Shown here piece by piece: positions 1-64,000 of a stretch of 64,000 nucleotides of DNA. Positions within the stretch are counted from its first letter, which is position 1, and every line of letters starts with the position of its first letter. The DNA is taken from NCBI GenBank assembly GCA_963707025.1, contig CAVPOM010000012.1, positions 224,001 through 288,000 of the forward strand, given 5' to 3'. The stretch comes from an uncultured Verrucomicrobiae bacterium (GTDB lineage: Bacteria; Verrucomicrobiota; Verrucomicrobiia; Limisphaerales; Palsa-1400). Made by a program: the position numbers and the translations under genes. Below the pieces are notes generated by a model. It ran no database searches, was not told the origin of the DNA, and was given only the letters and a program-made list of their open reading frames with translations.

Positions 1-787
1 TGGTGCAAATCACATCCCGGCCGCTGATCCGTCCGCGCCGGAAGGCCGCGCCGCCGAGCAGCAGCAGCGGCAGCATCACCGTGGAAGTTTTGCTGAGCAG
101 CGCCAGCACGAAGGCCGCGAGCGACAGCCCGTACCACAGCGCCGCCGGGCCAACCTGGCGTGCCGGGATGTTGTCCTTCCGCGGGAGGGAGGCGTCTTCA
201 TAGCGGACATAAAACAAGGCGGCCAGCAGGAAGAAAGGCAGCGAAAGCGTGTTCTTCATTTCGGCGATCCGGGCCACCGAGGCCACGGCCACCGGGTGAA
301 CGGCAAAAACCGCCCCGGCCAGCCATGCGCCCGGGATTTTCAGCCGCGCCAACAAACGCCACAACAACACCGCGCTCAGGGCATGAAGGGCCATGTTCAC
401 GGCGTGATACCAGCCCGGTTTTGCGCCCCAGGCCAGCCATTGCGCCCAAAATACAAACGTCGAGAAGGCCCATTCCGTTTGGAACCAGACCGTGGAAGGC
501 CCCAGTTGCCCCGTCACCATCGGGTTGTCCTCCGCGATCAGCCGCCGGTCATCCATCAAAAAACTTCCCGGCAGGATGGGGCGGTAGGCGATGAGAACCA
601 GGGCGCCGATCAAGAGCACGCCCAAAACGAGACGCAGGCGGCTGCCGTCAACCTCCAGGGCGCGACCAATCCCCGCCCAGCCGCGGCGCAAAGCGCCGGC
701 ATCCGGTCCGGCGGGGAGAGGACAGGGCAGCGATGCGGCGTTTTCCGATGATTCTTGAATAAGCTTTTTATGGATTAGAGCGTCCAT
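1..787 (-). CDS. TMTC/DUF1736-like GT-C membrane glycosyltransferase, N-terminal part (runs off the window)
   Basis: Manual translation: MDALIHKK...LIAYRPILPGSFLMDD...YHAVNMALHA...AVFAVHPVAVASVARIAEMKNTLS...ALLSKTSTVMLP; same motifs as 41084 and 43604. Confidence 0.85.
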   Translation of the reverse strand, partial: MDALIHKKLIQESSENAASLPCPLPAGPDAGALRRGWAGIGRALEVDGSRLRLVLGVLLIGALVLIAYRPILPGSFLMDDRRLIAEDNPMVTGQLGPSTVWFQTEWAFSTFVFWAQWLAWGAKPGWYHAVNMALHALSAVLLWRLLARLKIPGAWLAGAVFAVHPVAVASVARIAEMKNTLSLPFFLLAALFYVRYEDASLPRKDNIPARQVGPAALWYGLSLAAFVLALLSKTSTVMLPLLLLGGAAFRRGRISGRDVICT

Positions 788-983
788 CCCGATTTTCTGC
801 TCAATTCGTCGCGCGCCAAAACCGGCCAACGAAATCCGCCCGCCCGTCGCGTCCTGCGCTGTCGTACCCATTCTCCGTCGGCGTCCTTTCCGCGGAGAGG
901 CCATTACGCTAAAGAACGCCAGCCTGGTTGTCCATCGGGCAACCCTGCTTTCTTTGTAGGGAGAATCCTCACAAGCCCGCGGG

Positions 984-1032
984 GAAATGCAAAATGCAAA
1001 ATGCAAAATGCAAAATGCAAAATGAAGAATGG
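984..1032 (+). repeat. Tandem heptamer array (AAAATGC)n
   Basis: 4 perfect units at 991-1018 plus 3 variant units. Confidence 0.95.
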
Positions 1033-1112
1033 GAACCTGGCGCGGAAGTGCAGGCGGGAAGACAAGCCAGCCGCGCGCCGGAAGGGGCCCCCAGCCGAGG
1101 GGAACCGTCCGC

Positions 1113-1146
1113 TTGACGGTTGATTAAATGACAGTAGAATGACACT
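1113..1146 (+). promoter_or_regulatory. Sigma70-type promoter for a leaderless antitoxin mRNA, with AATGACA operator-like repeats
   Basis: TTGACG-16-TAGAAT, 6 nt, ATG; AATGACA occurs twice around the -10. Confidence 0.6.
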
Positions 1147-1416
1147 ATGAAAACACTGACCGTGACCGCCGCCCGCCAGAATCTCGGCGCGTGGCTGAAA
1201 AAGACCCTGCAGGGCGAGGATATCGGCGTGATGATTGACGGCGCGGTGGTGGCGTTCCGCCCGGTCAAGGTTTACTCGGAGGATTACGCCACGCAGGAAT
1301 ACGGCGCCACGCCGGAGGAATTGGATCGCTTTGTCCTCAAGGCAAACCAGGAATTGGACGCCGACCGAAAAGCCGGGCGTCTGAAGCGCTTCCATGGAAA
1401 GCTGGCCCGTGGCTAA
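1147..1416 (+). CDS. Phd/YefM-like antitoxin
   Basis: N-terminus MKTLTVTAARQNLGAWLKKTLQGEDIGV fits the Phd/YefM pattern; 89 aa. Confidence 0.7.
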   Translation: MKTLTVTAARQNLGAWLKKTLQGEDIGVMIDGAVVAFRPVKVYSEDYATQEYGATPEELDRFVLKANQELDADRKAGRLKRFHGKLARG

Positions 1417-1445
1417 ACCGGCCGTCCTGCTCAGTCAACGATTTT
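1409..1445 (+). pseudogene. Possible N-terminal stub of a RelE/ParE-like toxin
   Basis: GTG overlaps the end of the antitoxin; VAKPAVLLSQRF then runs out of frame into cls. Confidence 0.35.
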
Positions 1446-2861
1446 TTGCATTGGAGCGTTATCTACCTGATCAGCGAGTGGGTCATCCGCCTCACGATGC
1501 TGGTCTATGTCCCCCGGCAGCGCACGGCCGCCGCGGCGCGCGCCTGGCTGCTGCTTATTTTTTTGCTGCCGTGGCCCGGCATCATTTTCTACGCGCTGGT
1601 GGGGCGCATTTATTTGCCCAAGGACCGGCTGGTCCGGCAGGAGGGGGCATCGAAAAAAATCCGCCTCGTGCAGGAGCAGTTCCTGGCCCGGGGCCACTCC
1701 CTGCCCAGCCTGCCGCCCCATGTCTCGCCGCTGGCGGCGCTGGCCGCGCGGCTGGGCGATTTTGAACCGCTCCAAGGCAACAAGGTGGAGTTGCTCACCG
1801 ATTACCAAGGCTCGATCGGGCGGCTGATTGCGGACATTGAGGCGGCGCACCGTCATGTCCATTTGTTGTGTTATATTTACGAGGACGATGAGACGGGGCG
1901 GCGGGTGGCGGAGGCGCTGGCCCGCGCGGCGGCGCGTGGCGTGAAGTGCCGGGTGTTGCTGGACGCGGTGGGGTCGAAACGGGCGTTGCGAGGGCTGGCG
2001 CCGAAGATGCGGCGCGACGGGGTGGAAGTGACGGCGCTGTTGCCGGCGGGCCTTTTCCGGCGCAACGCGGCGCGCTTTGATTTGCGCAACCACAGGAAAA
2101 TTGCGGTCATTGACGGCGGCATCGGCTACAGCGGATCGCAGAATATTTGCGACGGGCAATTTGTGAAAGGGTTCCCGAACCAGGAGCTGGTGGCGCGGCT
2201 GGCGGGGCCGGTGGTCTGGCAGTTGCAGGCCGTTTTTTTGGCGGATTACTATCAGGAAACCACCACCGTGCTCGATGGCATGGAGATTTTTCCCGAGCCG
2301 GCGCAGACGGGCGAATCCATCGCCCAGGCGCTGCCAAGCGGACCGGGCTACGGGCGGGAGAATGCGCAGGAATTGTTGATCGCGCTGCTCCATGAGGCGC
2401 GGGAGCGGGCGGTTCTGACGACGCCGTACTTCGTGCCGGACGAGCCGTTCCTGGAAGGGATGCGGGCGGCGGCGCGGCGCGGCGTGGCCGTCCACCTGGT
2501 GGTGTCGGAACACGCCAACCAGCGCCTGACGCAACTGGCGCAGCGCTCTTTTTACGACGAGCTGCTGGAGGCCGGGGTGAAGATTCATCTCTACAAGCCG
2601 CATTTTCTCCACGCCAAAAACCTGACGATTGACAACGACGTGGCGCTGGTCGGCTCGGCCAACATTGACATCCGCTCCTTCGCGCTGAACGAGGAGATCA
2701 GCCTGTTGTTTTACGACGCGGGAACGGTGGCGGCGCTGCACCGCATACAGGACGATTACCTGGCGCAAAGCACCCTGCTGGACGCCGGGGAATGGCGCGG
2801 GCGGCCGCTGGCGGCGCGCACGGTGCAGGGCGTGGCAAGGCTGGCGGATTCGTTTCTCTGA
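1446..2861 (+). CDS. cls: Cardiolipin synthase
   Basis: Two N-terminal TM helices; two HKD motifs (NHRKIAVIDG, LHAKNLTIDN); GSANIDIRSF. Confidence 0.95.
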   Translation: MHWSVIYLISEWVIRLTMLVYVPRQRTAAAARAWLLLIFLLPWPGIIFYALVGRIYLPKDRLVRQEGASKKIRLVQEQFLARGHSLPSLPPHVSPLAALAARLGDFEPLQGNKVELLTDYQGSIGRLIADIEAAHRHVHLLCYIYEDDETGRRVAEALARAAARGVKCRVLLDAVGSKRALRGLAPKMRRDGVEVTALLPAGLFRRNAARFDLRNHRKIAVIDGGIGYSGSQNICDGQFVKGFPNQELVARLAGPVVWQLQAVFLADYYQETTTVLDGMEIFPEPAQTGESIAQALPSGPGYGRENAQELLIALLHEARERAVLTTPYFVPDEPFLEGMRAAARRGVAVHLVVSEHANQRLTQLAQRSFYDELLEAGVKIHLYKPHFLHAKNLTIDNDVALVGSANIDIRSFALNEEISLLFYDAGTVAALHRIQDDYLAQSTLLDAGEWRGRPLAARTVQGVARLADSFL

Positions 2862-2895
2862 AAATGCAAAATGCAGAATGCAAAATGCATAATGA
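2861..2895 (+). repeat. Tandem heptamer array (AAAATGC)n
   Basis: AAAATGC AAAATGC AGAATGC AAAATGC ATAATGA starting at the cls stop. Confidence 0.9.
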
Positions 2896-3120
2896 AAGCA
2901 TGGCGGCAGTGAACGGGGTCCAGAAACGAGCCTGGGAATATTCGCGCAGGAGACAATGATGGCTGCCAGAGAGCGTAGGGTCCGAAAAATCGCTTTTGAC
3001 TCATTTCACCCCGTTTCTTCCCATCGCTTGGACCCTCACAAAACCCTTGATTCTATTGGCGAAAATCGTGTTTTGCCCGTTTTCAGCGCGACCGCAGAAA
3101 CTCATCAAAACGGAAATGAA

Positions 3121-3143
3121 ACCAGCACAGCAACTAGCACAAA
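3121..3143 (+). repeat. Integrase arm-type direct repeat pair (left end)
   Basis: ACCAGCACAGC and ACTAGCACAAA, 12-bp period; matches 10488-10510. Confidence 0.7.
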
Positions 3144-3373
3144 TCAGGAAAGTCCGCAGTCCTCTTGTCTGAAAAGGGGATTTCCCCGCGGCTCGTTCCC
3201 GTGTCGTCATCCGGCTTGCTCAAGGCAGGAAGGCCAAGCCGAATGCCAACACGCGAACGCTCCGCCCCGACGAGTGCCTGGTCGTGCCGTCATTGTCCCC
3301 AAGATTGCGCCCCGGCTGCCCTCGCAACATTGGAGACAATGCCGTCACCAGCAGGAAAGGCGTGGACGGCCAG

Positions 3374-3901
3374 TGACCCGCCTGTCCTGTCATGACTTTG
3401 TGGACAACCAAGTGCGGCTGCAACTGTTCGTGCTGGCCTACAACTTGGGCAACTTTCTGCGGCAGGCCGTGATGCCCCGTGCGGTGCGTCACTGGACATT
3501 GACGACGTTGCGGGAGAAAGTGATCAAGATTGGGGCGAAGATCGTGCGCCATTCCCAGCAGATCATCTTCCAGTTGGCGGAGGTGGCGGTGGCGAGAGAG
3601 TTGTTCCGGCCGATTCTGGAAGGGATTGGGCGGCTGAGATTGGCAACGGTGTTATGAGGATGATGAAAGAAACCCAACAATCGCAGGGGAACACCGAAAC
3701 TACGGAGGACGTGTCTTTGCGTGCGGCGGAAAAGCGCGTGAAAAGGCACCAAAGGTCAACGCAGCGCTCCCTTTTCCAGAGAATAAGCGGACTGAAAAAA
3801 CGGCGGACTGAAAAAAGCGCTTGCAAATCCGTGGAACTGGACGAAATTCACGAAAAATGCCGCGCTGGTCGTGGGCTAGAAACCAAATGTGAGATGTCAG
3901 G
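3374..3901 (+). pseudogene. IS1380-family relic: C-terminal transposase fragment (to 3657) and probable right end
   Basis: TRLSCHDFVDNQVRLQLFVLAYNLGNFLR...WTLTTLREKVIKIGAKIVRH...FQLAEVAV; no N-terminal part; putative end AATGTGAGATGTCAGG. Confidence 0.8.
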
Positions 3902-3913
3902 TTGGATCATATT

Positions 3914-6900
3914 ATGAAGAAGCTTGTTTTGTTTGCCACCATTTTGTCCTCAGCGTTGACCGCGCACGCGCAATACTTCTTCACCAATGGAAACCTGGCG
4001 ATTGAACGGCTCGGCACCGCCAGCGACCCGGCTGGCACCAGCGGTGGCACGCCGATTTACATAGACCAATATGATACCAACGGGAACCTGCTTGGCACCA
4101 TTGCCATTCCAGCCACCAACAGCGTCAGCGTCACCAACGCGCTGGTTGCCTCTGGTAACACCAATACCGAAGGCCATTTCACCCTGTTGATAGACGGAAC
4201 CAAACTGGTGCTGGTTGGCTACGACACCAGCGCCGGTGGGAGCGGCATCAGCAGCAGCACAACGAATGCGGTCCCGCGCGCTGTCGCCACAGTTGACTAC
4301 AACGGCAATTACCAGATGCAGTTCAACAACGCCGGTTATTCTGGAGGGAACATTTGCGAGGCTGTCTCCGACGGAACCAATCAATTTTGGACCGCCGGCG
4401 CCAACGCTGGCATTCAATATTTCTCCACGCCTGGGGCAGCCCCGGTGCTCATCGAGGGGGGGAACACCAACAATCGAAACCTTGAGATTTGCAACGGCAT
4501 CTTGTCTTGGACGACAGATTCAACGAGTGGCGGGGCCTCGGTTGGAATCGAGACTTTCGGGGATTTGCCCACATCAACCACCGCCATCGCCAGCCTCATA
4601 CCGGACGAGTCGTCCACCGTCAGTCCTTATGATTTTGCCATCAGCCCGGACGGGACCCAAGCTTATCTTGTGGACAATGGCAGTTTTTCAGGCGGCATCA
4701 TCAGCTACCAAATCACTTTGATCTATGAGGGTGGGTTCCCCCCGGTTTATGCCAAGGTGTGGTCCCAGCAATATATTCTCCCCGTTAACGTCACCACCCA
4801 CGCCAGCGCTCTCTCCCTGGTCGTGGAATGGAACGGCGGCGGCAGCCATGGCGGCAACGTCATTTACGCGATCACTTCGGACACCGCGCCACTGCTGGTC
4901 AAGATCATTGACAACGGAAGCTCTTCGACCCCCACCACGCTGGCCACCTCCCCAACCGCGTCGCTTTTCCGCGACGTGAAATTCGTCCCGCTTCCCCCCG
5001 GCAGCGGCATGACTCCCCTCGGCTACGGGCCGGCCATCGCCACCGGCGGCCAGCCGAGCAACGACACGGTTTACGTTGGCCAAAATGCCTCCTTCACCGT
5101 CAGCATTATGGGAAACGCGACCACGCCGGTCTATTATCAGTGGTATTCGAACAATATGGCCGTCCCTGACGAAACTAACGCGGTCGCGACCATTTTCAGC
5201 ACGACCCTCGCGCAGAATGACACGCCGTTTTACGTAATGATCACCAATGCTTTTGGCGCGGTCACAAGCCAGGTGGCGACTTTGTATGTCAAGGGACAAC
5301 CTCCAAGCATTGCATCGATTTCACCCAGCAACGTGGTGCTCAATGCCGGCGCTTCTGCGACCTTTACAGTGACGGAGGTCGGCACCAGTAATTCCTATTT
5401 CTGGTATCAGAACAACAGCGGTCCGCTGAGTGACGGCGGGGGTCTTTCAGGCAGTGCCACGGCGGCGCTGACAATTTCACCCGCGTATGAGGCCGACACG
5501 GGAAGTTACGCGGTGGTGGTGAGCAATTCCTATGGATCGGTGACGAGCGCGCCGGTCATTTTGCGGGTTATGGATCCGGTGATCACTCTCCAACCGATGG
5601 GCGTCACCAATATCGGCGGGGCTGCCGGCGCCGACCCAACCCTCGAAGTTATTGCGGTCGGCACACCAAATCTGACTTATCAGTGGCTTTCCAACGGTGT
5701 GCCAATCCCGGGAGCGCAGGGCTCCAACTACACTGTCTCATCTTCCCCCGGAGTTCCAGCCACTTACTCGGTAATTGTCGCCAACGGACTGGGTGCCGGC
5801 GTCACCAGCCAGGGGGCCACCGTAATGATTCAGCCCGCCGCCACGGTCGCTGTTCAAAACGCGCAGTTTTTCCAAATCAAAGGACCTGCAGCAACGGGCA
5901 TCATCGGGTTGCAAGCAGACGGCTCGCTGATGTGGACCAACGCGCAAACGAACGCAACTTATACCATCCAGAAGGCCGCCACACTTGGCAACGTTTCCAA
6001 TTGGATGGACTTCGTCCACATTCTGACCACCTCCTTTATTTTAACCAACAAGGTTCTTATTGAAATCCCACCCCCCGGCATGGTTTGGATTCCTGGTGGG
6101 ACCTTCACCATGGGGAACGCTCTTGCTAATGTTCTTGTGACAAACGACACCTATGATTATATTCTCAATACGGGTTATCTTGAGGTTTCTTCGACAAATT
6201 ATGCAGTTTACGAGGGGGATGCCAGCCCCACTAACATAACATTGCTGACGGGGTTTTTCATGGACGAGAACCTGGTGAGTTTAAGCCAATGGCGGTCGGT
6301 TTGCGAATACGCGACCAATGATGAGATCTACGGTATTTATGAATTTGCCAACCCGGGTTACGCCAAAGCCTGGAATCATCCGGTGCAGGGTGTAGATTGG
6401 TATGACTGCGCAAAGTGGTGCAACGCACGGTCGGAGCAAGCGGGTTTACTGCCGGTGTATTACACCAACGCGGATATGGATTCGCTCTCGGTATTTAGAA
6501 CCGGCGAACCGGCTGTGGTGTACGCTAATTGGGCGATCCTCAGCAGCTATCGCCTGCCGACAGAGGCAGAGTGGGAGATGGCTGCACGAGGCGGGCAGGT
6601 TGGTCAAAGGTTTCCGTGGGGCAACACCATTACTGAAAGTCAGGCCAACTACTCGTCTATAAAGCAGATTTACTTGAATATTCCCATTATCGGTGGGGGG
6701 GGTTATGGTTTACCAGATTACATCAAAACAATTTATTCCTGGCCTTACGATATAAATGGCAGTGTGGATTTACAACAGCCAGCTTCCCCCAATCCGGTCT
6801 TCGCGACCACCGTTCCTTATACCAGTCCGGTGGGATGGTTTTCAGCGAATTCTTATGGACTTTACGACATGGCAGGGAATGTCAACGAGTGGTGTTGGGA

Positions 6901-7165
6901 TTGGTACGGAACGCCGTATGGTCAATCCTCGCCCGACGCTTCAACCTATGCTTTAACCTTTTCAGGTCCTCTCACAGGGAGCACCCGTGTAGTGCGCGGC
7001 GGCAGTTGGGCCTCACTAGCCGAGCAAGCACAGTGCGGATTTCGCAACTCGCAAGCCCCCAACTTGAACACCGTCCCCAACCTCAATATCCAAGGCAGCT
7101 TCTCCGCCGGTGGAGACCCGGTTGGCTTTCGCTGCGTGAAGCAGTTTTCACCGTCATCCCGCTGA
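3914..7165 (+). CDS. Secreted multidomain protein: beta-rich N-domain, three Ig-like domains, C-terminal FGE/SUMF1-fold domain
   Basis: Signal peptide MKKLVLF...AHA; YQW/YFW Ig motifs; YRLPTEAEWEMAARGG, GLYDMAGNVNEWCWD, RVVRGGSW, GFRCV. Confidence 0.9.
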   Translation: MKKLVLFATILSSALTAHAQYFFTNGNLAIERLGTASDPAGTSGGTPIYIDQYDTNGNLLGTIAIPATNSVSVTNALVASGNTNTEGHFTLLIDGTKLVLVGYDTSAGGSGISSSTTNAVPRAVATVDYNGNYQMQFNNAGYSGGNICEAVSDGTNQFWTAGANAGIQYFSTPGAAPVLIEGGNTNNRNLEICNGILSWTTDSTSGGASVGIETFGDLPTSTTAIASLIPDESSTVSPYDFAISPDGTQAYLVDNGSFSGGIISYQITLIYEGGFPPVYAKVWSQQYILPVNVTTHASALSLVVEWNGGGSHGGNVIYAITSDTAPLLVKIIDNGSSSTPTTLATSPTASLFRDVKFVPLPPGSGMTPLGYGPAIATGGQPSNDTVYVGQNASFTVSIMGNATTPVYYQWYSNNMAVPDETNAVATIFSTTLAQNDTPFYVMITNAFGAVTSQVATLYVKGQPPSIASISPSNVVLNAGASATFTVTEVGTSNSYFWYQNNSGPLSDGGGLSGSATAALTISPAYEADTGSYAVVVSNSYGSVTSAPVILRVMDPVITLQPMGVTNIGGAAGADPTLEVIAVGTPNLTYQWLSNGVPIPGAQGSNYTVSSSPGVPATYSVIVANGLGAGVTSQGATVMIQPAATVAVQNAQFFQIKGPAATGIIGLQADGSLMWTNAQTNATYTIQKAATLGNVSNWMDFVHILTTSFILTNKVLIEIPPPGMVWIPGGTFTMGNALANVLVTNDTYDYILNTGYLEVSSTNYAVYEGDASPTNITLLTGFFMDENLVSLSQWRSVCEYATNDEIYGIYEFANPGYAKAWNHPVQGVDWYDCAKWCNARSEQAGLLPVYYTNADMDSLSVFRTGEPAVVYANWAILSSYRLPTEAEWEMAARGGQVGQRFPWGNTITESQANYSSIKQIYLNIPIIGGGGYGLPDYIKTIYSWPYDINGSVDLQQPASPNPVFATTVPYTSPVGWFSANSYGLYDMAGNVNEWCWDWYGTPYGQSSPDASTYALTFSGPLTGSTRVVRGGSWASLAEQAQCGFRNSQAPNLNTVPNLNIQGSFSAGGDPVGFRCVKQFSPSSR

Positions 7166-7236
7166 GCGAGATGGCGTATTTTAAGGCGATTGAAAATGAG
7201 CGGTTTGCACAGCAAAAGCGATGTGATCGATTTCAA

Positions 7237-8481
7237 TTAAAACGGATCCCCCGACGCTTCCATCAAATCGTTTTGCAAATCCGTTTCTGTCGCCGGCCCC
7301 ACATCCATGTTGTCCGCTTTCGCTGGCCGGGATTCCTGCCAGCGCACTTCCGCCGCCTCATCAAACGCCAACTCCGTGAATTTCCGCAACAAAGCCGAAT
7401 CCGCCGCGATCATGCTCTTTTTCCCCGCCTCATCCAGATACGGAAAGGGGTCTTGCGCAAACTCCCGCAACATCATCGCCGCCACGCCGCTTTCAAACTG
7501 GCCTTTGCCAAACAGCAACGGCACCGGGATGGACGCGATAATCTCGCCCAGGTAATAATGCCAGCGTGAACCGAAATAATCCGCAAAGTCGCCATACTCC
7601 TGAAAATGCAGCATGGACGCCGCCAGCCTGAGCCGGGTCCGGTGAATGAGATTGCCCAGGGTGTGCGGGGAGAACCGCATGGTGAATCTTTGGCTCAGAC
7701 TGCGGGAAAACCGCACCAGCCGGTTTTTGCGCCCAGCCGGGACCAGCCCAAAGGACTTGGACAAATACCCGGCCACATACCGGGCGACCGCTGCGCCGGT
7801 TTTCTTGATCGGGAGCAGTTCCACCCGCCCGAAACGATACTTGCAGCAGGTTTGCCGCAACACCTGCCATTCCGCCGCCAGCGCCGCATTGCGCAGGTGC
7901 TTCCCGCGCCGCATCCAGTAAGGCAGCTTGTAGTTGGAGAGGGTTTCAACGTCCGTGCCGGTCCGAATGTCCGCTTTGGTGGACACCACCACATGGAGAT
8001 GCCACACGCCGTCTCTGTGCGGTTCCAGAACACAAATCCAATCTTCGTAACGCCTGGTGACGACGTTGGACGCGAAGGAATGCCAGCGCGCCTGGACGAA
8101 ATCCAGGTCTTTGGCCTGCTCCCGCAATTTCCGCGTGGCTTCCGATCCTCTGCCACTCCCTGGCACACCAAAGGACAGGGTGAGCAGTCCGACCCTGTTG
8201 ATACCGTGCTTTCTCACCACCCCTTCAATAGCCGTGCTGATCCGGTGACGGCCTTTCTTGCGGTAAGGGGAGAGCGGTTCAGGCTTGATTCTCTCCTTTT
8301 CAATGCAGCTATTGCTATTATGACAAGGAAGGGCGGGGCGGGCGGCCCTGACGGGCCGCACCGCCCCCGCCCCTTCCGCGTCGCCAGTTGGAGCCACATC
8401 CGGCCGCAGAACCGGCGAGCAGTGGTGCTCGCTGTCCGGTTCTGCTCGTTCTAACGCGCCACCGAGGCTCTGGGGACTCAC
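7237..8481 (-). CDS. HUH rolling-circle replication initiator
   Basis: Motif I LLTLSF, motif II EPHRDGVWHLHVVV, motif III ARYVAGYLSK (two Tyr); GTG overlaps upstream stop. Confidence 0.85.
   Translation of the reverse strand: MSPQSLGGALERAEPDSEHHCSPVLRPDVAPTGDAEGAGAVRPVRAARPALPCHNSNSCIEKERIKPEPLSPYRKKGRHRISTAIEGVVRKHGINRVGLLTLSFGVPGSGRGSEATRKLREQAKDLDFVQARWHSFASNVVTRRYEDWICVLEPHRDGVWHLHVVVSTKADIRTGTDVETLSNYKLPYWMRRGKHLRNAALAAEWQVLRQTCCKYRFGRVELLPIKKTGAAVARYVAGYLSKSFGLVPAGRKNRLVRFSRSLSQRFTMRFSPHTLGNLIHRTRLRLAASMLHFQEYGDFADYFGSRWHYYLGEIIASIPVPLLFGKGQFESGVAAMMLREFAQDPFPYLDEAGKKSMIAADSALLRKFTELAFDEAAEVRWQESRPAKADNMDVGPATETDLQNDLMEASGDPF
8314..8377 (-). other. Candidate double-strand origin
   Basis: GC hairpin 8327-8377 followed on the minus strand by CTTGTCATAATA, resembling CTTGATA-type nick sites. 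Confidence 0.45.
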
Positions 8482-8789
8482 AGGCCCCCCTCCCGCTGGC
8501 GAATTGGAACCTTGTGGACTTGCGCAAAATCGCCCGCCGCCGCCCTCTTGTTGAATTTATCAATGGCCTCCTGGGTGAGATATTGGCGGCCCGCGATGTT
8601 GACCGTTTGGAGCCAGCCCTTCTTGCGCCAGCGCCAGGCCGTGCAGGCCGTCACGCCCACACGTTGAAGCCATTGAGAAAGGCTGATGATCGCACCGGGA
8701 GCTAGGGCGATTGACCCAGGAATGGCGGACGGAACCCCAAGAGGTTTTCCCCAAACCGACGGCGAAGAAATTGATATTGTGTCCGACAT
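8478..8789 (-). CDS. Excisionase-like winged HTH protein
   Basis: LSQWLQRVGVTACTAWRWRKKGWLQTVNIAGRQYL; start placed 6 nt after the -10 of TTGACG-17-TAGGTT. Confidence 0.75.
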   Translation of the reverse strand: MSDTISISSPSVWGKPLGVPSAIPGSIALAPGAIISLSQWLQRVGVTACTAWRWRKKGWLQTVNIAGRQYLTQEAIDKFNKRAAAGDFAQVHKVPIRQREGGL

Positions 8790-8827
8790 GGACACAACCT
8801 ACGATAACTACATACCGTCGTCAACCT

Positions 8828-9199
8828 TTATGTCTTGCCCGGTGAATCTTGGTCCTTGGCCCCGGCAAACGCCGCGACCCACTGCTCTTTGATGCTCGGT
8901 TCTTTCCAGGGCCGCCCCGCCTGCCGTTGCAGCTTCACGAAGGACTCCAATTCGTTGGCGGAGAGCCACTTCTTTCCCAGCAGATCAATCGGATGCAGGG
9001 TCCCCTCTTTCACCAGGTCATTGACCCGCTGCTTGCTCACCCCCAGGACGGTCGCCGCACTGGCAAACGGCAGCAGACCGCCTTCCCGGCTGGTTATGGC
9101 GCGGAGATTGCGAAAGACATCCAGAATGCCTTTCTTCACTTTCCGCTGCGGCAAATCACCAGTTGCGGCGGCAGACGGGGTATCGGCTGGCTTTATCAT
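8828..9199 (-). CDS. HTH DNA-binding protein (Xis/repressor-like)
   Basis: AATVLGVSKQRVNDLVKEGTLHPIDLLGKKWL; start placed 6 nt after TTGACC-17-TATCCT (ORF track start 9253). Confidence 0.75.
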   Translation of the reverse strand: MIKPADTPSAAATGDLPQRKVKKGILDVFRNLRAITSREGGLLPFASAATVLGVSKQRVNDLVKEGTLHPIDLLGKKWLSANELESFVKLQRQAGRPWKEPSIKEQWVAAFAGAKDQDSPGKT

Positions 9200-9249
9200 G
9201 TCCAAAGGATAGTTTATCGGTTTATGAAGGTCAATGGTTATTTTGCGCG

Positions 9250-10479
9250 TCATGCCGCCGCCACACTTCCGAGAATCACCGGCCCGAAATTCACCCGTTG
9301 CGCCTGCCGTTGCGCGTGCTCATTCGACAGATGCCCATACACCTTGCCGATCAATACGCCGCCGTCCTGGTGGCCGACCCACTTGGCAATCGTCATGAAG
9401 TCAATCCCCGACATGACGCACATGGAGATGAAGAAGTGGCGGCACAGGTGGCAGGTGAAATCAGGAATCCCCGCTTTCTCGCGCGCTTTGGTCAGGGCCT
9501 TGTTCAGCGTCACGGTAGGCGCGTCAGCATCCCCCCGGCGCGGGGAAGGGAAGATGAAGTCCGAATCCGGCTGGCGTCGTTTCGCCATGTCGAAGAGCAG
9601 CGCCTTGAGTTTGGGGTTAAAATCCACGACCCGGGCCTTGCGGTTTTTCGTCTGGCCGTCACTGCCAACGGTCAGTTGCCCATTGACCAGGTCCACACCC
9701 TGCCAGCGCAGCCGAAGCGTCTCAGACCATCTGCCGCCGCTGTAGGCCATCATTTGAATGAAGTCCGAGAGCATTTGGCCCGTCATCGGCACTTCCGCAA
9801 CAGCCGCCCGACAAATGCGGTCAATCTCATCCGGCGTGACCAACCGCCGCTTTTTGGCCTCTTGATGCAGCCACTGGACGCCCTCGATTTGCAGACCGGC
9901 CAGAAGCCCCTCAGCGACGGCGTGACGCAACACGTTGCGGAGTGTGACGATTTCCAGGTTGATGCTCCGCCCTGACATGCCCTGCCCCTTGCGCACAGCC
10001 ATGTAACGCATGACGACCGCCTTCGTGATTTCCTTTATCCGCAGTTCGCCGATCACCGACACCAGGGCGTTGATGCTTGTGCGCTCCCGGTGAACCGTGT
10101 TTGGCGTCTTGTTTTTCAACGCCTCGCAGTAATCCAGGTATTGCTTGGCGTATTCGCCAAAGGCCGGCGTGCGTTTGGGGGAGAGCTTGAGTTCCTTGTC
10201 TTCGCGTTTGCCCTTGAGCCGGTTCATCACCTTGACCGCATCGGGCACGGTGGACACCGGCTTGCCATCGGCATCCTCAAGGCGGACGCGCCGCACCATT
10301 TTCTTGCCGGTGGCCTCATCGTCAATGGTCAGTTGCGCGTAAAAGGCTTCGTTGCGCTCCCAAAGGCCCCGCACTCTGCGCTTGCGTTGGTCAAAGACCT
10401 TGGCGTATTGTCCTGAACCATGTTGATGAACTGTGACAGATTGGTTGCCGGTAGTGCTTGCGGTTGCATTGCATTTCAT
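9250..10479 (-). CDS. int: Tyrosine integrase
   Basis: SGGRWSE (R), TKN (K), HLCRH (HxxR), VGH, VYGH (Y). Confidence 0.95.
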   Translation of the reverse strand: MKCNATASTTGNQSVTVHQHGSGQYAKVFDQRKRRVRGLWERNEAFYAQLTIDDEATGKKMVRRVRLEDADGKPVSTVPDAVKVMNRLKGKREDKELKLSPKRTPAFGEYAKQYLDYCEALKNKTPNTVHRERTSINALVSVIGELRIKEITKAVVMRYMAVRKGQGMSGRSINLEIVTLRNVLRHAVAEGLLAGLQIEGVQWLHQEAKKRRLVTPDEIDRICRAAVAEVPMTGQMLSDFIQMMAYSGGRWSETLRLRWQGVDLVNGQLTVGSDGQTKNRKARVVDFNPKLKALLFDMAKRRQPDSDFIFPSPRRGDADAPTVTLNKALTKAREKAGIPDFTCHLCRHFFISMCVMSGIDFMTIAKWVGHQDGGVLIGKVYGHLSNEHAQRQAQRVNFGPVILGSVAAA

Positions 10480-10487
10480 GCCGTAAC

Positions 10488-10510
10488 ACTAGCACAACCA
10501 CTAGCACAAC
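10488..10510 (+). repeat. Integrase arm-type direct repeat pair (right end), overlapping the int promoter
   Basis: ACTAGCACAAC twice, 12-bp period, inside TTGACG-18-TAGTGT on the minus strand. Confidence 0.75.
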
Positions 10511-10560
10511 GTCAATTTAAATATTTCGTTTGCGTCGTAAGTGCTTGCAAATGAACGGTT

Positions 10561-10617
10561 GGCAGGATAGCTCAGTTGGTAGAGCAGAGGACCGAAAATC
10601 CTCGTTTTCCGGCACCA
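10561..10617 (+). pseudogene. Defective tRNA-Phe(GAA)-like sequence at the element boundary
   Basis: GGCAGGA TAGCTCAGTTGGTAGAGC A GAGGA CCGAAAA TCCTC: D arm and anticodon arm present, C at position 33, no T arm (no GTTCGA). Confidence 0.85.
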
Positions 10618-10636
10618 ACCAAGCCACAATGCCTCC

Positions 10637-11593
10637 ATGAGGAAGCGGTTCCGCAACGTAGTGATACTTTTTGGGGTTTGTGGTCTTAGTGCGGCGGGAT
10701 TATATGCCCTCTATCCCCGGGAGCCATCTTTCGAGGGAAGGCGCTTAAGCGAATGGATTCTGACCGCGCATGATAAAGAGCCGGGGCCGGAAAAAGAAAA
10801 AGCTCTCACAGTGGTCCGCCAATTGGGGCCTGAATCAATTCCCTTGTTTTTGCATTGGCTCCGAAGTAATGAGGGTCCGTCATGGAATGAAAGAGTTCAC
10901 GACGCGGAATCATGGTTAGTGGCGCATCGCCTTCTCAAACCTCATCCAATTGGAGGCACTGGCAGCGGCCCCGGCCACCGCCTCATTGCTGAATATGCGT
11001 TGGCTGAGCTCGATCCGGCAGGAAAGAGAGTTGTCATGCCCGTGCTCATCAGGATGCTCGGAGACAAGAAACACAAACCAGACGAATCCAGTGAAACAGC
11101 CGGAACCGCGTTCCTGGTTTTGCCCAAAATGGCGCCCGATTCAATTGCCCCGTTGATTGACGCTCTTGCCAGTCAGGATGTCCAAGTCTGGATGCTGGCC
11201 GCAGGCGCACTCGGAAACATCGGCCCCGATGCAAAGGCGGCCATCCCCGTACTGGAAAAAAGGCTCGCGGATAACGATGTCCACACGAGGGTGGGCGCGG
11301 CGGAAACCATTGTCAAACTTGGGGGCGATCCCGACAAGTTTATCCCCGTTGTAATTCAAAGTTTGCTGGAGGTGAAACGGGACAACATGGATTACTCCCT
11401 GGATATTTTGGTTCGTTACAAAGAACATGCCAAGGCCGCTGTTCCCGTTCTCTTAACTATTTTAAGTAATACCCCTCAATCCAGCAACTCAACTAACAAT
11501 GCTCTCCGTAATGGTGTAATGAATGCCCTCCACGAAATCGATCCCGGAGCTGCCGCCAAAGCTCAACTGCCACAACAATCGAATGACAATTAA
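10637..11593 (+). CDS. Membrane-anchored HEAT-repeat protein
   Basis: N-terminal TM, REPSFEGRRLSEW, repeats such as AAGALGNIGPDAKAAIPVL. Confidence 0.85.
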   Translation: MRKRFRNVVILFGVCGLSAAGLYALYPREPSFEGRRLSEWILTAHDKEPGPEKEKALTVVRQLGPESIPLFLHWLRSNEGPSWNERVHDAESWLVAHRLLKPHPIGGTGSGPGHRLIAEYALAELDPAGKRVVMPVLIRMLGDKKHKPDESSETAGTAFLVLPKMAPDSIAPLIDALASQDVQVWMLAAGALGNIGPDAKAAIPVLEKRLADNDVHTRVGAAETIVKLGGDPDKFIPVVIQSLLEVKRDNMDYSLDILVRYKEHAKAAVPVLLTILSNTPQSSNSTNNALRNGVMNALHEIDPGAAAKAQLPQQSNDN

Positions 11594-11651
11594 CATTCCC
11601 GGTGAAATCGGTGCCGGACCTTGTTTTCAAATTGACGTCTTCACCGCATTT

Positions 11652-13526
11652 TTAGCCGGCGCTAACGTAAGGTGGGGAGGTGAAGGAATCGTCGGCGAAG
11701 ATCTGGCGAGGATAGGTTTGGAGGTAGGAGGCGATTTCGGCGAGGAAGGCGGCGCCGTATTCGGCCAGCTTTTTCTCGCCCACACCGCTGATGCGCATGA
11801 ATTCATCGCGGCCGGCGGGGTAGTAACGCGCCATCTGCCGCAGGGCCACGTCGGAAAAAACGATGTAGGCGGGCAGGTTTCTCTCGTCGGCCAGCCGCTT
11901 GCGCAAGCGGCGCAGTTGCTCGAACAGCGCCTCGTCGCAGGCGATTTCTCCGGCGCGGGCGCGCCTTTCCGGGGCGGCGGGAGCGGTCACGGGTTGTGTC
12001 AATATTATCGTCCGGCGGTCGCGCAGGGCGGCGCGGCCCTCGGAGGTCAGCTCCAGCACGCTGAACTTTTCCGCCGCCTGGCGCAGGTAGCCCAGGCGGA
12101 TCAATTCGCGCCCAATGGCCTGCCATTCCCCGCGGCTGTGCTCCCCGCCAATGCCGTAGGTGGACAGGGTTTCGTGCCGCCAGCGGCGGATTTCCTCCGA
12201 ATCCGCCCCGGTCAAAATCTCGACGATGCGGTTCAAACCAACGCCGAAGCCGCTTTTTTGCGCGACGCGGAAAACGCAGGAGAGAAACTTGAGGGCGGCC
12301 TGGGTGCCGTCGAAGGTGGCGCGCGGGGAAAGGCAATTGTCGCAGCCGCCGCAGTTGCCGCCCGGAAAAGTCTCGCCGAAGTAGCGCAACAACTCGGCGC
12401 GGCGGCAGGCGGAGGAATCGGCGTAATGGACGATTTGCTGCAATTGTTCGCGGGCGACGCGCTGTTCGGCGGGCGGTTTTTCCTCGATGAACCCTTGCTG
12501 CTTGATGGCGTCGCCGGCGCTGAAAAGCAAAAGGCACTCGGCCGGGAGGCCGTCGCGTCCGGCGCGGCCGGTTTCCTGGTAGTAGCCCTCGATGTTTTTG
12601 GGCAGATCGTAATGGATGACGAAGCGGACGTTGGATTTGTTGATGCCCATGCCGAAAGCGATGGTGGCGCAAATGACGCGGACTTCGTCGCGCAGGAAAA
12701 GTTCCTGGTGCTCGGTGCGCTCGCCCCGGGCCAATCCGGCGTGGTAGGGGCGGGCGGGAATGTTGTTTTCATTGAGCTGGGCGGCGAGGGCGTCGGCCCT
12801 ATTGCGGCTCTGGCAATAAATAATTCCGCTGTCGCGCGGGCGGGAACGGAGGAACTCAATGACCTGCCGGGAGGGTTTGGCCTTCATGACGACGCGATAG
12901 GTCAGATTGGGGCGGTTGAAGCTGGCGACGAAGCGGCTTGCCTCGCGCAAATGCAGTTGTTCGACAATATCCTCGCGCACGCGGGCGGTGGCGGTGGCGG
13001 TCAGCGCCATCATGGGCACGCCGGGAAAGAGCGGGCGCAATTGGGAAAGCTGCCGGTATTCGGGCCGGAAATCATGGCCCCATTCGCTGATGCAATGGGC
13101 CTCGTCCACGGCGATCAAATTGACTTTCCAGCGCTGGAGATCGTCCAGGAAACCGGGGAGCATGAGCCGTTCGGGGGCGGCGTAGAGGAGGCGGTATTGG
13201 CCTTGATGAAGGCCGCGAAGCCGCGGGCGCGATTCCCCGGCGGCGAGGGAGGAATTGAGGAAGGTGGCGGCGATGCCGGCGGCCTGGAGCGCGTCCACCT
13301 GGTCTTTCATCAGGGCGATCAAGGGCGAAACGACGACGGTCAGGCCGGGCCGGAGGAGGGCGGGCAGTTGGAAGCAGAGCGATTTGCCGCCACCGGTGGG
13401 GAGGAGGGCAAAAACATCGCGTCCGGCGAGGGTGTCGCCAATGATCTCGCGCTGGAGCGGGCGAAAGGAGGTGAAGCCGAAAAACTTTTTCAGCGGCGCG
13501 AGCAAGGCACTTTCATCCGGGTTCAT
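11652..13526 (-). CDS. recQ: DNA helicase RecQ
   Basis: PTGGGKSLCFQ, DEAHCISEWGHDFRPEY, QETGRAGRDG, RQC cysteines, HRDC domain. Confidence 0.97.
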   Translation of the reverse strand: MNPDESALLAPLKKFFGFTSFRPLQREIIGDTLAGRDVFALLPTGGGKSLCFQLPALLRPGLTVVVSPLIALMKDQVDALQAAGIAATFLNSSLAAGESRPRLRGLHQGQYRLLYAAPERLMLPGFLDDLQRWKVNLIAVDEAHCISEWGHDFRPEYRQLSQLRPLFPGVPMMALTATATARVREDIVEQLHLREASRFVASFNRPNLTYRVVMKAKPSRQVIEFLRSRPRDSGIIYCQSRNRADALAAQLNENNIPARPYHAGLARGERTEHQELFLRDEVRVICATIAFGMGINKSNVRFVIHYDLPKNIEGYYQETGRAGRDGLPAECLLLFSAGDAIKQQGFIEEKPPAEQRVAREQLQQIVHYADSSACRRAELLRYFGETFPGGNCGGCDNCLSPRATFDGTQAALKFLSCVFRVAQKSGFGVGLNRIVEILTGADSEEIRRWRHETLSTYGIGGEHSRGEWQAIGRELIRLGYLRQAAEKFSVLELTSEGRAALRDRRTIILTQPVTAPAAPERRARAGEIACDEALFEQLRRLRKRLADERNLPAYIVFSDVALRQMARYYPAGRDEFMRISGVGEKKLAEYGAAFLAEIASYLQTYPRQIFADDSFTSPPYVSAG

Positions 13527-13670
13527 CCGAGCGAATGATAAAGGACAAATGATGAAGTAAAATGATAAACAAAGGGAAGCCGGGAAGCGATATTACGTTG
13601 GAATTGGGGAGTGGTTTTGGTCCGCGAAATGAAGCGAACCCCGAACGCTGGACGGGGCGGTTCCGCCGCC

Positions 13671-13730
13671 GCCCGGCGTGGCCGAGCTTCCGCCGTCGTT
13701 AAAACTTTGGCGGACGAGATGGCGGACAAG
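13671..13730. repeat. Nested 30-bp palindromic repeat
   Basis: Inner TCCGCCGTCGTTAAAACTTTGGCGGACGAG (13689-13718) inside a degenerate outer copy ...GAGCT|ATGGCGGACAAG. Confidence 0.75.
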
Positions 13731-13791
13731 GGAGTATTTTGCCGGTGCTTTTTCGTTGCAAAAATTGGACGATGAACCATGATGATTCCTA

Positions 13792-16676
13792 ATGAACCTC
13801 GCCGCGCCACAGAAGCCCTGTTCTTTGAACCCGCATATTGAAATCCGGCCATATCCTGCCCGCCTTCAATCATCGTCATGCTGGCGCAGCGTCCTGGCTT
13901 TGTTGGCCGCGCCTTTGGCGGCCGGACTGTTGGCGGGATGCATGGGTTCGCAGGGCGGCGGCGGCGCCGCTCCGACGACCCCGGCCGATGGCCTGGGCGA
14001 AGTGACTCTGGGGGCAGGCTGGCAGATGCAGGAAGCGGGCCAGGTGGCGGAGACCCGTGGCGAAGCCATCTCCCAGCCCGGCTACGCGCCCAGGAATTGG
14101 CATCCCGCCACCGTGCCGGGGACGGTCCTGACAACGCTGGTCAACAATAAGGTTTATCCGGAACCGCTCTGGGGCGAGAACAATCGTCCCAACCTCATTC
14201 CAGAGACGCTTTGCCGCAGCTCCTATTGGTACCGCGTCCCGTTCACCGTCCCGGCCAGCCATGCCGGCAAACGGACCTGGCTGAATTTCCACGGCATCAA
14301 CTACATGGCCGAGGTCTTCGTCAACGGCCACAAGGCGGGCGACATCAAAGGCGCGTTTGTGCGCGGGCTTTTTGACGTGACGCCCTTCGTGCAGCCCGGC
14401 GCGGCGGCAGTGCTGGCCGTCCATATCCTGCCTCCCCTGCATCCTGGCAACCCGCAGGAACAAACCGTGGAACTGGGGCTGGGACCCAATGGCGGCGATT
14501 TGACGCAGGACGGGCCGACCTTTGTGGCCTCGGTGGGCTGGGATTGGATTCCGGCCATTCGCGACCGGGAGATGGGCCTTTGGCAGAAGGTCACCCTCAC
14601 CTCCAGCGGCCCGGTGGTCTTGCGCAATCCGCTCATCACTTCCGATTTGCCCCTTCCGCGAACCGACTCGGCGGATTTGAATCTTGAAGTCACGGTGAAA
14701 AACCTGACCGACGCGCCGCAAACCGGCCTGCTGCGCGGCTCCTTCGGCGGCGCCAGCTTCCAGGTGCCCGTCTCGCTTGCCCCCGGGGAATCCAAGCTTG
14801 TCAAGTTGACGCCTCTGGAAACGCCGCAGTTGCATGTCCCCAACCCGCGCCTGTGGTGGCCCAACGGCTACGGCGATCCCAGTTTATACACCATGCGCTT
14901 GCGGTTTGAGGTTGGCGGCGGGATTTCCGACCGTCAAGATTTCAACTTTGGCATTCGCAAAATTCAGGTACCGAAGTGCCGGACTCGGAGTTTCTCACCC
15001 TCTCGGTCAACGGGGTGCGGGTCTTCTGCCAGGGCGGCTGCTGGGGATTTGACGAGGCCTTGAAACGCAGCCCGCGCCCGCGCCTGGAAGCCCAAATCCG
15101 CTTCCAGAAGGAAGCCCATTACGTCATGCTCCGCAACTGGGTCGGCCAAAGCACCAGCGATGATTTCTATGACCTGTGCGACCGCGCCGGGCTGATGGTC
15201 TGGGACGAATTCTTCGAGGCCAACAAGAGCGATGGTCCGGCCGCGACCGACGTGGACCTCTATCTGGCCAACGTCCGCGACAAAGTGCTGCGCTATCGCA
15301 ATCACCCTTGCATCGCCCTGTGGTGCGGACGCAATGAGAGCGACCCGGCGCCGCCGGCGCTGGCCGCGGGCGTTTCCAACTTGATGAAGGAATTGGAGCC
15401 GTCCCGGATTTACCATGCCAACTCCGACGAAGGCCACGGCGTGCATTCCGGCGGGCCATATTCGTGGCGCCCGCCCGCCGCCTTCTACAATTACCCCACC
15501 TCGGGACGGGGCGTGGAAGTGTTCAAGACCGAGATCGGCTGCGTCTCCATTCCGACCCGGGAGAGCATCCTGGCCTGGATGCCGGAGAAGGACACGGCTT
15601 CCTTTCCCAACGACGATTGGGCCGAGCATGATCTGGCCCGCGGCAACAACAACGGCGATACTTACGTCAGCACGATTGGCGCGCGCTACGGCAACCTTTC
15701 CGGCGCGAACTTCTCCCTGGCCAAATTCGTGCATGAGGCGCAAATGGCCAACTACGAGGCCTACCGCGCCCTCTATGAAGGGCGGGAGGCCAAATTATTC
15801 ACCGGCAGCACGGCGGCCCTGACCTGGATGAGCAACCCCGCCCAACCCAGCACCTGCTGGCAGATTTACAGCTATGACCTCGAACCGTTCGGCTCCTTCT
15901 TCGGCGCCCGCAAAGCTTGCGAACCCGTCCACGTCATGATGAATCAAGCCACTTTCGAACTCATGGTCATCAACCAGACCCCCAAAGCGCTGAGCGGCTT
16001 GACGGCTCGCGTCCGCGTCATCAATATGGACGGCTCCGTCGCCAGCGACAAGGCCACCCCGGTTTCCGCCCAACCCAGCAGCGCCACCCACCTTGGAGCC
16101 ATTGAGTTTCCGGCCGGCCTCTCCGCCGTGCATTTCGTCAAAACCGAACTCCACGACGCGCACGGCCGGCTGGTTTCAGACAACTTCTACTGGCGCGGCC
16201 TTAGCCCCAACGATCTCACCGCGCTGAACGACCTTCCGCCCGCCCCCATTGAAGCCAAGATACGCCGTTACGATGCCACACCCGCAGCAACCCCATCCCC
16301 GCCAGGGTGGAACCGCTCAGCCCCCATTGAAGCCCCTGTCCGCCATCCCGATGCCGCCGGCAAATGCCTCCTCGACGTCACCCTCTCCAACCCCTCCCAA
16401 GTCGTGGCCCTGATGACTCACATCCAACTGCGCAAACAACATTCCAACGAGCGCGTGCTGCCCGTCTATTACGACGACAACTACATCTCGCTCTTGCCGG
16501 GGGAGAGCAGAACCATCCATGTGGAAGCGGCCTCCAAGGATCTGGGCGGGGACAATCCCCTGATCGTGGTGGACGGCTGGAATCCCGTCGTGCAGAGCCG
16601 CAGCTTCAGCGGCGGGGTGAGCATCGCGCCCAACACCCCCGCCCTGGTCATCAGCGCTCCCGCCGCCAAACTCTAA
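13792..16676 (+). CDS. GH2 glycoside hydrolase (exo-beta-glucosaminidase/beta-mannosidase-like), probable lipoprotein; frameshift near 14968
   Basis: LAGC lipobox, ATVPGTVL, WDWIPAIRDR, FGIRK, DRAGLMVWDEF, WCGRNE; ORFs 13792-15063 and 14976-16676 join; start uncertain. Confidence 0.9.
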
Positions 16677-16696
16677 TCAACCTTAAGGCCTTGTTT

Positions 16697-17695
16697 ATGA
16701 ACACTAAATCCAATCGCAGAAGTTTCCTGAAAAAATCGGCCGCCGCCACCCTGTCGGCCCCGCTTATCATGAGCCTGGAAGAATACGCGCTGGCAGGCCA
16801 GGGCAGCGCCGCCGCGTCGCCCACGGCCGCGCCTTCCTCCAAGGCCACGCTGCCCGCCGGCATGATTGGCAAAGTCAAGGTCAGCCGGCTGATCTGCGGC
16901 GGCAACCTCATCAACGGCTACGCTCATAGCCGCGACTTGATTTACGTCTCTTCCTTGCTCAAGCACTATTTCACCGACGAGAAGATCATCGAAACCTGGT
17001 CCCTCTGCGAGCAGCACGGCATCAATACCATGATTCTCTTCCCTGGGGATCCGCAAGCGGTCAGCCTTTACCAGAAATATCGCGCCCAGGGGGGCGGCAT
17101 TCAGTATCTGGCGCAAATCGCCCCGGACAAGGACGATCTGAAAACCGAGGTGCTGCGCGCCCGGGACGCCGGGGCGGTGGGCGCCTTTCTGGTGGGCAAC
17201 CTGGGCGATGCCTGGACGCGCGAAGACGGCCTCCAGTTGATCGGCCAGTTGCTGTCCAATATCAAGGCGCAGGGCCTGATTGCCGGCATGGCCGCCCACG
17301 AGCTGCGCAGTGTCCAGGCCGTCGAGAAGGCCGGTCTGGCCCCGGATTTTTACATGAAGACCCTGCACGACACCAATTATTGGTCCGCGCGCCTGCCCGA
17401 CCAGCTCCAAGAGGTGATTGATAATTACGCCACGGACAACTACTGGTGCAAAGATCCCAAGGAGACGATCGCTTTCATGTCCGAAGTCGCGCGCCCCTGG
17501 ATCGCCTATAAGGTGCTGGCGGCGGGCGCGATCAATCCCCGCTCAGGATTCAACCATGCGTTTGAAAATGGCGCCGATTTCGCCGCCGTGGGCATGTTCG
17601 ACTTTCAGATTGCCGAGGACGTTGCCGCGGCCAATGCGGTTCTGAAAACGACGCAAAACCGCGACCGAAAATGGTACGGCTCAAATAACGTGTGA
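16697..17695 (+). CDS. Tat-exported aldo/keto-reductase-like protein
   Basis: SNRRSFLK twin-arginine signal; KVSRLICGGN; IAYKVLAAG; GMFDFQ. Confidence 0.75.
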   Translation: MNTKSNRRSFLKKSAAATLSAPLIMSLEEYALAGQGSAAASPTAAPSSKATLPAGMIGKVKVSRLICGGNLINGYAHSRDLIYVSSLLKHYFTDEKIIETWSLCEQHGINTMILFPGDPQAVSLYQKYRAQGGGIQYLAQIAPDKDDLKTEVLRARDAGAVGAFLVGNLGDAWTREDGLQLIGQLLSNIKAQGLIAGMAAHELRSVQAVEKAGLAPDFYMKTLHDTNYWSARLPDQLQEVIDNYATDNYWCKDPKETIAFMSEVARPWIAYKVLAAGAINPRSGFNHAFENGADFAAVGMFDFQIAEDVAAANAVLKTTQNRDRKWYGSNNV

Positions 17696-17950
17696 TGCAA
17701 GGAGAGAACTTCGCCGACGAATTCGCCCTCTACGCCATCCATCTTTACAAGCTTTCACCATAAGGCCCTGGCGCCCTTCGCCCTGGGTTTGCCGGAGGGC
17801 AGGAGTCTGGCAGTCCATTCAACCTGTCCTTGAACCCGTGTCATCAATTGGCCGCGCTGGCGGCGCGCCGGGCCGCCCCAAAGCGGCTGCCGTTATTATT
17901 CATCATGGCTCCCCACCCCGGGGCCAGCAAAAAATTCCCGAAAAGAGGGC

Positions 17951-17979
17951 TTGCCAAGCGGGCGGGGACTGACTACCTT
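17951..17979 (+). promoter_or_regulatory. Sigma70 promoter of the rpsP operon
   Basis: TTGCCA-17-TACCTT. Confidence 0.55.
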
Positions 17980-18059
17980 TCCCAACTATTTTGCGGACGC
18001 CGTGTGGACGGCGGGCGGTAATAACCCGTGGCTCCGCGCCGCCACGCAATGACAAAATT

Positions 18060-18311
18060 ATGGCAGTCAGAATTCGCATGAAGCGGGTGGGAGCCAAGAA
18101 TGCTCCTTATTTCCGCATCGTGGTGGCCGATTCCCGCAGTCCCCGCGACGGCAAATTTATCGAGGAGATCGGCACCTATCAGCCCCGCAAAAAGGGGGAG
18201 AATGTGCAGGTGGATGTGGAACGGGCCAAGTATTGGATCAGCAAAGGCGCGCAACCCAGCGGCACGGTTTCCAGCTTTTTGAAGAGACTGGGCAAGGCGG
18301 CGGCAGCTTGA
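18060..18311 (+). CDS. rpsP: 30S ribosomal protein S16
   Basis: MAVRIRMKRVG...YFRIVVADSRSPRDGKFIEEIGTY. Confidence 0.98.
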   Translation: MAVRIRMKRVGAKNAPYFRIVVADSRSPRDGKFIEEIGTYQPRKKGENVQVDVERAKYWISKGAQPSGTVSSFLKRLGKAAAA

Positions 18312-18324
18312 TCTTTACCGGCCT

Positions 18325-18570
18325 ATGCAAGCGTTCCTGGAATTTGTCGTCAAAGGATTGGTGGATCATCCCGAACAAGCCACGGTCACTCCGGTGGTCA
18401 AGGATGCGCTGACGATTTATGAGGTGCGCCTGCATCCGGACGACGTGGGAAAAGTGATCGGACGCCAGGGCATCACGATCAACGCCATCCGCTCGCTCCT
18501 GCTGGCCGGCAGCGCCAAGAAGGGGCAGCGTTGCACCATGGAAATCGTGGAGGACAAACCGCGGCCCTGA
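18325..18570 (+). CDS. khpA: KH-domain RNA-binding protein
   Basis: [17 protein letters not shown]; position after rpsP. Confidence 0.93.
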
Positions 18571-18605
18571 GGCCGCGGACGCCGCGAGGGCGCCCCGGCG
18601 CGAGC

Positions 18606-19289
18606 ATGAAAATTGAGGTGCTCACCCTGTTCCCGGAAATGTTCACCGGGCCGATGGACGCCAGCATCATCCAGCGGGCGCGCCAGACCGGATTGTTGGA
18701 TTTGCGCGTGCATAATTTGCGCGATTATGCGCGCGACCATTACAAATCGGTGGATGACCGGCCCTTCGGGGGCGGGCCGGGAATGGTGCTGAAATGCGAG
18801 CCGGTTTTTGCGGCTCTGGAGGCGCTGGCCGGCGCGGAGACGCGGGTGGTCTTGCTCAGTCCGGCCGGACGGCTCTTCCGGCAGACGGTGGCGCGGGAAT
18901 TGGCGGCCTGCCCGGCTTTGCTTTTTATTTGCGGGGCCTACGAGGGTGTGGATGAACGCATCTGCCAGGAGTGGGTGGACGACGAATTGTCCGTGGGCGA
19001 TTATGTGCTGACCAACGGGACGCTGGCGGCCATGGTGGTGATTGACGCGGTGACGCGCCTGCTGCCCGGGGCGCTGGGCGATGAGCAGAGCGTGGTGGAC
19101 GAATCCTTCAGCCGGGGGCTGCTGGAGTATCCCCACTATACGCGGCCGGCGGACTTCCGCGGGATGAAAGTGCCGCCTGTCTTGTTATCGGGCAACCACG
19201 CGGCGATTGAGAAATGGCGCCGGGAACAGGCCCTGGCGCGCACGGCGCAACGGCGGCCCGATTTGGCCGGGAAAGATCAGATTTTATGA
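18606..19289 (+). CDS. trmD: tRNA (guanine37-N1)-methyltransferase
   Basis: [42 protein letters not shown]. Confidence 0.98.
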
Positions 19290-19744
19290 ACCAGATATTA
19301 TTAGACAAAATTGAAGCGGAACAGTATCGCAAAGAACCGGCGGTTTTTGCGGTGGGTGACAGCGTGCGCGTCCATACCAAAGTGGTCGAAGGCGACAAGG
19401 AACGCATCCAGATTTTTGCCGGGGTGGTGATTGGCCGGCGGGGGCACGGATTGAATTCCACCTTCACCGTGCGCCGCATCAGTTATGGCGAGGGCGTGGA
19501 GCGTGTTTTTCCTGAGCATTCGCCCCGCGTCGAAAAGGTGGAAGTCGAGCGCAAAGGCTCGGTCCGCCGCGCCAAACTGACCTATCTGCGCCAGCGCATC
19601 GGCAAGAGCGCCACTCTGGTCAAGGAAAAAGAAGGCCGCGTGGTCAAAGCAGCGCCCGCCCGGGCCGCAGAGGCTCCGGCGGCGGAGCCGGCCCCGGCCC
19701 CGGCGCCGCAAGCCGCGGCCGCGGCTGCCGGTCCCGCCAAGTAG
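19286..19744 (+). CDS. rplS: 50S ribosomal protein L19 with Ala/Pro-rich tail
   Basis: [38 protein letters not shown]. Confidence 0.98.
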
Positions 19745-19782
19745 GGCCAAGGGGCCGGGCGCCAAGGTACCTTCCCGGCCGC

Positions 19783-20610
19783 TTACCAGGATTGCCGCAA
19801 CATCTGCGGCGTCAAGCCTTTGGCCCGCAGACTCCTCAGGCTCAGCGCGTCATGCCGCTTGGCTAGGCGCACACCGGCGTCGTCCGTCACCAGCGGGCAG
19901 TGATAAAAGGACGGGGGCGTCAATTCCAGCGCGCGATAAAGCAATAGTTGACGCGCGGTGGAAAGGAGCAAGTCCGCGCCCCGCACCACCTCGGTGATCT
20001 GCATGGCCGCGTCATCCACCACCACCGCCAGTTGATAGGAGGGCACATCGTCGTGCCGCCAGACCGGAAAATCGCCAAAATCCCGGCCGGCCAGGAATTG
20101 TTGACTGCCGAAGAAGCCGTCGGCAAAACAGATCCCCTCCCCGTCCGGCACGCGGAAGCGCCAGTTGGCCCCTGGGGCGGCGGCGACCTCAAATGTCGTT
20201 CCCGGCGCGGGCCGGCAAGTCCCCGGGTAAACCGGTCCCTCTTCCCCGGCGTGGGGCGCTTGCAAGGCGCGCAGCACATCCCGCCGCGAACAACGGCACG
20301 GATAAATCCAGCCGGCCCGGCCCAGTTTTTCCAGCGCGGCGCGATAAAAACGGCCGCGCTCGCTTTGCGCGTAGGGGCCGAAGGGTCCGCCGCAGTCCGG
20401 CCCCTCTTGCCAGCGGAAGCCGAACCAGCGCAAGTCCTCCATCATGGCGTCCACAAACTCCAGGCGAAACCGCCGGGCGTCCATGTCTTCATTGCGGAGA
20501 ACCAGTGTGCCGGCCGCGGCTTCGGCCCGCTGCTGGGCGGTCCAAAATGTCCGGGCATGGCCTAGGTGCAGGTAACCCGTCGGCGAAGGCGCTAATCGTC
20601 CGCGATACAT
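19783..20610 (-). CDS. gluQ: Glutamyl-Q tRNA(Asp) synthetase
   Basis: GRLAPSPTGYLHLGH, YQLAVVVDD, VVRGADLL, LAKR; no anticodon-binding domain. Confidence 0.92.
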   Translation of the reverse strand: MYRGRLAPSPTGYLHLGHARTFWTAQQRAEAAAGTLVLRNEDMDARRFRLEFVDAMMEDLRWFGFRWQEGPDCGGPFGPYAQSERGRFYRAALEKLGRAGWIYPCRCSRRDVLRALQAPHAGEEGPVYPGTCRPAPGTTFEVAAAPGANWRFRVPDGEGICFADGFFGSQQFLAGRDFGDFPVWRHDDVPSYQLAVVVDDAAMQITEVVRGADLLLSTARQLLLYRALELTPPSFYHCPLVTDDAGVRLAKRHDALSLRSLRAKGLTPQMLRQSW

Positions 20611-20710
20611 TTAAATGAAAATTGCAGAATGCAAAACGGGAGGAATCCGCCAAAAGGCGAATTTGACCTGAAATGTGGTTGGTTGCACGGGGCCCCCCAA
20701 GGGCAGGAAC

Positions 20711-20767
20711 TGAAACTAGGTGAAACTAGGTGAAACTAGGTGAAATTAACTGAAATTGATGTGAAAA
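20711..20767 (+). repeat. Tandem decamer (TGAAACTAGG)x3 plus degenerate units
   Basis: Read directly from the sequence. Confidence 0.9.
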
Positions 20768-20810
20768 TGGGCTTGCGCTCGCTTCGCTTCGGCGCGGCCA
20801 GCGGGGTGGA

Positions 20811-20870
20811 CCCGTCTTCGCTAAAGTTTCCGCCTTCGCTAAAGCTTCGGCGGACAGGACGGCGGACAGG
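20811..20870. repeat. Nested 30-bp palindromic repeat
   Basis: Outer CCCGTCTTCGCTAAAGTT|ACGGCGGACAGG; inner TCCGCCTTCGCTAAAGCTTCGGCGGACAGG (20829-20858). Confidence 0.9.
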
Positions 20871-20965
20871 AGGAGCCGGCCGAGAGAGACCGCCCCGGAC
20901 GCCGGCCCGACCTTCGCCATCCGACTCTGATTCCTCGACTCTACGTTCCTTGCAGTCACATGGAG

Positions 20966-20994
20966 AAGTTAATCAATTAAGGGCAGGTTGTCAA
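20966..20994 (-). promoter_or_regulatory. Sigma70-type promoter ~350 bp upstream of gluQ
   Basis: TTGACA-17-TAACTT. Confidence 0.45.
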
Positions 20995-21519
20995 AGGAAA
21001 AATGCGAAAAAATCGGATTTTTGCAATGTCTTAATCATTAGACACTTGGGTAGCCTGCCAAGCCCATAGCGCAAAGGAAAGAGGCCAAGGGTGGCCAAGC
21101 CGCCACCAAAACCGTCCCGAAGGACAGTCTGGCGCAAAGGCGCGGAGAGGGCAGCGCGGCAACGCCGCACCGGAATCCGGAATTGCCTGCAGGCTGAAGG
21201 CCGGCTTACCACACACATTAACGGAGCTACGGAAAAGAGAAATCAATCTGCGCCCATCTGCGTGATCTTTGGGCGGCCTAAAGAAGCGATTAAACGTAAC
21301 CATTGATTATCCTGATGTCGCGATTGAAATTATCAATTAACACCATTGAGCAGGGTGAGTTATCTTTGGAGCCATGAGAACAAAACGCAATTCATTCTGC
21401 CGGAGGAAGGACCGTCTGGGGCGGCGGCTCAACCGGATCCGGCAAGGACTCATGAACGTCGGAAGCAAAAGAAGAAGAATCAAGACCGTCATGTTACCAG
21501 GGTTGACCATTTCACCTTC

Positions 21520-22053
21520 ATGAAAACTTGCCGTCTTTCGCTCCTTTTTCACATAATGCTGCCTGTTGCCGGAGCCTTGGTCTTCACAGGATGTATTGCC
21601 TTGAGGGATAACGTGACGTTTTTTTGGGGCCCAATCAGCTATGACGTTACTTCCAAACCGGCTTGGTGGGGTGAAATGCATCGCGGTGAAATTGTGGCCC
21701 TAAACGACGACACCCTTTTAAATGGTGGTAGGCTTACGCTTGGAGCGTATAAAGAAACTGGCACTTATAGTTCTGGTGCCATTTTCAAGCGGAGCATTAC
21801 GGTGGAAATGTTCAAAGCCAATCCGGGGAAATATTGGGAAGACCTGCATCTGCTTCCAAAGGGAACGAGGTTTCGATGTAAGAAGCTGGAACGCTTCTTT
21901 TCAAGCAACACACGCGATTATATTATCACCGCAGAAATTCTCGATGGAGAATTCAATGGCAAAACTGCTTCCATCGAGCCTTATGGTGGCAACCCGGACA
22001 AAAAAGGAAGCATGAAATTAGGGCCGAATTGCCTGGTGCATGCTGTGGAATAG
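21520..22053 (+). CDS. Hypothetical lipoprotein
   Basis: MKTCRL...ALVFTGC lipobox-like signal; lower GC than flanks. Confidence 0.7.
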   Translation: MKTCRLSLLFHIMLPVAGALVFTGCIALRDNVTFFWGPISYDVTSKPAWWGEMHRGEIVALNDDTLLNGGRLTLGAYKETGTYSSGAIFKRSITVEMFKANPGKYWEDLHLLPKGTRFRCKKLERFFSSNTRDYIITAEILDGEFNGKTASIEPYGGNPDKKGSMKLGPNCLVHAVE

Positions 22054-22207
22054 GAAGCACGGCCTGATTTGCGATTGGAAAGGTGACTGGATTCACCAGG
22101 ATTGAAGATCTTGGCGCAATTGTTTTGCCGATGAGGCTACGAATTCGTCTTCCCAGCTCTGCGTGATCCGGCCCAGGACAGGGCAAGGCCACCAGCGGTG
22201 CAGCCCA

Positions 22208-22274
22208 AAAGTTATTCAACGTCGGCTGCGGAGAGCGCCTTCAGAGGTTCTCCTCCCCGCCGTTGAATAACTTT
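22208..22274. repeat. 14-bp perfect inverted repeat, MITE/hairpin-like
   Basis: AAAGTTATTCAACG (22208-22221) and CGTTGAATAACTTT (22261-22274). Confidence 0.75.
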
Positions 22275-22345
22275 GGAAAAGCTACAGGGGTAGTTTAATC
22301 CTCACAACGATGCGCTGAATGATTTTATCGCGCCGGGATGATAAA

Positions 22346-24790
22346 TCAGGATTCGCGGATGGTGGCACGGAGGGATTGCTTGAATTGTTCCACCAGCTTT
22401 TCGTGGGCGGCGTTGACTTCGGCGTCGGTCAGGGTGCGGTCGGCATGGCGGTAGGTGAAGGCGTAGGCGACGCTCTTTTGGCCCAGGGCCATGTTTTTGC
22501 CGCGGAAGATGTCGAAGAGTTCCACTTTTTCGAGGTTGGCCGGCTTGACTTGTTTGACCAGGCTGGTCACGGCCTGGTGGGTGGTGGCTTCGGGCACGAG
22601 CATGGCCACGTCGCGGCGGATGGCCGGGAATTGAGGCAGCGATTTGAACGATTGGGAGGAAATGCGGCGCACGAGCAGTTCGTCGAAATCCAGTTCGGCG
22701 AGGAGAACGGGGTCGCGCAAATCATATTGGCGGGCGAGAGCGGGAGCCAGTTGGCCGATTTCGCCCAGAGCAAGTTTGCCCAGGCCAAAGGAGGCGGATT
22801 CAAGATAGAATGAGCGGCTCTGTTCCTGGCGCGACCAGGTGACACCGCGCAGGCCGAATTGGTCCAGGAATTCCTCCAGCGCGCCTTTCAAATCGAAAAG
22901 GTTGCAGCGGGCGTCGCGGTCCGCGCCGTCCCAAAACAGCGGCCAGCGCGCGCCGGTCAGGGCCAGGGCCAGGCGGCGTTGTTCCCGGGCGGTCCGGTCG
23001 GGTTGGAGGGAAAAAACACGGCCGATTTCAAAGAGTGCGACGTCGTTGTTCTTGTGGCTGAGGTTGTAACGCAAGGACTCCAGCAGTCCGGGCAGCAGGC
23101 TGGGGCGCAAGGTGTTCATGTCGCCGCTGAGGGGATGGCTCAGGGTGGCGGGCGGGGAGGCGGGATTGGCCGCCAGTTTGGCGGCGGTCTCGGAGATCAA
23201 GGTCTGGCCTTGCGCCTCGTTCAGGCCCAGGCCGGCCAGGAGGCGGCGGGCCTCGGCAATTTCGTCATGGACGGCATCGAAAGCGCTGGCGCCGACGGCG
23301 CCGCGCGGCGGGGTGGCGGGAATTTTGTCCACGCCGTAGAGACGGGCAATTTCCTCGATCAAATCGGCTTCGCGTTTTATGTCAACACGAAAACTGGGGA
23401 CCTGAAAGAGGGCGCGCGCCGGCTCCTGTGCGACGACGGCCAATTCGAGGCTTTTGAGAAAATTGACCTGGGCGGCGGCGGGAATGGGCACGCCGAGGAG
23501 TTGATCGCATTTGGCGAAGCGCAACGGGATTTGGCGGAGCGGGGCGGGACTGGGATAAGCGTCCAAAGCTTGTTCCAGCACCAGGCCGCCGGCGGTTTGG
23601 AGGATCAATTGGGCGGCGCGGCGGCCGGCCCAATCGCAAATGCCGATGTCCGATCCGCGCTCGAAGCGGTAGGAGGAATCGGTGCGCAGGTCCAGTTTCC
23701 TGGAGGTGGCGCGGATGTTTTGCGGTTTGAAACAGGCGCTTTCAATCAGCACATCCACGGTGGCGGGGTTGATTTCGCTGTTGCGCCCGCCCATGACTCC
23801 GGCCAGGGCCAGCGGCTTGGTTTCGTCGGCAATGAGCAAGGTCTGATCGTCGAGGGTGTGTTTCTTGCCGTCGAGGGTGATGAATTCCTGGCCCGGAGCG
23901 GCCCGCTGGACGACAATGGCGGGCAAGGCGCCGGGCCGGGCGGTGAGGAGCCGGAAATCAAAGGCGTGGAGGGGCTGGCCGGTTTCGAGCATGACGAAAT
24001 TGGTGACGTCCACGACGTTGCTGACGCTGCGCAAGCCGGTTTTTTCGAGGAGGGAGCGCATCCAATCCGGGCTGGGGCCGATCTTCACGCCGCGCAGGAG
24101 GCGAGCGTTGTAGCGGGGACAGAGTTCCGGGTCCTCAATCCGCACGCTGAGAAAATGGGCGATGGGTTCGGCGCTGATTTGCGCGGGAGGAAAGTGAAGC
24201 TGCGGCAGGCGCAAGGGATGGCCGGTGAGGGCGCTGATTTCCCGCGCGATGCCAATGACGCTGTTCCAGTCCGGGCGGTTGGGCGTGACTTCCAGATCAT
24301 AAACCACATCCCCCGGGGCGCGCCCGAGGAATTCGGCGAAGGGCTGTCCGACCCTGGCATCGGCGGGCAGAATCAAGAGGCCGTCCCCCTCGCCGGGCAG
24401 GCCCAGCTCGACCGGCGAGCACAACATGCCGTGGGATTCGACGCCGCGAATCTTTCCGACTTTAATGGTGAGCGGCGGCTGGCCGGTTTTGGCGGGCAGG
24501 GCGTGGCCGGGCAGAATGAGGGGGACCTTGTCGCCGGCCTTGAAGTTTTGCGCGCCGCAAACGATCTGGCGTTCACCGGCGCCGTCGTGGACGCGGCAGA
24601 GGGAAAGTTTGCCGGCGTTGGGATGCGGGTCCCGCGCGAGCACCTGGGCGACGACGACGCCGTCCAGTTCGCCGCCGACTTTTTGCATGCCCTCGACTTC
24701 GAGGCCGAGGAGGGTGAGGCGTTGGGCCAACTCTCCGGGAGACCAGTCGAAGTGGACGTATTGGCGGAGCCAGTTGAGCGTGATTTTCAT
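22346..24790 (-). CDS. pheT: Phenylalanine-tRNA ligase beta subunit
   Basis: MKITLNWL, TPNRPD, ETGQPLHAFD, SYRFERG, RTLTDAEVN. Confidence 0.98.
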   Translation of the reverse strand: MKITLNWLRQYVHFDWSPGELAQRLTLLGLEVEGMQKVGGELDGVVVAQVLARDPHPNAGKLSLCRVHDGAGERQIVCGAQNFKAGDKVPLILPGHALPAKTGQPPLTIKVGKIRGVESHGMLCSPVELGLPGEGDGLLILPADARVGQPFAEFLGRAPGDVVYDLEVTPNRPDWNSVIGIAREISALTGHPLRLPQLHFPPAQISAEPIAHFLSVRIEDPELCPRYNARLLRGVKIGPSPDWMRSLLEKTGLRSVSNVVDVTNFVMLETGQPLHAFDFRLLTARPGALPAIVVQRAAPGQEFITLDGKKHTLDDQTLLIADETKPLALAGVMGGRNSEINPATVDVLIESACFKPQNIRATSRKLDLRTDSSYRFERGSDIGICDWAGRRAAQLILQTAGGLVLEQALDAYPSPAPLRQIPLRFAKCDQLLGVPIPAAAQVNFLKSLELAVVAQEPARALFQVPSFRVDIKREADLIEEIARLYGVDKIPATPPRGAVGASAFDAVHDEIAEARRLLAGLGLNEAQGQTLISETAAKLAANPASPPATLSHPLSGDMNTLRPSLLPGLLESLRYNLSHKNNDVALFEIGRVFSLQPDRTAREQRRLALALTGARWPLFWDGADRDARCNLFDLKGALEEFLDQFGLRGVTWSRQEQSRSFYLESASFGLGKLALGEIGQLAPALARQYDLRDPVLLAELDFDELLVRRISSQSFKSLPQFPAIRRDVAMLVPEATTHQAVTSLVKQVKPANLEKVELFDIFRGKNMALGQKSVAYAFTYRHADRTLTDAEVNAAHEKLVEQFKQSLRATIRES

Positions 24791-24855
24791 GCCGGAGGGC
24801 GGGAATTAAATAGGATTGACAATAGGACGGGAGGGGCCGGCGGGATGGCCTGGGC

Positions 24856-26193
24856 TTACCGGCCGCGCCGGCCTCCGCCTCCCCCTCTGCCGCCGCCCCC
24901 GCCCATCCCCCCCCCGCCCTGATCCGGCGGCGCTGCCGCTCTGGCGGGGGCTACCGGCGCCGCGGGCACCAAGTCGTTCATGGCGAGGGTGAGGTTGGTT
25001 TGGATGTTGGGGTAGGTCTCGGTGATCGTGCCGGTCATTTTGGACATTCTTTTGACCGCGGCGATCTCCAGCAGCGTCGGCTCCTTGCCATTGTTCATCG
25101 TCTTCATTTGCTCCTTGATTTGGGCGTCGTCCATGGCCGCCGGGCCGGATTTGCCATCCATCACCACCTGGGTTTGGGCGATGAGAAAGGAACTGCGGTT
25201 GACCCAGACCAGCACATTCTGCAGTTTGACCGTTCCGGCCAGCACATAACAAAATTTGCCGTCCAGTTTCTCGTCCGTATTGCGCGTCCATTCCAGACCG
25301 GCTTTGCCCAAGCCCTCGCCCGTCTCCCCGATAAAAAGATCAACTATGTCGCCCACCCCCACGTTGACCCCGCCGTTAAAGCTGCTGAACAGGGCGTTGT
25401 GGGATGGCATCCGGGTGCGGCGATTGTTGCCCTGGAGAAAATCCCCGTTGCCAGTGAACCAGCCGGTCACGGTGATGTTGCTCGCTCCCACCGGGATGGC
25501 ATAATCAATGCGAAAACTGGACGGCTTGCTCATCTTCAGCGTCAGGTCGGCGGTGACGGTTTGCGGGCCGGCCGCGGCCAGGGCCGGACTGATCGCCGAC
25601 ATGTCCAGGACGGCGATGGTTTTGCCAGTGGAACTGAAACTGGGAATCTCCTTGTACACCCCGGCCACCTTTTCCATAATCTCCGAAGCGGTCAGTTCCG
25701 GCGGCGCCGGCGGCGGCGGAGGAGGCTGGTTGGCGGCGGCGATTTCGGCGGCGGACGGACCGCGCCAGGATTTCCATTTGGCCTTCAGCCAGTCCCGGTT
25801 TAAAAAAGCCGACACCCCAATCAGCGCGACCGCGGCCAGGGCGAAGATCAGGCCGGAGTAGGATTTCTTGGGTTTGCGCGCCAGGTGCGCCTGAAAAAGG
25901 GCCGAGCCTTGCTGGTCCGGCTCGACCACAGAGGCGGGGGCGTGCCCCGGCTGGGAACCCAAGGCGGAGACGGACAGTCTGGCCACCTTGGGCGGGGCGG
26001 GAGGCGGGGGCATGCCCGGAGGGGTGGCAATGGCGATGCTGGATCGGACCGGCTCGGCCGGCGGGGCGGACGGGTTGGCGGGAACCACAATCGGCGCCTG
26101 GCAGGCCGGACAGTTAATCTGGTGGCCGACGTAATCGTCGTTGGCCGACATACGCTGTCCGCAAGCCGGACAGGCAAACTTAAAATCGCTCAT
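24856..26193 (-). CDS. Zn-ribbon, Pro-rich linker, TM and periplasmic LolA/DUF2092-like domain protein
   Basis: CPACG...CPAC; TM LIFALAAVALIGV; beta-rich C-domain (fold tentative). Confidence 0.7.
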   Translation of the reverse strand: MSDFKFACPACGQRMSANDDYVGHQINCPACQAPIVVPANPSAPPAEPVRSSIAIATPPGMPPPPAPPKVARLSVSALGSQPGHAPASVVEPDQQGSALFQAHLARKPKKSYSGLIFALAAVALIGVSAFLNRDWLKAKWKSWRGPSAAEIAAANQPPPPPPAPPELTASEIMEKVAGVYKEIPSFSSTGKTIAVLDMSAISPALAAAGPQTVTADLTLKMSKPSSFRIDYAIPVGASNITVTGWFTGNGDFLQGNNRRTRMPSHNALFSSFNGGVNVGVGDIVDLFIGETGEGLGKAGLEWTRNTDEKLDGKFCYVLAGTVKLQNVLVWVNRSSFLIAQTQVVMDGKSGPAAMDDAQIKEQMKTMNNGKEPTLLEIAAVKRMSKMTGTITETYPNIQTNLTLAMNDLVPAAPVAPARAAAPPDQGGGGMGGGGGRGGGGGRRGR

Positions 26194-26645
26194 AGTTCAA
26201 GCCACCACCATGAGACCTGGGCCGCAATCGGTTCACCCCCTTCTCTCATGGAGAATGGTGGATAGTCAGGAAACTCCCTTTCGCGCAGAATTGCAAGGCT
26301 GCTTTCAATCCATCCTTGAGCCTGTTGTGTTTTGGCCGATGGGCAGGGCTTAAACGCCTGCGTCACACTCGCTCCTCCAAGCCAGCAACCGGGCCTGTCA
26401 TCCTGTGACGTTTCGGTTACGAAAACCCGATAATTTCCACCGCAAAAGCCGCGCCGCAAAAGGCCGGCCGATGCCAAGGGAAATCCGCCGTTTAACCGGT
26501 TTCGCCCCGCGTTTTTAGCTGTTCAAGAATCGGAAGCAGAAGTCTGAAATGCGCAGGTTTAGTCTGCCCGTCTGGTTGATAATAACAAGCCAGCGGGTGC
26601 AATTGAGCAGGCACCAGAGAAGAGACTAGAAACCTTAGCTTGGTT

Positions 26646-27362
26646 ATGAACGAGAGACGCCTCATGGTTCGTCTGGGTATTGTTGTTGCGGTGGCCGCTC
26701 TTGCCCAATCTGCTTCCGCCGCCATTCAGGAGGAGTTCGTGGCGGATTACGGCTCTTCCTGCTCGCCCTTGGCTCTTGGCTCCACTGAGACCTTGAGTCT
26801 TAACCGGTTTGACACCTCCCTGGGGTCTCTTACTGGAGTGACCATCAGGTTGTATTCTTACGACACGATCTCGTCGGTGGTTTTCAACGCCACAGGAAGA
26901 CGCGCGGCCTATTCAGGGGCTACTGCGACGGTGCCGGTGACGGTCACAGCCTCGGATGCTTTGGATGCCTTGAATGGTTTGGTCACCACCGCAACAGGCA
27001 CGGCAGGACCTTTTGCGGGCATTTCGACAGGCTCTCGCTCTGACCTAAGCGTTGCGGGCCGCAAGACTATCCCGGTTCAAATCGCCAGCATCAGCCCGGG
27101 GTCTTTTCCCTACGAAGGTGAAGGCGCGGGCAGATTCACATTTACCGTGACGGTTGCCGACTCGATCGGATCGTATTCTGGAAGCGGCGGGTCCTCCCTC
27201 TTCTTCGGAGGCGATGGGTATTCGTATGGGATGGTCGTAATTGATTATAGTTACGTCTCCGCTGTTCCCGAACCCGGCACGCTCTGCGCGGGTCTGGCCG
27301 TGGCAGGCATCGGTGGAATTGCAGTGGCGCGGCGGTTGCGGAGAATCTCTTCGCGCGCCTAA
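26646..27362 (+). CDS. PEP-CTERM protein (choice-of-anchor E-like)
   Basis: Signal peptide, RFDTSLGSLTGV, VPEPGT-TM-RRLRR. Confidence 0.9.
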   Translation: MNERRLMVRLGIVVAVAALAQSASAAIQEEFVADYGSSCSPLALGSTETLSLNRFDTSLGSLTGVTIRLYSYDTISSVVFNATGRRAAYSGATATVPVTVTASDALDALNGLVTTATGTAGPFAGISTGSRSDLSVAGRKTIPVQIASISPGSFPYEGEGAGRFTFTVTVADSIGSYSGSGGSSLFFGGDGYSYGMVVIDYSYVSAVPEPGTLCAGLAVAGIGGIAVARRLRRISSRA

Positions 27363-27830
27363 GAGCCAGCCCTGAGTTTATCCGCTCGCCGGACCGGTGT
27401 TGCCTCGCCCTGCAACGCCTCCACGATGCCGGTGGCCGGCGCCTCGTTGGCTTCCTTGATCTCCTCGGCCAGCGGGCGGTTGACCACGCAGCGATGTTCA
27501 ATCTGGTTGGCGCAGCGGGCGGCGAATCCATCCAATTCCCGGGTGATGGCCCGGATGCTGGTGACCATGAAGTTGTAACTGAACATGGCCGGAATGGCCA
27601 CCAGCAACCCGATGACCGTGCAGATCAAAGCGCCCGCCACCGGATTGTTTTTCAAGTGGTAATCCAGTTCATCGGCCCCGGGAATGCAGAGCTGGCAAGC
27701 CGGCACGCCGGGGAACTCCTCCTCCCGCCGTTTGATGTCCAGCGGATCCCGCGTGGCGGCATAGGCGGCCAGGAATTTCCTGGTCCATTTCCGCGCGATG
27801 GCGGCGCGCCACCCGGACACGGGAAGAAGT
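27359..27830 (-). pseudogene. Internally deleted ExbB/TolQ/MotA gene
   Basis: Keeps AGALICTVIGLLVAIPAMFSYN (last TM) and an N-proximal piece; lacks TM2 (P..GL.GTV) and a start. Confidence 0.75.
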
Positions 27831-27847
27831 TGGAGGCACAAATGGAT

Positions 27848-27902
27848 TGTTGCACAATTGTCACATAATTTCCTTTGAGCTGACGCCAAAAGCGGGTATG
27901 AC
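27848..27902 (+). promoter_or_regulatory. Degenerate Pho-box-like promoter of the porin gene
   Basis: TGTTGC, TGTCAC, TGACGC on an 11-bp lattice (27848, 27859, 27881), 10 nt, TATGAC. Confidence 0.35.
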
Positions 27903-27938
27903 AAGGCCTGCAAAAATGCCTTTTAAAGCCAACCCATC

Positions 27939-29447
27939 ATGAATTTATTATACAAATTAGCGGGAATTATGGCTGGGACGGCGGCGTGTCTGGCGCTGGC
28001 CGTCACCGCCACAGCTCAGGTTTCCGCGGACGCCCTGCTGGACAAGTTGGTGGCCAAGGGCCTTCTGACGCAGAAGGAGGCGGAGGAACTCAAGAATGAG
28101 ACTGCGACCAACAACCCGGAGGGTCTGAAGCTGCAGATGAGCAAGGCCATCAAAAGCATGGAGTTGTTCGGCGACCTGCGGATGCGCTACGAATACCGCG
28201 GCGCCCAACTCGGGCCGGAAGCCGGGAATAATGTCTATGATACGGCCAATCGCTGGCGCTACGCGTTGCGCGCCGGGGTCCGCGGTGACTTGGCCGATGA
28301 TTTTTATTACGGTTTGAGACTTGAGACTTCGCAAAACGAGCGGTCAACGTGGAATACTTTTGGGAGCGTCGGAACCTCTCCCTACAATGGCCCCTTCAGC
28401 AAAAGCAGTTACAGCCTCTATATCGGGGAGGCATATTTGGGATGGCGGCCGACTTCGTGGCTGGACGTTTCGATCGGCAGGGTGCCCCAGCCACTCTATA
28501 CCACGCCGATGATGTGGGATTCGGACTACACCCCGGAAGGGTTGGTGGAGAAGTTTAAATACACGCGCGGCCCGGTGGATTATTTCGCGACGCTGGGGCA
28601 ATATGTGTACCAGGACACCACACCGGGAAGTGATTATGCGGCGCAGGGAGGTTCCATTGCGGGACTCGAATTGGCGCAGTTCTCCGACAATAATGCCTAC
28701 CTGCTGGCCTGGCAGGTGGGGGCGGTTTATCACGTTGATACCAACTTATCGGTCAAGGTGGCGCCCGTTTTCTACAGTTATGTGGGCCATGGGAACGGCA
28801 ATGCGGGATATTACGGCGCGTTTGTGGGGCAGGGACAAAGCGGATTCACGTTCTACCCGGGGACCCCCACGACCGGTGTCCCGGGAGCGTTCGGCAACGT
28901 CAGCAGCTACAACCAGACTGGCATCAACAATCTGTCCATCATCGAATTGCCCATGGAGGTGAACTTCAAGCTTGGGTCGCTGGATGCCAGGGCGTTTGGC
29001 GATTTCAGCATCAATTTGGAGGGCGATGACCGTGCCCGCGCGGCGTACAATACCGCCCCGGGAGCTTTCCCCGGTGGCGTGCAACTCAACCAGGACCAAG
29101 CCATGCAATTTGGCCTGGCCGTCGGAAACAATCTGGATTTGGTCTATGCCGCCATTCCGAGAAAGGGGACCTGGGAGGCGAGGGCTTATTGGCAGCATGT
29201 CGAACAATACGCGCTGGACCCCAACCTGCTGGATTCAGACTTTTTTGAAGGCCGCGGCAATCTGCAAGGATTTTACACGGCGTTTGCTTACAGCTTCACC
29301 GACGCCTTGATCGGCACTCTCCGCTACGGTTGGGCCGAGCGCATTGACAACCAACTGGGCACGGGCGGTTTCAACGCTGATTTGCCTCTGCCCAATCCGG
29401 TCAACAAGTTCCAGATCATTCAAGTGGACGCTACCTGGAAATTCTAA
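27939..29447 (+). CDS. Putative outer-membrane porin
   Basis: Signal peptide, DALLDKLVAKGLLTQKEA, GDLRMRYE, WDSDYTPEG, DSDF, terminal WKF. Confidence 0.88.
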   Translation: MNLLYKLAGIMAGTAACLALAVTATAQVSADALLDKLVAKGLLTQKEAEELKNETATNNPEGLKLQMSKAIKSMELFGDLRMRYEYRGAQLGPEAGNNVYDTANRWRYALRAGVRGDLADDFYYGLRLETSQNERSTWNTFGSVGTSPYNGPFSKSSYSLYIGEAYLGWRPTSWLDVSIGRVPQPLYTTPMMWDSDYTPEGLVEKFKYTRGPVDYFATLGQYVYQDTTPGSDYAAQGGSIAGLELAQFSDNNAYLLAWQVGAVYHVDTNLSVKVAPVFYSYVGHGNGNAGYYGAFVGQGQSGFTFYPGTPTTGVPGAFGNVSSYNQTGINNLSIIELPMEVNFKLGSLDARAFGDFSINLEGDDRARAAYNTAPGAFPGGVQLNQDQAMQFGLAVGNNLDLVYAAIPRKGTWEARAYWQHVEQYALDPNLLDSDFFEGRGNLQGFYTAFAYSFTDALIGTLRYGWAERIDNQLGTGGFNADLPLPNPVNKFQIIQVDATWKF

Positions 29448-29464
29448 TCATGATGCCGGGCAAA

Positions 29465-32400
29465 TTACTCCGGCAGGAGCACGGTCACTCGGCCCACGTA
29501 CTCCATCAATTGTGGCTTCTTCTTTTTCTTCAGGTCATTGTCGTCCGTATTGTCATTGGCGGCCAAGTCCGAATTGGACTGGGTTGAGGTGGCGACTTGC
29601 TGCGTCGTCGCCGCCGCTGCGCCAGAATTGCTGCCGGTTGGGGCGGCGGCGACCGCGGCTCCAGAGACGGCCCCGGCGGTGCTGACACCACCGCCTCCAA
29701 AGGCTGCGGCGACGTCCGCCGCCCCGCTCACATTCACGCTTCCCACCCCGACAACGGTTCCGCTGACCGTCCCACCGGCGCTTACGGAGGCCGCCCCTTG
29801 GGACAAAACGGTCGCGTTGACATTTTGCAGGGCGCTGACATTCGCGCCCACGCTGGCCACCACCAAGCCATTGATATTGCCGGTGGCCGTGATATTGACC
29901 TGCGCGCCAACCACCCCGGACCCGGATGCGTCCACGCTGCCGACATAAGCGACCGACCCGTCGGGGTATTTGCTGCCGGCGCTCAAGTTTATGGTGGCGT
30001 TGTTATCGGCCGCCGAACCCAAGGCAAGTTGAGAAATGCCTCCCTGGCTTGCCACAATGTCGCCCCTGGGCGTCTCTACCGTGATATTCCCGACTTGCGA
30101 CGAAGTCTCGCCATAGACCAATTGAGGAAAACTGGTGGCCAAAATGCCGCTGCCCGGAATGACCTCGGTGAGGTCCGCCACCTGCCCCTGTTTATTCAAG
30201 TAGGGCTTGGTAACTTCCACAATCCCGCTGCCGCCGGTGCCGGCATTCACATTGCCTTGCAGCGACTCCACGAAGATGTTGCCGCCATCATAGGCGGCGA
30301 TGCGCGAGCCATCCACATTCACGTTCCCCTCCGCCACCACGCTGATGTTTCCCTGCCACACCGTGACGATGCCCACATAGCCGGAGGCCGGAACCAGTGA
30401 CGAGCCCAGGGTGATCGTCCCCCCGCAATTCACATTAATGTTCCCTCCGTATTCGGAACTGATGGTTGACGAAAGCATCGTGAGGTCTCCGCTCACGGAC
30501 AGGTCAATGTTCGCTCCGCGAGCGGTATAAGGTTCCAGCGCCGGTTCATTGTTCAATCCCTGCGAAATCACCCCGGTGCTGTTTCCCAGATCCACGGACG
30601 CTGCATTTATCCGCAACGTTCCCGGCCCGGCGATGAAATACCCGGGCAGGGCATGTGTGGCATCAAGCTGGCTTTGGGCGTAGATCAGTTGGACGGAGGT
30701 CGCGTCCAGAAAAGGAGTCCGCATGGAGAGCAAGGCCTGTTCGACCGCATGGGGCATGACCCCCCGATACTCCACGCTGCCAGCAGAGGGACTGTAGGTG
30801 AATGAGTTCTCCACGTTCTCGAGAACAGGATTCAGGTTGGGATTTGGAATGGTCGGAACGCCAAAGGCAGTCGGCACTGGCAGAAGCGTGATGGCGCTGA
30901 GATAGGGATCTGCAACCTGGTCCAGAGCACTGAAATCAGGCGCCTCTCCGGAAGGCAGCGAGACAATGACGTAGTCGCTATGATTGAGAATTTCTCCGCC
31001 GGCAGAGAGGATGGTGGTGTCAGAGGGATGGAGATTCTGAATGGACGCGCTACAGTCAATAATGTTGTCCGTCACGTACATTTCCACCGCTTTCGGGGAG
31101 GAGATGGCAATGTCGGACACCGAGCCGCTGATAGTGATCTGCGCCGGGTTCGGATCGTTCAAGTGCAGCAGCAGGTTGGGGTTATAGTCAATGGGGGTGA
31201 AGGATAGCGTGCTTTGCCATTGAAACGACGAGCTGTCGGAGAGATTGATGGTTATCGGGATTCCGGCTGTGCCGCTGCTGAGGTTGCCGCCGCCGGTGGT
31301 GGTCAGGTTGAACGTTCCTTCCGGAGAAGGGAACAGATTAATGTCGGTGTCGAGTTTAATGCCGCCAGCCCCCGCGTTGATCGTCAAAACAGGCGGGAAA
31401 ATCAGACCTTCGCTGGTATTGTCACCGCTGATGCGGGGCAGAGACTGGCCGGTGATGGTGACGCCATTGCCGGCATTCAAAACCACCGAGGCCAGAGGGT
31501 CGTAATCGAACAGGAACTGGTCGGGGGTGGGACTGTTTCTGAAGGTTACAGAATTGTTGAACATTCCGTTCGGGTTGCGCACCTCCTGCAAAACAATGTT
31601 GTCCGCCGCGTTGACCACCCAGCCGCCTTTGATCAGGCTCAGGGCAAGCGGTTGGCTTGTGTCGCCCGCATTGGCGGCTGTGATGGTGCCGGTGCCATTG
31701 GCCACAACATAATGTCCGGTCACATCGCCACCCGCTGTCAGGGTCACATTGCCCGGAGCAGCCCCGAAAGCACCGGAGCCGGAATCTTCCTGGGTCGCAG
31801 AGCTGGTTGTCGGCAGCGCGGCCGTAATGCCGCCTCCCGCCTGAATGGTGACATTGCCGCCGCCGGCCGTGCTGATGCCGCCCAGATAAGGGTCCACGGT
31901 ATAACCCGCGCCGCTGCTTGAAAACAGATAACCTGCCGGGCTGGCACCGCAATTCACGTTTCCGGCCAGCGCTTGAACACTGACATTGCCGCCTCCACTG
32001 CTCATTACGTTGCCGTTCGCGATTCCCGTCACAATCCCGCCGTTTTCAATCGAGACGCTGTTCCCGGCCACAACCGAGATGTTCCCGGCGGCGGTTTCGA
32101 TATAACTGTAGTCATAGAGATTGACGTTCCCCATGCCAGAAACGACGCGGCCCGTGGCGAAATTGTATCCCGCCTCCAACGTCACCGACCAATTATTCTC
32201 ATCCGTGATCTGCGAGGGGTTGTTGAACTCTCCCAGCGTGATGTCGCCGCCGGCCTGAAGGGTCAGTTGGCCCGTTGTTTTTCCTGTGCTTTGGGACAAA
32301 TCCCAGGTGGTGCCCGGATCCAACGTGATGTCCCCGGAGGCTTCCAACAAGATCTGACTGGAGGTGATATGCTGAAACGCGGTGTTGACGTTGACGTAGA

Positions 32401-33556
32401 GCGTGCCGGAACTGCCGCTTCCGTTGATCGTTCCAGTGCTGTCCGGACCGGTTGTTCCCGTCGTCCCCAGCTCGATGTTTTCCGGGTCAAGCGTGAAAAC
32501 CCCGCTGTTCCAACCTGTCCGGGCGCCAGTGTCAATGCTCGAACCCAGCGACAGAATGTTCGGCGCGCTGACTTCCACATTCCCGCCGTTCCCGCCATGG
32601 TCCCCGCCTGTCGCCGAGATTTGACTCCCGGCGCTGTCGCTGAAAGTGCCGCCGGACTTGATGGTGATGTCCCCCCCAGGGCTGGATCCGTTGGCGCCTC
32701 CATTGGCCTGGATCACGGAGGAGCCTGCCAATTCGACATCCTGCGAGGCATAGAACTCAATCACCCCGTTTTTCTCACGAACGGAATTGGCCTGGACCAC
32801 CCCGCTATTGTTGACTGTTTGCGCCTGCAACAGCACCCGCCCCGCGTCGGCCACGATCCGGCCCTGGTTGTCCACACTGCCGGCGGGCAGTTGCACGGGG
32901 GCTGACAAGCACAACCCGTCCGGCCGCTCCGAGAGCAACACCTCCTGGCCGGCCACCAGGGCCGCCGTGCCGCCGGGCGCCTCGATGGTTCCGTGGTTCT
33001 GGATCTGTTTGGCGATCAAAAACAGGGAGCCTCCCGCGGCCGTTTCCAAATGCCCGTAATTGACAATCGGCGCCGCCGCCGGCGGGCCGTCAAAACTCCA
33101 ACCCGCGCCGCTTCCCGACCCCCATGGATTGATCGCCGCCGTCGTCACCACCAGCCCGCCGGTTTTGACAAAAGCATTCGGGCCAAAGTAAAACCCGCTC
33201 TGATTTTCCAGGACCACGATGCCATTGGCCTGCAAGGAGCCAAAGATCGTCGTGGGATTCCCGCTCCTGATGTAGTTAAAGACGATGGAACTGGCCGAAG
33301 GTTGATTAAAGACGGTCGTCTCCCCCGCGGCGATATTGAAACTGTTCCACTGCAAGAAGGCGTTCTGGGAGGTGGTGATCTGCAACACGCTGCCGTGTTG
33401 GGTGGCATGGGCCGATCCTGAAACCACCGTCATCCCCTGCGGGCCTGCGTAGCCTGTGCTGGACGCCAAGCCGAGCAACACAGCAACGAGCGCCGGCAAT
33501 CGGCAAGTTCTTGCTGGAGCCGTCTCGTGGCCTTTGCGGGTTAGTGGCAATTTCAT
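29465..33556 (-). CDS. Two-partner secretion exoprotein (TpsA, filamentous haemagglutinin family)
   Basis: Signal peptide, WNSFNI...FNQP, IFGSLQANG, G/N-rich beta-helix repeats, DUF3739-like C-terminal region. Confidence 0.92.
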   Translation of the reverse strand: MKLPLTRKGHETAPARTCRLPALVAVLLGLASSTGYAGPQGMTVVSGSAHATQHGSVLQITTSQNAFLQWNSFNIAAGETTVFNQPSASSIVFNYIRSGNPTTIFGSLQANGIVVLENQSGFYFGPNAFVKTGGLVVTTAAINPWGSGSGAGWSFDGPPAAAPIVNYGHLETAAGGSLFLIAKQIQNHGTIEAPGGTAALVAGQEVLLSERPDGLCLSAPVQLPAGSVDNQGRIVADAGRVLLQAQTVNNSGVVQANSVREKNGVIEFYASQDVELAGSSVIQANGGANGSSPGGDITIKSGGTFSDSAGSQISATGGDHGGNGGNVEVSAPNILSLGSSIDTGARTGWNSGVFTLDPENIELGTTGTTGPDSTGTINGSGSSGTLYVNVNTAFQHITSSQILLEASGDITLDPGTTWDLSQSTGKTTGQLTLQAGGDITLGEFNNPSQITDENNWSVTLEAGYNFATGRVVSGMGNVNLYDYSYIETAAGNISVVAGNSVSIENGGIVTGIANGNVMSSGGGNVSVQALAGNVNCGASPAGYLFSSSGAGYTVDPYLGGISTAGGGNVTIQAGGGITAALPTTSSATQEDSGSGAFGAAPGNVTLTAGGDVTGHYVVANGTGTITAANAGDTSQPLALSLIKGGWVVNAADNIVLQEVRNPNGMFNNSVTFRNSPTPDQFLFDYDPLASVVLNAGNGVTITGQSLPRISGDNTSEGLIFPPVLTINAGAGGIKLDTDINLFPSPEGTFNLTTTGGGNLSSGTAGIPITINLSDSSSFQWQSTLSFTPIDYNPNLLLHLNDPNPAQITISGSVSDIAISSPKAVEMYVTDNIIDCSASIQNLHPSDTTILSAGGEILNHSDYVIVSLPSGEAPDFSALDQVADPYLSAITLLPVPTAFGVPTIPNPNLNPVLENVENSFTYSPSAGSVEYRGVMPHAVEQALLSMRTPFLDATSVQLIYAQSQLDATHALPGYFIAGPGTLRINAASVDLGNSTGVISQGLNNEPALEPYTARGANIDLSVSGDLTMLSSTISSEYGGNINVNCGGTITLGSSLVPASGYVGIVTVWQGNISVVAEGNVNVDGSRIAAYDGGNIFVESLQGNVNAGTGGSGIVEVTKPYLNKQGQVADLTEVIPGSGILATSFPQLVYGETSSQVGNITVETPRGDIVASQGGISQLALGSAADNNATINLSAGSKYPDGSVAYVGSVDASGSGVVGAQVNITATGNINGLVVASVGANVSALQNVNATVLSQGAASVSAGGTVSGTVVGVGSVNVSGAADVAAAFGGGGVSTAGAVSGAAVAAAPTGSNSGAAAATTQQVATSTQSNSDLAANDNTDDNDLKKKKKPQLMEYVGRVTVLLPE

Positions 33557-33586
33557 TTTGAAGAATCGTGGTTGAATTGTCTCTAT

Positions 33587-36445
33587 TTAAAGCTGGGCGC
33601 TCAAGCTGAACGAAATCCGCTCGTGGCCCGCCACGGTATAGGCGCCGTTCAGCAGGGGCCAGGCGATCAAGATGTGGCTTTCCACATACGGGCCGAATTT
33701 AAAGTTGATCCCCGCGCCCATGCCCCAAAGCGCTTGGTGGGCGTTGGACGCGACGCCCTGGTCCAACTGATAACCTTCCCCGTAGTCAGTGAACGCGGTC
33801 AACTGCGTCCCAAATTTCTTGCTGGCGCCGCGCCAGTAAGTGGGTGAACGCAGTTCCATCTGCCCCACCCAGCCGGTATCCGCATACAGCTCCCCTTCCT
33901 GGTATCCGCGCACGCTGGCGTTGCCCCCCAACTCGAACTGTTCCAGGTTCAGCAGCGGCTCGTTGGCCCACTGCCCCGACAGGCCGCCGTACAAGGTGAA
34001 GTTGCCGGGCAGGACCTGGGTGCGCGACAACTGCGGCCGCACCGCGATGAATTCCGTGGTGGCCTCCGTCGAATTGGCAATCAGAACCGGGAATGGCCTG
34101 ACCCGGCAAAATGTCCCGCCCGTTCCCGCCACCAGCGACAGGCCACCGTCAAATTCACTCCACTGATTGCTCGTCGCTGCCCTCTGACCCCAATGGTCCT
34201 GACGCGATCCTGTCCACCCCAAAAAGAACGGCGTGTACTGCAAGGAGGGAAATGTCTGAACCCCGCCTATGGAGATGGTCTTATGGGTGATGGTGGGCGG
34301 GGCGCTTGAATTGGCGCCGTGCGTCACGATGGTGGTGTAGTAAAAGTCGTTGGCCGGCAGCGTTACCACCTTGTCCTCCTTGTAGTCCATCCCGAAGCTC
34401 CAACTGGACTGGATCCCCTGCCACTCCGGCAACGGAAAGCCCACCCTTCCCCCGGCGGTGGTTTGCGAGGTGTATTGCTGGGTTATCAGTTGCTGTTCAA
34501 TCTTCAACAGAGAGGTGTCCACCACCTGGCTCACCGGCCCATAAATGGTCGGCCCGGTCGTGGAACGCGAGGCATAGGCCGTGAACTCCGGCCGCCCGAT
34601 GGCCGGAGGCTGCACGAACTGCCGGGTCGTCTCGTTGTAACCAAATTTATTCGGGTCTTGGGCAATTTGTGATTCCACCTCCGCCGGCGCCCCCAACGGC
34701 GCCCGGTAAAAGCCGCTGTAATAAGCCACCGTCGGCGCGTCCATTGGGTTCAACGCCACATGGGTATCACTGGCCAGCGATGGTTTCAACAGTTCGGGGC
34801 TGAACCCGTATTGCAGGCCCAGGGTGTGATCCAACTGCCACAGATTTCCGTAAGAGGCATTCCCATTCACCCGCAACTCCGGCGTGCCCGGCGGACTGTA
34901 GTTGTCCATTTCCAGCCGGCCATGCAAGGGAAGCCGGTCTGTGACATCCAGGGTGAGCGCCGAGGTGCCCGGCTCCGGTCCTGGGCCCACTTTCGGATAG
35001 ATTTGCCGGTCGGGGTTGGAATTGGCGCGGTCCAACTCCGTTTCAAACACCTTTGAGTTCAGAATGCCCTCCCCGGATTCGAGCGTCGTCGCGTACGGCA
35101 GCGAGGCCATGATATTATTCGAACTGAAGTAATGGTTGTGCAGAATCCTGACCGCCGCCAGCTTTCCCTCGGTCACCTGAAAATAGACAACCCCGTTGGT
35201 GAGTTTCTGCCCGGCGGGAATGGCTACTTTCACGGTGTAATAGCCGCGCCGGAAATACTCCAATTGCAGGGCGGCCCAGGCGTTCGTGGTTTTGTTTATA
35301 AATCCATCCATATCCACCGCCTCGCTGGTGTACGGAGCCAGAACGCTGGAAATCAGGTTGCTTGCCAGCAGCGTGTTCCCAATCACCTCAAACCGGTCCA
35401 GCTTGAACTTGGGCGTGGCCTGGGCGGCAGCGGCGGCGTTGGTGTCAGCGGCGTTGGTGCGGGTGGCGGCGGCCACCGGCTGGTTGGTGCTGGTGCCGCC
35501 GGCCTCTTGCGCCCCAAGACAATTGGAAATCCCCGCCGAACTCAACAGCAGCCAAACCACCACCGCCGCCAATTGCAGCGGCTTGGCCCGCGGCGGGCGG
35601 CGCGGTGGCGTCGTCTGCGCTTGCCGCCATTCCGTCGGGGTCATGTGAAACCGCTTCTTGAAAACGTAATTAAAGTGCGCCAGCGACCCGTGCCCGCTCT
35701 CCAGGGCCACGTCAATGATCTTCAGGTTCCCCTCCAGCAGCAATTGACACGCCTTCTTGAGCCGAAGACCGGACACATAAGACGGGAAGCTGGTTTCCCA
35801 CTCCTCTCGAAACAGCCGGCTCACGTGCCGTTCGCAGCAGTGCAGATGTTTGGCCAGCTCGCCAAGGGTCAAACTGGTCAGTTCGGATTCCGGTGTTTGA
35901 CCGATGAAGTGTCGCAGCCGCCCCTTGGCCTCCATCTGCTTCTTCTCATTCTCCATCCCCTCCTTCAGGGCGGCCTGCAATTGGGGCTGCAACAATTCCG
36001 CGAACGCTTGCGCCAACGCCAGCCGGGTGGACAGCGTCGGCGGCTGAGTCTGCGCGAACAATTGCGTCACGCGCCCGGCCAGGGGGTGATCCGCCGGCAG
36101 GGCCAGGAACGGCGCGCACTGCCGCGCCACCTCCGTCTCCAGGCATCGCCGCTCCAGCGCCGTCACGAACCCCGTCAACGCAGCCACCCGGAACCCCACT
36201 CCGCGAAACCTGGCCCGCCCCAGCACACTGGCCGTGAGCGTGATCTGCGCATTGGGCGGGCAGACGATCACCCCGCCCAAGGGCAGTTCCTTGTTGGCCT
36301 TGCTGTCAAAGACGTAGGCAATCCCCTCGCACAATTGCAGAACCATCCAATCCTGCGCCGTAAAATGCCAGTCCGCCCCGTTGAGAATGATCCGCTCAAA
36401 CTTGGACAGGTGTGCGGGATTTGACAATTGGATTGGCTCGCTCAA
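33587..36445 (-). CDS. AraC-family regulator fused to a ShlB/FhaC/HecB (TpsB) transporter
   Basis: LRLKKACQLL...IIDVALESGHGSLAHFNYVFKKRFHMTPTEW; internal signal-like helix; POTRA (FEVIGNTLL, VTEGKL); GGNASVRGY; start uncertain (36427-36463). Confidence 0.9.
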   Translation of the reverse strand: MSEPIQLSNPAHLSKFERIILNGADWHFTAQDWMVLQLCEGIAYVFDSKANKELPLGGVIVCPPNAQITLTASVLGRARFRGVGFRVAALTGFVTALERRCLETEVARQCAPFLALPADHPLAGRVTQLFAQTQPPTLSTRLALAQAFAELLQPQLQAALKEGMENEKKQMEAKGRLRHFIGQTPESELTSLTLGELAKHLHCCERHVSRLFREEWETSFPSYVSGLRLKKACQLLLEGNLKIIDVALESGHGSLAHFNYVFKKRFHMTPTEWRQAQTTPPRRPPRAKPLQLAAVVVWLLLSSAGISNCLGAQEAGGTSTNQPVAAATRTNAADTNAAAAAQATPKFKLDRFEVIGNTLLASNLISSVLAPYTSEAVDMDGFINKTTNAWAALQLEYFRRGYYTVKVAIPAGQKLTNGVVYFQVTEGKLAAVRILHNHYFSSNNIMASLPYATTLESGEGILNSKVFETELDRANSNPDRQIYPKVGPGPEPGTSALTLDVTDRLPLHGRLEMDNYSPPGTPELRVNGNASYGNLWQLDHTLGLQYGFSPELLKPSLASDTHVALNPMDAPTVAYYSGFYRAPLGAPAEVESQIAQDPNKFGYNETTRQFVQPPAIGRPEFTAYASRSTTGPTIYGPVSQVVDTSLLKIEQQLITQQYTSQTTAGGRVGFPLPEWQGIQSSWSFGMDYKEDKVVTLPANDFYYTTIVTHGANSSAPPTITHKTISIGGVQTFPSLQYTPFFLGWTGSRQDHWGQRAATSNQWSEFDGGLSLVAGTGGTFCRVRPFPVLIANSTEATTEFIAVRPQLSRTQVLPGNFTLYGGLSGQWANEPLLNLEQFELGGNASVRGYQEGELYADTGWVGQMELRSPTYWRGASKKFGTQLTAFTDYGEGYQLDQGVASNAHQALWGMGAGINFKFGPYVESHILIAWPLLNGAYTVAGHERISFSLSAQL

Positions 36446-36462
36446 TTTCGCCACAACGTGCA

Positions 36463-36517
36463 ATTATACAGAGATTCGTGGCAACCATGCGGCTGCAATG
36501 TGACAATCTTGTGACAA
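36463..36517 (-). promoter_or_regulatory. Pho-box-like promoter of araC-tpsB/tpsA
   Basis: TGTCAC-N5-TGTCAC-N16-TGCCAC-N9-TATAAT. Confidence 0.7.
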
Positions 36518-36562
36518 TGTATTGGTCAAAAATCACCGCGGCCTGCCACCCGCCGAAAAACC

Positions 36563-36597
36563 AAAAAAAGGGTGCGGACCCTTGCGGGGCCGCACCC
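36563..36597 (-). terminator. Intrinsic terminator
   Basis: GGGTGCGG...CCGCACCC stem followed by T7 on the minus strand. Confidence 0.85.
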
Positions 36598-36641
36598 GTT
36601 TCCAGTCCCCAAGCCGGGGACTTTAATTTCGGTTGACGAAC

Positions 36642-38006
36642 TCAGTTGCCCGTGATCACATCGCCGCCATCGCCGGCGTTGCGATAGACATTCATTTGGC
36701 TCAGGTTGACCGCCGTCGGAAGCGCCCTGCCTCCAAATTTAGAGTAGTGCGCGGGATTTTGGATTTCATACTGGACAGCTTCAATCAAATCGGTCGCAAA
36801 GGCCTGGACAAAGACGGCGCTGGATTGCAGACCCGCGATGGCCGTTTGAGTGCCATTGGCCACATTCTGACCTTGATACATGCGTTCATAATTCCACATG
36901 ATATAACTGCCGTTGATGACGGCATTGGTATCGTAATAACCTGTGTTCGGAAAAGTCCCGCCCACCCAGGGTACCTGGCCCTGAAAGCTGATCGGACCCT
37001 CAAAATTGGTGGCGGTGCCCGTCATTTTCGAGGAATCCGCCCAACCGATGTAGGCAATCGCGGCGGGAGCTCCGTTGACGGAGGCGTCATGCATGGCGAA
37101 CCCGACATTGCCGCCGGTAAAATAGCCGTTATTGGCAACAGACAGCCATTGGTTGCCGGTTGCCGGAGGCGCCAGCGTGTCGGTGGATGCCAGGCCCGGC
37201 GTGGTTGATCCGTCCGCGCTCAAGCCATATTGATGGAGATTTTGGAGCAGCGAGTAACCCCAATCGCTCACCGTCGAGCCGCGAGTGCCGGAGAGGTTGT
37301 AACGGCCCACGGCATACACGGATGAGCCCGAGTCCGTGGACTTGCCCGTGAAGAAGCTCAGAGGATACTGCCCATTATGAAACAGATCTATGAATTGGAG
37401 CTCGGTCATGCTGGTAATGGATTGCGCATTTCCATCCACCACCATGGTGAACGGTTGAACCGCGATGCCGGTTGGCGCATGGCGGGCCTGGTCGGCGGCG
37501 AGGCGAGACTCGACCAGGGTGATCCCGGTCTTGGCCGCCGTGTAATTCACCCCGCCCAGCGTCCCCTGGTAGCAGGTGGACTGGGCTATGTCCGACATCG
37601 CGATGTCGGCTCCATTATGACTGAAGGTGCCGGTGAAGAATGATCCGGAATCCACATTCTGATACGTTGCGTTGTTCGTCGAATAGAGGAGGGTCTGGAC
37701 TCCCTCCACGGAACCGCTCCAGGAGCAGAACACGGTCACCGGGCCGGTCGCGCTCAAGGGAATGCTCCCGCCGGTGGTGTCGGTGAGGGTGCCTGAGTAG
37801 GTGAACCAATTGGAGCCGGAGGCATCTTGCGCTGCGGATGTCAGGCCCAAATCAATCAGGGCGTTAAAGATCTGGCTGCGGAAGGCTGTGGAGCCAGTGA
37901 GATAAACTGGATTGCCGACGACGCTGCCATCGGGCTGAGCTTGGGCGGCGCCCGCGAGACCCAGCCCCAATGCCAGAAGGCTGATTGTTTTGATCATGTT
38001 TTTCAT
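36642..38006 (-). CDS. Secreted PstS-like (periplasmic-binding-fold) protein
   Basis: Signal peptide; TGSTAF, SGSVEG, DIAMSD, GRYNLSGTR resemble PstS/DING motifs. Confidence 0.65.
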   Translation of the reverse strand: MKNMIKTISLLALGLGLAGAAQAQPDGSVVGNPVYLTGSTAFRSQIFNALIDLGLTSAAQDASGSNWFTYSGTLTDTTGGSIPLSATGPVTVFCSWSGSVEGVQTLLYSTNNATYQNVDSGSFFTGTFSHNGADIAMSDIAQSTCYQGTLGGVNYTAAKTGITLVESRLAADQARHAPTGIAVQPFTMVVDGNAQSITSMTELQFIDLFHNGQYPLSFFTGKSTDSGSSVYAVGRYNLSGTRGSTVSDWGYSLLQNLHQYGLSADGSTTPGLASTDTLAPPATGNQWLSVANNGYFTGGNVGFAMHDASVNGAPAAIAYIGWADSSKMTGTATNFEGPISFQGQVPWVGGTFPNTGYYDTNAVINGSYIMWNYERMYQGQNVANGTQTAIAGLQSSAVFVQAFATDLIEAVQYEIQNPAHYSKFGGRALPTAVNLSQMNVYRNAGDGGDVITGN

Positions 38007-38078
38007 ATTACGCAGTTACTTTCTGTGATTGGTGTTTTTGTAATCGGAACTCTTTTTCGTTTCGGGTTTAATTCGCTC

Positions 38079-38934
38079 TTAGGCAGTGAGGGAGCGGAGT
38101 TGACGGCGGAAAGCCAAGGCGAGGAGGCCAGCGGCCGCGATCAGGCCGTAGGTGGACGGTTCGGGAACCGCGCTCAGAGTGCCTTCCGAGAAATCCACTT
38201 CGCCATCGGGCAGGAAGGAGAAGTAGCCATCGTAGGCGGGAGTGCCCTGGCCGGTCGCTGGCGTTGTCCACAGCGCCTCATAAATCGCGCCGGTGGTTGG
38301 GGTGGCTTCGGTCGCACTGCCGCTCAACTGGCCGGCGTAGTTAATTACGTCCGGGCTGCTGGTGTTCCGGGCCAGGGAGTGGTAGCTGTTGGCGTTGGCG
38401 TCGGGAACGATGGCTCCATTGACTGAACCGGGAAGCGTCGTCTGCGCACTATCAACATAGCCGCCGGCTTCGGCTCCGATTTGCAGCATAGACCCGCCGA
38501 CGTTGCCCTGCGAGACTGTGACTGCCCTGTACGCTGGCGCCCTGGCCTGAGGTGATCACCCTTGACAGCCACAAGGTGGTTCCGCCACTGAGATTATTGT
38601 CTGCGGCCACCGACATGCCGATTTGATTGACCGGACCTACCGCCGTGGTCAAGCTGGAGACGGTGAACTGCGACGCGTAGCCAGCGGTGCCGGTGATGCC
38701 GGCGCCTGAATTCAACACCGCCGTTTGGCCAGGGAGGGCCGCAACGGTGCTGAGAAAGGTGCTGACTTGCCCCACGTCAACCACCACATCATTGCCACCG
38801 TCGGTGGAAGAATTCCGGAACAGGAGCATGAGGTCATTGTCGTTAAAGGAGCTCAGTCCTTGCCCGAACGCCTGGGAAGCCGTCACGAGCGCAACCCCGG
38901 TCAGGACGGCCAACATTGTTTGTTTCTTGTTCAT
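38079..38934 (-). CDS. PEP-CTERM protein; frameshift near 38526
   Basis: Signal peptide in ORF 38452-38934; VPEPSTY-TM-RRQLR in ORF 38079-38489. Confidence 0.85.
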
Positions 38935-39257
38935 AGTGTCTATTCTCTTTTGTTTGGCCCTTTTGGGGCCATCTGTGCTAATTTGACTTTGTTTCGGCGA
39001 CGTTGATCCTTTAATTCAGACCAACTTCAGATCAAGCAATGTCTTGCTCAACGTGGGCATCAGTGTAAGGCATCTGAAAAGTAGTTCGTCTCAAAAACAG
39101 ACACGGCTGAATGAAATCTGGACATGGATAGCCAGAAAGGCAACCTGCTTAACATCAAGCGCTTGCGAATAAGATTCGAGATTCAGGCCGCTTCTGATGG
39201 TCATCCGCGCTCAATGTCAACGATTCTTCACAATCGGGAGGCCCGCGACGGATGAAT

Positions 39258-39274
39258 TGTCAGTAAGCTGTCAC
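39258..39274 (+). promoter_or_regulatory. Pho-box-like repeat with no downstream plus-strand gene
   Basis: TGTCAG-N5-TGTCAC. Confidence 0.45.
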
Positions 39275-39342
39275 TTTACCACGTTGGATTTCGCCAGGGA
39301 GCAGAGAATCGGCTGCCAACCTGCCATCGGCCTCCCTGGCTG

Positions 39343-40939
39343 CTACTTTTTTGCGCTCCATACGGCCATCATGTCGGGCGATCCCTGGTTATGCACATTG
39401 TTGTCGGTCAGGATGGCGTCGGTGTCCTCCAACATCTGCTCCCGTGGAAAGACCAGGCTGTCGCTGTAGCGACCGAAGAAATCAATGGAGACGAATTGTT
39501 CCTTGCAGTCCCGCAAGACCTGGACCAAATGCGCCAGGTTCTTGATGGGAATGCCGTTGAGGGCTTTGACAACCTGGGTGACCGGGCTGGGGTAGTTCTC
39601 GGAAAGCTTGTGCTGGAAAACCGAGGTGACCACCACCAGGCGTTCTCCTTCGAATTTGGGGAGATCGTCGCACCGGCTCACCAGCGGAGTGTCCTCGTCC
39701 AGAATATGCAGGGTCGCATTCAGCCCGGTGCTGCCGGCAATGGCGCCGCTGATCCAATCGTAAAAGAGGTCCTGGGAAGCGTCGGAAAAGACCAGGGGAC
39801 CGAAGACAAAATAGTCCGGATAGGCGCCGTTGAGAGCAGGGAGAAGGCGGGGAGGGCTGGATTGGATCGGCACCTTCAGGTGGAGAGGGTGGCCCGATCT
39901 GATCACCGTCAGCGGCACCCTCCCCTCAACGGCGGTTTGGTTGAACAGGTAAGGGAACGCAACATGCAGGCCATTTTCCAGTTGAATCATCCCCTCGTCA
40001 TCGAGCTGGCTGTTGCCCGCTTGGGTGATGATATCCCATTTGCGCAGAGGGTTATCGGCAGGGACCGTGCCCATTTGCTGGATCACGACACCATGGACCG
40101 ATTTATCCACGCCCAGGAAGGAACGAAGGGCGGGATGTCGCAGTTCCTGCATGACGACATCCAAGCTCGGGCGGCCATGGTAGCTTCCCTCCCGGATGGC
40201 TTTGAGGAACAAGTCAATCTCCTCGCAAGGAATGATGTAACTGATCTTCTCCCCCTTGCCCGGAGGGGGAAACGACAGGCCGATCATCGTATCCCCCATC
40301 ACCACCGGTCCTCCGCTGCAGCCTGGATTGATGGGGGCGTCCACTTGGATACGCAGGCCGCTGGCGCCGTTGTAGGAGGTGAAATCAACGCGCGAGACCG
40401 TGCCCTTGGTGGTCGCAACGCTGGCTCCCCCGGACGGAAAACCATAAGCCGTGACGGAGTCTTTGGCTTGTGGCAATCTCAGGGTGCGCGGCAATGGGGG
40501 ATGGGTGTTAAAGAAAGTATCATCGTCCAGTTTAAGCACCGCCAAATCAATTTCCGGTGAAATCCCCTCCACGGTCGCGTTGACATTGTCTCCCGGCTTG
40601 GTTCCCCTTGATTTGCAGTTCGCTGGCGTAAGCCACCGCGTTGGCGGTGGTAAGAATCCGCTTGCCCTCAATGACGACGCCGCTGGAGGAAGCTGAAAAG
40701 GGTGATTTCTTGCTCCAGGGCTGGAACCGGTCGGGGTAACGGAGGGTGGAGATGATTTGGACAACGGATTTGCCAACCACGTCAGGATTGGCATCCGCAG
40801 CGGGCGGGGCGGATTGCGGCGGCGGATCGCCGGCGGCTTGGGTGACGGCGCCAAAAAGACAGCCGGCCAGGCCAACAAAAGTGGAAAGTCGGCGCCGGTG
40901 AGAACCGGGGCTTTTCTTCGTAATCATGAGACGGGACAT
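39343..40939 (-). CDS. DegP/HtrA-like (Deg2-type) protease homologue with PDZ domains; frameshift near 40593
   Basis: SSGVVIEGKRILT, DLAVL, GFPSGG, INPGCSGGP, GLVF-like GPLVF. Confidence 0.85.
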
Positions 40940-41083
40940 AAAAACTCATTCTGCCAAGGCCACACAGCCATTTCAAGGATTACGACTGCTACGATTGTGT
41001 TACGACTCCCTTTGCTATTGCGGCGCCTCTCACGTTCCTGCTTAGATCGGGGTTGTGAACCAGCAGAACCAGGAAGTTAATAC

Positions 41084-43570
41084 TTGAGAAGCACTCCGAC
41101 AGCCGGGAACACGGAAACCAAACAGGCGGTTTGCGTCAGCCTTTTTCTGGCGCTGGCGGTTCTGGCCGTGTTTGGCCAGACGGCGCATTTCGGGTTCGTC
41201 GGTTACGATGATAACGAGAATGTGTATGAGAACCCCGTGGTGGAAAAGGGTCTGTCAGTCCAAGCGGCGGGCTGGGCCTTTACTCACCCTCAGACTGGCA
41301 ATTGGATTCCTCTCACCACACTTTCCCACATGCTGGATTGCCAGGTTTTCGGCCTGAATGCCGGCGATCATCACCTGGTCAATGTCCTGTGGCACGCCGC
41401 CAGCGCCGTGCTGCTGTTCCTGGTGCTTCGGCAGATGACCGGCAGCCTGTGGCGCAGCGCCTTTGCGGCGGCCGTCTTCGCCGTCCATCCGCTCCGGGCC
41501 GAATCGGTCGCCTGGGTCTCCGAGCGCAAGGATGTCTTGAGCGGATTCTTTTTCATATTGACCATCGGGGCTTATGTCCGCAACGTGCGCCAGCCATCCT
41601 ATTTTGGGTATATCGCGGTGGTTTTGTTGTTTGGCCTGGGCCTTTTGGCCAAAAGCATGGTGGCCACTCTGCCGTTTGTGTTGCTGCTGCTGGATTATTG
41701 GCCGCTGGGACGTTTCCAAAATTGGCGGCAATTCCCCCGTCTGGTTGCCGAAAAAATTCCGCTGTTTGCCCTTTCTGCGGCGGCGTGCGCGGCGGCGGCG
41801 CTTGTGCCCGGACTGGTGGTAGCTGGCGCCCTTCGGGTTCCGGTTTTTGAGCGCCTCTGTAATGCCGCGGTTTCTTGCGTCGTTTATTTGAGGCAGATGA
41901 TTTTCCCTATTGAACTGGCCATCCCCTATCCGATTCTCCGAAACGGGCAGCCTATGTCGCAGGTATTCCTGGCGTTGGTTCTGCTGGCCGCGATCACGGC
42001 GCTTGCGATGATGTGGCGCAAGAAGCATCCCTGCCTGCTGATGGGCTGGCTCTGGTATCTGGCCATGTTGGTTCCGGTAATCGGGATCGTTCAAATATCG
42101 AGCGATGCGGCTCATGCCGATCGGTACACCTATCTTCCTGGAATCGGTTTGGTTATTGCACTGATTTGGACGGTGGCGGATTGGAGGGTCAAGTGGGAGC
42201 CTCGTCGGGTGATTTTGGGCGGGTTGATGGCCGCGGTGGTTGCCGTATTGGCAGCATTGGGCCGCAATCAGACTTCATACTGGCGCAATGATGAAGCGCT
42301 CTGGTCACGCGCACTGGCTTGCACGTCCAGCAACAGCATTGCCTGCAATAATCTGGGCGCTGTTCTTGACAAAAATGGCAAATTGGAGCCAGCCATCGCG
42401 CTATTCCGCAAAGCTCTGGCAATTGAACCGGATTATTTGGCGTCCCTGAACAACTTGGGCAATGCCCTCGAAATGAAAGGAGAGACGGAGGGCGCCATCG
42501 CGGAATACCGCAAGGCGCTGCGCATAAAACCTGCCTCCGAGTTCAGCCGGAACAGATTGGGAGTTATTCTTGCCAACAAGGGAGGGACCGGGGAAGCCAT
42601 CGCACAATACCGCAAGGTCTTGGAAATGGATCCCGCCTTTGCGCAAGCTCATCTGAATTTAGGCGTTCTTCTTGGCAAGAGCGGGCAGGTCGAGGAAGCC
42701 ATCGCGCAATACCGCAAGACGCTTGAACTCAAGCCCGATTGTGCCGAGGCCCATCTTGGCCTGGGAGCCGCCCTTGGCGCAAAGGAGCAGTGGGCGGAGG
42801 CCGTCGCGCATTTCCGCAAAGCCCTGGAACTCAAGCCCGGTTATGCGGAGGCCCATTTCGGCCTGGGCGCCGCCTTCGCCGCAAGGGAGCAATGGGAGGA
42901 AGCCATCGCGCAATACCGCAAGGCCCTGGAACTCAAGCCCGATTATACGGAGGCGAAATTCGGCCTTGGCAAGGCTCTGCTCCGCAAAGGAGACTTTGAC
43001 GGGGCCGTGGCCTGCTTCCAAAAAACCACCGCCATGAGTCTGGATCCACTGGCAACCTGGCTCAACCTAGGCGGCGACTTCGTTCAAAGAGGGGATTGGG
43101 AGGAAGTCAAGGTGTGTTATCGGCAAGCAATCAAAATTAATGCCCGATGTGCCGATGCTTACGCGAATCTTGGTCTGGCTTTTTTCCAGGAAGGAGAGGG
43201 CAAGGAGGCCATGAACTCCTGGCAACAGGCCCTGGAAATCAAGCCCGACCAGGCCAATGTCCAGAACAACCTTGCGTGGCTGTTGGCCACGACACCCGAC
43301 AGGTCGCTCCGCGACGGCGCAAAAGCCGTGGCGCTGGCGGAAGAGGCCAAGAAGTTGACGGAAGGCAGCAACGCCGCGGTGCTGCACACGCTGGCGGTCG
43401 CTTATGCGGAGACGGGGCGTTATGAGGAGGCGGCCGCCACGGCCCGGCGCGCCCTGGAGTTGGCAACAGCGCAAAAGAACGGTGATCTGACCACCAAGTT
43501 GCCGGCGGAAATCAAACTATATAAGGCGAAGACCCCGATGCGGGATGGGCCGCCGGGAGAAGGCGGTTGA
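41084..43570 (+). CDS. TMTC-like GT-C glycosyltransferase with TPR repeats
   Basis: GYDD, WIPLT, HPLRAESVAWVSERKD, ADRYTYLP, many TPRs, NNLAWLLAT. Confidence 0.9.
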   Translation: MRSTPTAGNTETKQAVCVSLFLALAVLAVFGQTAHFGFVGYDDNENVYENPVVEKGLSVQAAGWAFTHPQTGNWIPLTTLSHMLDCQVFGLNAGDHHLVNVLWHAASAVLLFLVLRQMTGSLWRSAFAAAVFAVHPLRAESVAWVSERKDVLSGFFFILTIGAYVRNVRQPSYFGYIAVVLLFGLGLLAKSMVATLPFVLLLLDYWPLGRFQNWRQFPRLVAEKIPLFALSAAACAAAALVPGLVVAGALRVPVFERLCNAAVSCVVYLRQMIFPIELAIPYPILRNGQPMSQVFLALVLLAAITALAMMWRKKHPCLLMGWLWYLAMLVPVIGIVQISSDAAHADRYTYLPGIGLVIALIWTVADWRVKWEPRRVILGGLMAAVVAVLAALGRNQTSYWRNDEALWSRALACTSSNSIACNNLGAVLDKNGKLEPAIALFRKALAIEPDYLASLNNLGNALEMKGETEGAIAEYRKALRIKPASEFSRNRLGVILANKGGTGEAIAQYRKVLEMDPAFAQAHLNLGVLLGKSGQVEEAIAQYRKTLELKPDCAEAHLGLGAALGAKEQWAEAVAHFRKALELKPGYAEAHFGLGAAFAAREQWEEAIAQYRKALELKPDYTEAKFGLGKALLRKGDFDGAVACFQKTTAMSLDPLATWLNLGGDFVQRGDWEEVKVCYRQAIKINARCADAYANLGLAFFQEGEGKEAMNSWQQALEIKPDQANVQNNLAWLLATTPDRSLRDGAKAVALAEEAKKLTEGSNAAVLHTLAVAYAETGRYEEAAATARRALELATAQKNGDLTTKLPAEIKLYKAKTPMRDGPPGEGG

Positions 43571-43603
43571 AAAGCTGAAAAACTGGAAACCAAAGCCTGA
43601 AAC

Positions 43604-46147
43604 TTGAAATCGAACCGAAAAGCAGGAAGAACGGAAACCAGGCAAGTGGTGTGTGTTTGCATTTTTCTGGTGCTGGCGGTTCTGGCCGTCTTTGGACAGA
43701 CCGCGCATTTCGAATTCCTCGGCTACGATGATCAACTATATGTTTTTCAGAATCCGGTGGTGGAAAGGGGGGTGTCCGTGCAGGCTCTTGGCTGGGCCTT
43801 CACTCACGCGCAGGTCGCAAACTGGATTCCCCTCACCACGCTTTCCCACATGCTGGACTGCCAGTTGTTCGGGTTGCACGCAGGCGGACATCACCTGGTC
43901 AATGTGTTGTGGCACGCTGCCAACGCGGTGCTGCTGTTTTTGGTGTTCCGCCAGATGACTGGCAGCCTGTGGCGCAGCGCCTTTGTGGCGGCGGTGTTCG
44001 GCGTCCATCCCTTGCGGGCCGAATCGGTCGCGTGGGTGTCGGAACGCAAGGACGTGTTGAGCGGATTCTTTTTCATATTGACCATCGGAGCCTATGTCCG
44101 CTGGGTTCGAAAGCGATCGCTTGCCGGGAATTTGGCGGTGGTTTTGCTGTTTGCCTTGGGGCTGATGGCCAAGAGCATGGTGGCCACTCTGCCGTTTGTG
44201 TTGTTGCTGCTGGATTATTGGCCGCTGGGACGGATGGCAGGAAAGCAAGGAGCCGAACGTGGAGAAGAGAAGGCGGAAAGCGGGGGGCGGAGAACTCCGG
44301 GTGCGCCTTTTTGGGGTTTGGTGAAGGAGAAGATTCCGTTGTTTGCCATTTCGGCGATATCGTGCGTTGCGACGGCGCTCGTGCCCGGACTGATCGTTCC
44401 TTACCGAATTCCCATCCTTGAACGCTTGGGCAATGCCCTGGTTTCTTATGTGATTTATCTTCGGCAAATGGTTTTTCCGGTGGAATTGGCCGCGCATTAT
44501 CCAAATGCGCCCCAGGGGCAGGCGCCAGGGATGGTCTGTCTGGCCTTTGTCTTATTGGCCGCCATCACCGCGGCGGCGGTTGTCTGGCGCAAGAAGCATC
44601 CCTGCCTGCTAATGGGCTGGCTCTGGTATCTGGGAATATTGTTTCCAGTGATCGGCATCATTCAAATATCGAGCGATGCGGCTCATGCGGACCGTTACAC
44701 GTACCTGCCGGAAATCGGCCTGGCCGTTGCCTTGACTTGGGCGGTGGCGGATTGGAGTGCGAAGTGGGAGGGGCGGCGAGTGATATTGGGCGGGTTAATG
44801 GCGGCGGTGATTGGCGTATTGGCAGCATGGGGCCGCAATCAGACTTCATACTGGTGCAATGATGAAGCGCTCTGGTCACGCGCACTGGCCTGCACCTCCG
44901 ATACCCAGGGCAATGATTTCAACAGCGTGGCCCACAACGGTCTGGGCAATGCACTTTCCAAGAAGGGAAGGAAGGACGACGCCATCGCGCAATACCGAAA
45001 AGCGCTGGAGATCAATCCGGCCTACAAGGTGGCCCACATGAATCTGGGAATTGCCCTGTTCGACAAAGGGGAGAAGGAAGCAGCCATTGCGGAATACCAG
45101 GCAGCGCTGAAGCTGGATCCTGATTACGCGGAGGCCCGCTACAACCTGGGCGTTGATCTCTCCGCGGAGGGACGGAAGGAGGAAGCCCTCGCCCAATATC
45201 GCAAAGCTTTGGAGATCAATCCTGATTATGCCGAAGCAGGTTATAACATGGGGAATGCACTTTTGCAGCTAGGCAAAATGGAGGAGGCCATCGCCGAATA
45301 CCGAAGAATCCTGCAAATCACGCCTGATGACGCGCGAATTCTCAATAACCTGGGAATCGCCCTGTCCATCAAGGGAGAGAAAGAGAGTGCGATGGCGTTA
45401 TTCCGCAAGTCGCTCAATGCCAAACCTGATTTTGTGGATGCCCACTACGACCTCGGCGCAGCACTCGTCAAGATCGGCAAGCTGGATGAAGCCATGGCGC
45501 ATTTTCGCAAGGCGTTGGAGATCAATCCTAATTACGTGAAAGCCCGGTTCGGCCTCGGCAAAGCCCTTCTCCGAAAAGGAGATTTTGACACGGCCCTGAC
45601 CTGCTTCCAAGGATCCACTCCTCCAAGCCCAGATTCCCTGACAAGATGGGGCAACCTCGGCAAGGTCCTGCTGGAAAACCTAGATTTCGAAGAGGCGATT
45701 GTCTGCTATCGGCAGGCGTTAGAAATCGCTCCCCACTCCGCAGAAGTGCAGGCCGAGCTCGGAAGGGCATTGGTGCAGGTGGGGGAAACCAGGGAGGCCA
45801 TGGAGGCCTGGCAAGAGGCGTTGGAAATCGAGCCGGACCAAGCCAAGGTCCAGAACAATCTGGCTTGGTTGCTGGCCACGACGCCAGACGCCACACTGCG
45901 CAATGGCCCAAAAGCGGTGGCACTGGCCGAACAGGCCAAGCAGTTGATCGGAGGCGCCGATCCGATGGTCCTGCGCACCTTGGCGGCGGCTTATGCGGAA
46001 ACGGGGCGTTTTGGTGATGCGACTGCCGAAGCCCGGCGCGCTCTCGATTTGGCAGCGGCACAAAAGAATACCGATCTGGCTGCCAGATTGCAGAAGGAGA
46101 TTAAGCTCTACGAGGCGGACACACCCCTGCGGGACGCGGCTTGGTGA
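43604..46147 (+). CDS. TMTC-like GT-C glycosyltransferase with TPR repeats (tandem paralogue)
   Basis: Same motifs as 41084-43570. Confidence 0.9.
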   Translation: MKSNRKAGRTETRQVVCVCIFLVLAVLAVFGQTAHFEFLGYDDQLYVFQNPVVERGVSVQALGWAFTHAQVANWIPLTTLSHMLDCQLFGLHAGGHHLVNVLWHAANAVLLFLVFRQMTGSLWRSAFVAAVFGVHPLRAESVAWVSERKDVLSGFFFILTIGAYVRWVRKRSLAGNLAVVLLFALGLMAKSMVATLPFVLLLLDYWPLGRMAGKQGAERGEEKAESGGRRTPGAPFWGLVKEKIPLFAISAISCVATALVPGLIVPYRIPILERLGNALVSYVIYLRQMVFPVELAAHYPNAPQGQAPGMVCLAFVLLAAITAAAVVWRKKHPCLLMGWLWYLGILFPVIGIIQISSDAAHADRYTYLPEIGLAVALTWAVADWSAKWEGRRVILGGLMAAVIGVLAAWGRNQTSYWCNDEALWSRALACTSDTQGNDFNSVAHNGLGNALSKKGRKDDAIAQYRKALEINPAYKVAHMNLGIALFDKGEKEAAIAEYQAALKLDPDYAEARYNLGVDLSAEGRKEEALAQYRKALEINPDYAEAGYNMGNALLQLGKMEEAIAEYRRILQITPDDARILNNLGIALSIKGEKESAMALFRKSLNAKPDFVDAHYDLGAALVKIGKLDEAMAHFRKALEINPNYVKARFGLGKALLRKGDFDTALTCFQGSTPPSPDSLTRWGNLGKVLLENLDFEEAIVCYRQALEIAPHSAEVQAELGRALVQVGETREAMEAWQEALEIEPDQAKVQNNLAWLLATTPDATLRNGPKAVALAEQAKQLIGGADPMVLRTLAAAYAETGRFGDATAEARRALDLAAAQKNTDLAARLQKEIKLYEADTPLRDAAW

Positions 46148-46148
46148 G

Positions 46149-46907
46149 TCATGGCATCGAAGGCACACTTCCTTCGGGATTCTCCTGAGCCTTGATTACC
46201 TCCTCTTCAGTGAGGGCGGGATGAAACCGCATGGCGGGAGTCATTTCCATCTCATTTGTAAGAATTTGAGGATTCTCCTGAGCCCTGATTACCTCCTCTT
46301 CAGTGAGGGGGAGATGGAACCGCATGGCGGGAGTCATTTCCCTCTCATCACCAGGATTTCGTCGCGTTGTTTCCGCAGAGTTCCTGGCTATTGTAGGTTG
46401 GGCGCCTGCCAGATTGTTGAAACCATTGTCTTTCATCGAAAGAGTAATGCTGGCTCCTGAGTTGATAATGTCAACCTTCTCCTGGCCGACATAAAGCTTG
46501 ACCAATTCCACCACGGCCTGCTTTGTGCCTAAACCCACCGTCCCTTTGTCACCTTCGGCGAGGGCCAGGTAGGACGTTAGTCTCTGCCCGTGTGGGTCGG
46601 GGTTTTCCGTATTGACCGCTAGTAATACCTTCCATTGATTTCCAATCCGCATGAACCCGCTCAAAATCACCACCGGCAGGTGGGGGGACGGGGGTTTGGC
46701 TGGTTCCGGTGGAGGGGGGGGCGGATTCAAACGAAACACATTCCTGGCAATGATGACCGAGTAGGGATTGGCATTGGCAGCGGAGGCGGACGCAACGGCG
46801 GGCGCGGGCGAAGCATCCTCCGTCCCGGCAAGACACGCCCCCTGGGCGGCGAGCAAAACTGACCCGCCGACCATGCCACCCCATGCCATTTTTGAACGCA
46901 CGCTCAT
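46149..46907 (-). CDS. Exported hypothetical protein (GspC/PilP-like features)
   Basis: Signal-like N-terminus, NPYSVIIARNVFRL, poly-Pro, LSG, LAEGD; duplicated C-terminus. Confidence 0.6.
   Translation of the reverse strand: MSVRSKMAWGGMVGGSVLLAAQGACLAGTEDASPAPAVASASAANANPYSVIIARNVFRLNPPPPPPEPAKPPSPHLPVVILSGFMRIGNQWKVLLAVNTENPDPHGQRLTSYLALAEGDKGTVGLGTKQAVVELVKLYVGQEKVDIINSGASITLSMKDNGFNNLAGAQPTIARNSAETTRRNPGDEREMTPAMRFHLPLTEEEVIRAQENPQILTNEMEMTPAMRFHPALTEEEVIKAQENPEGSVPSMP
46177..46348. repeat. Two-copy direct repeat, 93-bp period, in frame
   Basis: EMTPAMRFH..LTEEEVI.AQENP encoded twice. Confidence 0.9.
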
Positions 46908-46965
46908 AACTTTGAAAATGTCTGATGAAAGGGCAACAGGCCGGCACCGGGATGTTTGTTTATTA

Positions 46966-47646
46966 TTATTGGCCGACCGGCACCAGCGCCTCAACGTCGA
47001 AACGAACCACGACGCGCGGGGGGAAGTTGCTGGGCGGCGGAAGGCTCATCTTTTTGGTGTTGGCGATGGCCAGGCGCACCGATTCGTCCCATTGCTTTTG
47101 ACCGGAGGTTTTCTTCCAGACCGGAGTGGTGATTTTGCCTGCTTTATCCACGGCGACTTCCACCTCGGCGACATTGGTGTGGTCGTCCACGTCCTTGGGG
47201 CGGTCCCAGTTGAAGCGCAGCGAACTCTCCAGCAGGCCCTTGTAAAGTTGCACGGGGTCCGAACTGGTCACGACGGCCTTGCCTCCATCGAACTCAAAGG
47301 CGGGCAGTTCCGCCGGAGGTGGCGCCACGGCGGGTGGCGCAGCGCTGCTGGGAGGGGGCGGCGCCGTGCTTCTGGGCGCTTCGATTTTCGCGACCTTGGC
47401 AGGCTCGGGCACGTCCACCTTTGCCTCCTCCACCTTGGGTTTGGGCAACACCTTGGGTTTTTCCGGCTCTTTGGGTTTTTCGTGGACCATCTCGACGGCG
47501 ATTTTATTCATGGTCTTGCCCATCCAGCCCTGCCGCGCGGCAAAGTAAAGCACCGACAGCACCAGAATTCCATGAAACGTCAGGGAGATGAGCAGATTCA
47601 CCTTCGATGAGTTTTTTGGTTTGCGCTTTTGCGAGCCGGGTAACAT
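46966..47646 (-). CDS. TonB/TolA-family energy transducer
   Basis: TM with SLTFH (SxxxH), EP/KP-rich linker, C-domain with KTSGQKQWDESVRLA. Confidence 0.85.
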   Translation of the reverse strand: MLPGSQKRKPKNSSKVNLLISLTFHGILVLSVLYFAARQGWMGKTMNKIAVEMVHEKPKEPEKPKVLPKPKVEEAKVDVPEPAKVAKIEAPRSTAPPPPSSAAPPAVAPPPAELPAFEFDGGKAVVTSSDPVQLYKGLLESSLRFNWDRPKDVDDHTNVAEVEVAVDKAGKITTPVWKKTSGQKQWDESVRLAIANTKKMSLPPPSNFPPRVVVRFDVEALVPVGQ

Positions 47647-47655
47647 GGGGCCTCG

Positions 47656-47859
47656 TTATTGGTTATCTGCCGTCGCAGCCGCCACATCCAGGTTGGGGAG
47701 GTTGACTTGCTGGCGGGCCGGAGCGCCGTCAAACTGAACGCCCTGGCGTTTGACGCCCGGCGGATCATTTTTCATTTGTCTGCTCATTGCAACGAATCGT
47801 TCCATAATCCAAAGTGCGACCGCGGACAATAATTTATGGTGGAGCTTGCGCATCACTCA
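47656..47859 (-). CDS. Small hypothetical ORF or deletion relic
   Basis: Lies directly behind a Pho-like promoter and 9 nt before tonB. Confidence 0.3.
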
Positions 47860-47867
47860 TGGCGGCG

Positions 47868-47922
47868 ATTGTATATGCCTTTTGTTACAAACGTGCGTTG
47901 AATTCGTTACGATTGGGTGAAT
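47868..47922 (-). promoter_or_regulatory. Pho-box-like promoter of the tonB unit
   Basis: ATTCAC-N5-CGTAAC-N16-TGTAAC-N10-TACAAT. Confidence 0.6.
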
Positions 47923-48039
47923 CCGCCGGGTCCATCATGGCTGCGGAGGAATTTGGAACCCGCCCGTTCGGCCATCGGGATCAAGCAGGAAGCCGGCCCC
48001 GCCCGCGGACGGGCTGATGAAGGCGCCTTTGATTGGAAG

Positions 48040-48285
48040 ATTGTGATAATTGCTGCTGCTGCCGTCCGCGTACCTGGACAGGGTCAATCGGACGATCGTT
48101 CCGGGCGCAACCGTCAATGCCGCCGGCGGTGAGCCCGTCACCGGGTTGTTGTCCCGGGAGGTCACCACCAGGGAGCAGCTTCCCGCCTGATTGCCCCTCA
48201 CATTATCCAGGCTCAACGTGGCGTTGGTCGCTCCGGGCAGGCTGGTGGCGGCTTGAAATTGCCACTGGCACGCAACGGCATTGTT
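48040..48285 (-). pseudogene. Ig-like domain gene fragment
   Basis: ACQWQF..LPGATNATLSLDNV...AGSCSLVVT...AALTV; no credible start. Confidence 0.65.
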
Positions 48286-48569
48286 ACATTTTGAGAAACA
48301 ATCTTCCTTGATTGTGAAGAATCGTTGACTTTGCGCGCGTGGGACGCGCGCGGGCCGCCCTTCCCAGCAAAACCCCTTTATTTTCAAGGGTTTTATCAAT
48401 TTCCGCGAAGGTCTCATTTTGCGTCAACCATGTCCTTTTATTGAGGCGCAGGTTTTTGGCATCGCTTTAGACTGGTGCTTGCGTTGAGAGAAAAGTTGTT
48501 CGCTCCCGATGGTTTTCCTGGCTTCGCTCAGGAATTCAACGAATTTTCAAATGCCAGACGAATGAGAAA

Positions 48570-49229
48570 TTGAATGGGACCGTGAAGAAATTGAGCAAAA
48601 TAACGCTGAAACTGGGCGTTCCCTTATTGGCAATGGGCGTGTTGGCGGCGCACAGCGCCAAGGCGGCAATTGAAATTGATCTGACATCAACGACGGGCGG
48701 CAACACCGCTGCCGGCGTAGGCTATATGACGGCTCCGAGTGGAAGCTACTTTGACGGGTCTCACTTCGACCTGACGTTCTTGGGTAATATGCTCAATGCT
48801 TACACCACCACAGACGCGACTGGCGTGGCCGACACTACCACAACCACCACCAGCGACGGTGGCAACGTCGTGTACCATGTATATACACCTGGGCTTGGAT
48901 CGCTCCCCGGGCCTGCGGAGGACATCACCATGTACTCCGGCAATAACGGGACAACGGAGCAAATCTACATTCCTAGCGGAACGCGGTATCTCGCCGCGCA
49001 GTGGGATGACGGGCATGCCGGGACGGCAGTTTATGACGTTGCGGCCTTCGTGGGAACAACGATCACCCTTGAGAACGACGTTCCTACTCAACAGACTGCA
49101 GGTCTTTCGGATTATTGGCTGGCCACCACGCCGGTTCCAGAACCCACCACCATCATCTCCGGCTTGTTGCTCCTGCTGCCCTTTGGGGCATGCGCGCTGC
49201 GGATTCTGCGCAGGCGCAAAGCGCGCTGA
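48570..49229 (+). CDS. PEP-CTERM protein
   Basis: Signal peptide; VPEPTTIISGLLLLLPFG...RRRK. Confidence 0.9.
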   Translation: MNGTVKKLSKITLKLGVPLLAMGVLAAHSAKAAIEIDLTSTTGGNTAAGVGYMTAPSGSYFDGSHFDLTFLGNMLNAYTTTDATGVADTTTTTTSDGGNVVYHVYTPGLGSLPGPAEDITMYSGNNGTTEQIYIPSGTRYLAAQWDDGHAGTAVYDVAAFVGTTITLENDVPTQQTAGLSDYWLATTPVPEPTTIISGLLLLLPFGACALRILRRRKAR

Positions 49230-49314
49230 CCGTTAAGCCCCTTGGCGTTTCTCCATTCTTTGTCCCTCTTCGGGCCGGCCACCAGCCCGGCCTGCTTCTT
49301 TTGCCATGACAATT

Positions 49315-49345
49315 CAAGCCGGTCATCAAGACCGGCTTGTTTTTT
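49315..49345 (+). terminator. Intrinsic terminator
   Basis: CAAGCCGGTC-ATCAA-GACCGGCTTG-T6. Confidence 0.85.
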
Positions 49346-49471
49346 GGCGCGGGCTAATTTGAAAAAAGGAGGAGGGGTAAAAAAAATCTTGGGGAGCGCA
49401 CACGCCCTGGCACCGTGCCGGGCGCATGTGCTCCCCAATTCAGGACACACAATTTGCCGTTGCGCGAAGTC

Positions 49472-51142
49472 TCAGATGCCGGCCTTGGCCTGCGCAAAGA
49501 GCTTGCGTTCTTCGGGCAGAAGCCGGGCCTTGGCGGCCTTATCCAGATAAATCCTGGCATTTGCGCCATCACCCGCCGCCTTGAGAATGACTCCGTAATA
49601 GCCGGCGATGGATGGGATCGCAAGTTCCTGCGGGTTGAGCTGCCGCATCACCTTGAGCGCGTCGGCGCTTTTTTTCTGCTGGTATAAAGAGAAGGCGTAG
49701 GTGGCGGCAAAGGATGAATTGGTGGGGACTTGCTGATAGACCTCCCGCGCCAGATCGTATGGTTTCAACTCCTTGGCATCCAGGAGCAAGGCAATCGTGG
49801 CCAGATTGTTCTTGGCCGCAAGATCCGATGGAGTCCGCTTCAACTCCTGGTTGAAAAGCTGCATCAGCGACCGTGTTTGGCCGCCCTCCAGCAAGGCCCG
49901 CGTCAGCGTTCGCGTGGCCCATTTCTCCTGGGGATACCGGTTGACGATGGTCCAGAGCAGATCCTCCCCTTCATTGACCCAATTCCATTGCGCCGCCAGG
50001 CGGAAGAGCATGACCAGGCTCTGCTTTTGGGCATTGCCTGATTTCAGCGCCTGCGCCCATTCTGTTTTGGCGGTGTCGGCCAATTCCTGCCCGCGCAAGG
50101 CCCGGCTCAGAAACGCGTGGCGAAGGAACTCCATTTCGGCCCAGCGTTGCTTTTCCAGCCAGGCCTGGAGTCCTATCCAATCCTTCGATGCGATGTAGCA
50201 CTCGGAAACCAGCAGTGCCGCCGGCTGGTTGGTTTGCATGTTCATGGGAAGACTGCGCAACCAGGCCAGCGCTTCTCCCGCCGGAGTTTTCGCCATCTCC
50301 CATGTAGCCAGCTCATAAATTTTGCTTTGATTCGTGGCCGCCTCGCGTTGAAAGTTGGCCAGGGTTGGTTTGAAATCCGCGTTCCGGGTTTCCAGCAGCA
50401 CCTCCAGCCGCAGGATCCGGTCCGTGAAGGCGGAATTGGTTTCCTGGATCAATTGCCGGGAGAGCGCCAGGCTGGCGTCCGCATGACCGTAACCCATGGC
50501 ATCCAGGGTCAGTTCACGCAATGCCCTGCAACGCAGGTCTGAATTGGTTGGGTTGGAGGCCAGGCGCTGGAGCACGGTTCGGGCTTCCGCCAACTCCGAC
50601 GTGTTGGTGCGGTGGAGGCGCACGACGGCCAGACTCAATTGCGGGGATGGGTTCTGAGGCTCGAGCCGGGAGACCTCCAGAAAGTGACTCTCGGCTTGCT
50701 CGGGACGGCCGGTGGCTGCGGCCACCATGCCGGCGACATTGTGGTAGGCGGCGGTTTCCTTGTCTGCGGCATCTACTCCTTCCAGAGCATTGGTGGCCGT
50801 CGCGTCATCACGCATGGTCAGGGCGGTTTCCGCCAGGGCAAGCCTGTCGTCCAGCGAATGAGGGGCCAGTTCCACGACCCGGCTGCGCCACAGCAAGGCG
50901 CCGGGCGAACGGGACGCCTCGGCCAGTTGGGCCATCGTTCTTGTGGCATCCAGATTTTTGGGGTCCGAACGAAGCACTTCCTGCACGGAGAGCACCGCAT
51001 TTCGCCGGTCCGATTTTGCGAGGAACTCGTGCCCAAGGCTCATCAGGTGCTTGTTTTTCCAGACTTTGTACCCGCGATAACCCGCATAGCCGGTCAACAA
51101 GACCGCAACACAGCACAACACGATGATAAACATTTTACGCAT
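49472..51142 (-). CDS. Membrane-anchored TPR protein of the EPS/exosortase locus
   Basis: N-terminal TM, helical TPR-like repeats, AKNNLA. Confidence 0.85.
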   Translation of the reverse strand: MRKMFIIVLCCVAVLLTGYAGYRGYKVWKNKHLMSLGHEFLAKSDRRNAVLSVQEVLRSDPKNLDATRTMAQLAEASRSPGALLWRSRVVELAPHSLDDRLALAETALTMRDDATATNALEGVDAADKETAAYHNVAGMVAAATGRPEQAESHFLEVSRLEPQNPSPQLSLAVVRLHRTNTSELAEARTVLQRLASNPTNSDLRCRALRELTLDAMGYGHADASLALSRQLIQETNSAFTDRILRLEVLLETRNADFKPTLANFQREAATNQSKIYELATWEMAKTPAGEALAWLRSLPMNMQTNQPAALLVSECYIASKDWIGLQAWLEKQRWAEMEFLRHAFLSRALRGQELADTAKTEWAQALKSGNAQKQSLVMLFRLAAQWNWVNEGEDLLWTIVNRYPQEKWATRTLTRALLEGGQTRSLMQLFNQELKRTPSDLAAKNNLATIALLLDAKELKPYDLAREVYQQVPTNSSFAATYAFSLYQQKKSADALKVMRQLNPQELAIPSIAGYYGVILKAAGDGANARIYLDKAAKARLLPEERKLFAQAKAGI

Positions 51143-51180
51143 AATTTTTTAAGTTGGGAACATCCATGAATTGCACAAAC

Positions 51181-53082
51181 TCACGCCAGCATCCGCGCCG
51201 GCAGGGGAACCACGTCCAGCGTCCGGCTCTCAAAGCGCCACTCGCTCAGGCAGAGGCCATGTTGCGAGGCCAATTCCTGTGCCGCCAGGAAGGATTCGGG
51301 CCTGAGCGCCGTGGTGATAACCAGGCCGGTGATGCGGTGGTGCGGGATGAGTTGCGGCAAGTCGCGCACCCCCCCCAGCACCATGTGCCCATAAACCCAC
51401 TTGAAATGCAAAGCCGGCTCATCGTCAATCAATCCGATGATAACCCGGCCGTCAAAACTGCTGGAGTTGTGAAAGCCGCGTTCCTTAAGAAAAAGCTGGC
51501 AGCGCCCCCCGGCTCCGTAAAGCGCCACCCGCTCCGGGCCGGCGCTGAGGTCGCTGGTTGACCTCAAGTAAAGAACGGTCTCCTCCACGCAGCGATAAAA
51601 CACCCGGGCCAGGATTATGGCGCCGTGTCCGAAGGCGAGGATCACCAGCGCGCGCAGGAACCACTTCGAGGCGCTGTAAGGATCAATCAGCAGCGCAATC
51701 CCCAGGCTGAGAAGCAAGCCGGCCTGCAGTGTCAACAGGAGCATCAACACATCCAGTATTCGCGCCCGGGTCCAGACCGTGACATAAGTGCGCGACACCG
51801 CCAGCAGGCAAAAGGTGGGAGTAACCCAAATGGGAAGATCCAGGAACCAGGAATGCCAGAATCCCTCCGGCGCGGGCTCGAACACCCGCATGGCGAGCGC
51901 CAACCCGCCCGCCAGACAAAGAGCGTCCCACAAAGGATAAGCCAGGGCCTTCGGCAGGGAATGGGTCGGGCGGCGCAAGCCGGTCAACAGGACCCGGCCC
52001 GTTTCGCGCAACTCGATCACCGCCATGTGGCGCAACAGCACGTAAACGAACGCCAGCAAGCCCAGCAGGAAGATGCCGGAGGCATGGGATTGAAAGGTCG
52101 TTATCAGCAGGCCAAAAACGACCAGCACCGCGTTGGTGATGCAGAGAATCACCGCCACCCGCCGCGTGCTTAAGCCCGCCTTGACCAGCCGGTGGTGCAA
52201 ATGTTCCACGTCCGCCGTCATGATGCCGCCGGGCTTGTGCGAGCCAGCCGGTTCTCCTCCACTGACCCAGCGCCGCACGGACCTTCGCCAGATGGCCAGC
52301 AGCGCGTCGTAAATGGGCACTCCCAGGATGAGCAAGGGGATGGTCATCGAAAGGAAAAAAGTGTTCTTCGTGAACGTCTGGAGGGATACGACCCCCAATA
52401 TAAACCCGATGGACATGCTGCCGGTGTCGCCCAGAAAAATGGTTGCCGGATGGAAATTGTAACGGAGGAACGCCAGACAGGCGCCCATCAGAGCGATGAG
52501 CGGCAAAAAGACGCCGGGCAGATTCCCAAGAAGGAGAATCCCGCACAAGCCGGTGGCGGAAATGATGGCCAGCCCCGAGGCCAGCCCGTCCAGACCGTCA
52601 ATCAAATTATAGGCGTTAATCACGGCTACAATCCAAACCACCACCAGAAGACCATCCAAAAACGGCGGCAGTTGATAGCCCAAAAAACTGCCGAAATGCG
52701 TCCCCGAAAGAGCGATCCAAAGCGCGGCGGCGACCTGTCCCGCCAGCTTTTTCCAGGCGTCCAATCCAAGAATATCATCCGCCAGCCCGACCGCCAGCAA
52801 GATCAGCGAAGAGGGAAGGAACCTCAGCCACCAGTGGAGATCGAAACCGCCGGGCCGCGCATCTCCGGGGAACGCCAATCCCATCAGGCAGGCGGCATAA
52901 ATTCCCAGCACGACCGCCAGACCGCCGCCCCGGGGGGTGGGACGCTGGTGCGGCCGCCGTTGATTGGGCAGATCCACAACTCCGAACCGCACGGCCAGGG
53001 AACGGACCACCGGGGTAAGGAGATAAGTCACCACGAAGCCCGCCAGAAAAACCGCGATGTATTTGTCAAAACTGTCGAACAT
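51181..53082 (-). CDS. WecA/MraY-family polyprenyl-phosphate sugar-1-P transferase fused to a CapD-N-like module
   Basis: PRGGGLAV, GLADD, NAYNLIDGLDGLA, FLGDTGS, HLHHRL; C-terminal YGAG and GLIDD. Confidence 0.88.
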   Translation of the reverse strand: MFDSFDKYIAVFLAGFVVTYLLTPVVRSLAVRFGVVDLPNQRRPHQRPTPRGGGLAVVLGIYAACLMGLAFPGDARPGGFDLHWWLRFLPSSLILLAVGLADDILGLDAWKKLAGQVAAALWIALSGTHFGSFLGYQLPPFLDGLLVVVWIVAVINAYNLIDGLDGLASGLAIISATGLCGILLLGNLPGVFLPLIALMGACLAFLRYNFHPATIFLGDTGSMSIGFILGVVSLQTFTKNTFFLSMTIPLLILGVPIYDALLAIWRRSVRRWVSGGEPAGSHKPGGIMTADVEHLHHRLVKAGLSTRRVAVILCITNAVLVVFGLLITTFQSHASGIFLLGLLAFVYVLLRHMAVIELRETGRVLLTGLRRPTHSLPKALAYPLWDALCLAGGLALAMRVFEPAPEGFWHSWFLDLPIWVTPTFCLLAVSRTYVTVWTRARILDVLMLLLTLQAGLLLSLGIALLIDPYSASKWFLRALVILAFGHGAIILARVFYRCVEETVLYLRSTSDLSAGPERVALYGAGGRCQLFLKERGFHNSSSFDGRVIIGLIDDEPALHFKWVYGHMVLGGVRDLPQLIPHHRITGLVITTALRPESFLAAQELASQHGLCLSEWRFESRTLDVVPLPARMLA

Positions 53083-53152
53083 GGCAAAGAGGGCGGAGGA
53101 TGGAGGCCGGAGATAATCTGCGGGCAAATGTGGTCAAGGAAGAGGTTGCAAA

Positions 53153-54452
53153 TCAAAAGCTGAAATTCTGAAATTGAGAAATCTGAAACTCCTTTTTCCT
53201 TTCACCATTTCTGCTCTCTGTTTTTGGCATTTCCCCATCCATGCCGCCTTCCAATAATTGGGCGATGCGCGCGCAGTTTTCCGCCATTTGGAAATGCTTT
53301 CTGGCGAAGGCCAGGGCCGCCTGGCCGCGCCGCAGACGTTCGTGGCAGTTGAGGGCCTGCTCAATGGCTTTCAACAGGCCATCCAAATCGTCCTGATCAA
53401 CGATCCATCCTCCGCCGGACTCCTCAATCCAGGCGGCGGCTTCACACTGGCGTCCCCCAACGAAGAGCACCGGGCGTGCCGCCGCAAAGCTGGCTTGGAT
53501 TTTGCTCGGGACAATCAATCCCTGCCAGGCCGAATCCAGGCTGGCGAGGTGAATATCCGCGGCACAAAGATGAGCCCGCAACCGCTGCTGCGGCACGTAG
53601 TCAAGAAACTCGATGCGGGCTGCCGGATGGGACCTGGCGAAGGTTTCTATCTCCCGCCGGCGCTTGCCCCCTCCACTGAACACCCAGCGCGGTCCTGCAG
53701 ACCCAAGCTGTCTGGATGCTTCCAGGAATTCCGCAAAGCGGTGCCCCAGCCCCATGTTGCCGGAATAAAGGAAAACAACTTCCCCGGCATCCCAACCTCG
53801 TTCCGCCCGCAAAGGATTGATTTCATGCGCCGGCCAGGGGGCCAGCTCAGGATCGCTCCATAGCGGAATCCCGGTAACGGTAAAATCCAGCCCCGCGTTT
53901 CCCCCATAAAAACCCACTCTCTCCGCCATTTTTCGGCCCAGGGCAATTACGGCGTCCGCTCCGCGCCATTGAAAGCGGGCCAATTTCTGAAGAAAACGAA
54001 AAATCAATCCATCATCCCGTGCCATTTTGTGTGCGAACATCACATCCGGGTAAAGGTCCATGATCCAATGGGCATGCCCGGCACCCGCGCTTGCCGGCTG
54101 CCGTTTTTCCCAGCAGGCCGACATAGGGCGGAGTCGTCAGCGACAGGATCAAGTCCGGCTTGCTTCTGTCCAACAACAGGGCGCCTGCCAAAGAAACGTA
54201 AAAAGAGCCATAGTCCGCCATTTTACCAACGAACCCGCGCCGGCCGAAACCAGTCGCCGGCAGCCTGGACACCTCGACCCCATCCACGTTTTCCCGGCGC
54301 GGAAAACAATCTCCGCCATCATAAGAGCGCTGCGAACACAGCGCTTTGACCTGATGCCCGCGCCGCACCAGTTCCCGCGCCAACCCATGCAAATACCAGC
54401 CCGTCGGGGCGGCATCTGGCGGATAAAACTGGTTAAGAAGCAGAAAGCGCAT
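53153..54452 (-). CDS. GT4 glycosyltransferase (WcaI/WbuB-like); frameshift near 54078
   Basis: NQFYPPD, TTPP, WIMDLYPD, YSGNMGLGH, VPSK. Confidence 0.88.
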
Positions 54453-54544
54453 TGCCGGGATCGTGGAGGTTGCCAGGCAACCCGTCAGAACAGGGTTCTC
54501 AGTCCTGACTGAAGAAACCCGATTATAGAAATCATTCTCCAATT

Positions 54545-56260
54545 CTACGGCGTTGACTTGGCGAAGGTGACGCCCGCTTCGTTGACTTTGACAAGCTTGT
54601 CCAATTCGCCGATCACGGCGCTTTCGGCCTGGCCTATGTCGTTGTACCCGCGAACGACGATTTCCAGCGAGCGCTCGCCGCTATTGCGCCGCCCTGCCAG
54701 GACGGGACCCAGACGATTGCCGTAGGTGAGCAGTTGGGTATTGAAGAACTGCGCTTGGGCGCGATCTTCCCAAAGGCAATAGAAGACGTAAAATGGCTCC
54801 GCGCCGTCATCATGCACAATATACTTGCGGAAAGGCAGTTTTAGGCCGCGAATTGGATAATAAGTCAGATCCGGCAGTGTTTCGACCGTATGACCGGCGG
54901 CTGCCATACAGACTTCGGGAGTGTGCAATTCTGCCAGGGCAACAGCGATCCGGCCCGGAAGCCACCGCAAATAGATCATTTGCCACTGGCTGCCGTCTCC
55001 CTCCCGCCAGGATGCGCTGACTTCTTCATCGTAGCGGAGCAACCAATGTGCTCTTTCTGCCACGGGCATTTCGGAAAAGGTTGGATTGCGGCGGGGCCAG
55101 TCCACGCTCCAGGAGGTGCTGGGCGGCAGGCGCCATTCGTGTGACTTATACCAAAGCTCGACCCCCGCTTCCACGGCGACGAGCCACAAGAGCAGGCCAA
55201 AGGCCAAGCGCTTGAGCGCAGGGGACGGAGGGCCGGTATTTCTGGAAGGACTGACCGTTGAAGTCGGAGCGTTCTTCGCGCGTCCTTTGAACAACAGTGC
55301 CAGCAGCCATATCGAAAAAACGCAGGCCACCATGATCATGAGGCCGGCGGGGTCGTGGTACTTCGAAATGGCGGCAACCCCTTCGCGCGCGGTCACGCAC
55401 GTCAAAAAAGAGATTCGAATCACGTTAAACAGAAGCGCCAAAAGAAAACCCGCCGGCACCAAGACGATCCTGCGCCAAAGGGTCAGACCATAGAATTCCC
55501 CAAGGAAAAGGGAGATCATCAGAGCGGATTGAAACGACCGAATGCCACTGCAAGCCTCATCAATCCCCACCGTCCCTTTGGCCACCTCAATGACATTGCC
55601 ATGCTGGATGGCGGGGATGCCCAGCCAACCCGCCACCTCGACGCTGCACGAGGCGCATCCGCTGGTCAACATTTGTATCAGGGGGCCCTCGACGATGCTC
55701 GGCCAGGGAACCGCCACCAGAAAAAAACAAAGCGGGAAGGCGAATAGAGCAGCCGCACGGCGGCTTACCTGCAGCCACAGGGCCGCGAGCGTCAGGCCGA
55801 TGACCTCCAGCGCCAGCAGCCAACTGATCATCCTCCACTCCGGATTTGCTTCTTGCACCAGGCGGGTGGGCAGCCAAAGGAACGCGAGCAACGCAAATAG
55901 AAACTCCATCCTTCCCCTGGACCCTCTCACCGAGGCTGGCGGCCTGCCAGCCAGGGGCAGGCTTGGGCTGAATTCCGGATCAGCGGCAGCGCCCTTCGCT
56001 TTCTGCCATCTCAACGAGAGCAGCCCCAAGCACAGGAACGGGACCACCCAGCCGTGCGCGTACTGGGGGTTGACCTGCCACTCCACTCTCAATTGGTTGA
56101 TAAGGACCCCCCAGAGGAACAAGAACGGCAGAATTACTAAAAACCATTGTGCCAGCCGTGGCCGCTGGCCGACCGCCGGCTCCTGTCGGACTCCCTCCGC
56201 CTGATCGCGATCAGAGCAGAGGGGGTAGCCGCTCTGCTTTCGGCTGGATTCAGTTTCCAT
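54545..56260 (-). CDS. Exosortase with C-terminal EpsI-like domain
   Basis: YAHGWVVP, EACSGIRS (Cys), NVIRI (Arg), YHD (His), HTPEVC. Confidence 0.92.
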   Translation of the reverse strand: METESSRKQSGYPLCSDRDQAEGVRQEPAVGQRPRLAQWFLVILPFLFLWGVLINQLRVEWQVNPQYAHGWVVPFLCLGLLSLRWQKAKGAAADPEFSPSLPLAGRPPASVRGSRGRMEFLFALLAFLWLPTRLVQEANPEWRMISWLLALEVIGLTLAALWLQVSRRAAALFAFPLCFFLVAVPWPSIVEGPLIQMLTSGCASCSVEVAGWLGIPAIQHGNVIEVAKGTVGIDEACSGIRSFQSALMISLFLGEFYGLTLWRRIVLVPAGFLLALLFNVIRISFLTCVTAREGVAAISKYHDPAGLMIMVACVFSIWLLALLFKGRAKNAPTSTVSPSRNTGPPSPALKRLAFGLLLWLVAVEAGVELWYKSHEWRLPPSTSWSVDWPRRNPTFSEMPVAERAHWLLRYDEEVSASWREGDGSQWQMIYLRWLPGRIAVALAELHTPEVCMAAAGHTVETLPDLTYYPIRGLKLPFRKYIVHDDGAEPFYVFYCLWEDRAQAQFFNTQLLTYGNRLGPVLAGRRNSGERSLEIVVRGYNDIGQAESAVIGELDKLVKVNEAGVTFAKSTP

Positions 56261-56352
56261 AGTTTGAATGCGGCTGGTTCTTGCCCGTGGCAGGCCTGAC
56301 CGGCAGCGTGCCATCCGGGAGGATTCCGTAACGAATTGGCGCGGCCTCCCGC

Positions 56353-57201
56353 TCAGACGCCGCGCGACTTGGCACGTTGGCGCAGTTCGCGGGCCTTGAA
56401 CACACTCAACGCCTCATACATGGCCAGCAATCTGCAAAAGACGTAGCCCTCATAGCCGTCGAAAAAGCCGCATTTGAGGACATAACTGTAAAAGAAGCGC
56501 AGGGCGGGCCGGAACGGAAGATGCCGGGACACTGTCCGCAATTTGCGTCGGGCGGAAAGATCTGCGCCGATGCCCTTTCCGGTCAGCCCCGTTTGACCGC
56601 CGTGAACCTCAACTTCCGCCTCCCAATTCGAGTAGCGATTGTGCTTCTCCATCCATGTGTGGATATTCGGATAAGCGAAATGCAACATATCGGCTTCGAG
56701 ATAAGCCGCGGCTCCATCCAGCACGACGTGTTCATGCACCTCATTGTCACCGGAGGCGGTGTCCCCGCAATGAAGCCTCTCATATCGTCCCTTGGAATGG
56801 CGAAAGAGCCTCATATTCCAACTCGGATAATAGCCACAATGCCGGATCCATTTGCCGAGGAAAATAAAACGGCGATTGATGAAATAACCGTCGGCGCGCG
56901 GATTTTTCATCTCCGCCTGGATCTCCGCGGCCAGATCAGTCGTGATGCGCTCGTCGGCGTCGAGAATCAAAGTCCATTCGTTTTTCCAGGAAACATTTTC
57001 AAGAGCCCAATTCTTCTTCTTCGGAAATTTTCCGTTCCAAAGAAAATCAACGACACTCGCGCCCTTGCTTTTGGCCAGCTCCGCCGTGCCATCGTTCGAA
57101 CCGGAGTCCACGACCACGATTTCGTCCGCCCAACGAACAGAATCCAGGCAGGCGGGGAGGTTGGCGGCTTCGTTGTGAACCGGGATAAGGACAGAAATCA
57201 T
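56353..57201 (-). CDS. GT2 glycosyltransferase
   Basis: ISVLIPVHNE, VDSGSNDGT, LDADE, EVHEH. Confidence 0.93.
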   Translation of the reverse strand: MISVLIPVHNEAANLPACLDSVRWADEIVVVDSGSNDGTAELAKSKGASVVDFLWNGKFPKKKNWALENVSWKNEWTLILDADERITTDLAAEIQAEMKNPRADGYFINRRFIFLGKWIRHCGYYPSWNMRLFRHSKGRYERLHCGDTASGDNEVHEHVVLDGAAAYLEADMLHFAYPNIHTWMEKHNRYSNWEAEVEVHGGQTGLTGKGIGADLSARRKLRTVSRHLPFRPALRFFYSYVLKCGFFDGYEGYVFCRLLAMYEALSVFKARELRQRAKSRGV

Positions 57202-57226
57202 TCGCAGGAAAAGCTGAAAGAGCGGT

Positions 57227-57779
57227 TTATCCAAGCTCGCGCTTTTTGATGAATCGCGCGGGGTTGCCTGCCACCACCGTCCAGGCCTCAACATCCTTCG
57301 TGACCACAGCCCGCGCGCCCACCACCGCGCCCTCACCGACCGTCCGGCCCGGCCCGATAAACACATCCGCACAAATCCAGAACCTGGTCTTCGATGACAA
57401 TCGGCGGTCTCAGCAACGGCAGGTCGGCCTTTCGGTAGTCATGTGTGCCGGCGCAGAGGTGCGCCCGGTGTGAGACCGTGGACTGGCTCCCAATGATCAC
57501 CGGCCCGAGATTGTAGATCAACGCGCCTTCCCCGATCGAACTCCAGTCGCCGATATGGAAATTCCACGGAAAGCAAATCACGGCCGTGTTGTAAATGTTG
57601 ACGTGATTTCCGACCTTTGCTCCAAAGCACTTAAGGACCAGACACCGCCAGCCGAAAAAGGGCCGCGGACTGAACCGAAAAAGCACCTTCCCAAAAATCC
57701 AGAGGAGCCGCAGAAACATTTCACCAGGCGAGTACTTCGCGCAAGCCCGGTTGGCCTTGATGTCCAGGATTTCATTCAT
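57227..57779 (-). CDS. WcaF-like hexapeptide acetyltransferase; frameshift near 57381
   Basis: [19 protein letters not shown]; corrected frame VWICAD...[10 protein letters not shown]. Confidence 0.88.
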
Positions 57780-57867
57780 GTCTTGCCAGGTTGTCGCAAG
57801 GAAGCGGCCGCGCGCAATTCAACACCCGGTCCTGCGCCATGATTTGGAAGCATTGGTAGCGGCAGGC

Positions 57868-59140
57868 TCAAAAGTCGGCCATGCAGGCGGGTTGGGGACC
57901 TTCCCCGAGCATCCACTCGCAAACTTCTTTCGTCTGGGCGGCGATTTTTGGCCACGCGAACCGATCCGCCGCCAAGGCACGGCCACGGCTTCCCATCGTG
58001 ACCCTCTCCAATTCGGTCATGCGCAGGAACTCGCTCAAACCATCGGCCAGACTCTCCGGGTTGGGATCGATCCTCAGGGCTGCGCCAGCGGCGAATCCTT
58101 CGGGCAAGTTGCACTGCGGCGTCATCACCACAGGCTTGGAATGCGCCCACGCCTCCAGCGCCACCATCGGCACCCCTTCGCTCAAGGAGGGCAGAATAAA
58201 CGCAGCGCAATGGCAATAACAGGCCGCCTTCGCCTCCTTGAATTGGGGCCCGAGGAAGAGAAGGGAAAACGCTGCAAGCTGAGATTCTGAAACGCTGAGG
58301 TTGGATGTCTGGTTTCTGCTTCCTGCTTTCTGACTTCGAACATCGGTCCAGGCCAGACCAAGTGCAGTCGCCAGTTGTTTGAGTTCAGACTCATGTCCGC
58401 CCTGATCCCATCCCGCAATGGCCAGAACCCATTCCGCCCTCTGCCATCCGTCCGCCGACGTTCTGGATTCGCGCCCAGGCCTTGAGCAGATTGACGAGGC
58501 CCTTCTTGGGATGAATCCGGCTCAGGAACAGAAGCACCTTGCGCCCGGGTTCCACGATGCTGTGCCACGGCGGATTTCCATTTTCTGAATTCAGATTTTC
58601 GCTTTCCGGGAGATCAACTCCGTTGGGAATGATGCACATGGGGTTTTTCAGACCAAAGGCGCGCATCGCGGTGGCCTCGGATTGACACAACGCACGGAGG
58701 CAGGCGGCCTTTTCCAAATGTTTGCGTTCGTACAAAAGCAAGGCCAGTTTCTTTTTCCACGCCGAATTTTTGACTGCCCACGGGTCGAGCATTCCATGCG
58801 GCGAAATGATTTCCGGCTTTTTGTATTGCACGCACCATTCGCGGGCGTTGCGGGAAGGCCAACTCCAAAGGCCGGCCCGGTAAATCAAATCCGCGGGCGC
58901 CTCCAGTAGCCGGGAACGGCATTGAGTGGAACGCCCAAGTGTCTCCGGCCACTCCACGGGGAAGCTCTCAGGCACAATGGGAAGCCAGTCATGGGCATCC
59001 CTCAGCGAAAATTCATCCGCCAGTGAAAAGGCCGAAACAGCCACGCCTTTGACTTTCAAGGATTGCCACAAACGCCGCTCAGCATCAAAAAGTCCGCCCG
59101 CCACTCGCGAAATGGAATCAATGACGACGTTCACTTTCAC
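57868..59140 (-). CDS. GT4 glycosyltransferase; frameshift near 58438
   Basis: SPHGMLDPW, IPNGV, LSRIHPKKG, FILPSLSEGVPMVALEAW. Confidence 0.88.
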
Positions 59141-60381
59141 CGCAAACTCAATCCTCGCAAGATAAGACGATCCACCAGGCCCGCTCCTTTGGGCCCAATC
59201 TCCTGCGCCTTGTCCACAGCGGCCTTCAATCCGGAGGCAAACCGTTCCGGCCCCCAGTTGGCGATGATGTCGCGACTGCGGCCGCCAAATGTGGAAAGCA
59301 GATGGTTGAGCGATGAAATTTTCAACATCAACTCCGCCAGTTTTCCGATATTGCAGGGATCGAAAGTAAAACCGTTCACCCCGTCCTGCACCAAATCTGT
59401 TGCACAGCCGCACCGGTTTGACACCAGCACCGGCAACCCGCTCGCCATGGCCTCATTGACCACCAATCCCCATTGCTCCGTCGTGCTGGCGTGGACGAAG
59501 GTGGAGGCCAGCCCGTAATACATCGGCATCTCGGCGTAGGATTTTGCCCCGGCCAGATGAACGGAAGCCCCAACGCCGCAGCGGGCAATGGCGCCTTCGA
59601 TTGCCGGCCGCTCTTCGCCATCGCCGGCGACTACCAAATCCCAAGGGGTTTTGGTCCGAGCTCGGAGGTCAGAGGTTGAAACGCTCTCGGCCTGGTGATT
59701 GGCGCATAGCTCGCGGTAGCGTGCATACGCTTCGATCAACCGCGGCACATTCTTCTTCTGCCCAAACCGGCAGCACGCCAGAAAATAATTTATCGGCAGT
59801 CCGTGTTTGCTTCTGACCTCCGGCTTCTGACTTCTGACTTCCACCCCTTCCTTCGCAAAGTAGCCGTTGTCCACCACATCATAGCCCACAAAGATGCGGT
59901 CGCGCGGAAGTCCAAGCTTGGCCAGGTAATCGGCCTCCGGCGTGCCGCCGGCCAGGCCGGCGGAGCACAGGGCAACAATCCGGCGTTTGATCCATTCTTT
60001 GTGGGCCGGGCGTGGTGCGTCAAATTCATTGCTTTCAGAAAACATCACCGCCGGGACCCGGTTCCGCGCCGCCCAAGCCAGCGCGGACAGGCTCACCGGC
60101 AGCGCCCAACCGCTCACACACACCATGTCGGGGCGGAGCGCATCCAATTTTGACGCTACCGCCCGGCGAACGGCCGGGGCGGAAATTGTTTCGCCGCCGT
60201 CGTTCGGAAACAGAGTGTGCCGCCGGTAACTCGCCGCCGCCGAATACTCCAGCACCCTGAAGGCGTCCCGCCTCGTCAACTCCAGCAAATGACACTCCGC
60301 CCCGGACAACCGGGTGAACGCTTCCCACCGGGCATGATGGTAGGGAACAAGGTTGACGATGATTCCGCAGACGCGAGTCAT
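59137..60381 (-). CDS. GT4 glycosyltransferase
   Basis: PYHHAR, VVDN, KKN, EQWGLVVNEAMASG. Confidence 0.92.
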   Translation of the reverse strand: MTRVCGIIVNLVPYHHARWEAFTRLSGAECHLLELTRRDAFRVLEYSAAASYRRHTLFPNDGGETISAPAVRRAVASKLDALRPDMVCVSGWALPVSLSALAWAARNRVPAVMFSESNEFDAPRPAHKEWIKRRIVALCSAGLAGGTPEADYLAKLGLPRDRIFVGYDVVDNGYFAKEGVEVRSQKPEVRSKHGLPINYFLACCRFGQKKNVPRLIEAYARYRELCANHQAESVSTSDLRARTKTPWDLVVAGDGEERPAIEGAIARCGVGASVHLAGAKSYAEMPMYYGLASTFVHASTTEQWGLVVNEAMASGLPVLVSNRCGCATDLVQDGVNGFTFDPCNIGKLAELMLKISSLNHLLSTFGGRSRDIIANWGPERFASGLKAAVDKAQEIGPKGAGLVDRLILRGLSLR

Positions 60382-60407
60382 TTTCGGAAAGTAATTACCA
60401 CAGCCAA

Positions 60408-61526
60408 TCAGGCCCACGAATTTTTCGCCAGCAGTTTAAGCACGCGCTCGGCGTGCAGGCGGACAGAGCCGATATCTTTGATGCGCGCGCGGGCTTTACC
60501 CCCAACCTGCTTTGCCAGATTCTCATCACACAGCAGTTTTATCACCTTTCCAGCCAATAGCGGAATGTCATGCTTATCCGCCAAAAAACCATAATCCTCG
60601 GAATCGAGAGCCTCCTTCAGTCCGCCATGCAGCACCGAGGCCACCACCGGCACACCATAGGACATGGCCTCGAGAGGTGTGCGCCCCATGGCATCCCAGT
60701 CGGAGTTGAATACCATAACGTCAAGAGCCCGGAAAAATACTTCAAGATCTTTTTCCCATCCCAACCAGACTACTCGTTCCTGGATTCCTAACTCCGTTGC
60801 AAGCCGGACGAGATTACCCCGCTCGGGACCATCGCCTGCTATAAGGAAGCGCGCCTGTGGAACAGCCGCCGCCACTTTGGCGGCGACGTTCAAGAATACA
60901 TCCCAGCGCTTGCGCGCGATCAGCCAACCGGCATTGCCAACGACTTTGTGTGCTTGAGCCAGACCAAGTTGCCGCCGGGCATTCTCACGTTGCTTTCCTT
61001 CAATCTGTGATGGCAAGGTGAAAGGATATGGAATGGGATAAGATATGGTGCGACTTGAATTGACAAGCTTGGGAGCGGTCCTCAATGCCTCGTCCATGAT
61101 GAAACGCGAGGGATAAATGATGCATTTGAAACGCCACATGGCCACCCGGTAAATCAGCCGCCAGCCCACAGCGGATATAACCCCTTCATGATGGTAATGG
61201 AGGGAAAGGATGCGATTGGGGCGGCAAAAATCGCCCAGGGCCAGCATCGCCATCAGGTTGTGTCCCACCATGATAAGCGCATCGGCTTGTTTGGTGCGCA
61301 AGATGTGCCGGAGCGGAAGAAAACTGCGCCAACCCCATTTTCCGCGATACCCAACGGCGGAAGCCGGAATGCCGTGCCTTTGTAGCGCCTGCCCAAGTGG
61401 TCCCATCTCGTTCAAAGAAAGCAACTCGACCTCATGCCCAATCTGCTTCAACTCAGCCATAAGAAGCAGGGTGGATTGCTCCATACCGCCCAAATTGGCG
61501 CATTGCATGATGAAGAGGATCTTCAT
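60408..61526 (-). CDS. GT4 glycosyltransferase
   Basis: GGME, AGDGPER, DAMGRTPLEAMSYG. Confidence 0.92.
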   Translation of the reverse strand: MKILFIMQCANLGGMEQSTLLLMAELKQIGHEVELLSLNEMGPLGQALQRHGIPASAVGYRGKWGWRSFLPLRHILRTKQADALIMVGHNLMAMLALGDFCRPNRILSLHYHHEGVISAVGWRLIYRVAMWRFKCIIYPSRFIMDEALRTAPKLVNSSRTISYPIPYPFTLPSQIEGKQRENARRQLGLAQAHKVVGNAGWLIARKRWDVFLNVAAKVAAAVPQARFLIAGDGPERGNLVRLATELGIQERVVWLGWEKDLEVFFRALDVMVFNSDWDAMGRTPLEAMSYGVPVVASVLHGGLKEALDSEDYGFLADKHDIPLLAGKVIKLLCDENLAKQVGGKARARIKDIGSVRLHAERVLKLLAKNSWA

Positions 61527-61867
61527 CGGGAAACGTCGGATTCCACAGCTCGATGTCGCTTCCAGGATTGACCCGGCCCGGTGGAGCCCAAGCAAGGGTG
61601 GTCCGCTTTACCAGACGCTCCCATGCACAAGACCCCGGCCATCGAACACCATGAAGTCATTGCGTAGTGAAGGGCAGTCAGCGATTTGCCGTTCCAAAGC
61701 AGCCGCTTTGCGGGTTGCAAAATACATTGCCCGAACCATTCCCCTGACGGGAAAAGGGGGCTTTGCACCAACTCGAAGTGCATTAAATTACATCCGGCAG
61801 AGCCCCGATCCCTGCCCATAACGGGCTCCCCATCATCCACGCAGACCACGGTGGCGCCTGCGTTCGA

Positions 61868-63598
61868 TCACGGCGCATTGGTCACAACGTGAACATCAGT
61901 TGGCGGTTGCAGCATCGAGCCGGCATAGGCCTGCCCCACCAAAGATGCCGCCGTGTTGGGATACCAACTGTTCACAAGGATAATATTGCCTGCCCGCATG
62001 CTGGACGGCAGCAATGCCATGTTCGTGTATGGCGGATCAATCTTGATCACCCCAACTGCATTCGGATATATGGAGAGTATATTCGCAGGCACGAAATAGC
62101 CGGTAAATTGCGGCTGTAAAAATGGAGCCGACATGGCGAACATTTTGGTTCCCTGGCCGAGGGTAACCTGGAAGGCGCACTCGGGCGCAAGCAATATTCC
62201 CGGGTAAGCCTGTAGAATGTTTGTCAGCGCAGAGACTGCCCTTGGCCCATACTGATCTAACGCCCCGTACGAGTCCATATAAAACATGGTACAGCCCCAG
62301 TGGTTGTTGGCATATTGAATTTTGTTGAGCAACCCCGGCCAGTAAGATTCTTCCGTTACTGGAGCGCCGATGTTCGTCTGAACCCAGCCGTTGGTGTAAT
62401 AATATTCTTTCTGTCCATAGGGAGCATCAACATTGATGAACACGTTGCCATTTGTGCCATCCGGAAAGCTCGTTCCCGCCCCGAATGTGTGCGGTCTAAG
62501 AGTCACCCCGACACGCAGCCCGGCAGAGGTGTATTTTGCGAAGAATTCATCGGCCACTGCGTCCATTTCCGGGGCTAAAACAGAAACCTTTCTGGGATCG
62601 CCAACATAGGTTAATCCCTCTATTTCATCGCCCTCAACGTCCCAGATAATAACCCCCTGGGCATTCATATTCGTCAAAATGGCAATCTCTTGATTTGCCC
62701 TGGCCAGAAGAGCCGTGCGAAATGCCGCTACGCCGTTGCTCGTGCTGTAGTCTGGACCGTTTGCGGCAAACCAGCCTCTCGGATTGTTGGTGGTTGAGAA
62801 TGAAGCGTTGCCCAAAACATCCATGCCTATGGGTCTCCGATCCGCCCAATTAAATGTGAAGGGGGGATTTTGCTCCAGTTCTATTATGGCCCAGCGGCTG
62901 TCGAGATAATTGAATATCGCTGACTCGTTGGTGCTTTGGTCACCGTTGCAAATGAGAAGCTCGCCCAGATAGACGTTTGCCAAGCTATAGGCATTCTCAG
63001 CTTGCCCGCCCATTTCAAGAGTATTAATGCTGTTCGTTCCCGGGTTGCCGGTGACGGCAATGTCCGTTCCTCCGTCAATTCGATATTTTGAGTTCGCTCC
63101 ATTCAATACAAGCATCATTATGTGCCAACTCGGATCGATCCGGAATGCGCTGCCGCCAATGCCGGCGTATATGGTAAAATAACCGCTTCCGTTGCCCATG
63201 CTCCATGCAGTCTCGCCGCGAATGCTGCCGATGAAATCGTTTATAAAGGTGTTTTCCGGACCAATGTAGCTGTAAACCAGGAAAATGGTCACCGGTTGAG
63301 CCGCAGCATGAGGAAACGGGGCCCCATTGGTCAAAAAGCCTGAAACGCCGTCGAAAAGCACCGCTGGCAACCCATTTTGCTGACCGGTCTGAAAGGTAGG
63401 CTGGTTACTGCTTACAGTTTGTCCAACTGAGGCGTTGATCGTTCCACCGGAGGGACTCCAGATTGAAACTGGCGCATTGTTCCTCAAACCCAGCGCATCC
63501 GCTTTATACCAGACATACAAGTTGGTGTCTGTGCCCGGGGAATACGTTTGGCAACAGCAGGAATAACAGCAAATAACACCAAAAACCCAGAATTTCAT
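61868..63598 (-). CDS. Secreted protein: LamG/ConA-like domain plus uncharacterised GH-like domain
   Basis: WYKADAL, NGLPAVLFDG, GELLI, YLDSRW; then DRRPIG, WDVEGDE, FYMDS. Confidence 0.75.
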   Translation of the reverse strand: MKFWVFGVICCYSCCCQTYSPGTDTNLYVWYKADALGLRNNAPVSIWSPSGGTINASVGQTVSSNQPTFQTGQQNGLPAVLFDGVSGFLTNGAPFPHAAAQPVTIFLVYSYIGPENTFINDFIGSIRGETAWSMGNGSGYFTIYAGIGGSAFRIDPSWHIMMLVLNGANSKYRIDGGTDIAVTGNPGTNSINTLEMGGQAENAYSLANVYLGELLICNGDQSTNESAIFNYLDSRWAIIELEQNPPFTFNWADRRPIGMDVLGNASFSTTNNPRGWFAANGPDYSTSNGVAAFRTALLARANQEIAILTNMNAQGVIIWDVEGDEIEGLTYVGDPRKVSVLAPEMDAVADEFFAKYTSAGLRVGVTLRPHTFGAGTSFPDGTNGNVFINVDAPYGQKEYYYTNGWVQTNIGAPVTEESYWPGLLNKIQYANNHWGCTMFYMDSYGALDQYGPRAVSALTNILQAYPGILLAPECAFQVTLGQGTKMFAMSAPFLQPQFTGYFVPANILSIYPNAVGVIKIDPPYTNMALLPSSMRAGNIILVNSWYPNTAASLVGQAYAGSMLQPPTDVHVVTNAP

Positions 63599-64000
63599 GT
63601 ATATCCTCAAAACTACGCCCATCAGTTTTGCCGGATGATGAGATTCAGATAAACGCCCTAAAGGGTAAAAGCTCACATTCTTACCGTCTTGGATTTGCAT
63701 TTTAATTTCTTAGAGCATAATCTACGCCTCGTTTTTGACGCCAATATGCGTTTCCGACCGCTGACTCTGCCTGTTCCATGCCAAGCGGCTCCACAATTGG
63801 CGTTCAGGCAACCGACGCCACAGCCGCTTCCTGCCGACTCGTGAAGCGAGGATCCAGAGCCTTGTCTCGGATCGTGGAAGCCGGGCCGAAAACTTCCGCA
63901 CGCCACGGCCTGTTCCGACGTCGTGCCATGCCGGATATCTGGCCCCGACCCGGAAGCTCGTGCCGTTGGAAGCAGGTGCGGCAGAAATAATGTCTCTTTT

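Follow-up and report, generated by a model that had tools for sequence, protein, structure and literature searches.

An AraC-type regulator and a TpsB transporter encoded in one reading frame with a predicted internal signal peptide in a verrucomicrobium

Transcriptional regulators and secretion pores are, by textbook accounts, separately encoded proteins of different compartments. In the window analysed here (the whole stretch of DNA, 64,000 nucleotides), one reading frame appeared to hold both, which raises the question of whether such a gene is genuine and how a cytoplasmic regulator and an outer-membrane pore could be obtained from one chain. The original prediction, made from the letters alone, had proposed that signal peptidase splits one precursor into a TpsB transporter and a membrane-tethered or further released AraC regulator, whereby transcription could be coupled to export; taken as a whole, this interpretation was partly supported by the sequence comparisons described below. 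The host is a soil verrucomicrobium, and many relatives share the arrangement.

The gene and its relatives

On the minus strand, a single open frame was found at 33587..36463, running from TTG 36463 to the stop codon at 33587-33589 (958 aa). The gene caller's model starts at GTG 36454 (955 aa), which is the likely start of the araC-tpsB gene; the AraC start near 36445 given previously was slightly off. The presence of AraC and TpsB in one unbroken frame was confirmed by ORF analysis, Pfam domains and homologues. From the N- to the C-terminus, the product begins with an AraC/XylS regulator (cupin-like domain and HTH_18); a basic stretch and a hydrophobic segment come next, and a 33-aa linker leads to two POTRA domains and a TpsB barrel. 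The features are as follows:

33587..36454, minus strand: araC-tpsB fusion gene, 955 aa from GTG 36454 (ORF analysis, Pfam, homologues)
36095..36415, minus strand: AraC N-terminal cupin-like regulatory domain (AF2 pLDDT ~90; Foldseek)
35621..35857, minus strand: AraC-type double helix-turn-helix DNA-binding domain, HTH_18 (Pfam; invariant residues in alignment)
35642..35644, minus strand: in-frame ATG (M274) in the last HTH helix, possible internal start, not conserved (sequence; alignment)
35579..35623, minus strand: AraC basic tail, doubling as n-region of the predicted internal signal peptide, QAQTTPPRRPPRAKP (sequence; similar tails in unfused AraCs)
35525..35578, minus strand: hydrophobic h-region LQLAAVVVWLLLSSAGIS (sequence, alignment; AF2 helix of low confidence)
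35510..35524, minus strand: c-region NCLGA, then QE (own heuristic and alignment)
35411..35509, minus strand: low-complexity linker of 33 aa from signal peptide to POTRA1 (pLDDT ~30)
35009..35410, minus strand: POTRA1 and POTRA2 (Pfam POTRA_2; AF2 secondary structure)
33590..35008, minus strand: TpsB beta-barrel with VRGY (L6) at 33902-33913 and FTDYG at 33779-33793 (Pfam, alignment, structure match)
29465..33556, minus strand: TpsA cargo gene, 1363 aa, downstream of araC-tpsB (TPS domain at residues 40-271, E 1.2e-27; TIGR01901)

The first 280 residues form a complete AraC/XylS regulator, with Pfam matches to HTH_18 at residues 203-281 (E 1.3e-20) and to HTH_AraC (E 4.4e-10). The AF2 model of this module (pLDDT 91.9) contains seven helices at residues 176-279, and its Foldseek matches were ToxT (4mlo, E 4.4e-11), Rns, AraC (2arc, E 3.6e-6) and ExsA (4zua). 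Every equivalog-level NCBIfam match of the AraC part scored far under its cut-off, so that the AraC part was regarded as a subfamily of its own; a weak match was obtained to TIGR04094 ('YSIRK-targeted surface antigen transcriptional regulator'). The same genome has three AraC paralogues. Over five fused pairs, dN/dS ranged from 0.10 to 0.39 in the AraC part and from 0.07 to 0.25 in the TpsB part; by these ratios the AraC part of the fusion is under purifying selection.

In the TpsB part, POTRA_2 was placed at residues 353-433 by Pfam, and two beta-alpha-alpha-beta-beta units were modelled by AF2 at residues 350-411 and 422-491. The barrel matched ShlB at residues 801-920 (E 1e-19) and Omp85 (E 3.7e-8), and the best Foldseek matches were CdiB (6wim, E 1e-25) and FhaC (4ql0 and 4qky). 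Over 91 sequences, R, G and Y of VRGY and F, D, Y and G of FTDYG were invariant or nearly so; the accessible part of PMC5422565 gives VRGY/F on loop L6 and F/GxDxG on strand 13 as TpsB motifs. A match to the TpsA N-terminus adjoins tpsB in 49 of 50 loci.

A search for proteins combining AraC, POTRA_2 and ShlB had been suggested by the original prediction, and 111 of the best 120 database matches (35-100% identity) carry HTH_18 together with POTRA_2. Among the best 150 representatives at 50% identity, 30 are at least 850 aa long and 23 match both halves in one stretch; clustering at 50% identity puts the fused family at about 30 groups, and clustering at 90% at more than 100. Fusion was seen in 28 of the 50 loci fetched within the order. 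In 12 loci the same AraC subfamily is a divergently oriented gene next to tpsBA, and in four (L022, L036, L048 and L052) it lies upstream in the same direction. Relatives split at the junction had been named beforehand as speaking against the fusion, yet these four are other members of the family and not errors in the present sequence. TpsB was the fusion partner in 60 of 63 longer matches to the AraC subfamily, and no other partner was found among these 63. Judged by gene neighbourhood, the AraC subfamily is a dedicated neighbour of tpsB-tpsA loci across the verrucomicrobial order, and a functional link joins AraC with the TPS locus.

On the TpsB tree, fused forms occupy several clades more than one substitution per site apart, and the fused/unfused label requires at least four changes, gain of the fusion not being distinguishable from loss on this unrooted tree. 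By this distribution, the fusion is conserved and old. A phylum-wide sample of 400 other genomes gave 0 matches at E 1e-40, and among the genomes searched the family is confined to this gene's own order. The split locus L048 neighbours the fused locus L025 on the tree.

The junction and possible internal starts

The signal-peptide-like segment begins at residue 281, behind the folded AraC module, and an N-terminal Sec signal peptide is absent; the unusual feature of the gene is thus an internal rather than an N-terminal signal peptide. The composition of the junction (n-region RRPPRAK, h-region and CLGA/QE) agreed with the original prediction to the letter. Neither a stop nor an ATG had been seen there between the HTH and the h-region; a stop is indeed absent, but ATG 35644-35642 (M274) lies inside the last HTH helix.

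In locus L022, AraC ends with TAA and TpsB begins with ATG in the same frame and at the same place, a classic signal peptide following, and this N-terminal signal peptide aligns with the internal segment of the fusion. The start codon of unfused TpsB relatives lies 0-26 aa ahead of the aligned h-region. By homology, the hydrophobic segment is TpsB's own signal peptide, and the earlier signal-peptide reading stood to the extent that the segment corresponds to the signal peptide with which unfused TpsB relatives begin, with n-, h- and c-regions kept. A basic C-terminal tail of 14-45 aa was present in 16 of 16 unfused AraC homologues, and a hydrophobic segment, judged by eye, in none of these 16 tails.

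Over the family junctions, the hydrophobic run has a median of 16 aa (range 9-26), the n-region a median net charge of +4, and the uncharged span about the h-region a median of 21 aa. A strict, home-made signal-peptide filter was passed by 58 of 107 junctions and by 19 of 8332 other windows from the same proteins, the former being a family figure, with this gene's own junction absent from the first 10 passers listed. Signal peptidase I is predicted to cut most likely after A318 (35510|35509), with an alternative after G311. In the junction alignment, distant clades have AFA|Q, ASA|Q and AAA|Q, and 27% of the 420 signal-peptide-like ORFs in the genome have Q at +1, against a background of 4.9%; by this comparison such a Q is typical of the exported proteins of this genome. 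In the close clade, position -3 of the GA|E/Q site is frequently taken by a bulky residue (F, H, P, L), which is atypical for signal peptidase I, and this site would imply a long c-region of 11 aa; a cut behind the conserved Gly (SAG|I) suits this clade better. In the Ala-rich linker, A-x-A patterns arise easily by chance. A lipoprotein signal at the junction was rejected, the Cys of ISNC being not conserved and without lipobox context.

Among 108 proteins, 30 have no more than 20 aa between the predicted cut and POTRA1, the shortest linker measuring 7 aa. With a periplasm of ~20 nm and ~0.35 nm per residue, linkers of up to 20 aa are too short to span the distance between the two membranes. 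Three copies of signal peptidase I are encoded in the genome, together with an M50/RseP-like and an S49/SppA-like protease.

Besides M274, an in-frame TTG (L298) and two GTG codons (V301, V302), likewise overlooked in the original prediction, are located at 35572-35560, where the h-region begins. Position six of the last-helix motif is Met in 79 of 126 fused proteins and in 2 of 16 unfused AraCs, the unfused ones coming mostly from one clade; this excess could mean that an internal start is used. No Met occurs between the motif and the h-core in 33 of the 126 fused proteins, in-frame ATG, GTG and TTG are all absent from that region in L017, and a start-like codon is missing at the motif position in 8 of 23 fused loci. 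A conserved internal ATG as a general rule was rejected on account of these 33 proteins and L017. Codons suited to translation of TpsB only from an internal TTG or GTG, which the original prediction had named as its possible undoing, are present in the gene, but an internal start is not the general rule, given L017. SD-like motifs accompany 25% of signal-peptide-defined starts in the genome and 18% of internal Met codons; since the genome hardly uses SD, a missing SD before the internal codons is not evidence against them. For this gene, additional TpsB from an internal start is possible.

Upstream region, proposed mechanism and rival explanations

The following sites were annotated outside the coding region of the fusion:

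36500..36518, minus strand: candidate operator, direct repeat ATTGTCAC-AAG-ATTGTCAC with 11-bp period (conserved in L007 and L008)
36463..36468, minus strand: TATAAT, -10-like hexamer, 8 nt ahead of the GTG start (sequence comparison)
36568..36583, minus strand: terminator-like hairpin closing the upstream gene (scan)
27846..27864, plus strand: second operator-like site, ATTGTTGC-ACA-ATTGTCAC, 75 nt upstream of the Porin_5 gene
27939..29447: Porin_5 gene, 75 nt downstream of the second operator-like site

The pattern YGT[ACT][AG]C (also written YGTMRC), occurring twice at exactly 11 or 22 bp, was present in 17 of 44 upstream regions, to which the strict operator form is limited, and in 30 of 2911 background windows. 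A genome scan allowing up to two mismatches returned 6 sites, against 1 for a control pattern. The upstream direct repeat is a candidate operator of the fusion's AraC or of one of the three AraC paralogues. In L007 and L008, too, TATAAT precedes the start codon by 8-9 nt, and a leaderless mRNA for araC-tpsB is possible; the hexamer, being without a -35, was missed by the consensus promoter scan. The hairpin at 36568..36583 would make araC-tpsB its own transcription unit. In the consensus scan of 29300-36800, no promoter-like site was found at the AraC/TpsB junction, and promoter and terminator totals were no higher than in shuffles (terminator-like sites, 8 against 8.3 expected).

As no stop separates the halves, every ribosome making AraC continues into the signal peptide and TpsB. 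Read directly from the sequence, a fusion product must exist, and this precursor contains two proteins bound for different compartments. The best reading, which we consider probable, is that the internal signal peptide exports TpsB via Sec, that signal peptidase I cuts the chain, and that AraC, membrane-held or freed, autoregulates. In this course of events, the AraC part would fold in the cytoplasm, and the basic tail and hydrophobic segment would then emerge and engage Sec in N-in orientation. After translocation of the 640-residue TpsB part, signal peptidase I would cut behind the c-region, most likely at A318|Q319, and TpsB would take the chaperone/BAM route to the outer membrane and secrete the TpsA encoded downstream. 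AraC would stay at the inner face of the inner membrane on the signal-peptide remnant, which would most likely be cleared by the RseP-like or SppA-like proteases, giving a soluble AraC like the unfused homologues. It would then act on the conserved direct repeat directly ahead of araC-tpsB, and possibly on a small number of further sites, e.g. at the neighbouring porin gene. Regulator and pore would be made 1:1, and each AraC would mature only once its own pore has reached the export machinery. More tentatively, and with some doubt, the fusion may be an export-gated transcription factor, matured by signal peptidase I and then a signal-peptide protease, with transcription of the tps operon, and of a small regulon including the neighbouring porin, reading out the number of pore precursors that got through Sec.

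Two ordinary genes between which a sequencing or assembly error erased a stop or shifted the frame would be one rival. One TAA within the match in two relatives (G516, G675) and a frameshift in locus L055 could be taken in its favour, but the frameshift lies inside POTRA2 and not at the junction. It was rejected, its probability being practically nil, in view of over 100 different fused sequences drawn from independent assemblies and sources and of 28 fused loci in different genomes. A soil-metagenome contig spans 35451-35672 with zero differences, though it possibly comes from the source sample and is then not independent. This soil metagenome, the one DNA dataset listed with the sequence, covers parts of the stretch, and no RNA dataset was listed. 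It is a different matter whether an internal start (ATG 35644 or TTG/GTG 35572-35560) makes most of the TpsB, the fusion being a tolerated by-product of a lost stop without regulatory meaning. The codons at M274 and at the beginning of the h-region, the Met excess in fused proteins, the uninformative lack of SD motifs, and fused and split states that interconvert (TAA-ATG in L022; split L048 beside fused L025) agree with this explanation. We nevertheless regard it as unlikely: without a stop, AraC arises only as a fusion, whatever else is made; a quarter or so of the fused proteins (33/126), L017 and 8 of 23 fused loci lack the respective codons; no promoter-like site was seen at the junction in the scan; and the fused state is kept across the distant clades with its AraC part under purifying selection.

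The chain might, on the other hand, remain uncut, the segment serving as a signal anchor, so that cytoplasmic AraC, one TM helix, a periplasmic tether and an outer-membrane barrel form one piece, a trans-envelope device that would inform the promoter of pore state or TpsA secretion. In this bolder version, the unsplit chain would join promoter DNA, inner membrane and outer membrane. In favour of an uncut chain, the uncharged span (median 21 aa) would suffice for a membrane helix, the home-made filter rejects 49 of 107 junctions, and in the close clade position -3 of the favoured site is non-canonical. ToxR, CadC and TcpP are known examples of DNA-binding regulators bound to the membrane, and the 33-aa linker of this gene with two POTRA domains might reach partway across the periplasm. 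Both the uncut chain and its reporting role are nonetheless improbable in our estimate: in unfused relatives the homologous N-terminal signal peptide is of the cleaved type, the AxA|Q sites of distant clades are of textbook form, the shortest linkers (down to 7 aa) cannot bridge the envelope, and unfused AraC homologues are soluble. We also know of no precedent for BAM assembling a barrel that is anchored in the inner membrane, which counts against a signal anchor.

Relation to known systems

As the original prediction had surmised, no description of an AraC-TpsB fusion was found in the openly readable literature searched; AraC, HTH and fused do not occur in the accessible part of PMC4104836, nor AraC in that of PMC5422565. 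ToxT, Rns, CsvR, AraC and ExsA have the two-domain fold and HTH_18 in common with the AraC part, but are free cytoplasmic proteins, whereas the C-terminus of this part runs into an export signal and an outer-membrane protein. According to the accessible part of bioRxiv 10.1101/362178, Rns binds upstream of the TPS operon etpBAC, and precedent thus exists for AraC-type control of secreted adhesin operons.

For RsiV and RsiP of Bacillus and Clostridioides, the accessible parts of PMC4183432, PMC6066255 and PMC8844934 describe signal peptidase as the site 1 protease, followed by an intramembrane site-2 protease. As far as these excerpts go, the likeness lies in a cytoplasmic regulatory domain, one membrane segment and a signal peptidase cut at the outer face, here predicted; RsiV and RsiP are, however, anti-sigma factors with ligand-gated cleavage (lysozyme, beta-lactams). 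In the fusion, it is the DNA-binding regulator itself that makes up the cytoplasmic part, the part to be exported is a complete outer-membrane transporter, and cleavage would be constitutive and export-coupled, so that the likeness is in mechanism only.

ToxR, TcpP and CadC are winged-helix regulators with stable anchors and with sensor domains in the periplasm. They share the N-in topology, with a cytoplasmic DNA-binding domain on a single hydrophobic segment, whereas in the fusion the fold is that of AraC, the segment is signal-peptide-like and an outer-membrane barrel follows. In flavivirus C-prM and hepacivirus core-E1, an internal signal sequence comes after a cytosolic nucleic-acid-binding protein; signal peptidase cleaves at the far side of the membrane, and release of the first protein from the membrane is then the work of a second protease. 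These resemble the proposed scheme, but are viral polyproteins of a eukaryotic ER system; to our knowledge, no such junction has been known among cellular bacterial genes.

A whole family encodes regulator and pore as one chain with the export signal mid-chain, and such a fusion could couple gene control with protein export. If signal peptidase splits the chain, this would be a new route to a membrane-tethered or export-matured transcription factor and a cellular bacterial 'polyprotein' with products in the cytoplasm and the outer membrane; if the chain stays unsplit, one polypeptide would run through both membranes. The fusion offers a natural system for how Sec copes with a large folded N-terminal domain, for the clearance of signal-peptide remnants and for the matching of regulator dose to secretion capacity, with the split, divergent and fused variants in related genomes as natural controls.

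Like FhaC and CdiB (TpsB, type Vb), the fusion has two POTRA domains, an Omp85-type barrel, VRGY and F/GxDxG motifs and tpsA directly downstream; it differs from both in that its signal peptide is internal, behind a 280-aa folded cytoplasmic regulator. The FhaC barrel has 16 strands, and its N-terminal helix H1, which is dispensable, plugs the barrel. In the AF2 model of the fusion, an H1 plug helix is not evident and the stretch from signal peptide to POTRA1 appears disordered and of low complexity. Between c-region and POTRA1 no confident helix was modelled (pLDDT ~30), and some longer family members have a helical insert at this place.

Gene layout and recurrence of the fusion

The minus-strand frame of the araC-tpsB fusion gene was uninterrupted from 36463 to the stop codon at 33587-33589 (958 aa); in its database form (P0001, 955 aa) the protein starts with GTG at 36454, which is the likely start in place of the 36445 of the original prediction. 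Re-reading of the sequence returned the predicted layout of AraC, n-, h- and c-like regions, POTRA and barrel in one frame. As had been claimed, no stop codon lies between the HTH and the h-region, whereas the accompanying claim of a missing ATG did not hold: the last HTH helix contains an in-frame ATG (35644-35642). Codons TTG and GTG are present at the h-region start.

Features of the fusion gene and the adjoining TpsA gene
Residues 203-281: HTH_18 (Pfam, E 1.3e-20)
AraC part: HTH_AraC (Pfam)
35579-35623 (-): first junction element, QAQTTPPRRPPRAKP
35525-35578 (-): second junction element, LQLAAVVVWLLLSSAGIS (h-region)
35510-35524 (-): third junction element, NCLGA
Directly after NCLGA (-): linker of 33 aa, Ala/Thr/Asn-rich, beginning with QE
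Residues 353-433: POTRA_2 (Pfam)
Residues 801-920: ShlB (Pfam, E 1e-19)
TpsB part: Omp85 (Pfam)
29465..33556 (-): TpsA gene, adjoining the fusion gene downstream (TPS secretion domain, E 1.2e-27; TIGR01901)

The AraC-TpsB fusion is a real, conserved architecture. The search for AraC + POTRA_2 + ShlB proteins proposed with the original prediction found it to recur: HTH_18 and POTRA_2 were combined in 111 of the best 120 of 399 significant database matches, most of these 120 at 96-100% query coverage, with identities from 81% to 34% and with automatic source labels only (e.g. 'hemolysin activation/secretion protein/AraC-like DNA-binding protein'). Among 50%-identity representatives, 30 of the best 150 matches had at least 850 aa and 23 aligned across both halves in one stretch. 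Within the window's own order, 100 of 301 genomes gave matches at E 1e-20 or better; among 400 genomes sampled elsewhere in the phylum, none did so at E 1e-40. AraC and TpsB shared a single open frame in 28 of 50 loci fetched from related genomes; the window's own genome (G000) holds one copy, no second fusion being found in it. The suggested inspection of the junction yielded a soil-metagenome contig without differences over 35451-35672, which possibly represents the source sample and hence lends weak support. One relative (L055, G662 C60) is fused at the junction and carries a frameshift inside POTRA2, and a split locus (L052, G509 C129) shows a frame change between signal peptide and POTRA1; both are either decay or assembly errors. 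That an artefact accounts for the fusion as such has practically no probability left.

In five fused pairs, dN/dS was 0.10-0.39 (AraC part), 0.11-0.68 (junction) and 0.07-0.25 (TpsB part). In the AF2 model of the full-length protein (mean pLDDT 81.6), a beta-rich domain at the N-terminus is followed by a helical domain for DNA binding and, at 283-346, by a stretch of low confidence whose single helix spans 291-308; two POTRA units and the barrel come after it. Top structural matches of the whole model were CdiB (6wim, E 1e-25) and FhaC (4ql0 and 4qky). Modelled alone, the AraC module reached pLDDT 91.9. Its structural matches were full-length ToxT (4mlo, E 4.4e-11), Rns and CsvR; for the N-terminal domain they were the regulatory domain of ExsA and the arabinose-binding domain of AraC. 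Judged by substitution ratios and models, both halves are functional. VRGY and FTDYG, the two TpsB/Omp85 hallmarks according to passages of PMC5422565, were both found in the fusion protein and are conserved across 91 aligned sequences. In ten family members of 1037-1142 aa (P0068, P0069, P0071, P0082, P0086, P0096, P0100, P0103, P0110 and P0120) an additional POTRA-like module of ~100-200 aa lies between signal peptide and POTRA1; others carry a helical insert (ARAALLQKMAE...) at this position.

Arrangements in relatives and origin of the junction

A TpsA N-terminal match adjoined tpsB in 49 of the 50 loci, and AraC homologues aligned over the entire module (query residues ~15-285) at ~28-37% identity. 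Besides the fused loci, a separate co-directional araC was located just upstream of tpsB in four (L022, L036, L048 and L052) and a divergently transcribed araC neighboured it in 12, these 12 grouping as a single clade in the TpsB phylogeny (support 98); at four loci no AraC homologue was found within the fetched stretch. This unrooted tree of 50 rows (quick IQ-TREE, LG+G4) requires at least four changes of the fused/unfused label, and fused genes are spread over several starred clades, more than 1 substitution per site apart.

For the origin of the junction, the most telling relative is L022, which shares its family with the window's genome: its AraC ends with ...ARPAARINL-TAA, the very next in-frame codon is ATG, and its TpsB begins MAAPNPLPNHRAFFFRCALAAVLAGLCLTCRAA/ETN..., an ordinary signal peptide after which POTRA1 follows. 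In close unfused TpsB relatives from the protein database, the start lies 0-26 residues ahead of the aligned h-region, and all 16 unfused AraC homologues have a basic tail ending 14-45 residues past the WR motif; in none of these 16 printed tails, judged by eye, was a hydrophobic segment present. From these three lines of evidence the fusion reads as a soluble AraC with basic tail, joined to the h- and c-regions of a TpsB signal peptide and mature TpsB. Among 63 longer matches of the AraC subfamily, 60 were AraC + POTRA_2 (+ ShlB) and the other three unrelated AraC proteins, so that no partner other than TpsB was found.

The TpsB half matches its family in every tested feature except the position of the signal peptide, and the AraC half, a two-domain member of the AraC/XylS regulators, represents a subfamily of its own, with all NCBIfam equivalog matches far under the cut-offs. 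The parts are ordinary; joining them through an internal signal peptide is unusual. In topology the nearest systems are of the ToxR/CadC type, and in overall logic the capsid / internal signal peptide / envelope junctions of some viral polyproteins. The nearest mechanism is that of RsiV and RsiP, whose proteolysis is started by signal peptidase. Control of a TPS operon by an AraC-type regulator has a precedent in Rns and etpBAC (bioRxiv 10.1101/362178). In agreement with the original statement that no described system of this kind was known, no AraC-TpsB fusion was found in the mainly open-access full texts searched; an Omp85/TpsB architecture survey (PMC4104836) had zero occurrences of AraC, HTH or fused, and a TPS review (PMC5422565) zero of AraC. 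The architecture is apparently undescribed so far.

Internal signal peptide, proposed export and cleavage

The uninterrupted frame shows that regulator and pore are co-translated as a single chain, with topology signals that keep the AraC part cytoplasmic and direct TpsB out of the cytoplasm. The internal signal peptide would take TpsB through Sec export, signal peptidase I would cut at A318|Q319 or G311|I312, and TpsB would assemble in the outer membrane and secrete TpsA; the signal peptide remnant would hold AraC at the membrane until signal-peptide proteases probably free it, and AraC would regulate its own gene via phased repeats. That the protein is made and exported via the internal signal peptide is very probable and its cleavage probable; the entire mechanism is rated somewhat above even.

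Signal peptide features were measured with home-made criteria in 108 fused proteins: the distance from the WR motif to the hydrophobic run was 11-24 aa (median net charge +4), and the run itself measured 9-26 aa (median 16). Textbook sites, such as SAFA|QTN, SASA|QTN, KAAA|QTS and LWA|QPA, are seen in distant clades. A strict filter (basic residue, hydrophobic 9-mer, small residues at -3 and -1; +1 not scored) passed 58 of 107 junctions, 49 failing, vs 19 of 8332 other windows of the same proteins. Applied to G000, it selected 420 of the 6804 ATG-ORFs with 200 aa or more, and Q was at +1 in 27.4% of those selected vs 4.9% of all residues; ...LGA|QE of the fusion protein fits the host's local style. 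The 'Q-rule' of Bacteroidota is a similar bias. G000 encodes three signal peptidase I homologues, one RseP-like M50 protease and one SppA-like S49 protease.

Against a cleavable signal peptide count the 49 failing junctions and, in the window's close clade, the frequent F, H, P or L at -3 of GA|E/Q, where the c-region would measure 11 aa. Cutting could instead take place after the conserved Gly (SAG|I) there. In the Ala-rich linker, moreover, A-x-A patterns are easily found. From the predicted cut to POTRA1 the median is 26 aa, with at most 20 aa in 30 of 108 proteins and a minimum of 7. As a polypeptide extends ~0.35 nm per residue and the periplasm measures ~20 nm, a short linker plus two POTRA domains cannot span it, so at least the short-linker members must be detached from the inner membrane if their barrel is to get to the outer one. 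The uncleaved form, a protein spanning two membranes, is considered improbable, and production of TpsB mainly from an internal start, the fusion being a tolerated by-product, only slightly less so. For the latter speaks Met at the motif position (M274) in 79 of 126 fused proteins vs 2 of 16 unfused AraCs, a weak hint at most, the unfused set being largely one clade. Against it, neither ATG, GTG nor TTG occupies this position in 8 of 23 fused loci, L017 has none of them anywhere from motif to h-region, and Met is absent between the two in 33 of 126 fused proteins; AraC, moreover, can only be produced as the fusion because no stop separates the halves; TpsB may in addition arise from an internal start. 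SD-like motifs were not found ahead of the internal start-like codons, which is uninformative since starts in G000 hardly show them (25% of signal-peptide-defined starts vs 18% of internal Met codons, barely enriched).

Upstream repeats and neighbouring genes

Elements upstream of the fusion gene and related sites
36500-36518: candidate operator ATTGTCAC-AAG-ATTGTCAC, upstream of the fusion gene
36463-36468: TATAAT, 8 nt ahead of the GTG start
36568-36583: terminator-like hairpin, closing the gene upstream of the fusion gene
27846-27864: operator-like repeat ATTGTTGC-ACA-ATTGTCAC, 75 nt upstream of the Porin_5 gene
27939..29447 (+): Porin_5 gene (E 1.5e-28), convergent with tpsA
G000 C12:84355-84373, C15:108062-108080, C3:339605-339623 and C17:164413-164431 (L057-L059, L061): further operator-like sites, 1-2 mismatches

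L007 and L008, with AraC parts 63% identical to the window's, retain AATACATTGTCAC-N3-ATTGTCAC and TATAAT 8-9 nt ahead of ATG; the spacing in all three suggests a leaderless mRNA. In the 150 nt upstream of araC (44 loci), the most enriched hexamers were CGTAAC, GTAACA, TGTAAC and TGTCAC, CGTAAC occurring in 15 regions vs 1.0 expected. A spacing of exactly 11 bp (12 loci) or exactly 22 bp (6 loci) separated pairs of YGT[ACT][AG]C in 17 of 44 loci in total, all other spacings from 6 to 35 bp occurring in 0-2 loci each; controls gave 30 of 2911 background windows and an average of 0.16 loci in shuffles. The element precedes araC whether fused, split or divergent, and we infer that the AraC of the fusion protein would bind it.

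With up to two mismatches, the 19-mer operator pattern gave 6 sites in G000, the one ahead of the Porin_5 gene among them, vs 1 for the reversed control. The porin may be under common control with the TPS operon; in L049 a 43%-identical homologue of its product sits between araC and tpsB. Several of the four further sites share the extension ATTGTCACATTG, and those of L057 and L058 appear intergenic; the four may constitute a small regulon or else be bound by paralogous AraCs.

Directly upstream of the fusion gene, 36642..38006 (-) encodes a secreted 454-aa protein without a match in Pfam and NCBIfam, which may belong to the cassette; in 13 further loci, all fused at the junction, the fusion gene is likewise preceded by a homologue (25-37% identity). 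The TpsA C-terminus (29465..29530, -), KKKKKPQLMEYVGRVTVLLPE, consists of a lysine run and a short hydrophobic tail. Small secreted proteins encoded at 26640..27362 (+) and 38079..38489 (-) flank the locus, with PEP-CTERM-like sorting motifs at their ends (VPEPGT..., VPEPSTYG...).
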